Source: an uncultured Gammaproteobacteria bacterium
GTDB lineage: Bacteria > Patescibacteriota > Microgenomatia > UBA1406 > GWC2-37-13
NCBI GenBank assembly: GCA_964651235.1
Contig: CAZYXQ010000002.1
Coordinates: forward strand, 1-32,412
DNA length: 32,412 nucleotides
Direction: 5' to 3'
Shown: one piece after another, positions 1-32,412 of the stretch
How positions within the stretch are numbered: the first letter of the stretch is position 1
Layout: every line of letters begins with the position of its first letter
Notes under the pieces: model-generated
Database searches by the model: none
The model's input: the letters and a program-made list of their open reading frames with translations, nothing else
Told to the model about the DNA's origin: nothing
Translations under genes and position numbers: made by a program

Positions 1-2
1 AA

Positions 3-1043
3 ACATCCCGATTGTTTTATATTATATGCGGAGTATTATATATAGTATTAAGTTACTATTTTACTGACAATAATTTTTGGTTTGAACATGCATTCGTCTT
101 CTTAAGTTTGTGTATTTATATACTTACCTACCTGTTAAAACAAAACACATATACAGAAATTGGTATCGGGGTTGGATTACTTCTTGTATTTCTTATTAAG
201 CCAACGTTTGTTCTTCTCATTATTCCCGTTATATTATTTAAAAGAAAATGGAATATTCTTAAGTATCTGTGCGTTTTTCTGAGTATCTTCTTGTCGTTTT
301 TATACATAACCGGATTACTCTCAATCTATCTTGATATTATGTTTGCTTTTAATATGAAGGCAATATCATTTATACGTACTTTCTATTCGTTTGGAATCGA
401 CAGAGTAATGTTTCACAGCATACTAGGATTAACGCTCCTCTCACTCATTATCCTCATACGTCAAAGGGCGTATTACTCTTTTTTCGTATTCTTGGGGATA
501 CAGTGTTCCTTTGTTCTTCAGGGATATACGAAAATAAACTTCATTCCTTTTATCCCTTTTTTTATCATTCTAGTCGGTCTTGTCGGTAAGAAATTACATA
601 AAGGATATTTGTTTATTTATCTATTCTTAATTGCCCTGTTTACTTTAATAAGTTATCAAAAAATTAAACATTACTACGTAATATCAAAACAAAATATTCC
701 CTATATCAAAAACCCTCTTATGCATACCTGTCTACAACTCATTACCAATAAAAACCTTTTAGAAAACAAGCATGTCTATTATGATTCGCCTGAGTTTTAT
801 TATCTACTAGACTACAAACCTCCTTTTTATTATTTGCTATATCTGGATTTTATTACAACACATAGAGATGATTTTGAATCAAGAACCATATCAGAGATTA
901 AAAAAAATAACACTCAGTATTTGGTTTTAAAAAACGAAAATAAACCGAAATACAAAAATCTTTACTCTTTACAAAAGTTTATTAGGGAAGATTTTATAAT
1001 TAAAACGGCTGATAGTTGTTTCACTTATTACCAAAAAAAATAA
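3..1043 (+). CDS. Polytopic membrane protein, 5'-truncated by the window edge; possibly the C-terminal part of a GT-C-type (ArnT/PMT-like) glycosyltransferase
   Basis: The frame is open from the first bases of the window; there is no stop before the TTG at 12 used by the ORF track. The product is a chain of hydrophobic helices followed by a roughly 100-aa Y/K/N-rich soluble tail. Stop TAA at 1041-1043. Function is inferred only from architecture and from similar genes at 15936, 30619 and 31733. Confidence 0.55.
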   Translation, partial: TSRLFYIICGVLYIVLSYYFTDNNFWFEHAFVFLSLCIYILTYLLKQNTYTEIGIGVGLLLVFLIKPTFVLLIIPVILFKRKWNILKYLCVFLSIFLSFLYITGLLSIYLDIMFAFNMKAISFIRTFYSFGIDRVMFHSILGLTLLSLIILIRQRAYYSFFVFLGIQCSFVLQGYTKINFIPFIPFFIILVGLVGKKLHKGYLFIYLFLIALFTLISYQKIKHYYVISKQNIPYIKNPLMHTCLQLITNKNLLENKHVYYDSPEFYYLLDYKPPFYYLLYLDFITTHRDDFESRTISEIKKNNTQYLVLKNENKPKYKNLYSLQKFIREDFIIKTADSCFTYYQKK

Positions 1044-1044
1044 C

Positions 1045-1073
1045 TTGACACAAAGTAGTTGTTTTACTATCAT
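1045..1073 (+). promoter_or_regulatory. Sigma-70-like promoter of rubrerythrin (TTGACA-17 nt-TATCAT)
   Basis: TTGACA at 1045-1050, a 17-nt spacer, then TATCAT at 1068-1073. The ATG at 1080 lies 6 nt after the -10 element and has no purine-rich RBS, which implies a leaderless or near-leaderless mRNA. Confidence 0.5.
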
Positions 1074-1079
1074 GCAAGT

Positions 1080-1637
1080 ATGAACAATACTCAACAAAAT
1101 TTACTAAAAGCATTTGCCGGTGAAAGCCAGGCAAGGAACAAATATTACATGTTTGCAAAAGTTGCTCATAAAGAAGGACTTGAATGGGTTGCGCGTATTT
1201 TTGAGGAAACGGCAGACAACGAACGAGCACATGCTGAGGAACTCTTTGAACTTATCACGGGTGCAGTAAAGACAACCGGAGATCTGGAGCTGAAACCGTA
1301 CAAAAAAACTATTGACAATCTCAAAATGGCGGCAGAAGGCGAAAAATATGAATGGACCACTATGTATCCTGATTTTGAAAAAATTGCAATTGAGGAAAAA
1401 CAGACTGAAGCTGCAAAACTTTTTGGAGAACTCAAAGAAGTAGAGGAAAAACATGAAGAACGCTACATTATCATCGCAAAAAAACTGGACAGTAAGACAC
1501 TGTATGATTCGGAAGCTGAGCTTGAATGGAAGTGCGTAAACTGCGGATATATCCATAAAGGAAAAAAACCACCATTGAACTGCCCTGTATGCAAAAAAGC
1601 ATTCACGTGGTATATGCCTCTTGGACTTGTGCATTAA
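1080..1637 (+). CDS. rbr: Rubrerythrin (ferritin-like di-iron domain plus C-terminal rubredoxin-like CxxC...CxxC domain)
   Basis: MNNTQQNLLKAFAGESQARNKY..., ERAHAEE and EGEKYE...EEKHEERY match the E/ExxH di-iron motifs. C-terminal WKCVNCGY...LNCPVCKK gives the 4-Cys site. ATG 1080 is preferred over the track's TTG 1059 because of the promoter geometry and the typical rubrerythrin N-terminus. Confidence 0.9.
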   Translation: MNNTQQNLLKAFAGESQARNKYYMFAKVAHKEGLEWVARIFEETADNERAHAEELFELITGAVKTTGDLELKPYKKTIDNLKMAAEGEKYEWTTMYPDFEKIAIEEKQTEAAKLFGELKEVEEKHEERYIIIAKKLDSKTLYDSEAELEWKCVNCGYIHKGKKPPLNCPVCKKAFTWYMPLGLVH

Positions 1638-1718
1638 ACAATAATAAAATACTCTTCACAACCATTAAAAAAAAGGTATTATGAATGTAGGACCATTATT
1701 TTGTGGGTATTAGTTTAT

Positions 1719-2141
1719 ATGGATGCAGTCGAGTCAATAAAATTAAAACTTTCCCGTCTCTTCCGATCTAAAATCGATACAAAATTGTGCCGGCCTATTG
1801 GAGTGTATGAAAAACAGAATAGAGTGTATTTTTTATTTCAAAAAAAAATATCTCCTTCAATAATCGAGTCTGCATCAAGTGATAATGGGTTTGAATTCAA
1901 TTTAGATGAAAAAAGTTACGAATTTAATAAAAACGAAGCAGAATTATTATATATAAACAGATTCTGTAAAGATGAATCAGAATTTTTTTATACAAAAAGC
2001 ACTTCAGATGTAACGCCTCATATTCTGAAATTGGAACATGCAGCTGTTTCTCATTATGCATCTTTTTCCTTTACTGCACATAAGGGATACGTCGTTTCTG
2101 ATTATCGCTTTGAGAACCAAATTCTTTTTTATTATGTATAA
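1719..2141 (+). CDS. Degenerate GH130-like segment (N-terminal blades); ends at an in-frame TAA and shares its frame with the CDS at 2262
   Basis: GVYEKQNRVYFLFQKK...SASSDNGFEF parallels GSIIKENGIYYLFYRA...KAVSSDGIHF of the intact modules. The EDPR acid motif is not conserved (aligned region reads RFCKDESEFF). First ATG at 1719 (track start is TTG 1701). It may be the 5' part of a disrupted or read-through gene. Confidence 0.4.
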   Translation: MDAVESIKLKLSRLFRSKIDTKLCRPIGVYEKQNRVYFLFQKKISPSIIESASSDNGFEFNLDEKSYEFNKNEAELLYINRFCKDESEFFYTKSTSDVTPHILKLEHAAVSHYASFSFTAHKGYVVSDYRFENQILFYYV

Positions 2142-2261
2142 ATAAATATCTCTACCTCAATTTCATCTGATCAAAAAAAATGTAAACCAAATAAAAAACA
2201 ACTTATCATCGAAGCTTATCCTATTGAAATAGGAGGAGTATATAAAACGGATAATGGAATA

Positions 2262-3563
2262 TTGATTCTTTATTTTAAAAAAGAAATTTATAACAACATT
2301 ACCTATTATTCTGCATATCTTGCCCTGTTTGATAAAGATGAACCTTTAAACTGTATTTGGAAAACGCCACAACCTGTTTTTAGACATAAAGACCATTGGA
2401 AAGACCTACCAATCCAATACGTAGGTTCTGTCTATCTACGGGAAAAGCTAGTTTCATACTGGTATGTTAATAAAACAATACTCTATGCAGTACAACTGAC
2501 AGGATTTCCCTTTGATCCATTTGCTCTTTATGTAAGCAAAAAGAAACTACAGCTTAAAAAACATCCTCGCAACCCCATTCTTTCACCCAACCCAAAACAT
2601 GACTGGGAGGCATTTAATACGTTTAATCCTGCCGCATTATATGCGGATAAAAAAGTACATCTCCTCTATCGTGCACAGGGATATGATTATGTCTCAACTG
2701 TCGGTTATGCGGTAAGTACCGACGGGGTACGGATTGACAAAAGGCATGAAAAACCCATCTATGCTCCCCGGATGGGATTTGAAGAAAATGGGAAATTAAA
2801 CGGAGTATATGATTTTATGTCAGGTGGATCATATGGTGGGGTTGAGGATCCACGGGTAACTCTCATGAATGACACGGTTTATATGACGTATGTCGCATTT
2901 GACGGATGGTCTCCACCACGTCTTGCTCTTACCTCAATTCTCTTGGATGATTTCCTGCATGCACGATGGAACTGGGAAAAACCGGTACTAATCTCACCTC
3001 CCGGCATCATTGATAAAAGTGGTTGTCTGCTTCCCGAAAAAATAAATGGAAAATATGTTTTTTTTCACCGTGTTTTTCCCAATATTCTCATCGATTTTGT
3101 CGATGATCTCAATTTTGACGGTAAAACCAAATGGCTGAAAGGTAAATATCAAATTAAAATACGTGAGAATATGTGGGATAGCCGGAAAATTGGAGCAGGA
3201 GCTCCGCCGATCAAAACTAAAGACGGCTGGTTACTCATCTATTATGGTGTTGATGATCGTGATGCGAGTAAATATCACATCGGAGCGATGTTACTGGATT
3301 TAAAAAATCCAACACAGGTTCTTCACCGAACAAATCACCCAATTGTAGAACCGTTGGAAGACTATGAAAATAATGGATTTAAACCCGGTATCGCCTATCC
3401 GTGCGGTGCAGTTATTGTAAAAGACACACTAATGGTTTATTATGGTGGATCTGATTCTGTAGTTTGTGTTGCAACAGCCCACCTTGATACATTCTTACAG
3501 GAACTCACGACGAAAGAGACGGGTCACCTTGATCCAATACAAATTAGAGAGGTTGAAATCTGA
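2262..3563 (+). CDS. GH130-family glycoside phosphorylase/hydrolase-like protein (COG2152 'glycosidase-related')
   Basis: From about 2562: HPRNPILSPNPKHDWEAFNTFNPAALY, YRAQG...VGYAVSTDGV, GGVEDPRVT, PEKINGKYVFFHRV, APPIKTKDGWLLIYYGV, HIGAMLLDLKNP and MVYYGGSDS form the typical GH130 five-bladed propeller motif series. The first 100 aa are the tail of an upstream degenerate module. The only start is TTG 2262, with no in-frame ATG until deep in the domain, so the 5' boundary is uncertain. Confidence 0.8.
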   Translation: MILYFKKEIYNNITYYSAYLALFDKDEPLNCIWKTPQPVFRHKDHWKDLPIQYVGSVYLREKLVSYWYVNKTILYAVQLTGFPFDPFALYVSKKKLQLKKHPRNPILSPNPKHDWEAFNTFNPAALYADKKVHLLYRAQGYDYVSTVGYAVSTDGVRIDKRHEKPIYAPRMGFEENGKLNGVYDFMSGGSYGGVEDPRVTLMNDTVYMTYVAFDGWSPPRLALTSILLDDFLHARWNWEKPVLISPPGIIDKSGCLLPEKINGKYVFFHRVFPNILIDFVDDLNFDGKTKWLKGKYQIKIRENMWDSRKIGAGAPPIKTKDGWLLIYYGVDDRDASKYHIGAMLLDLKNPTQVLHRTNHPIVEPLEDYENNGFKPGIAYPCGAVIVKDTLMVYYGGSDSVVCVATAHLDTFLQELTTKETGHLDPIQIREVEI

Positions 3564-5503
3564 TGGATACTCCACTTATCCGTCATCCTGAAAATCCTGT
3601 CCTTAAACCTGTTCCAGGAAGTCTGTGGGAAAGTTATGCTACATTCAACGGATCAATCATTAAAGAAAATGGAATCTATTATCTTTTTTACCGGGCTATG
3701 TCTGATGAGGTTATGTATTATGGAAAAAAAATACGACTCTCAACAATTGGAAAAGCGGTAAGCAGCGACGGAATTCATTTTGCAAAACGATCCCAGTTTA
3801 TTCATCCTGATTTGACTTGGGAACTATATGGTTGTGAAGATCCGCGTGTCACAAAAATCGATAATACATTTTTCATTTTTTACACAGCACTCTCAGGTTT
3901 TCCTCCTAATTATCACACGATAAAATCAGCAGTCGCCATCTCACATGATCTTGAAACCATTTCAGCAAAACATCTTGTCACGCCCTTTAATGCAAAAGGA
4001 ATGACCATGTTTCCGGAAAAAATAAATGGACTTTATTCAGTCTTATTGACTGTTGATACGGATAAACCACCGGCAAAACTGGCACTTGCTCAATTTGAAA
4101 AAATCGAAACACTGTGGGATCTGGAATTCTGGCATAAATGGTATGAAAATATTACCGATCATACAATTCTCTTAAGAAGAGTTACCACGGATCAGATAGA
4201 GATAGGTGCCCCACCTTTAAAAACTTCACACGGTTGGCTTCTTATTTATTCCTACATCAAACATTATTTTTATCCCGATAAGGTATTTCGTATTGAGGCG
4301 GCTTTATTCGATCTTGATAATCCAAAACAGATGGTTGGAAGAATTGAAAAACCCTGTCTTGTACCTGAGGCAGCTTATGAACGTGCTGGCCAGATAGAAA
4401 ACATCGTTTTTCCGGAAGGGGCAATAATCGATGAAGATGAATTAAAAGTATATTATGGGGGAGCTGATAGTACTTGTTGCCTTGCAACTTCTCCGCTTAA
4501 TTCATTTATGAGTAGATTTCAGCTAAACAGTCCTGATGTAATCACTTGTCATCGGTTTCCCAATAACCCGCTTCTTGAACCGATAAGTGAACATCCTTGG
4601 GAATCAAAAGCAGTTTTTAATCCGGCTGCAATTTTAATAGATGATATAACACATATCATCTATCGAACGCAATCCGAAAATGATATTTCTTATTTGGGTT
4701 TAGCAATAAGTCATGATGGTATTTGTATTGATGAGAGAATTCCTGAACCCATTTATGTTCCCCGATCCAAATGGGAGATTGCTGATTCAAAAAATACACC
4801 GCACGGATGTGAAGATCCCCGTATTACCCGGATCGGAGATGTACTGTATATGTGCTATACAGCTCATAATGGAAAAATTGCACGACTTGCTATGACTTCA
4901 ATTTCAGTTTCTGATTTTGTCAAAAGAGACTGGTCAAAATGGAAAGAACCCATCATCATATCCCCTCCTGACGTGATGGATAAAGATGGTTGTCTATTTC
5001 CTGAAAAAGTGAACGGTAAATATGCCTTTTTTCACCGGATAGAACCAAACATCGTTATTGATTTTGTAGACGATCTTGAGTTTAAAGAAAAAAAGTATCT
5101 TGATAATAATATAAAAATCCATCCTCGACCGATGACATGGGACGATGTCAAAATCGGGATTAATGCTCCTCCAATAAAAACCAGCGAAGGATGGATTGTA
5201 TTTTATCATGGCATTAGTCAAATAGATCATCACTACCGCCTTGGTGCACTACTACTTGATCTTGTTAATCTCTCGCAAGTAAAAGCACGTATAACATATC
5301 CGATTCTTGAACCTGAAGAATATTTTGAACGTGTAGGCGTTGTAAATAATGTGGTATTTCCCTGCGGATTTGTAGAAAAAAATGGGGAAATACTGCTTTA
5401 TTATGGCGGAGCTGATAAAGTCACCTGTGGTGCACGGATTGATAAATCAAAACTTCTAACTCATTTGATAAAAAGTATGAAAAAACAATATATTACGTTA
5501 TGA
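3563..5503 (+). CDS. Protein with two tandem GH130 modules
   Basis: Two full repeats of the GH130 motif series (RHPENPVLKP...GCEDPRVT...VYYGGADS, then FPNNPLLEP...GCEDPRIT...LYYGGADK). The start ATG overlaps the upstream stop (TGATG at 3561-3565). Confidence 0.85.
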   Translation: MDTPLIRHPENPVLKPVPGSLWESYATFNGSIIKENGIYYLFYRAMSDEVMYYGKKIRLSTIGKAVSSDGIHFAKRSQFIHPDLTWELYGCEDPRVTKIDNTFFIFYTALSGFPPNYHTIKSAVAISHDLETISAKHLVTPFNAKGMTMFPEKINGLYSVLLTVDTDKPPAKLALAQFEKIETLWDLEFWHKWYENITDHTILLRRVTTDQIEIGAPPLKTSHGWLLIYSYIKHYFYPDKVFRIEAALFDLDNPKQMVGRIEKPCLVPEAAYERAGQIENIVFPEGAIIDEDELKVYYGGADSTCCLATSPLNSFMSRFQLNSPDVITCHRFPNNPLLEPISEHPWESKAVFNPAAILIDDITHIIYRTQSENDISYLGLAISHDGICIDERIPEPIYVPRSKWEIADSKNTPHGCEDPRITRIGDVLYMCYTAHNGKIARLAMTSISVSDFVKRDWSKWKEPIIISPPDVMDKDGCLFPEKVNGKYAFFHRIEPNIVIDFVDDLEFKEKKYLDNNIKIHPRPMTWDDVKIGINAPPIKTSEGWIVFYHGISQIDHHYRLGALLLDLVNLSQVKARITYPILEPEEYFERVGVVNNVVFPCGFVEKNGEILLYYGGADKVTCGARIDKSKLLTHLIKSMKKQYITL

Positions 5504-5946
5504 TAGCAGGAATTGATTATATCGGTATTACAACCCCTTTTTATTGCACTGACGATAAGGGTAATTTTCTACTCCACAAAAGAAGTAAGAACTGTCGCGA
5601 TGAAATAGGTGTTTGGGATGCAGGCGGAGGAAAACTGGAGTTTGGCCAAACACTGGAAGAAAATGTAATACGGGAAGTAGAAGAAGAATACGGATGTAAA
5701 GGAACCATTCTAAAACAGCTCCCCCCATACACTTTATTACGTACCCACAAGGAAATAAAAACACATTGGGTCGCAGTCCCATTTCTTATCAAAGTAAATC
5801 CCAAACAAGTTACAAACAACAATCCTGAAAAAATTGATGAAATCAGATGGTTTACCTTAACTACTCTTCCTTCTCCCCTACATACAGGGTTCCAAATTGC
5901 ACTTAAGAAATATAGGCAATTATTTTTAATCCCAGTCAAAAAATAA
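5500..5946 (+). CDS. NUDIX hydrolase
   Basis: Nudix box GGGKLEFGQTLEENVIREVEEEYG (GX5EX7REUXEEXGU). ATGA start/stop overlap with the GH130 gene at 5500-5503. Confidence 0.85.
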   Translation: MIAGIDYIGITTPFYCTDDKGNFLLHKRSKNCRDEIGVWDAGGGKLEFGQTLEENVIREVEEEYGCKGTILKQLPPYTLLRTHKEIKTHWVAVPFLIKVNPKQVTNNNPEKIDEIRWFTLTTLPSPLHTGFQIALKKYRQLFLIPVKK

Positions 5947-5995
5947 TATTTCTTTGTTATTATTAATAGCATTCTTAATAGTTATTTTTTTATAT

Positions 5996-7282
5996 ATGAA
6001 AATCAAAGATGTGTATGCTCAGGAGATATTAGATAGTCGCGGTAATCCAACTGTTGAGTGTGTCACAACACTTGAAGATGGTTCAACCGGATGGGCTGCT
6101 GTGCCATCTGGCGCTTCAACGGGTAAATATGAAGCGGTCGAACTCCGGGATAAAGAGATGAAACGTTATAACGGTCAGGGTGTATTAAAGGCAGTATCCA
6201 ATGTAAATGACATTATTTCAAAAGCAGTCAGAGGGCTTGAAGCTGAAAATCAAGAAAAAATCGATACTACCATGATTGAACTTGACGGGACTGAGCATAA
6301 AGCCAAGCTTGGTGCAAATGCTATCCTTTCTGTCTCGCTGAGTACTGCACGTGCACAAGCAGCGTCAGAAAAAACACCTCTGTACCAATATCTTTCAAAA
6401 TTGAATCCTGATCATAAGGGATCGTTTATTATGCCAATTCCAGAAATGAATGTAATGAATGGAGGCAAACATGGAAACTGGTCAACCGATATACAAGAAT
6501 ATATGCTTTTTCCCATAGGTGCCTCATCAATTGTTGAAGCAATTCGAATGAATACAGAAGTCTATCATAAGCTAAAAAAGATCTTAAAGGAAACGGGTTA
6601 TTCAATCGCAGTGGGTGATGAGGGTGGTTTTGCTCCTTCGTTTTCAACTAACGAAGAACCATTCCAACTTATGAGTGACGCTATAAAAAAAGCAGGATAC
6701 ATACTCGGAAAAGATATCAGTTTTGGAATTGATCCGGCTGCAACCGAATTTTATCAAGACGGTGTATATCACTTAAAAAAAGAGGGGAAAAAAGTAAATA
6801 GTTCTCAACTTGCTATATTCTTTCAAGATCTTGCGCAACGATATCCCATCATTTCTATGGAAGATATCTTTGCTGAAGATGACTGGGATGGATTTAAAAA
6901 CTATACGGATAAAGCAAATAATAAAACCCAGATTGTGGGAGACGATCTGTATGTTACCAATGTCAAACGGTTAAAAAAAGGTATTGAACAGAAAACAACA
7001 AATTCTATCCTAATAAAGTTAAATCAAATCGGAACCCTTAGTGAAACAATCGATGCAATACTTCTAGCACGAAAAAACGGAATGAGTGCGATTGTATCGC
7101 ATCGATCAGGAGAAACTGAAGACGCATTTATTGCGGATTTTGTTGTTGCAATGGGTACCGGACAAATTAAAACCGGAGCACCAGCTCGGAGTGAAAGACT
7201 GGTAAAATATAACCAACTGATGCGAATCGAGCGGGAACAACAAGGAAATACAATATATGCACGGTTTCCGTTTTTAGGTTAA
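5996..7282 (+). CDS. eno: Enolase (phosphopyruvate hydratase)
   Basis: MKIKDVYAQEILDSRGNPTVE..., SGASTG, GDDLYVTN, IKLNQIGTLSET and SHRSGETED are canonical enolase motifs. ATG 5996 is chosen over the track's upstream extension (5954), which adds a non-homologous hydrophobic leader. Confidence 0.95.
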   Translation: MKIKDVYAQEILDSRGNPTVECVTTLEDGSTGWAAVPSGASTGKYEAVELRDKEMKRYNGQGVLKAVSNVNDIISKAVRGLEAENQEKIDTTMIELDGTEHKAKLGANAILSVSLSTARAQAASEKTPLYQYLSKLNPDHKGSFIMPIPEMNVMNGGKHGNWSTDIQEYMLFPIGASSIVEAIRMNTEVYHKLKKILKETGYSIAVGDEGGFAPSFSTNEEPFQLMSDAIKKAGYILGKDISFGIDPAATEFYQDGVYHLKKEGKKVNSSQLAIFFQDLAQRYPIISMEDIFAEDDWDGFKNYTDKANNKTQIVGDDLYVTNVKRLKKGIEQKTTNSILIKLNQIGTLSETIDAILLARKNGMSAIVSHRSGETEDAFIADFVVAMGTGQIKTGAPARSERLVKYNQLMRIEREQQGNTIYARFPFLG

Positions 7283-7340
7283 AGTAAAGATCTGAAATTC
7301 TTGACATTACTACCAAGAACCATTAGCATAAGCTATACCT

Positions 7341-7460
7341 ATGGAAAGAACAGCTGAAGATGTGGGTGGACTGCTTACAGAAGTTATCTCATCTTTTCTG
7401 GACTTTATTCTTATTCCTATTGCTTTACTTGGTCTATTATCTGAAAAACCATCTAAATAA
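7341..7460 (+). CDS. Candidate small (39 aa) single-helix membrane peptide
   Basis: ATG...TAA ORF MERTAEDVGGLLTEVISSFLDFILIPIALLGLLSEKPSK. It is preceded by TTGACA (7301-7306)-17 nt-TAGCAT (7324-7329) and followed immediately by the terminator hairpin. It is too short for the ORF track, and no homology is recognisable. Confidence 0.3.
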   Translation: MERTAEDVGGLLTEVISSFLDFILIPIALLGLLSEKPSK

Positions 7461-7489
7461 AAAACCCCGCTTTTTCAAGCGGGGTTTTT
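7461..7489. terminator. Bidirectional rho-independent terminator between eno/small ORF (+) and groEL (-)
   Basis: AAAACCCCGC-tttttcaa-GCGGGGTTTT. The GC-rich 6-bp stem (7465-7470 / 7479-7484) is flanked by an A-run on one side and a T-run on the other, so it can work on both strands. Confidence 0.8.
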
Positions 7490-7512
7490 CTTTATAACCT
7501 AAATACGGTTCC

Positions 7513-9195
<1,683 letters not shown>

Positions 9196-9209
9196 TTATT
9201 AATTTCTAA

Positions 9210-9533
9210 TTATTCAACAACTGCCATAACGTCTTTCTGCTCTACAAGAAGCCATTCTTCTCCACCTACTTTTATCTCATTCCCACCCCATTTTTTATAC
9301 ATTACCTTCTGACCGACCTTAACAACCATACTGGTGCATTTACACTTGTCATCACTCTCACAACAATCACAAGACTGACCTGGTCCAACAGCCATCACCT
9401 CACCCATTTGGGGTTTTTCTTTAACAGTATCAGGAAGTACGATACCTGAAGGAGTTACTTCTTCAGCTGAGAGTGGTTTGATAAGTACATAATCAAACAA
9501 AGGTTTTATTGAGTGACCCTTTTGTTTTGACAT
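9210..9533 (-). CDS. groS: Co-chaperonin GroES (Cpn10) with a Cys-rich insertion
   Basis: IKPLFDYVLIKP...SGIVLPDTVKEKPQMGEVMAVGPG...KVGQKVMYKKWGGNEIKVGGEEWLLVEQKDVMAVVE matches GroES. It sits immediately upstream of groEL on the same strand. Confidence 0.93.
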   Translation of the reverse strand: MSKQKGHSIKPLFDYVLIKPLSAEEVTPSGIVLPDTVKEKPQMGEVMAVGPGQSCDCCESDDKCKCTSMVVKVGQKVMYKKWGGNEIKVGGEEWLLVEQKDVMAVVE

Positions 9534-9585
9534 AGATTTAAATAAAAAAAACTTGTAAAATGAATTAATAACTGAAACGGATATT

Positions 9586-9614
9586 AATTTATAAAATTTT
9601 TTTCATTTTGTCAA
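9586..9614 (-). promoter_or_regulatory. Possible groES-groEL promoter (TTGACA-17-TAAATT on the minus strand)
   Basis: The reverse complement of 9609-9614 is TTGACA and of 9586-9591 is TAAATT. No CIRCE-type inverted repeat is visible. The AT-rich context makes this tentative. Confidence 0.3.
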
Positions 9615-10685
9615 GTGGATAATTCGTCTGCTAATCAAACAACACAACAAAATAGCTTGTCAGAAATTGAAAAATTAAGAGTGCAGTTGCAGTCAGCTCA
9701 ACTACCTGCTAACCTTCATGACAAAGCTTTGCAACAGATTGAACGTATAAACCTTACCCTCAAATACGGGGGAAGTCTCGCACAACTTGATATTACAGCC
9801 AAATATATTGACTGGATTACCAATCTTCCCTGGGAAAAAAAATCAGAAGACACACTGGATATTACAAAAGCAAAAGCATTCCTCGACCAAAACCATTTTG
9901 GTCTTGAACCAATAAAAAAAAGAATATTGGAATTTCTTTCCGTCCTTGCATTACAGAAAAAAAATATTCCCGGTGGCACAATCCACGCTCCCAATTTGTT
10001 TTTTGTAGGTTTGGCAGGAACCGGTAAAACTACATTTGCAAAATCAATAGCAGAATCCATGGGAAGAAAATTAGTACGTATCCCGTTTGGTGGACTTTCT
10101 TCTGCAATGGACTTGAGGGGTCAATCCAAAACGTCACCTGAAGCAGAACCGGGAATGATTATGAGAGCTCTTCGAAGAGCCGGTACTAAAAATCCAGTCA
10201 TACTCCTTGATGAACTTGACCGTTGTACTCCTGAGTCCCGATCTGCCATCATGGGAGTCCTAATTGAACTTCTTGATCCGGGTCAAAATTCAAGTTATAC
10301 CGATTATTTTATTGATTATCCGTTTGACCTTTCACAGTGTCTTTTTGTAGCAACCGCAAATAATACAAATACGATTGCAACCGCGGTCATGGACCGGCTT
10401 GAACTTATCCAGATGCCATCCTATAACGATCAGGAAAAAATTGAGATCGGTAAACGGTTTGTCCTTCCGAAATATATGAAAGAATCTGGTCTTACACCGG
10501 AACAACTCCAAATACAGGATGGGGTATGGGCTAAGATGGTAAGACCATTAGGATTTGAACCTGGTATCCGTTCACTTGAAAGGGAAATTGAAGGAATAGT
10601 GAGAAAAACAGCATATCGAATCGTAGCAGGACAAAGTACTTCGGTGATCGTAACTGAGGAAAATATGAGAGAGTTTGTGGGTTAA
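9615..10685 (+). CDS. Lon-type AAA+ ATPase module without LAN N-domain and without protease domain
   Basis: LPWEKKSED...HFGLEPIKKRILEFLSV, Walker A GLAGTGKTT, Walker B VILLDELDR, MDRLELIQMPSY and GIRSLEREIEGIVRKTA are collinear with the Lon coiled-coil plus AAA+ region. The ORF ends (...ENMREFVG) where Lon's protease domain would begin. The start is a GTG, so the boundary is uncertain. Confidence 0.75.
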   Translation: MDNSSANQTTQQNSLSEIEKLRVQLQSAQLPANLHDKALQQIERINLTLKYGGSLAQLDITAKYIDWITNLPWEKKSEDTLDITKAKAFLDQNHFGLEPIKKRILEFLSVLALQKKNIPGGTIHAPNLFFVGLAGTGKTTFAKSIAESMGRKLVRIPFGGLSSAMDLRGQSKTSPEAEPGMIMRALRRAGTKNPVILLDELDRCTPESRSAIMGVLIELLDPGQNSSYTDYFIDYPFDLSQCLFVATANNTNTIATAVMDRLELIQMPSYNDQEKIEIGKRFVLPKYMKESGLTPEQLQIQDGVWAKMVRPLGFEPGIRSLEREIEGIVRKTAYRIVAGQSTSVIVTEENMREFVG

Positions 10686-11161
10686 GCCTTCTCCAGCTCA
10701 AAAAAAGTCATCTTATTTCCTTCTTCATATATTGCTTTATATGATATGATCTTACTGCTCACTCCACAAATGTGAGGAATTACATAGGTGAGTTCTGCTA
10801 AAAGATTCTTTTTTGAAAGGATTTCTTTTTCAGTCAACCACATATATTCACCGTCATTGTTTGGTTTCAGCTTTCCTTTGTCATAATCTGCCACCAACAT
10901 ATGAAAATGAAATTCTTTATTCAAATCTTTTAAATACGCATTACCTATCGCCTTTACCCTTATTTTTTTTATATAGAGGCCTGTTTCTTCAAACACTTCC
11001 CGCCTGGCACATTCGAATAATCCTTCATTAAATTCTCTATGCCCACCGGGAGCCATCCATACATCCGGCATAATGTTTTTTTGAGGACTTCTATGAAGGA
11101 GTAGATAAGTATTACCTTTTTTTACAAAACATTCGAGTGTCACAACGATATTACGGGTCAT
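10682..11161 (-). CDS. NUDIX hydrolase
   Basis: Nudix box GGHREFNEGLFECARREVFEETGL. It lies 15 nt downstream of copA on the same strand. Its stop codon interlocks with the convergent Lon-like stop (TTAA at 10682-10685). Confidence 0.85.
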   Translation of the reverse strand: MTRNIVVTLECFVKKGNTYLLLHRSPQKNIMPDVWMAPGGHREFNEGLFECARREVFEETGLYIKKIRVKAIGNAYLKDLNKEFHFHMLVADYDKGKLKPNNDGEYMWLTEKEILSKKNLLAELTYVIPHICGVSSKIISYKAIYEEGNKMTFFELEKA

Positions 11162-11176
11162 TCACATATTATACAC

Positions 11177-14100
11177 TTAACGCACAAAGGTCGTACCAAC
11201 AATATGCATGTGATCATACCATGTGTTGGTTTTAGGAACTATTCCTGCTATTTCAATATTATTTCCGAAAAATGCGTTGACCCGGTCGCCTTTTTTGGTA
11301 AAAATTTTTTCGGCTATCATCATCTTCGCTTCATCGATTCCGACATACACAGAAACAGGATTTGAACGAGTTAACTTGTTTCTTGAAATATACGGTACAA
11401 GTATCGGGGGTATTTCATTTTCTATAACAAAAAACAATTTCAGTGAATTATCCGGTGCAATTTTTGCAAATAATATCCCTTCTGCCTTAACCGTATTGAA
11501 CGTATTATCATTCATGATATGGAACATATCAAGCATTGTGTTGGTTGGAGCCAAGATCCCGGATACTTTTATTTTCCGTATTCCAAAAAAATTATCGATT
11601 ATATCTCCCGGCTTTTTTATGAGTCCCTCACGAACCATCATCATTCCTTCCTCATACCCGACAACCATCTCATTGTCTTTAAGAGAGGGGGTTCCCATCT
11701 GCAACCTTAAACCTTGAAGATCTTCAGGAGTTGTCGCAATAAACAATTTCGGTGAATCTTTCAAAAATGCATTTTTGATTTGTGGTGATTTTAAAACAGC
11801 AGTTGCGATACGTTTTATATCGTTTGAAACGACTACCGTCCCCATACTACTCATCCCGGAGCTCACCTTCGCAAACGACACAAATAAAGTAAGGAAAATA
11901 ATCCCCATAAATAACGGAGCCGCAAGTGAAACATAATTTGTTTTCCTTGGTGAGAAGAATCGAAGAAGAAGTGAATTGGAAACTACCGAGATTGAAGAAA
12001 GAGCCATTGCTGCTCCTGCAAGTTCAGGCATAAGTACAAGACCAAAATATGATAACGCACGAGCCGCAATGGGAATACCAATAACGTTATAAAATAATGC
12101 AAAAAACATATTTTGTCTAATTTTTCCCATGGTTTCGCGAGACAAATCCATGGCATCATTCACGCTACTTAGATCATTTCTCATTAATACCACTCCCCCT
12201 GTTTCCATTGCCACATCCGCGGCTTTTCCCATGACTATTCCCAGATCTGCCGTCGCAAGAGCGGGAGCATCATTTACTCCATCCCCTACCATAGCAACCC
12301 GTTTTCCTTTCTGTTGCAATTTCCTAATTTTTTGTGCTTTATCCTGCGGAAGTACTCCTGCAATCACATGTTCTATGCCAACCTCTTGCGCAATAGCTTG
12401 GGCAGTACGTTCATTGTCACCTGTTATCATCCAGACTTCAATGTGACGATTTTTAAGTCGCTCAATGGCGGTTTTTGAACTATCTTTAATTGTGTCGGCA
12501 ACTGCAATGTATCCGATTATTCCTTTTTTATCTGCTAAAGACATAACAGTTTTTCCCATCGATTCAAGACGATGTAAGGCATTCTGATTATGATGAGAGA
12601 ATCCAATTTCTCTCATGAAAGAAATATTTCCAAAATAATATGTTTCAGCAGTAATTGTTCCCTCAATCCCTTTCCCCGGATAAGCTTTGAATAGGTTAAC
12701 TTCTTTTAATGTTACATTAAGAGTTTTTGCCTTTAAAAGAAGCGCCTCTGCAAGTGGATGTTCTGAATGCTTTTCAAGTGATGCTGCAATAGATACAAGA
12801 TTCGTTTCTGATTCGTTGCTTCTAACTATTAACATATCTGTCACGACAGGTTTTCCATGGGTTATGGTTCCTGTTTTATCAAACACAATAGTGTTGATTC
12901 GCTCCATTGCTTGAAGCGGTTCACCCCCCTTTATTAATATGCCATGCTCCGCTCCTTTTCCGGTCCCTACCATGATGGCGGTTGGCGTAGCTAGACCAAG
13001 CGCGCATGGACAAGCAATAACAATAACTGATGTAAACGCCATAAGAGCAAAAGAAAGAGTAGCGTGTAAAACGATAAACCAAACGAAAAATGTGAACATA
13101 GCGATAGTAATAACTATCGGAACAAAATAGGATGAGATTTTATCAGCAAAATCTTGTATGGGGGCTTTTGATCCCTGAGCATCCTCGACAAGTCGAACAA
13201 TATGCGACAATATCGTTTCATTTGAGGTTGCCGTTACCTTATATTCTATGCTTCCGTGTTTATTTATTGTACCCCCGATAACTTTTTCACCCATGTGTTT
13301 TTCAACGGGAATACTTTCTCCCGTTATCATAGATTCATCGACAGATGTATTTCCCTTCAATATTATTCCATCGATCGGAATGCGTTCACCCGGTCGCACC
13401 ATAACAACATCATTCTTTTGAACATCATCAATATGGACATCTTTATATTCTGTCCCAACAACCAATCGAGCTGATTTTTCCTGTAATCCCATGAGTTTTT
13501 CAATTGCGTGTGAAGTTTTTCCTTTTGCCTGATGTTCAAGAAGTTTTCCGAGAAGTACAAATGTAATGAGAAATGCTGCGGTTTCAAAATACAATTCAGG
13601 TATTTTTTCCCCTGCCAATCCTACCATTGTCTGATATGTATATATATACCAACCGTAATTGACAACGCTGTATATATATGCAACGGTGGTACCTATGGCA
13701 ATGAGACTATCCATATTGAATGATTTCATCCTTAAAGCCGCGAATGCGCCTTTATAAAACCCATTGCCTAATATAAATAAAACTGGTGTTGTTAAGATAA
13801 ATGATACGATTCCCATATAGGGGAATAGTAACTTTGCTCCCCGGAGAAAGGGAAAAAAATCAAAAATCATAAACACGAGCATCGGAAGACTTAGTAAGAT
13901 ACTTGCAATGAGTTGTCGTTTTTGAACGTTATATTCGTTTGCTTTCATTCGCTTTTCATTTTCACGATCTTCATTTGTCAACATCCGTGCATCATATCCG
14001 GCATTCTTCACAGCTTGGATTAATGTATTGGGATGTGTATTGGAAGATACAACAACAGAGGCTTTTTCAGCAGTAAAATTCACAGTTGCCTGTTCAACTC

Positions 14101-14191
14101 CTTCAACTTTCTGAAGAGACCGCTCAATAAGTGTTGCACATGCACTACAGTGCATACCTAATAGAGAAAGTTTTATTGTAGTTTTTGTCAT
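11177..14191 (-). CDS. copA: Cu(I)-exporting P1B-1-type ATPase (CopA) with an extra TM helix and a roughly 250-aa C-terminal extension
   Basis: N-terminal HMA domain (GMHCSACA), TGES, CPC (IACPCALGLATP), DKTGTIT, GDGVNDAP. TM signatures YNVIGIP and MALSSISV are typical of Cu(I) pumps. After the canonical end (LLLRFFSP) comes one more hydrophobic helix (YVSLAAPLFMGIIFLTLFVSFA) and a 240-aa domain containing an internal duplication. Confidence 0.92.
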   Translation of the reverse strand: MTKTTIKLSLLGMHCSACATLIERSLQKVEGVEQATVNFTAEKASVVVSSNTHPNTLIQAVKNAGYDARMLTNEDRENEKRMKANEYNVQKRQLIASILLSLPMLVFMIFDFFPFLRGAKLLFPYMGIVSFILTTPVLFILGNGFYKGAFAALRMKSFNMDSLIAIGTTVAYIYSVVNYGWYIYTYQTMVGLAGEKIPELYFETAAFLITFVLLGKLLEHQAKGKTSHAIEKLMGLQEKSARLVVGTEYKDVHIDDVQKNDVVMVRPGERIPIDGIILKGNTSVDESMITGESIPVEKHMGEKVIGGTINKHGSIEYKVTATSNETILSHIVRLVEDAQGSKAPIQDFADKISSYFVPIVITIAMFTFFVWFIVLHATLSFALMAFTSVIVIACPCALGLATPTAIMVGTGKGAEHGILIKGGEPLQAMERINTIVFDKTGTITHGKPVVTDMLIVRSNESETNLVSIAASLEKHSEHPLAEALLLKAKTLNVTLKEVNLFKAYPGKGIEGTITAETYYFGNISFMREIGFSHHNQNALHRLESMGKTVMSLADKKGIIGYIAVADTIKDSSKTAIERLKNRHIEVWMITGDNERTAQAIAQEVGIEHVIAGVLPQDKAQKIRKLQQKGKRVAMVGDGVNDAPALATADLGIVMGKAADVAMETGGVVLMRNDLSSVNDAMDLSRETMGKIRQNMFFALFYNVIGIPIAARALSYFGLVLMPELAGAAMALSSISVVSNSLLLRFFSPRKTNYVSLAAPLFMGIIFLTLFVSFAKVSSGMSSMGTVVVSNDIKRIATAVLKSPQIKNAFLKDSPKLFIATTPEDLQGLRLQMGTPSLKDNEMVVGYEEGMMMVREGLIKKPGDIIDNFFGIRKIKVSGILAPTNTMLDMFHIMNDNTFNTVKAEGILFAKIAPDNSLKLFFVIENEIPPILVPYISRNKLTRSNPVSVYVGIDEAKMMIAEKIFTKKGDRVNAFFGNNIEIAGIVPKTNTWYDHMHIVGTTFVR

Positions 14192-14204
14192 TTGAAAATG
14201 TAAA

Positions 14205-15560
14205 TTAGTCTTCTACGACATGAAAAACACCACTATACATCCCCATACTACAGCTGAAAGGAATATCTCCTGTCTCTTCAGGTGTAAATTCAAAGACCTG
14301 TTCTTTTTCAGTAAGTAACGTTCTGATATTATATTTCGGCAACATAAGACTACTTGCACACGAATATGGATATACTGTCTTTACAGCCCACTTAACAGGT
14401 AGACCCTTCTTAACAATAAATGAGTTTGGCTTATACCCGGTTTCATCTTGGACCATTCGTGCGACTTGATATCCATTTTCAGTAATAACATTCGTATTTG
14501 CTTCCTTTTGTATATCGATACCAGATAATCCAGCACTCACTTTCAACAGGTTTAGACCGTTTGTAATATTAAAAATTGCAAGAAATATTACAATAATTCC
14601 CGTAACTTTAAAAAAAAGTCCTGAAAATGAACCTTTCACAAAAGCCGATAAGCTGCCTATTCCTAACAATCCGGGCATCGTACCCAATGCAAAGACCGCC
14701 ATGGTAAGACCTCCTCTTATAAATGATCCTGTTGATACGGCATAAAGCTGTATAGCCTGAGTAAATCCGCAGGGAAGAAAAAAAGTTAACGCTCCTAATA
14801 TCATTGTTCCCAAATGGGAATATTGTTTTTGTCCCCCATCTGTTATCCCTAAGGACCGCGCGATACCTTTTGGAAGAGTGAAGGATATATCAGATAATTT
14901 TGGGATTATCTGTGTTAGTTGGACCCCAAGAAATATCATAAATAATCCTACTCCAACAGTAATAAAGCCGGTAATTGAATTTGATATTTCAAATACTGAT
15001 CCAAGAGCTCCTATCAGACCACCCAAAAGAAAGAAACCTATGATTCTTCCAATATTAAAAAATGTATGAGGTATGAGCATATTCCATCTCCCTACCAGTT
15101 CATTATTCTGCTTAAAGCGTGAAGATATCCCCAAAGTGAGTCCTCCGACTAAAGCCATACAGGTTGAAACACCCGCCGTAAGTCCAACCATAAAAACAAC
15201 CGGATAACTACCATATCCCTTCTGTCCAGTTATCGAAATATTAAATAATCCCAGTTCTTTCAGGATAAGAAATAATAATCCGGCAATAAAAAAAGCATAT
15301 ACTAGATCAAGGTAATCTTTAATATTTGAAGAAATAAATCCTTTCTTTTTTTCTAAACCAGTATCGTATCCTGCATTCCGGATGGCAGTATCAATTTCAT
15401 TTTGCGACATGGTTTTTGAACTATGATATATGGTTGCTAATCCTGTCTTATGACTAACATCAACTTTTTGAACACCTTCAATTTTCTTTAATTCATCTTC
15501 AATAAGTAATTCACAAGATTTACAATGCATTCCTTTTATCGGTACTGAAGTAGTATTCAT
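14205..15560 (-). CDS. Copper-handling membrane protein: N-terminal HMA domain, TauE/SafE- or DsbD-like polytopic core, and a C-terminal Cys/Met beta-rich (cupredoxin-like) domain
   Basis: GMHCKSCE HMA motif, about 7-8 hydrophobic helices, and a C-terminal roughly 100 aa ending ...PYSCASS...IPFSCSMGMYSGVFHVVED. It sits between csoR and copA and overlaps the csoR stop (15557-15560). Confidence 0.7.
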   Translation of the reverse strand: MNTTSVPIKGMHCKSCELLIEDELKKIEGVQKVDVSHKTGLATIYHSSKTMSQNEIDTAIRNAGYDTGLEKKKGFISSNIKDYLDLVYAFFIAGLLFLILKELGLFNISITGQKGYGSYPVVFMVGLTAGVSTCMALVGGLTLGISSRFKQNNELVGRWNMLIPHTFFNIGRIIGFFLLGGLIGALGSVFEISNSITGFITVGVGLFMIFLGVQLTQIIPKLSDISFTLPKGIARSLGITDGGQKQYSHLGTMILGALTFFLPCGFTQAIQLYAVSTGSFIRGGLTMAVFALGTMPGLLGIGSLSAFVKGSFSGLFFKVTGIIVIFLAIFNITNGLNLLKVSAGLSGIDIQKEANTNVITENGYQVARMVQDETGYKPNSFIVKKGLPVKWAVKTVYPYSCASSLMLPKYNIRTLLTEKEQVFEFTPEETGDIPFSCSMGMYSGVFHVVED

Positions 15561-15829
15561 TTGTTGTATAAGCTACTCACTTTTAATATTTCATCAATCA
15601 TCTGCTGTTTTCTTTTTTCATTGCTTGTAGACATCGCTTTTTTAAAACATGAATTTAAGTGATCTTCCATCAGCTGGTGGTGAGCGGACTTTAAAAGTCC
15701 GATCACCGCCAGATTCTGCTGCATGATATCAATGCAGTACTCGCCGTCCCCTGTCATTTGAATAATTTTTTCTATTAAACTTTTTGCCTTTTTATAACTT
15801 ACAAGTATTTTTTCCCTGTGAGTGTTCAT
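15557..15829 (-). CDS. csoR: CsoR-family Cu(I)-sensing transcriptional repressor
   Basis: 90-aa all-helical protein with the C-x24-H-x3-C ligand spacing (YCIDI...EDHLNSC) that characterises CsoR/RcnR (DUF156) sensors. It is the first gene of the copper operon. Confidence 0.85.
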   Translation of the reverse strand: MNTHREKILVSYKKAKSLIEKIIQMTGDGEYCIDIMQQNLAVIGLLKSAHHQLMEDHLNSCFKKAMSTSNEKRKQQMIDEILKVSSLYNK

Positions 15830-15844
15830 TGAATTAATGAATTA

Positions 15845-15875
15845 ATAATACCCATACCCTAGGTATAGGTATTAT
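15845..15875. promoter_or_regulatory. Candidate CsoR operator: 31-bp near-perfect palindrome
   Basis: ATAATACCCATACC-cta-GGTATAGGTATTAT has 14-bp arms with one mismatch (15853/15867) and a 3-bp spacer. It lies between a putative minus-strand promoter (TTGACT at 15900-15905, TATCCT at 15877-15882) and the csoR start (15829). Confidence 0.6.
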
Positions 15876-15935
15876 GAGGATATATGTTTAAAATAAAAAA
15901 GTCAAATGAAGAACTTGTATAATGTGTAATAATGT

Positions 15936-17054
15936 ATGAAAAATCACTATAAGAAAAGCCTTTATTGGATCATTGCACTTGTATTTTCTTGGCGTATTCT
16001 TTTGTTTATTCCTCTTTTTTTTTCGACGTTTGTCCCGGAAGTATCTGGATATATTTATGATCACACTTCTATTTCGACATTTCTATCTTCCTGGGCAAAT
16101 TTTGACGGAGTACATTATCTAAACATCGCATTAAAAGGATATACGACTGAGATGAGATTCTTCCCTCTTTATCCATTACTTGTAAAAATCCTTTCATGGT
16201 GGAGCGATAAAGATACAGTGTTTTTTTACATAGCTTTTATTACATCTCATCTGTTATTACTTCTTGGTCTTTTCCAGTATTACCGTCTGATCCGTCTTGA
16301 CTATAGAGAAAAAACCACATGGCTTACTATCATATGCATACTTATATTTCCAACTTCGTTTTTCTTTGGAAGTATCTACTCGGAGAGTCTGTTTCTCTTT
16401 CTTGTTATTTCATCCCTATACTACGCAAGGACAAAAAACTGGTATCTCGCTGGACTTATGGCAGCTTTTGCAAGTGCAACCCGTGTCGTTGGTTTAATAC
16501 TCCTTCCCGTTCTCATCATCGAATTTATGCAGACGAAAAAAAAATCGTTTGTACAGGGTATCCCAATATTACTTGCTCCATTGGGGTTCATTTTCTACAG
16601 TATATATTGTTTTATCATGTGGAAAAACCCACTTCTTTTTCTTCATCTACAAGGAAATCTGCAAAATGGCCGATCTGTAAACTCACTTGTATTTCCTCTT
16701 CAGACAATATATCGATACTTCAGGATGATCTTCACGGTTTCCCCTCTTCAGTATGATTGGTGGATTGTGATGTTGGAGTTTGCCGTATTTATCTGGGGTA
16801 TCGTATTACTTTTTCTTATGTGGAAACATAGAATCCGCCCCTCATACTTTGTATTTACCATTCTTGGCTTCAGTATTCCTATACTATCTGGAACGTTATC
16901 TGGTTTACCGCGTTATGTTTTGCCGCTTTTTCCTTTTTTCCTGACAATCGCTTTAATAAAAAACAGGTGGATTATCTTTCTTTATGCAGTAATCTGTTTA
17001 ATCCTCTCTTTTATACTCATCCTTTTTTTCACAAGAGGATACTACATTGCGTAG
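15936..17054 (+). CDS. Polytopic membrane protein, PIG-V/GT-C-like mannosyltransferase family (tentative)
   Basis: About 10 hydrophobic helices. The motif WANFDGVHYLNIALKGYTTEMRFFPLYPLL resembles the W-D-x-x-x-Y-L-x-IA-x-x-GY...FFPLYP signature of bacterial PIG-V-like mannosyltransferases. Confidence 0.55.
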   Translation: MKNHYKKSLYWIIALVFSWRILLFIPLFFSTFVPEVSGYIYDHTSISTFLSSWANFDGVHYLNIALKGYTTEMRFFPLYPLLVKILSWWSDKDTVFFYIAFITSHLLLLLGLFQYYRLIRLDYREKTTWLTIICILIFPTSFFFGSIYSESLFLFLVISSLYYARTKNWYLAGLMAAFASATRVVGLILLPVLIIEFMQTKKKSFVQGIPILLAPLGFIFYSIYCFIMWKNPLLFLHLQGNLQNGRSVNSLVFPLQTIYRYFRMIFTVSPLQYDWWIVMLEFAVFIWGIVLLFLMWKHRIRPSYFVFTILGFSIPILSGTLSGLPRYVLPLFPFFLTIALIKNRWIIFLYAVICLILSFILILFFTRGYYIA

Positions 17055-17088
17055 ACAATAATAAGGAAAATGAATAAAAAAAGCGAGA

Positions 17089-17152
17089 GTATAGTTTTTT
17101 TCGACTTGGGACCTGCTTGACAGGAGGACTCCCACGGAGTAAAAAACTATAC
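17089..17152. terminator. Long imperfect stem-loop in a convergent intergenic region (possible bidirectional terminator or small structured RNA)
   Basis: GTATAGTTTTTT (17089-17100) pairs perfectly with AAAAAACTATAC (17141-17152). Inner pairings are ACT/AGT, GGGA/TCCC (17108-17111 / 17130-17133) and CCTG/CAGG (17112-17115 / 17121-17124). Confidence 0.4.
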
Positions 17153-17163
17153 CGAGCGGTTTC

Positions 17164-17838
17164 TTACTCTTCAACTATCTCCACATCTTCAATCAGTACC
17201 GGGCTTACGGGCTTTGACATTTCTCCGGAATCACTCATCTCAACCGGACTTTCTGCAATTTTATCTACTATATCCAATCCTTCAATAACTTTACCGAATA
17301 TCACATAGTTTTTAGGGAGCGGATAATCTGCATGCATGATAAAAAACTGGCTTCCGTTGGTGTTAGGACCCGCGTTTGCCATCGCGATAGTTCCTTTTGT
17401 ATACTCGCCCTCAAAAGGTTCATCATTAAACCGGTATCCAGGACCACCGGTCCCATTACCATCTGGATCTCCTCCCTGGATCATAAATCCTTTAATCACC
17501 CGATGAAAGATTGTATTGTCATAAAAATCTTTTTTTGAAAGTGTAACGAAATTATTCACGGTAATAGGGGTCTCTTTTGCATTGAGTTTTATTCTTATCA
17601 CACCCTCACTTGTGTTTAAAACTGCAGTATAAGTCTTGTTTTTGTCAATTGTAATTGCAGGATTTGAGTCTACTTTTTTTTCTGTTTTTTGAGAGACTTT
17701 AGTACGAGAAGACAGGGAACTTGATGAGTCTGATCTTGTTGATTTTTTTCCATCATCCTTTTTGTATATCACCATAAATGCAATAAATGAAACAAATAAT
17801 AATATTACAACCAATGCAATAACTTGTTCTGTTTTCAT
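17164..17838 (-). CDS. Cyclophilin-type peptidyl-prolyl cis-trans isomerase with N-terminal membrane anchor and Ser-rich linker
   Basis: FHRVIKGFMIQGGDP, GTGGPGYRFNDE, GTIAMANAGPNTNGSQFFI. N-terminal helix IALVVILLFVSFIAFMVIY. Confidence 0.9.
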   Translation of the reverse strand: MKTEQVIALVVILLFVSFIAFMVIYKKDDGKKSTRSDSSSSLSSRTKVSQKTEKKVDSNPAITIDKNKTYTAVLNTSEGVIRIKLNAKETPITVNNFVTLSKKDFYDNTIFHRVIKGFMIQGGDPDGNGTGGPGYRFNDEPFEGEYTKGTIAMANAGPNTNGSQFFIMHADYPLPKNYVIFGKVIEGLDIVDKIAESPVEMSDSGEMSKPVSPVLIEDVEIVEE

Positions 17839-17911
17839 AGATTTAATTAATAAGTTTTATAAATGTAAAAACTATTATATAAAAAATATTCGGATGTTTT
17901 TATACTACTAT

Positions 17912-18592
17912 TTATACATCATCTTTAAACGTCTGGGGTTTTCTTAGGTTTGTACCTAATCCGAGTAACACATTAACCCCATTCATCACGCCAAGCTTTC
18001 CCATAGCCATTACCACTCCGTATCGGGGAACATCATACTTCCAGAAAAAGAAGTCCTTTCCGAATAACTTATCAGTCGCTATTTTAATTGATTCAAAAGA
18101 AAGCGTCGTATCAATATCTATCTGAAACTGAGGACAAAAATCCCGGTATTTTTGAGTAGAATACAGAACTAATTCTATCTTTGTTAACGACCGGTCAGTC
18201 TTGTGCCTTATAAAAAACCAACGGTTATGAGAAACATCGCCGGAATCCTCTTCAACCAACTCGAACTCAGATGATAGGTTCTTTTTAAACATTGTTATTT
18301 CAGAATCATAATCTGGTAATAAGTACCCAAATCCTATGTGATTAATTTTTGTAATACTAGCCTCCATATCATGTAGTAGACGAAAGTATTGATCAAAAAT
18401 ATTCCATTCCCGCTCTGAATTGCCTTTTTGTTTGACTAACATATCAACTCCAAAACAATCTATTCTAGAGTCTTCTATGATCAGATATGAATATTGTTTG
18501 TCCTTTAATTGCAATCGGGATTCTGTAAAGAACCAATTCTTTGGAATAAAGGAAAGATCGCGATGCTTATAAAGAAATTTAAAAATTGACAT
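17912..18592 (-). CDS. Hypothetical protein (226 aa); faint VOC/glyoxalase-like pattern
   Basis: Long ORF 9 nt downstream of the GNAT gene on the same strand. The only suggestive patterns are INHIGFGY...ELVL...QIDIDT. No confident family assignment. Confidence 0.5.
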   Translation of the reverse strand: MSIFKFLYKHRDLSFIPKNWFFTESRLQLKDKQYSYLIIEDSRIDCFGVDMLVKQKGNSEREWNIFDQYFRLLHDMEASITKINHIGFGYLLPDYDSEITMFKKNLSSEFELVEEDSGDVSHNRWFFIRHKTDRSLTKIELVLYSTQKYRDFCPQFQIDIDTTLSFESIKIATDKLFGKDFFFWKYDVPRYGVVMAMGKLGVMNGVNVLLGLGTNLRKPQTFKDDV

Positions 18593-18601
18593 ACTAATTT
18601 T

Positions 18602-19051
18602 TTATTGATGAAAATGTGTATTTCGTTTTAATAGCATTCTCGGTTGTCCATCACCGTAATAGTCGTCTTTCCAACCGTATATAATGAAACCGAATTTAAG
18701 ATACAGTATAATTGCCGGAGTATTCTTAGGATGAGTCACTAAACGGATCTCTTTCCCATTAAGCATATTTAAAATCTGAGTTAACATATCTTTTGCGATG
18801 CCTTTTTTTTGATATGCAGGAATAACTGCTAAAGACATTATTTCAACATATCCTTGTTTTATTTGATACCCAATTAGTCCTACTGTTGTATTATCCTCAT
18901 ATGCAATATATACCTCTGAATTTTTTAGGTAATCCACTTCTTCCTTAACAGATCTAGCTTTTAAATCAAATTCCCTATTAAATGCCTCGTTGTCAATAAA
19001 AAACAATTCATTACCCGCTACGTTAGGATCAACTTTTTTTAGTATCATCAC
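18602..19051 (-). CDS. GNAT-family N-acetyltransferase
   Basis: Motif A LAVIPAYQKKGIAKDMLTQIL and motif B YLKFGF, with a length typical of RimI-like GNATs. Confidence 0.85.
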   Translation of the reverse strand: MMILKKVDPNVAGNELFFIDNEAFNREFDLKARSVKEEVDYLKNSEVYIAYEDNTTVGLIGYQIKQGYVEIMSLAVIPAYQKKGIAKDMLTQILNMLNGKEIRLVTHPKNTPAIILYLKFGFIIYGWKDDYYGDGQPRMLLKRNTHFHQ

Positions 19052-19143
19052 CTAATTGTATCGCAATTAAAACGTGTTTTCATGGCTAACTCTCCCTTCA
19101 ATTATTTGATATACTATATAAGCAAATTTATTTCTTTTATTTC

Positions 19144-19273
19144 GCGCGTTGGCGAAGTGCTACAGCACTGAGCGAATTGGAACGCTTGAAATATCAGTTG
19201 GCGCGTTGGCGAAGTGCTACAGCACTGAGCGAATTGGAACGCTTGAAATATCAGTTGGCGCGTTGGCGAAGTG
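19144..19273 (+). repeat. Perfect 57-bp tandem repeat (2.3 copies) running into tRNA-Cys
   Basis: 19144-19200 and 19201-19257 are identical. The third copy (19258-19273) is the 5' end of the tRNA. Each unit is the first 17 nt of the tRNA (GGCGCGTTGGCGAAGTG) plus 40 nt (CTACAGCACTGAGCGAATTGGAACGCTTGAAATATCAGTT). Confidence 0.95.
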
Positions 19274-19329
19274 GAAACGCGGGAGTCTGCAAAACTTCTA
19301 CTGCGCCGGTTCGATTCCGGCACGCGCCT
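19257..19329 (+). tRNA. tRNA-Cys (GCA)
   Basis: Acceptor GGCGCGT/ACGCGCC. Anticodon stem GGAGT/ACTTC with loop CTGCAAA. T-arm GCCGG-TTCGATT-CCGGC. Discriminator U73 and an A13-A22 D-stem mismatch are both typical of bacterial tRNA-Cys. CCA is not encoded. Confidence 0.9.
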
Positions 19330-19333
19330 CACT

Positions 19334-19371
19334 ACAGTTTCTTGACGAATGCAATGAGTCTTAGAAACTGT
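19334..19371 (+). other. 9-bp perfect hairpin at the start of a GC-enriched spacer between tRNA-Cys and tRNA-Ser
   Basis: ACAGTTTCT (19334-19342) pairs with AGAAACTGT (19363-19371), enclosing a 20-nt loop with an inner GAC/GTC pair. There is no T-run after it. Confidence 0.5.
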
Positions 19372-19454
19372 GTGCCCGCCAACAGACGGTCTTTGAGCCG
19401 CGCTACGAATAATAGGTAAGGCGAAAAGTAAGTTGTGGAGGGCAAACTTAAATA

Positions 19455-19544
19455 GGAGGGGTCGCATAGTGGACTAGTGCGTTAGTCTTGAAAACTAATG
19501 TGGGCGCAAGCCTACCGCGAGTTCGAATCTCGCCCCCTCCGCCA
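19455..19544 (+). tRNA. tRNA-Ser (UGA)
   Basis: Acceptor GGAGGGG/CCCCTCC. Anticodon loop CTTGAAA. A long variable arm (TGTGGGCGCAAGCCTACC) marks it as a class II tRNA. T-arm GCGAG-TTCGAAT-CTCGC. G73 and CCA are encoded. Confidence 0.92.
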
Positions 19545-19593
19545 AGTTAAACCAATTTGATTCAGGTGTTTCACTTTATAAATACACTATTGC

Positions 19594-19920
19594 ATGAAAG
19601 ATCAAAATACTCCTACACCTCAAGAAAATGCCTTAACACTTGAATTAAACAAACGGGGAATTTTTGTACATCAACAGTATTTTGATGGTTATAAACATAT
19701 AGATTTATACTTACCGGATGCACGAATTAACATAGAAGTAGATGGCCTACAACATCTTATCAATCCAAAACGCATAGTGGAAGATTTCCACAGGGAATAC
19801 CATGCAGATATTAATGGTTACCACAATATACATATAACAAATGGAACCCTAATGCATCATTTGAATGAAATTGCTGATGCTATCGCAGAAGTAGTAAAAC
19901 AAAAATTATTGATAACATAA
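19594..19920 (+). CDS. DUF559/Vsr-like (restriction-endonuclease-fold) small nuclease domain protein
   Basis: HIDLYLPDARINIEVDGLQH...YHNIHITN matches the D...(E/Q)xDG.xH core of DUF559-type proteins. 108 aa. Confidence 0.6.
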   Translation: MKDQNTPTPQENALTLELNKRGIFVHQQYFDGYKHIDLYLPDARINIEVDGLQHLINPKRIVEDFHREYHADINGYHNIHITNGTLMHHLNEIADAIAEVVKQKLLIT

Positions 19921-19979
19921 GTTCCAACTCTTTGCTGTGTGACCCCCACAATTGTTTTTAATGTTAATATAATTTGTAT

Positions 19980-20210
19980 ATGAAAAATACATTATTTTAT
20001 GTTTTTATTGGATTAATAGTCATCAACATTTTTGTTAATGGTTTAATGAATTTTATCAATTTGGTCTTAGCTGGTATTTTACTCAGAATTCTTACGGAAA
20101 AAGAAAAAAGTGGAAGCTTTTCAACGTGGAAATTGATCTTGGGGATTGGAATAACTGTTTGTAATCTTTTAGTTAGGTTGGCAATAATGTCCGGATTAAT
20201 TCAAATCTAA
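19980..20210 (+). CDS. Small membrane protein (two predicted helices)
   Basis: MKNTLFYVFIGLIVINIFVNG... plus a second hydrophobic helix. TATAAT (19968-19973) lies 6 nt upstream of ATG 19980. No homology recognised. Confidence 0.45.
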   Translation: MKNTLFYVFIGLIVINIFVNGLMNFINLVLAGILLRILTEKEKSGSFSTWKLILGIGITVCNLLVRLAIMSGLIQI

Positions 20211-20250
20211 GTACTAACTTGTCCCGAACCTAATTTTTTTGTCAGATTTT

Positions 20251-20505
20251 TTACTTCTTTAATATCGCATTCATATCAAGTTCCAAACTATTGAAGCGTT
20301 CCTTTAAAAAACTGAGTGAGTCTCCGACTCCTTTATTGTAGATATCCGCTCCAATTGTTTGGAGCATGAAGTCAAGTATTTCTTCAGCAGCAACAACACC
20401 GATTTTTTCGCTCCGTTCACATTCAAAATAATTGATGATATCCGTGATGATTATTTTTCTTCTCTCATAACTGAGAACATCCCAGGCACGTTTTACTGTT
20501 GTCAT
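20251..20505 (-). CDS. DUF2164-like small protein
   Basis: 84 aa. IINYFECERSEKIGVVAAEEILDFMLQTIGADIYNKGVGDS resembles the DUF2164 core (...yF.ee...eiG.l.ae.lLdFf...iG..iYN.g..Da). Confidence 0.55.
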   Translation of the reverse strand: MTTVKRAWDVLSYERRKIIITDIINYFECERSEKIGVVAAEEILDFMLQTIGADIYNKGVGDSLSFLKERFNSLELDMNAILKK

Positions 20506-20588
20506 ACTTTTTATTGTATCACGTAAAGAATACTACAGTTTTTTATTAAACCGCGTCTTCCCAAAGACAATTTTGCTACAATAAGTGT

Positions 20589-21296
20589 ATGTATTCAGAT
20601 GTTCCCCATCATATAAAAAACATGCTTCAGGGAGAACCGGTTGATTTTATTGTCCAATCTTCACAAGACTTAAAAAAGAAAAAAATCGGTTTTGTACTTG
20701 TTCTGTTACTTATACCGTTTTCAGGTATTTTAACCATGCCTATCATGTTTATGTTCCCGCTTTTTGAAATGCTCAGTACGGGAAAAACTAGAATAACAGT
20801 AAATGGAGTACCGCAAACATACACAGGTGCAAATTTTCTCATGCCTCTGTTTTTCGCACTCTTTCCGTTTTTAATCGCTTTGATATTTATCATTCCGTTG
20901 GTTGGACTACTTCTTAAAGCAATCCAGTATATACGCAAAAAGGGAGCTTGGTATGCGGGAACCAATAAAAACCTCATAGAAATAAACGAAGATAGTAGTA
21001 AATATTATCATTGGGAAGATTTTGAAAATCAAATTACCTCAAAAACCCATAAAGACGGTATCATGGATATTATTCTGACTCTAAAACATAGTACTTCATT
21101 ACCTCTTCAATCTCAAACGCCGCCATTACAAAACAATAATATCCACATTTCTGGTACAAGTAACGCTATTGATCTCACTCCTTTTCTTAATATGTTATTT
21201 ATGTCTCATAATCAAATAGGATTGATTAAAATTCCAAATGGCTCCTATATTCTGAATCTTATTCGGCATAATATGGAACGGTATGTTAAAACTTAA
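20589..21296 (+). CDS. Membrane protein with two TM helices and a possible YdbS-like bacterial PH domain
   Basis: Two long hydrophobic segments followed by KKGAWYAGTNKNLIEINEDS..., which resembles the TN.RLI strand of bPH_2 domains. Extended -10 TGcTACAAT (20574-20582) lies 6 nt before the ATG. Confidence 0.45.
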   Translation: MYSDVPHHIKNMLQGEPVDFIVQSSQDLKKKKIGFVLVLLLIPFSGILTMPIMFMFPLFEMLSTGKTRITVNGVPQTYTGANFLMPLFFALFPFLIALIFIIPLVGLLLKAIQYIRKKGAWYAGTNKNLIEINEDSSKYYHWEDFENQITSKTHKDGIMDIILTLKHSTSLPLQSQTPPLQNNNIHISGTSNAIDLTPFLNMLFMSHNQIGLIKIPNGSYILNLIRHNMERYVKT

Positions 21297-21375
21297 CATA
21301 TTACCAATTAATATTGATATAGTTATTTGTGGTGTTCTTTAGATAATAAAGTAGTTATCCATTCATACTTATCCT

Positions 21376-21900
21376 ATGCTAATCGGTATCATGTCAGATA
21401 CACACGACAGACTTGAGAATGTTGCAAAAGCAATTTTACTTTTTCAACAAAAAAAAGCTGAACTTATCATACATTGCGGAGACTGGGTTTCACCGTTTGT
21501 TCCCCAATATATGTATTCCCTTAACCCCAAATTAACTATTCCCATAAAGTCAGTATTCGGCAATAACGAAGGAGATCACTACCGGTTTTTTGAGCGGAAA
21601 GAAAAAGAGAGATGGAATATCGAATTTTATAAGGAGGTGCTTGAACTGGAGCTTCAAGGAAAAAAAATAGCGGTATATCATGGTTCACACAAAGCACTCA
21701 CTCAATCACTTATCTTGTCAAAAAAATATGACGCAGTCTTTACCGGTCACACACATGAATCAGTAAATGAAACAATTGATGGAATTCTCCATATTAATCC
21801 CGGAAGTGTATGCGGGTATGCATGGGGAAAAATCATGGATAATGCATCGGTTGCATTATATGATTCTGAAAAAAATACTGCACAAATCCTTTCTCTTTAA
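21376..21900 (+). CDS. Metallophosphoesterase, YfcE/MJ0936 family
   Basis: MSDTHD, HCGDW, GNNEGD, GHTHE and INPGS form the canonical calcineurin-like phosphoesterase motif series in a 174-aa protein. Confidence 0.88.
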   Translation: MLIGIMSDTHDRLENVAKAILLFQQKKAELIIHCGDWVSPFVPQYMYSLNPKLTIPIKSVFGNNEGDHYRFFERKEKERWNIEFYKEVLELELQGKKIAVYHGSHKALTQSLILSKKYDAVFTGHTHESVNETIDGILHINPGSVCGYAWGKIMDNASVALYDSEKNTAQILSL

Positions 21901-21901
21901 T

Positions 21902-22207
21902 TTAGGAGAAATGACTTACCACATAGATATATTTTAAGTCTTCATCGGCTTCATTTTGTATATTGTGTTTTTTGTGAGGAGGAATATATATCATTGATCC
22001 GGCTTCCGCATATTCTTTTACTCCTTCGATAGTAACTGTTGCTTCTCCCTCAACAATATATAAAACCTCTTCCTTATTATCAGTTACATGCTCCCCTATC
22101 TCATCTCCTTTATGAAGGAGGACATAACCCGACTTAATATTGTTGCTAACCGGCGGCTTCAACCACGATGCGTGAGATTCTGCAGTTTTTATATGGGATG
22201 TATGCAT
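21902..22207 (-). CDS. Cupin-domain protein
   Basis: GDEIGEHVT...EEVLYIVEGEATVTIEG...AGSMIYIPPHKKHNIQN matches cupin motifs 1 and 2. 101 aa. Confidence 0.8.
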   Translation of the reverse strand: MHTSHIKTAESHASWLKPPVSNNIKSGYVLLHKGDEIGEHVTDNKEEVLYIVEGEATVTIEGVKEYAEAGSMIYIPPHKKHNIQNEADEDLKYIYVVSHFS

Positions 22208-22246
22208 ATCTTTATAAAACTAGTAATGTTTTATAATTGTATCAGT

Positions 22247-22735
22247 ATGAAGACAAAAACGGAAACATCAGCAGGAGGTATAGTATATAAAAAATTCAAA
22301 ATTCAAAATTCAAAATTCAAAACTGAGTGGCTGGTGTGTAAACATTCATATTTGCATAAATGGGTATTTCCAAAAGGATTAGTAGGTGATAAAACAAGTG
22401 ATGAGCACATGGAACAAGCTGCGCTTCGAGAAGTTGACGAAGAAGGAGGTGTAAAGGCAAGAATAGTCTATCCCAAACCTCTTGTCGCAACCTATACATA
22501 TCAATGGCAAGGATCCCCTCACGGCAAAAAAAGTGTTGAAAAATTCCTGGTATATAAAACCGTACATTATTTTCTGATGGAGTATATCTCAGGTGATCCA
22601 AAAAATCATGACTGGGAGATGGAAGAGGCAAAATTCGCAGATCAGGATGAAGTGATGAAGCTCCTATCCCACGAATCTGAAAAACGAGTATTTAAAAAAG
22701 CAATCCAAATATTCGAGTCTTTAAATAAGGATTAA
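22247..22735 (+). CDS. NUDIX hydrolase
   Basis: SAGGIVYKK...WVFPKGLVGDKTSDEHMEQAALREVDEEGGV is a Nudix box with a short insertion. ATG 22247 is chosen because the track's extension (22088) is antisense to the cupin gene. Confidence 0.8.
   Translation: MKTKTETSAGGIVYKKFKIQNSKFKTEWLVCKHSYLHKWVFPKGLVGDKTSDEHMEQAALREVDEEGGVKARIVYPKPLVATYTYQWQGSPHGKKSVEKFLVYKTVHYFLMEYISGDPKNHDWEMEEAKFADQDEVMKLLSHESEKRVFKKAIQIFESLNKD
22291..22318 (+). repeat. Heptanucleotide tandem repeat (AAAATTC)x4, plus one imperfect unit to 22325, inside the NUDIX CDS
   Basis: Read directly: four perfect AAAATTC units at 22291, 22298, 22305 and 22312, then AAAACTG. Confidence 0.95.
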
Positions 22736-22738
22736 TAA

Positions 22739-22813
22739 TGGAGCGGGCGAAGGGAATTGAACCCTCTGTCTTCTCCTTGGCAAGGAGACATTTTACCGGT
22801 AAACTACGCCCGC
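22739..22813 (-). tRNA. tRNA-Gly (GCC)
   Basis: Reverse complement: acceptor GCGGGCG/CGCCCGC, anticodon stem TCTCC/GGAGA with loop TTGCCAA, T-arm GAGGG-TTCAATT-CCCTT, U73 and encoded CCA. Confidence 0.92.
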
Positions 22814-22906
22814 TGTAAGTGAAGACAGTATATCAATTAATGATTATTCCTGCAAGAATATCGCTTTATTCTATTACTTTATATTACCTGCTTCGTTAGT
22901 ATTTAA

Positions 22907-23905
22907 TCAACCTAGTAGTTTTTTTAACCATCCTCTGATACCACCTCCCCCTACCCCTGATTTTTGTGTTTTCTTTGGTATTGCCTCCTTTTGCTTGTCA
23001 GCTTCCTGTTGTATTGTCGCAACCTGCATTGCGGTTTCAAGTTGATTTAACCACTCTTGCTTATGATGGTGTAAAAATTCATCTTCAGGTAAACCAGCTT
23101 TTGCAGCAAGCTTTGCCAAAATTGCTCCTGTCGGAGGAATATAGTCTTCTTCTGTTGGAATATTACCCCGCTTTATTGCTTCCACAAGACGCATATCTAC
23201 TTTTCCCGGTTCTCTTTCAATAACCTCACCTGGTTTATATTGAGGAAACGCTCTTCTTCTTATGTCTTCCTTTGCCATTTTTTCCCAATGTGCGTAATGA
23301 AATTCTCGCACCTGATCTTCGGTCAGGTTTAATTCCTGGGCAATTTCTGCTACTCTCTGAGGTGTCAAAGCAGTATATTCATAATCGTCTATTGAGGGTG
23401 CTTTCGTTGGTCCTTCAGGCGCAGTAGTTAATACCTTACCTTCATCGGGCGATTTACCTCTCCTTAGACCTTCTGCATAAGGAGAGCGTGGTCCGGGATC
23501 TACCAAATTTAACTCTGCCATAATTTGTTCGGCCATTCCTTGAGGCATTGTATCGGTGAATTGGGGAGGTTGTTTAGGATACACTCTTTCGATCAAACCA
23601 CCATTTTCATTTTGTAATGGTTTTCCATCTTTTCCAATTACATATCTGCCCCCATGTGCTTTCCACCAGGCTTCTCTTTCTCTTTGAAATCGTTTTAAAT
23701 CTTTAATTTGATCCTCTTGTAAAACACGGATTTGTTCTCCTGTTCTCGTTCTACCTCTTATTTTTGAAGGTTGGATAATATCTTCAGGGTGATTTTGTAA
23801 CCAATCTTGAAAACTTCTTGTAGCCGCATCTCTTGTTGCATCTGGCAACATATCTTTTCGAGTTCTATTATCTACCGGTTTTACCGGTTGTGGTGTTTCT
23901 GACAT
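22907..23905 (-). CDS. Hypothetical charged protein (332 aa) with repeated helix motifs and a C-terminal G-rich segment plus amphipathic tail
   Basis: Long uninterrupted ORF rich in P/E/Q/R/K/G. Three related segments: MAEQIMAELNLVDPG, VAEIAQELNLTEDQVREFHYAHW, ILAKLAAKAGLPEDEFLHHHKQEW. The tail is SGVGGGGIRGWLKKLLG. No family recognised. Confidence 0.6.
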   Translation of the reverse strand: MSETPQPVKPVDNRTRKDMLPDATRDAATRSFQDWLQNHPEDIIQPSKIRGRTRTGEQIRVLQEDQIKDLKRFQREREAWWKAHGGRYVIGKDGKPLQNENGGLIERVYPKQPPQFTDTMPQGMAEQIMAELNLVDPGPRSPYAEGLRRGKSPDEGKVLTTAPEGPTKAPSIDDYEYTALTPQRVAEIAQELNLTEDQVREFHYAHWEKMAKEDIRRRAFPQYKPGEVIEREPGKVDMRLVEAIKRGNIPTEEDYIPPTGAILAKLAAKAGLPEDEFLHHHKQEWLNQLETAMQVATIQQEADKQKEAIPKKTQKSGVGGGGIRGWLKKLLG

Positions 23906-24006
23906 AAGTAATATATATGAATAAAATAATATCTTCCCACAGACTACACTATTTAAAACAAAAATAAAAGAGGTAAAGCAAACGGCTGTGTGAAATGGGA
24001 AAGAAG

Positions 24007-24079
24007 TGCTGAGAGCGTGAGTCGAACACGCATCTGAGGTTTTTCAGACCCCCGCCGTGACCACCTTGGCTATCTCAGC
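24007..24079 (-). tRNA. tRNA-Phe (GAA)
   Basis: Reverse complement: acceptor GCTGAGA/TCTCAGC, anticodon stem GGGGT/ACCTC with loop CTGAAAA, T-arm GCGTG-TTCGACT-CACGC, A73. CCA is not encoded. Confidence 0.92.
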
Positions 24080-24101
24080 ATAGATTATATTATACCTTAT
24101 G

Positions 24102-24173
24102 TGCGCCCACTTGGATTCGGACCAAGGACATCTACTTTATAAGAGTAGCGCTCTACCACTGAGCTATAGGCGC
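24102..24173 (-). tRNA. tRNA-Ile (UAU anticodon)
   Basis: Reverse complement: GCGCCTA-TA-GCTC-AGTGGTA-GAGC-G-CTACT-CTTATAA-AGTAG-ATGTC-CTTGG-TCCGAAT-CCAAG-TGGGCGC-A. The cloverleaf is clean and the anticodon is TAT. The T-loop reads TCCGAAT (C at position 55). CCA is not encoded. Confidence 0.8.
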
Positions 24174-24222
24174 GAATTATCCGCTTCTTATTATACAAAA
24201 TAATATTCCTGATTTTTATATC

Positions 24223-24296
24223 TGGTGGACCTAGCCGGAATTGAACCGGCGACTCGTCAATGCGAATGACGCGGTATACCACTTAACTATAGGCCC
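24223..24296 (-). tRNA. tRNA-Ala (CGC)
   Basis: Reverse complement: acceptor GGGCCTA/TAGGTCC with the G3-U70 alanine identity pair, anticodon stem CGTCA/TGACG with loop TTCGCAT, T-arm GCCGG-TTCAATT-CCGGC, A73 and encoded CCA. The D-stem has one mismatch. Confidence 0.88.
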
Positions 24297-24304
24297 TCTT
24301 TGTG

Positions 24305-24376
24305 TGTCTCCGGGGAGAATTGAACTCCCATCATGGGTTCCGGAAACCCACATTCTATCCGTTGAACTACAGAGAC
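24305..24376 (-). tRNA. tRNA-Arg (CCG)
   Basis: Reverse complement: acceptor GTCTCTG/CGGAGAC, anticodon stem TGGGT/ACCCA with loop TTCCGGA, T-arm GGGAG-TTCAATT-CTCCC, A73. CCA is not encoded. Confidence 0.9.
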
Positions 24377-24395
24377 ATAAATTCGTACTTACGAT

Positions 24396-25169
24396 TTATA
24401 TAAACAGTACTATTATAGCAAGAGCCAGGCGGTATATCCCAAAGGGAACAAGAGAGTTGCTCCGTAAAAAACCGATAAACCATCTCATTACAGCGTAAGC
24501 AACAAAAAAAGAGGTAATAAAGCCTATCGCGATAAACAAAGCATATTCCCCTGATTGTGCAATTATATGTTTCATCTTGTATAAATCATACGCGGCAGCC
24601 ATTGTGATAGTCGGAACTGCAAGAAGAAATGAATATACGGCTGCTTCATCACGCTTATAACCCTGCTTCATGAGATAAAACATAACAATTCCCGACCGTG
24701 AAACCCCGGGAATTACAGCCAGTGCTTGAGAAAAACCGGTAAGAATTGCATCGAGCAGTGTTAATGTGGTAAGTGATTTATGAAGCTTGATTTTTTTTAT
24801 GGAAATCAAATATTCTATTCCGATAAATCCCAATCCAACTGTTATCAATGTGATTACAATCAATGAAAATGACTCAAAAAAAATATTTTTAATTATGCTA
24901 TACAATAAAAATCCGATAACAGCTGTCGGGATAAATGATATACCGATTTTTATTAAGAGGTATTTGTGTTTTTTTATGTAATCAAGATATAACACAACCA
25001 CCGCAAGAATCGCTCCGGATTGAATAAATACCTCAAAGAATTTCAAAAATTCGTTCTGTGACAAATGTAACCATCGCGAAACCAATATAAGGTGTGCAGT
25101 GGATGATACCGGCAAAAACTCAGTTAACCCCTCAACTATACCAAGAAAAAACGATTGAAATATATTCAT
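24396..25169 (-). CDS. uppP: Undecaprenyl-diphosphate phosphatase (BacA/UppP)
   Basis: MNIFQSFFLGIVEGLTEFLPVSSTAHLIL (the EGxxEFLPVSSxxH motif), PGVSRSG, and 8 hydrophobic helices. Confidence 0.93.
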   Translation of the reverse strand: MNIFQSFFLGIVEGLTEFLPVSSTAHLILVSRWLHLSQNEFLKFFEVFIQSGAILAVVVLYLDYIKKHKYLLIKIGISFIPTAVIGFLLYSIIKNIFFESFSLIVITLITVGLGFIGIEYLISIKKIKLHKSLTTLTLLDAILTGFSQALAVIPGVSRSGIVMFYLMKQGYKRDEAAVYSFLLAVPTITMAAAYDLYKMKHIIAQSGEYALFIAIGFITSFFVAYAVMRWFIGFLRSNSLVPFGIYRLALAIIVLFI

Positions 25170-25181
25170 ACATGACCCTTC

Positions 25182-25202
25182 ATGCTGAATTTATTTCAGC
25201 AT
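25182..25202. promoter_or_regulatory. Palindrome 1 in the uppP/GT4 divergent region: ATGCTGAA-N5-TTCAGCAT
   Basis: 8-bp perfect arms (25182-25189 / 25195-25202) with a 5-nt spacer. It sits 13 nt upstream of the uppP start on the other strand. There is no T-run, so it is not a terminator. Confidence 0.45.
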
Positions 25203-25220
25203 CTTACTATTAAACTATAG

Positions 25221-25241
25221 ATCCTGAAACAAGTTCAGGAT
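25221..25241. promoter_or_regulatory. Palindrome 2: ATCCTGAA-N5-TTCAGGAT
   Basis: 8-bp perfect arms (25221-25228 / 25234-25241) with a 5-nt spacer and the same CTGAA...TTCAG core as palindrome 1, 39 bp away centre to centre. It lies just upstream of the TATAAT at 25252-25257. Confidence 0.45.
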
Positions 25242-25263
25242 GACTACATTGTATAATATACTC

Positions 25264-26385
25264 ATGAAAATAGCGATTGTGCATGACCAATTACGTGAGT
25301 TTGGCGGCGCTGAGCGAGTACTTGTTGCCCTAAAAAAGCTTTTTCCTGATGCACCCGTTTATACATCAACATTCTCTGCAGACTCACTTGGAGAACACAA
25401 ATCACTTATACGCAAATGGGATATTCGCGTCTCATGGTTCGGTAAAATTCCACTTTTAAATACACTGTATTCTCCATTCCGTTTTCTTACCCCTCACATC
25501 TGGGAGTCTTTTGATTTTTCTCAATATGACCTTATTATCTCATCAACCGGATCCTGGATGTGTAAGGGCATAAAAACCACAAAACCCACGATACATATAA
25601 GTTATATTCATCACCCTCCCCGGTATCTCTACGGGTATGAAACTGCAATTGAGTGGCAGAAAAATCCGTTCATAAAAATCTATGGAACGTTCATAAACCA
25701 TTTTCTTAGAATGTGGGATTATGATGCATCTTGCAGACCGGATTACCTTATAGCAAATTCAGAAGAGACAAAAAAACGTATACAAAAATTCTATCGACGT
25801 GATTCAACGGTTATTTACCCTCCTGTTTGTATTCCGGAAAAAATCGAAAACGGGAACTTAAAAACTGAAAATTATTATATTACTGTTTCCCGTCTTGCAA
25901 AAGCAAAACATGTGGATCTTCTCATACGGGCATCAAACAAATACGGATTTCATTTAAAGATAATAGGAGTGGGACGCGATTTAAAAAGACTTGAAGGAAT
26001 TGCGGGTAAATACACTGAATTGTTAGGAAATGTTTCTGATGAAAAACTCAAACAATTATATGCAAAAGCGAGGGGTTTTCTTTTTGCCTCAGTCGACGAG
26101 GAGTTTGGTATAGCACCGGTTGAAGCAATGGGATACGGAATGCCTGTTATTGCGTTTGCCTCAGGAGGACTTATTGAAACAGTTACAGAGGGAGTAAACG
26201 GGTACTTGTTTGACAAACTTTCCGAATCATCATTACATCAAAAAATAAAAAAACTTGAGTCCCTTACCGAAAAACAATATGCTGAAATGAAAATAAATGC
26301 CCGAAAAGAAGCGGAAAAATATTCAGAAGAAGTTTTTGAGAAAAAAATCCTTCAATTTATCTCAGATGTTAAATCATTAAGTTGA
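25264..26385 (+). CDS. GT4-family (GT-B fold) glycosyltransferase
   Basis: MKIAIVHDQLREFGGAERV at the N-terminus. C-terminal EEFGIAPVEAMGYGMPVIAFASGGLIETV is the E-x7-E motif region. ATG 25264 is preferred over 25240 (typical GT4 start; TATAAT 6 nt upstream). Confidence 0.88.
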   Translation: MKIAIVHDQLREFGGAERVLVALKKLFPDAPVYTSTFSADSLGEHKSLIRKWDIRVSWFGKIPLLNTLYSPFRFLTPHIWESFDFSQYDLIISSTGSWMCKGIKTTKPTIHISYIHHPPRYLYGYETAIEWQKNPFIKIYGTFINHFLRMWDYDASCRPDYLIANSEETKKRIQKFYRRDSTVIYPPVCIPEKIENGNLKTENYYITVSRLAKAKHVDLLIRASNKYGFHLKIIGVGRDLKRLEGIAGKYTELLGNVSDEKLKQLYAKARGFLFASVDEEFGIAPVEAMGYGMPVIAFASGGLIETVTEGVNGYLFDKLSESSLHQKIKKLESLTEKQYAEMKINARKEAEKYSEEVFEKKILQFISDVKSLS

Positions 26386-26409
26386 ATTTTTTATTCTATC
26401 TTAATTATT

Positions 26410-26437
26410 GAGTTTTGAATTTTGAGTTTTGAGTTTC
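26410..26437 (+). repeat. Heptanucleotide tandem repeat GA(G/A)TTT(T/C) x4, the reverse complement of the AAAA(T/C)TC family seen at 22291
   Basis: GAGTTTT GAATTTT GAGTTTT GAGTTTC, read directly. It lies in the 54-nt gap between the convergent GT4 and permease genes. Confidence 0.9.
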
Positions 26438-26439
26438 CA

Positions 26440-27651
26440 TCATTCATACCGAATCGCCTCCATCGGAGAAAGACTTGCGGCTTTTTTTGCAGGAAAAACG
26501 CCGAAAAAAATACCAATAATGGAAGATGTTGTCACCGCAATAATCATTGATGTTGTATCAATGATTGCGGGAAACACTTCCTGGATAAGGATTACTACTC
26601 CAAAAGCCAAACCCAGTCCTCCCAATCCTCCGATAAGGGACAATAATACGGACTCGGCTAAGAATTGGAATAAAATATCCCGTTCCGTTGCACCCAACGC
26701 CCTACGGATTCCGATCTCACGTATCCGCTCCGTCACTGAGACATACATAATATTCATGATTCCGATACCTCCCACGATAAGCGAAACCGCACCGATTGCA
26801 ACAAGTACCGAATTAAGAATCGCAAAAATTGAACTTATGGTTGATATAAATTCTTTTGAGTCTGCAATAGTAAAATCATCCTCTTTATACCGTTTTAAAA
26901 GAGTTTGTGATATTTTTTCTTTAATAACGGGAACGTCTGCTTCATTTCTTCCGCGTAAAAGCATACTTACAAATGTTTTATTTGGGTTATATACATAAGC
27001 TGTCTTATAAGGAATGTACACGAAACTATCAAAATCAGGCCCTCCGAAACCGCCACCGCCTTTTGATTTTAATATTCCGATTATCTTATAAGTTTGAGTA
27101 CCTTCTACCCTGATTTGTTTTCCAACAGCAAGGAGAGGATTACCATAGATTTTTTCCGCAATTTTTGGACCCATTACCACAACTTTGCTTCTTTTATCAA
27201 CATCGGTCTTATCAAACGATCTCCCGAATTCAATTTCTAAATTTCGGGCAGGAAATATGTCTTCGGAAGCTGCATAGAGTGAACCGTATTCTGCCTTCCC
27301 GTTTCCTTCAAACTTCATCGTTTTGGAATAAATTCCTACAGTATAAGCTGCTTCATCAATTTTTTTTAAATTAATGAGGTCTTTTTCGTCAAATTTTATT
27401 CCTCCAACAGCTCCTGCTGCACTAAACCCACCGCTTTGTCCGAATATTTTTCCCGGCAGCACAAATACCAAATTTGTTCCCAGGCTGTCAAATTGTTGTC
27501 TGATAAATTCCTTTAAGCCAAGACCAAACGCAAGAAGCAATACAACGGATGCAACTCCGATAAGAATTCCAAGTGAGGTCAAAAATGTCCTTAATTTATT
27601 ACGGTATAAATCCGCAAATGCTGAAATTAAAATAAAAAATAAATATTTCAT
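26440..27651 (-). CDS. ABC transporter permease, MacB/FtsX family (paralog 2)
   Basis: N-terminal TM, a roughly 220-aa extracytoplasmic domain (VVVMGPKIAEKIYG...QIRVEGTQTYKIIGILKSKGGGGFGG...), then a 3-TM FtsX module with GIGIMNIMYVSVTERIREIGIRRALGA. ATG 27651 (MKYLFF) aligns with the paralog's start. Confidence 0.88.
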   Translation of the reverse strand: MKYLFFILISAFADLYRNKLRTFLTSLGILIGVASVVLLLAFGLGLKEFIRQQFDSLGTNLVFVLPGKIFGQSGGFSAAGAVGGIKFDEKDLINLKKIDEAAYTVGIYSKTMKFEGNGKAEYGSLYAASEDIFPARNLEIEFGRSFDKTDVDKRSKVVVMGPKIAEKIYGNPLLAVGKQIRVEGTQTYKIIGILKSKGGGGFGGPDFDSFVYIPYKTAYVYNPNKTFVSMLLRGRNEADVPVIKEKISQTLLKRYKEDDFTIADSKEFISTISSIFAILNSVLVAIGAVSLIVGGIGIMNIMYVSVTERIREIGIRRALGATERDILFQFLAESVLLSLIGGLGGLGLAFGVVILIQEVFPAIIDTTSMIIAVTTSSIIGIFFGVFPAKKAASLSPMEAIRYE

Positions 27652-27672
27652 ACAGATATGAATCATACCAAA

Positions 27673-28875
27673 TTATTCGTAACGGATTGCATCAATCGGT
27701 GCAAGATCCGCTGCCTTTTTCGCTGGAAAAACGCCGAAAACAACTCCGATTATTGAAGATACACCAAGGGAAAGCATTATTGACACAGCATCAATATAAG
27801 CGGGGAAAAAGGGTTGTACCAAGGTTACAATAAGATATGCCAAAAACAATCCAACAACCCCGCCAAGAATGGAAAGCAGAACTGACTCTACTAAAAACTG
27901 GTAAAGAATGTCCTTACTTTGTGCACCCAGTGCACGCCTTATCCCGATTTCCCTGATTCGTTCTGATACCGTCACATACATTATATTCATAATTCCGATT
28001 CCACCCACTACAAGGGAAATCGCAGCTATTGCAACCAGTATTGCATTTAATACATTAAATATCTGCTCAATGGTTCCCATAATCTCAGTTTGATCAACTA
28101 CGGAGAACTGTTTATCATCATACCGCTTTAATAACTCTTGTTTAATATCCACCTTTAACCGTTCAACCGCTTCTTTTGATTGTGCTTTTACATACAGAGC
28201 AAAATATTTTTTTTCTGTATTAAATACATAGGATGCCGCGTTTGAGGTAAACACATGGGAATCCATATCAGACCCTCCCAATCCACCACCTCCTTTTGAT
28301 TTGTAAATTCCGATGATTTTGAAATTCTGCCCTTCTATCGTCACTGTCCTTCCGAGCGCATTTATGGTGTTATCAAACAGTTTTTCAGCAATCTTTGGAC
28401 TTATTACAATCGTCTTTGTTCTTTTATCGTTGTCTTTCCGTTCAAGAAGACGCCCTAATTCAACTTGTAAATTCATCACTGCATTAATGTCATTAGTTGA
28501 TGCAACTAGTTCTGCCTGTTCAGATTTGCCATTTGCCTCAATTTCAATCCCTGGTTTTGCAAAAACTGGAGCAATGATATCGCACCCTTTTATTCGTCCA
28601 ACCCTTTGGACATCCCTATCATCAAATTTAATTCCTCCAACCATGCCGGCTCCGCTTGTCATCGCTTTTTCATTTCCCGGCATGATATAGACAAGGTTTG
28701 CACCAAGACTGTCAAACTGATTTGAAATGTATCTCTTTAACCCCAAACCCAAAGCCATAAGAAGTACCACCGATAAAACCCCGATTAAAATCCCAAGAGA
28801 AGTGAGGAGTGTTCTTCCCTTGTTACGGGAAAAATCAAAAAAAGCAGATTTAAAAATGAATGATAGATATCTCAT
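27673..28875 (-). CDS. ABC transporter permease, MacB/FtsX family (paralog 1)
   Basis: Same architecture and motifs as the neighbouring gene (GIGIMNIMYVTVSERIREIGIRRALGA). ATGA overlap with the ATPase gene stop. Confidence 0.9.
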   Translation of the reverse strand: MRYLSFIFKSAFFDFSRNKGRTLLTSLGILIGVLSVVLLMALGLGLKRYISNQFDSLGANLVYIMPGNEKAMTSGAGMVGGIKFDDRDVQRVGRIKGCDIIAPVFAKPGIEIEANGKSEQAELVASTNDINAVMNLQVELGRLLERKDNDKRTKTIVISPKIAEKLFDNTINALGRTVTIEGQNFKIIGIYKSKGGGGLGGSDMDSHVFTSNAASYVFNTEKKYFALYVKAQSKEAVERLKVDIKQELLKRYDDKQFSVVDQTEIMGTIEQIFNVLNAILVAIAAISLVVGGIGIMNIMYVTVSERIREIGIRRALGAQSKDILYQFLVESVLLSILGGVVGLFLAYLIVTLVQPFFPAYIDAVSIMLSLGVSSIIGVVFGVFPAKKAADLAPIDAIRYE

Positions 28876-29549
28876 GAAACTACTTCACCATCACGAATTT
28901 GTATGACCCGTTTTGTTTCTTTTGCTACTGATTGGTCATGTGTCACAATAATTACGGTGATTTTTTCATCTCGGTTAAGTTCTTTTAATAATTTTAAAAT
29001 CTCTGATCCGCTTTTGGAATCAAGATTTCCTGTTGGCTCATCAGCAAGAATTAATGTTGGATTCATAATAAGTGCTCTTGCGATTGCAACGCGTTGTTGT
29101 TGCCCTCCTGATATTTTATTCGGATATGAATGTTCTTTTCCCAATAAACCAAACCTTTCCATCAGATAGAGAGCTTTTTCCTTAGGATCATACTTTAGTT
29201 TACGTCGGGCATAAATGCTAGGCAGCATAATATTTTCCAATATTGTCAGTTTGTTGATGAGATTAAATTGTTGAAATACAAAACCGACAAATTCATTTCT
29301 TAAAGTGGATATCTTGTCGTCTGATAAGAGTGACGTGTTTGTCCCCTGAATAAAAATATCGCCCCTTGTTGGTTTATCCAATAATCCAATGATATGCATT
29401 AGAGTTGATTTACCGCTTCCTGAAGGACCAATAATTGATGTTAATTCTCCTTCTTTTATTGTCACTGAAACATTTTTTAAGGCCTGAAAAAGTGTTTCTC
29501 CCATAAGATATTCCTTCCATGCTTTTTCAACCCTGATAATCTCACTCAT
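28872..29549 (-). CDS. ABC transporter ATP-binding protein (MacB/LolD-type)
   Basis: Walker A GPSGSGKST, signature LSGGQQQRVAIARAL, Walker B LILADEPTGNLD, H-loop VTHD. Confidence 0.93.
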   Translation of the reverse strand: MSEIIRVEKAWKEYLMGETLFQALKNVSVTIKEGELTSIIGPSGSGKSTLMHIIGLLDKPTRGDIFIQGTNTSLLSDDKISTLRNEFVGFVFQQFNLINKLTILENIMLPSIYARRKLKYDPKEKALYLMERFGLLGKEHSYPNKISGGQQQRVAIARALIMNPTLILADEPTGNLDSKSGSEILKLLKELNRDEKITVIIVTHDQSVAKETKRVIQIRDGEVVS

Positions 29550-29553
29550 GATA

Positions 29554-30597
29554 TTATTTGGAGTTTGTAATATAGATCTGATCGTTTTCTGAAAGACCTT
29601 TTAAGACTTCATATACCGTGTCAATTTCTGCTCCTACTTTAATATATGTTTTTACCGGTTTACCCATCACCTTTTTCTCAACATATGTTCCTTTCGCATC
29701 GGAAAGTACATAATTTGAGGGAATCGAGACTACATTGTATTTTTCACTTAAGACAAATGACACGTCTCCTGTCATGCCAAACCGATATTTACTTAAATTT
29801 TCTCCAAGGAGCTTCATTCTTCCTTCATATACGGTCCCTGTCTCTCCGCTTTTTGGAGTATAGGAAAGATATTCAATTTCTCCCATCACTTTTGAATCCG
29901 GAAATGAATCAAAAACCAACTCTCCTTTTTGTCCCTCTTTAAGTTTAACCACTTCTGTTTGGTCTGCAGTAAAGGAAAAATAAAGTGTTTCAGGGTTGAC
30001 TATCTCAAATTCGGCCCCGGTTGGAGTAATGTTTACCCCCGGAAACTTACTGTCTGCCCGGATCACTATACCTTCAATGGGAGAATATAAATATGAATAT
30101 TCACGGGCCAGATCTTGAAGCTCCACATCCAAAACAGAGTTTGTTAAATCATATTGTGCTTTTTCAAGAAGCCGCTTCATCGCATTACCGGCTTCTCTCG
30201 TAGGTTGATCGCCAACCCGGCTGTTATCATCGCCGGACTGATCGAAATCATTACGCTCCTTGGCATAATCATTTAAGGCTTTTTGCATCCGTTTTTGAAC
30301 ATCACGTTGATCCAAAGAGGCAACTCCTTGGTATTTTTTTACCCTGTCACCCTCCTTTACCCCAACCCAGGCCAGTCTTCCGGATGTTTGAAAGCGAAGT
30401 ATCACATGTTCATCGGCCTGTATCTCTCCGGAAAGAGATAGGGTCTCCCGAAGATCTTCTCTTTTTATGGTATACAACGATTCCTTTTCTTTTTTTGCTG
30501 CAACAGACTGTTGATTGTAGAAATAAATCCCAACTCCTACAATAAGAATAACCAAGACATACCATCTTTTTTTTATCACAGAAAAAACACTCTTCAT
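29554..30597 (-). CDS. HlyD/MacA-like membrane-fusion (periplasmic adaptor) protein
   Basis: N-terminal anchor WYVLVILIVGVGIYFY, a lipoyl-like segment (GEIQADEHVILRFQTSGRLAWVGVKEGDRVKK), a coiled-coil/charged hairpin, and beta-barrel segments (GMTGDVSFVL). It is the first gene of the ABC operon. ATG 30597 is preferred over TTG 30618. Confidence 0.8.
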   Translation of the reverse strand: MKSVFSVIKKRWYVLVILIVGVGIYFYNQQSVAAKKEKESLYTIKREDLRETLSLSGEIQADEHVILRFQTSGRLAWVGVKEGDRVKKYQGVASLDQRDVQKRMQKALNDYAKERNDFDQSGDDNSRVGDQPTREAGNAMKRLLEKAQYDLTNSVLDVELQDLAREYSYLYSPIEGIVIRADSKFPGVNITPTGAEFEIVNPETLYFSFTADQTEVVKLKEGQKGELVFDSFPDSKVMGEIEYLSYTPKSGETGTVYEGRMKLLGENLSKYRFGMTGDVSFVLSEKYNVVSIPSNYVLSDAKGTYVEKKVMGKPVKTYIKVGAEIDTVYEVLKGLSENDQIYITNSK

Positions 30598-30618
30598 ATA
30601 TTTATTATGACATAACAA

Positions 30619-31752
30619 TTATAAAAATGGGAGCCATTCCGAAATCGGCATGATGTTATAGATCAAGAAATTCCACGTATACATAAAAATCCCGAATAAG
30701 AGAATCCCAAATATTATTCTGAATTGTTTGGAGGTAAAAAATGACTCAAACGCTATTACTGAAAGAGGTAATAAGGGTAAACTATAACGGCTTATGTCAC
30801 GATGTTGTACGAATAAAGTGGCTGTAAAAAAGATCAAAGCGAAATAAAAAAAACTTTTGTATGTACTTGATTTCAACTGATACACTGCAAGTCCGTAAAA
30901 CGCAAAATACCATAATATGTCCTCCAACCAGGCAGTACCGACCCAGTTTTTTTGAAAATTAAATACTGAAAAAGGAAATACCAGATGAATATTGTCACCT
31001 GAATTAAAATATGCAAAAAAATCTCCCATTCTGAAATAGTAAAGTAAACATACTCCCACAAAACCGAGCGGTACGATTATGATTCCTATCCAGGAAATCT
31101 TTGCTTTTCTTGTTTTTGAAAATTCCTCGAGAAATGCACAAATATATGCAAGAAAAAGAAGGAGTCCGGGAGTTTTTGTTGCAGAGGCTAACCCACCCAA
31201 TAAACCTGAAAGAACATAATTCTTTTTTTCAAAAAAATAAAGGGATGTTAGGAGCAAAAACAAAAATAAGGTCTCAGGTGCGCCGACTGATCGCACAACA
31301 AGAAATCGAGGGAACATCATAAACACTACGGTTAATAAAACCGGATGATGTGTTAACTTAAACCGCTTGACAATATAAAAGAAAGCCAAACCCAATAATG
31401 TTGAAAACAGAAGCGTTATTCCGATCATGGATTTTAAATAACCGACAAACGGTGCAAATAACCCTATCAAAATCGGATACAGAGGGAGATGGGCAGCAAA
31501 ATATCTTCCGTCTCTTGGTAAAACACTATCCCTGTTTATCGTATCAAATTCTTTCAGGCCATATACCGTTTTTGCAGGAATGATATACAAAGGTCCGTCA
31601 AAATGTTTATATATATATGAAAAATTTGAGTCAGGAATATGCAACCCAATCCAATTCTCGGATCTGATCAAAAAAGGCAACCATACGAGAAGGGTGGTTG
31701 CGAGGATTACACATAATAAGGTAAAATAGGGAATGGCGCGTTTTACGTTCAT
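30619..31752 (-). CDS. Polytopic membrane protein, GT-C-like (tentative)
   Basis: About 10 hydrophobic helices. The motif FDGPLYIIPAKTVYG...YFAAHLPLYPILIG parallels the FDGVHYLNIA...FFPLYPLL motif of the 15936 gene. ATG 31752 (MNVKRAIPYF) is chosen because the track's extension to 31887 is antisense to the gene at 31733. Confidence 0.6.
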   Translation of the reverse strand: MNVKRAIPYFTLLCVILATTLLVWLPFLIRSENWIGLHIPDSNFSYIYKHFDGPLYIIPAKTVYGLKEFDTINRDSVLPRDGRYFAAHLPLYPILIGLFAPFVGYLKSMIGITLLFSTLLGLAFFYIVKRFKLTHHPVLLTVVFMMFPRFLVVRSVGAPETLFLFLLLTSLYFFEKKNYVLSGLLGGLASATKTPGLLLFLAYICAFLEEFSKTRKAKISWIGIIIVPLGFVGVCLLYYFRMGDFFAYFNSGDNIHLVFPFSVFNFQKNWVGTAWLEDILWYFAFYGLAVYQLKSSTYKSFFYFALIFFTATLFVQHRDISRYSLPLLPLSVIAFESFFTSKQFRIIFGILLFGIFMYTWNFLIYNIMPISEWLPFL

Positions 31753-32412
31753 AACTGAATGGGTTAAAAAAAACAAAGTTCTCAGTCTGATTATACTATG
31801 TCTGATATTTCTACGCATCTTTAGGCTTGCCGACTTTGCGATGTTTTTAGCTGACCAGGGGCGTGATGCTATCATCATCCGACGCATTGCACTCCTTCAG
31901 GACTTTCCTCTAATCGGTCCACCAAGCTCCATGGGTCAAGTATACTTAGGACCTTTTTTTTACTATCTGGTTGCGCCCTTTTTACTTCTTACATTATTTA
32001 ATCCAGTTGGTTTAGCTTTTGGGGTATCGATTTTATCCATAATCGGATTACTCTTTGCTTTTATCATTGTCTCAAGATCTGTTGACAAAAAAACAGGTTT
32101 CATATTTCTTCTTCTTATTACGTTTTCATATCAACTTATCTGGTTTGCCAGATTTTCCTGGAATCCGAATCTGTTACCAATTTTTTCTTTCTTTACCCTT
32201 TATTTTTTTTATCTCTCTCTGAAAACCCACAAAACACTGCATGCTTTAACCTACGGACTTTTGTTTGGTTTTTCGTTTCAGCTGCATCATTTAGCAGCAT
32301 TTCTTGTCGCACCTCTTGGTTTATGGTATGTGATTGAACTCCTGTCACAAAAAAACAAAAAACAGGTTTTTATCTCACCTTTTATCGCGCTTTACTCATT
32401 TCTGGTTGCTTC
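31733..32412 (+). CDS. ArnT/PMT-like GT-C glycosyltransferase, N-terminal part (3'-truncated by the window edge; absent from the ORF track)
   Basis: My own translation from ATG 31733 is open to the last base: MARFTFITEWVKKNKVLSLIILCLIFLRIFRLADFAMFLADQGRDAIIIRRIALLQDFPLIGPPSSMGQVYLGPFFYYLVAPF... The (F)L(A/G)DQGRD...GP.SS.G..YLGPFFYY pattern is typical of a subgroup of GT39/ArnT-like membrane glycosyltransferases. An upstream in-frame stop TAG lies at 31727. Confidence 0.7.
   Translation, partial: MARFTFITEWVKKNKVLSLIILCLIFLRIFRLADFAMFLADQGRDAIIIRRIALLQDFPLIGPPSSMGQVYLGPFFYYLVAPFLLLTLFNPVGLAFGVSILSIIGLLFAFIIVSRSVDKKTGFIFLLLITFSYQLIWFARFSWNPNLLPIFSFFTLYFFYLSLKTHKTLHALTYGLLFGFSFQLHHLAAFLVAPLGLWYVIELLSQKNKKQVFISPFIALYSFLVA

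Follow-up and report, generated by a model that had tools for sequence, protein, structure and literature searches.

A conserved Sabre-like accessory domain of the copper pump CopA, predicted to lie outside the cell, in Patescibacteria and DPANN archaea

Several P1B-ATPases have extra domains at their termini, among them A. fulgidus CopA, which carries a C-terminal metal-binding domain. To our knowledge, the exit of Cu(I) from CopA has been followed to an acceptor, CusF, in Gram-negative bacteria only, and we know of no exit-side Cu(I) acceptor for single-membrane bacteria or archaea. CopA has eight transmembrane (TM) helices, and the E. coli enzyme hands Cu(I) to periplasmic CusF through docking and not by release (PMC7558416). 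CusF, which has an OB fold and is soluble, belongs to a cell with two membranes and feeds CusCBA. Among type VII ABC systems, the periplasmic domain of LolC binds LolA. In MacB, MacA contacts the Sabre subdomain, and force is transmitted by the Porter subdomain, which is the core of mechanotransmission, together with two stalk helices (PMC5985334).

The locus described here lies in a 32,412-nucleotide stretch of DNA (the window; Table 1), in which copA is a single ORF of 1004 codons without interruption, with its stop codon at 11177-11179 in the ORF list. The protein is a P-type ATPase with an HMA domain containing CxxC and with A, P and N domains containing DKTGT and GDGxND. Pfam places HMA at residues 12-67 (E 1.5e-14), E1-E2_ATPase at 236-416 (2.3e-59), and Hydrolase at 432-649 (1.8e-38), and the motifs MHCSAC, CPC, DKTGT (as DKTGTIT), and GDGVNDAP can be read in the translation. 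The Cu(I) TM signature of CPC in M4, YN in M5, and MxxSS in M6 is present as ACPCALGLATP, FYNVIGIP, and MALSSISVVSNS. Among solved structures, the best-scoring relatives are without exception Cu-ATPases, at E 1e-157 to 1e-173, and their alignments end at residues 744-748, with A. fulgidus CopA (3j09) covering query residues 9-748 and L. pneumophila CopA (3rfu) covering 85-744. An earlier note on this DNA had placed the end of the canonical Cu(I)-ATPase at SNSLLLRFFSP, and these alignments bear it out. Beyond this point the protein departs from the eight-helix layout with both termini in the cytoplasm: because a further helix (residues 753-774) and 230 residues follow the eight-helix core, the window CopA is a variant architecture of the P1B-1 family.

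The ninth helix and the domain behind it take up approximately the last 770 nt of copA. Only ~5 residues separate M6 from the ninth helix, and the junction between them, RFFSPRKTNY, is R-K-rich and cytoplasmic and is kept in the fused homologues P0001, P0002, P0013, P0015, and P0017. The hydrophobic helix that the earlier note had described is present, with its coordinates corrected from 11874-11936 to 11870-11935, and finding it agrees with the proposal that the C-terminus is carried outward and that the duplicated domain is extracytoplasmic. The tail beyond the helix should therefore lie outside the cell. The linker that follows the helix is the stretch of low confidence in the AF2 model, with a pLDDT of 64 for tail residues 31-40 compared with >90 elsewhere. 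Like the extra domains of the A. fulgidus CopA type, the window domain is an accessory at the C-terminus of a Cu-ATPase. In contrast, those domains are cytoplasmic and directly follow M6, whereas the window domain is predicted to be extracytoplasmic and needs the additional TM helix.

Table 1 Positions of the copper operon features in the window and the basis of each assignment.
Feature	Positions	Strand	Basis
copA, whole gene: Cu(I) P1B-1 ATPase, ninth TM helix, and tandem Sabre-like outer domain	11177..14191	minus	ORF list, Pfam, motifs
CopA canonical core, residues 1-748: HMA domain, 8 TM helices, A/P/N domains; last residues SNSLLLRFFSP	11948..14191	minus	alignments to solved Cu-ATPases
Extra (ninth) TM helix, residues 753-774, YVSLAAPLFMGIIFLTLFVSFA	11870..11935	minus	mean Kyte-Doolittle 2.28; AF2 helix at tail residues 5-33
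Stalk end, flexible linker, and short helix, residues 775-802	11786..11869	minus	AF2 pLDDT; helix at tail 42-52
Sabre-like module 1, residues 803-894; conserved E848, M851, M852, D888, H891	11510..11785	minus	HHalign vs module 2, conservation table
Sabre-like module 2, residues 895-1004; conserved E954, M957, M958, D993, H996	11180..11509	minus	AF2, Foldseek
HMA-DsbD_2-cupredoxin protein, 451 aa, upstream operon partner of copA	14205..15560	minus	Pfam HMA, DsbD_2, Cupredoxin_1
CsoR-family copper-responsive repressor, first operon gene	15557..15829	minus	Pfam Trns_repr_metal, E 5.2e-14
Inverted repeat ATAATACCCATACC / GGTATAGGTATTAT, 14 nt, upstream of csoR	15845..15875		93% complementary, 3-nt spacer

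The 230-aa domain after the ninth helix is an internal duplication. By Smith-Waterman alignment its two repeat units are 42% identical over 50 aa, with a score 15.8 SD above 1000 shuffles, none of which reaches it. At the profile level, modules 1 and 2 align in HHalign over 91 columns (probability 99.8%, E 1.7e-30), and the duplicated unit extends to ~95-105 aa, taking in an upstream beta-hairpin with a repeated (P)KLF motif. The duplication reported in the earlier note is real, but the unit is larger than the ~55 aa given there; unit 2 was located exactly (11186-11350), and unit 1 lies at 11498-11668, ~7 nt off the proposed 11505-11675. Each module contains a near-invariant E-A-x-M-M ... D-x-x-H motif. 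Across 149 two-module proteins, conservation in module 1 and module 2, respectively, is 95 and 94% for E, 88 and 73% for the first M, 97 and 95% for the second M, 97 and 91% for T, 99 and 100% for D, and 93 and 90% for H. These two halves of the motif, together with F-F-G and T-x-T, are invariant and specific to the family. The outer domains are Cys-free (0.05% Cys) and contain 4.1% Met. Some of the conserved residues (G, A, the second M, G-D, and D) fall on sites that are structural in the MacB_PCD consensus, and their role may be purely structural.

AF2 models the whole CopA tail with a pLDDT of 92.5 and a pTM of 0.80, as a helix, the linker, and two repeated modules of a beta-hairpin followed by a beta-alpha-beta-beta-alpha-beta unit; module 2 by itself reaches a pLDDT of 92.9 and a pTM of 0.86. 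In Foldseek searches against the PDB, the best 21 matches of the whole tail are all periplasmic domains of LolC, LolE, MacB, or YbbP, including 6f3z. For module 2, the best 10 matches are all LolC or LolE periplasmic domains (TMq 0.48-0.58, probability 0.80-1.00), and the next match falls to a probability of 0.14 and a TMq of 0.23. Structures of the FtsX extracellular domain, which is Porter-only, are not among the matches of either the tail or module 2. Pfam MacB_PCD (PF12704) is matched by 8 of 52 family members, two of them, P0051 (30.3 bits) and P0023 (28.3 bits), above the curated cut-off of 27 bits. In the window CopA, residues 749-1004 have no Pfam match at E<=1, MacB_PCD included, and NCBIfam is also empty for the tail. 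Searched against PDB sequences, the family profile yields only chance-level matches, such as Myc and RPB5, and reaches no solved structure. As modelled, the CopA modules are remote relatives, at the level of fold, of the periplasmic domains of MacB/LolC-type (type VII ABC) proteins. The likeness to MacB and LolCE suggested in the earlier note is thus retained for the fold, through Foldseek and the MacB_PCD matches, while the FtsX part of it finds no counterpart among the matched structures.

That note had also drawn a parallel to the FtsX-type permeases of the same window, which did not prove significant. Because the module HMMs, run against all window ORFs, score the MacB_PCD/FtsX permeases at 26440-27666 and 27673-28875 no better than unrelated proteins, the in-window comparison lacks statistical support, and HHalign of the family against a narrow profile of 121 homologues of the window FtsX-type permease gives an E of 0.01-0.08 and a probability of <4%. 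The latter alignment was used for residue mapping only. In it, a module maps to residues 106-223 of the permease, which correspond to approximately residues 362-475 of A. actinomycetemcomitans MacB, and the MacB Sabre subdomain comprises residues 347-465 (PMC5985334). These weak alignments suggest that the modules correspond to the Sabre rather than the Porter subdomain. Like the Sabre subdomains of LolC/LolE, MacB, and YbbP, the modules have an alpha/beta fold of ~100-110 aa and come directly behind a TM helix, on what is predicted to be the outer side of the membrane, and with MacB_PCD the modules also share the sequence skeleton V-x-G-x-x-x-A...G-D...V-x-G-I...D. A MacB_PCD is expected to sit within a 4-TM FtsX-type permease, between its TM1 and TM2, with an ABC ATPase as the partner, and this arrangement is not found. 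Instead, the CopA tail consists of two tandem Sabre-like modules with no detectable Porter subdomain, stands on one anchoring helix, is joined to a P-type rather than an ABC ATPase, and carries the four invariant motifs described above as its own. The FtsX domain (PF02687) is absent from the window CopA and from the family members scanned against Pfam.

The domain is strictly coupled to CopA in evolution, being fused to it in Patescibacteria and encoded by a separate neighbouring gene in DPANN archaea. A scan of species-representative genomes with a four-sequence alignment as the query found 40 related loci, and in 34 of these the tail is fused in frame to copA (32 under code 11 and two under code 25). 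Five of the remaining six are archaeal and have a separate gene adjoining copA, and one, L043, shows neither arrangement clearly. Six further loci have a stand-alone domain gene, which adjoins copA in every case. For DPANN archaea, all 11 loci examined encode the domain beside copA as a protein of its own that passes the membrane once, and the CopA encoded there is of normal size (729-760 aa). Outside the window, CopA is the partner of the domain at 45 of the 46 loci, the other being L043. Seven full-length fused proteins (954-1125 aa) all have HMA, E1-E2, and Hydrolase domains. Among 1.84 billion cluster representatives, the family comprises 192 at E<=1e-3; the best 150 of these include at least 10 fusions to P-type ATPases and, judged by length, no protein resembling a MacB/FtsX permease. 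One apparent member, P0178 (5419 aa, 19 matched stretches), is spurious, since it is a repeat protein rich in E that shows none of the family motifs. We found no description of the CopA tail in the literature, and this outer accessory of CopA is conserved and previously undescribed.

Upstream of copA, the HMA-DsbD_2 protein combines a cytoplasmic HMA domain with seven hydrophobic segments, which form a DsbD_2/CcdA-like core that contains TM cysteines. At its C-terminus is a CupA-like cupredoxin domain with a C...CxMxM motif. This domain matches 4f2f (E 6.5e-11) and CupA (4f2e/2mry, E 1.1e-10), with both the Cys and CxMxM aligned. It is homologous to CupA and to the N-terminal domain of S. pneumoniae CopA, keeps their bridging Cys and CxMxM ligands, and, like that pair, is part of a cop operon that also encodes a repressor responding to copper. 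In S. pneumoniae, CupA has its place of action on the cytoplasmic side (PMC7558416), whereas the window domain follows seven hydrophobic segments and, from their count and the positive-inside rule, is predicted to face outward; the window CopA, in contrast to that of S. pneumoniae, has an ordinary HMA N-terminus. The neighbour with an outward Cys/Met domain that the earlier note had pointed out can thus be named as a predicted outward CupA homologue. The Sabre-like domain frequently co-occurs with a CupA-like Cu(I) cupredoxin: 33 of the 51 loci, the window counted, have an ORF with C...CxMxM within their flanks, and none was found in the flanks of the other 18, many loci having short flanks. 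None of 194 family proteins joins the Sabre-like tandem to a CupA-like domain.

The CopA tail may well be an exit-side Cu(I) receptor, a docking platform over the outer face of the pump, or both. In this process, the ninth helix would carry the chain outside, where the flexible linker would hold two alpha/beta modules of ~100 aa above the exit side of CopA. From the pump, Cu(I) could then pass to the E-A-x-M-M / D-x-x-H candidate site of each module, presumed to be surface-exposed, whose Met/His chemistry is typical of extracytoplasmic Cu(I) sites. Additionally or instead, the modules could dock the outward CupA-like domain of the HMA-DsbD_2 neighbour, by analogy with Sabre subdomains, on which LolA docks in LolC and MacA in MacB. 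Cu(I) would be passed on, and not released at the membrane surface of a single-membrane cell. The earlier note had likewise envisaged that exported Cu(I) might be handed onward at the cell surface, which is plausible. The proposal resembles the E. coli CopA-CusF pair in that a P1B-ATPase would pass metal to a docked extracytoplasmic Met/His acceptor. In contrast to CusF, the candidate acceptor is covalently tethered (membrane-anchored in archaea) and occurs in single-membrane organisms, and its fold differs both from the OB fold of CusF and from the Ig-like fold of CopC. It is possible, and we suggest it tentatively, that Patescibacteria and DPANN archaea, both ultra-small prokaryotes with a single membrane, have a common, dedicated cell-surface Cu(I) relay, running from CopA over the tandem Sabre Met/His sites to the outward CupA-like cupredoxin, whose cysteines would be reduced by the CcdA/DsbD-like core.

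Alternatively, the domain could serve docking or scaffolding only and have no metal site. In that case the motif would form an interface between proteins or a structural core, and the partner could be a second CopA protomer, the CupA-like cupredoxin, or a protein of the S-layer or surface. The best fold match, LolC, has a periplasmic domain that binds LolA (6f3z). Known Sabre subdomains are partner-binding surfaces, as for MacA on the MacB Sabre (PMC5985334), and both the CupA-like ORF in 33/51 loci and the overlap of several conserved positions with structural positions of MacB_PCD would fit such a role. We nevertheless consider this explanation somewhat doubtful: Met, His, Asp, and Glu are nearly invariant in each of the two modules, in bacteria as well as archaea, to a degree beyond that in the MacB_PCD family, these residues have the ligand chemistry typical of extracytoplasmic copper sites, and the CupA-like partner is not in the flanks of every locus. 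Transmission of force as in MacB, with E1/E2 movements of M6 passing through TM9 to an outer domain that works on a substrate outside, appears quite improbable. TM9 does begin ~5 residues after M6, and mechanotransmission ABC transporters belong to the same fold family, but neither a Porter subdomain nor two stalk helices, which have this role in MacB (PMC5985334), can be detected. Because the DPANN domain is encoded separately, with its own anchor and next to a normal CopA, covalent coupling is dispensable. With a single helix and a low-confidence linker between TM9 and the outer domain, and a separate protein in archaea, the CopA tail is therefore unlikely to be a MacB-style mechanotransmission device. 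The earlier note had described a mechanotransmission-type outer domain, a description that is unlikely to apply, as the weak alignments place the modules on Sabre and not on Porter.

That the tail is an artefact or remnant, produced by a lost stop codon or misassembly or left over as a functionless, degenerate fragment of a MacB-type permease, is barely credible. The window tail matches nothing in Pfam or NCBIfam, and the relative L001 appears split into genes for 722 and 299 aa, but this split comes from a stretch of N in the assembled sequence, which is translated as XXXX. The fusion is in frame in 34 independent species representatives, protein-level conservation extends over the junction and the two modules, and the AF2 models are very confident. 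A fusion artefact, which the earlier note had named as an outcome that would count against its reading, was therefore rejected.

As an exit-side receptor or docking platform, the family offers a concrete candidate acceptor that is genetically locked to copA, by fusion or adjacency, in two domains of life, and that is backed by a confident model, a few invariant Met, His, Asp, and Glu residues, and a recurrent CupA-like partner. If true, the surface relay would mark the first description of an exit-side copper acceptor system in cells that lack a periplasm, and the first case of a P-type pump using the type VII ABC Sabre fold. The family suggests that a MacB/LolC-type Sabre module can occur without a detectable Porter subdomain or FtsX permease and be recruited by another class of pump, which bears on the general role of Sabre subdomains. 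It also provides an annotation for ~190 clusters whose members are now 'hypothetical' proteins or CopA tails lacking one.

At the start of the operon, csoR overlaps the gene for the HMA-DsbD_2 protein by 4 nt, and the gene order is identical in L001. Promoter-like -35/-10 hexamers are located at 15905..15877, next to the inverted repeat upstream of csoR, which is a candidate CsoR operator.

The pump part of CopA is ordinary, and the novelty does not lie there. Residues 1-748 form a Cu(I) P1B-1 ATPase with Pfam HMA, E1-E2_ATPase, and Hydrolase domains and the motifs MHCSAC, CPC, DKTGT, GDGVNDAP, YN, and MxxSS, and alignments of all solved Cu-ATPases to CopA from the window stop at residue 744-748. 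After ...SNSLLLRFFSP, a basic junction (RKTNY) leads into a strongly hydrophobic segment of 22 residues, with 230 residues downstream that have no match in Pfam or NCBIfam. CopA cores have 8 TM helices and a cytoplasmic C terminus (PMC7558416). Because the tail adds a ninth helix to such a core, its outer domain is predicted to lie outside the cell, as the earlier note had proposed.

Coordinates of copA, its additional helix, and the neighboring membrane protein gene
Feature	Position	Strand	Remarks
copA ORF	11177-14191	-	1004 codons, no interruption
Extra (ninth) TM helix	residues 753-774; 11870-11935	-	from hydropathy
CupA-like membrane protein	14205-15560	-	HMA domain at the N terminus, no signal peptide

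Sequence comparison divides the outer domain into two modules of ~100 aa each, arranged in tandem. The duplication described in the earlier note is real, with the two quoted stretches 42% identical over 50 residues and scoring 15.8 SD above shuffled controls, but its unit is larger than reported. Family profiles align residues ~803-894 with ~905-999 over 91 columns (HHalign probability 99.8%, E 1.7e-30), and therefore the repeat takes in an upstream β-hairpin with a repeated (P)KLF motif. An AlphaFold2 model of the tail with 51 homologs (pLDDT 92.5, pTM 0.80) has a long helix, comprising the ninth TM helix and a short stalk, followed by a low-confidence linker (block pLDDT 64) and the two modules, each a β-hairpin plus β-α-β-β-α-β. 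Foldseek matched the whole tail weakly to LolC, LolE, MacB, and YbbP periplasmic domains, which made up the first 21 PDB hits (E ~1e-2, TMq ~0.26), weak scores being expected if the match covers just part of the query. Module 2 modeled alone (pLDDT 92.9) had LolC/LolE as its top ten PDB matches (TMq 0.48-0.58, probability 0.80-1.00, best E 1.2e-3), with unrelated proteins next below (probability 0.14, TMq 0.23). The Pfam MacB_PCD model is matched by 8 of 52 family members, above the curated threshold in two, and one match extends over the TM helix, which pairs with TM1 of MacB.

The Sabre subdomain of MacB spans residues 347-465, and the Porter subdomain residues 306-346 and 466-503 (PMC5985334). 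A weak HHalign alignment places the module on residues 106-223 of the MacB-like permease in the window, equivalent to ~362-475 of Aggregatibacter actinomycetemcomitans MacB, which would map it essentially to Sabre and not to Porter. No FtsX extracellular domain was among the PDB matches from Foldseek, consistent with the Sabre assignment because FtsX retains Porter and largely lacks Sabre (PMC5985334). Of the proposed likeness to MacB/LolCE/FtsX outer domains, the MacB/LolCE part stands, for the Sabre module only; a resemblance to the FtsX-type permeases of the window itself was not detectable with module HMMs and HHalign. The window also holds, at 26440-31887 (-), a MacAB-like cluster in an apparently single-membrane Patescibacteria genome, consisting of a 422-aa protein without a Pfam match, a HlyD-type adaptor, an ABC ATPase, and two MacB_PCD+FtsX permeases.

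Both modules contain G-x-x-E-A-x-M-M on a helix, F-F-G, and T-x-T-x-x-D-x-x-H ahead of the last strand, and this E-A-x-M-M / F-F-G / D-x-x-H motif is absent from the MacB_PCD family. Among 149 two-module proteins, conservation in modules 1 and 2, respectively, is 95 and 94% for the glutamate, 88 and 73% for the first methionine, 97 and 95% for the second, 97 and 91% for the threonine, 99 and 100% for the aspartate, and 93 and 90% for the histidine. Cysteine is all but absent from the outer domains (0.05%) and methionine makes up 4.1%, a composition that fits a putative oxidizing, extracytoplasmic location and Met/His copper chemistry of the kind with precedent in CusF (PMC7558416).

A word-indexed search with the tail returned three fragments only, a profile search 51 proteins, and HMMER, run exhaustively against 1.84 billion cluster representatives, 192 at E<=1e-3. 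One HMMER match, a 5419-aa E-rich repeat giant with 19 matched stretches (P0178), lacks all family motifs and was rejected as a compositional false positive. The last TM helices of CopA precede the domain in at least 39 family proteins, and seven proteins of 954-1125 aa are full-length fusions with HMA, E1-E2, and Hydrolase domains. In a GTDB scan of one genome per species, the domain shares a stop-to-stop frame with a P-type ATPase in 32 of the 40 loci recovered, and in two further loci the fusion is in frame under the SR1/Gracilibacteria code, in which UGA is a sense codon. At loci L037 and L045 the CopA-tail ORF is intact only with UGA as sense (table 25), consistent with such recoding. The sole relative that seems split, L001, has a run of N inside, and the M6-TM9 junction is kept at the protein level among relatives. 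With 34 of 40 scanned loci and the seven full-length proteins fused, the concern that the long ORF joins two genes artificially is ruled out, and it is scarcely conceivable that the tail is an artefact or remnant. In P0160, a higher-GC relative (638 aa, a fragment of a fused CopA), the tandem-domain motifs are degenerate and an extra extension of ~260 aa follows, which contains FGHAVIV...VMHTHPM, has no Pfam match, and is possibly another extracytoplasmic metal-binding domain.

The domain also occurs on its own in ~64 stand-alone proteins of 250-280 aa, each with one TM helix at the N terminus, from sources named Woesearchaeota, Nanoarchaeia, and Altiarchaeota. A normal-length copA (729-760 aa) lies beside the stand-alone gene in all six loci examined, directly adjacent in five (only 3-7 nt apart in two of these) and separated by a Cupredoxin_1 gene in L007; the truncated neighbor in L010 is 49% identical to CopA from the window. 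Five more archaeal loci from the GTDB scan have the same layout. By this Rosetta-stone pattern, the domain is a dedicated CopA partner, joined covalently to the pump in Patescibacteria and carried on an anchor of its own in DPANN archaea. As it is common within these lineages, it is a property of the clades and not a peculiarity of the window. We found no model for the family in Pfam or NCBIfam and no description in a limited literature library, where absence is not proof; the novelty is the accessory itself and how strictly it is coupled to CopA in both Patescibacteria and DPANN.

Two archaeal loci with the stand-alone domain, L002 (1-7000) and L008, are copper islands with multicopper-oxidase genes, several Cupredoxin_1 proteins, HMA chaperones, ArsR/TrmB regulators, DUF302, DUF5676, and a second P-type ATPase with an HMBD domain. 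The copA operon, of a kind typical of Patescibacteria, lies on many contigs titled 'uncultured Gammaproteobacteria' or 'Bdellovibrionales' (L011/L001, L014, L016, L021, L024-L026, L028, L029, L031, L041, and L049), and an ABCE1 (Fer4_RLI) gene of archaeal/eukaryotic type lies in L007, which is titled Acidobacteriota; these titles are probably placeholders or wrong taxonomy.

In the window, as in L001, the operon runs from csoR (15557-15829) through the gene for a 451-aa membrane protein to copA. A 14-nt inverted repeat, ATAATACCCATACC/GGTATAGGTATTAT (15845-15875), is a candidate CsoR operator for this csoR / HMA-DsbD_2-CupA-like / copA operon; it is flanked by -35/-10-like hexamers on one side and by the start codon of csoR on the other. 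The membrane protein has seven hydrophobic segments, six forming a DsbD_2/CcdA-like core with conserved TM cysteines (GVSTCMAL and FLPCGF) and one an extra N-terminal TM helix. Its C-terminal domain is homologous to Streptococcus pneumoniae CupA and to the cupredoxin metal-binding domain of CopA from that species (E ~1e-10), with the bridging Cys and CxMxM both aligned. The distribution of charges in the loops predicts that this C terminus should be outside, in line with the outward Cys/Met domain proposed earlier. Including the window, 33 of 51 loci scanned have a C...CxMxM ORF within their flanks. In the fused bacterial loci that have this ORF, it precedes copA on the upstream side; archaea mostly encode it as a separate protein of ~130-260 aa and sometimes as the HMA-DsbD_2 fusion. 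The layout of the 451-aa protein mirrors DsbD/ScsB, where a reductant-transferring core is joined to an outward redox or metal domain, and the protein could maintain in reduced form an extracellular site for Cu(I) binding or Cu(II) reduction.

We propose that a tethered tandem Sabre-like domain at the outer face of CopA would take up Cu(I) at its conserved Met/His/acidic sites, dock the outward CupA-like domain, or both, so that exported Cu(I) would be handed on and not set free at the surface of a single-membrane cell. This hand-off would parallel docking between Escherichia coli CopA and CusF (PMC7558416), and the partner docking would parallel the Sabre subdomains of known systems (PMC5985334). 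We hold this functional reading with evenly divided confidence; the structural and evolutionary description beneath it is much firmer. Docking on a pure scaffold, without any metal site, is unlikely. The earlier note had seen a mechanotransmission-type outer domain, which now appears very improbable: in MacB, Porter is held by two stalk helices running down to the ABC ATPase (PMC5985334), whereas these features appear to be missing from the CopA tail, which is predicted to have one helix and a flexible linker, and the archaeal form is a separate protein without any covalent link to the pump.

Elsewhere in the window, a 107-aa GroES homolog (9210-9533, -) has a cysteine-rich insert, GQSCDCCESDDKCKCTS, which is unusual among co-chaperonins and suggests a metal-binding loop. 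A 356-aa protein (9615-10685, +) has AAA and Lon_lid domains without the Lon protease domain, making it a lone Lon-like ATPase module.
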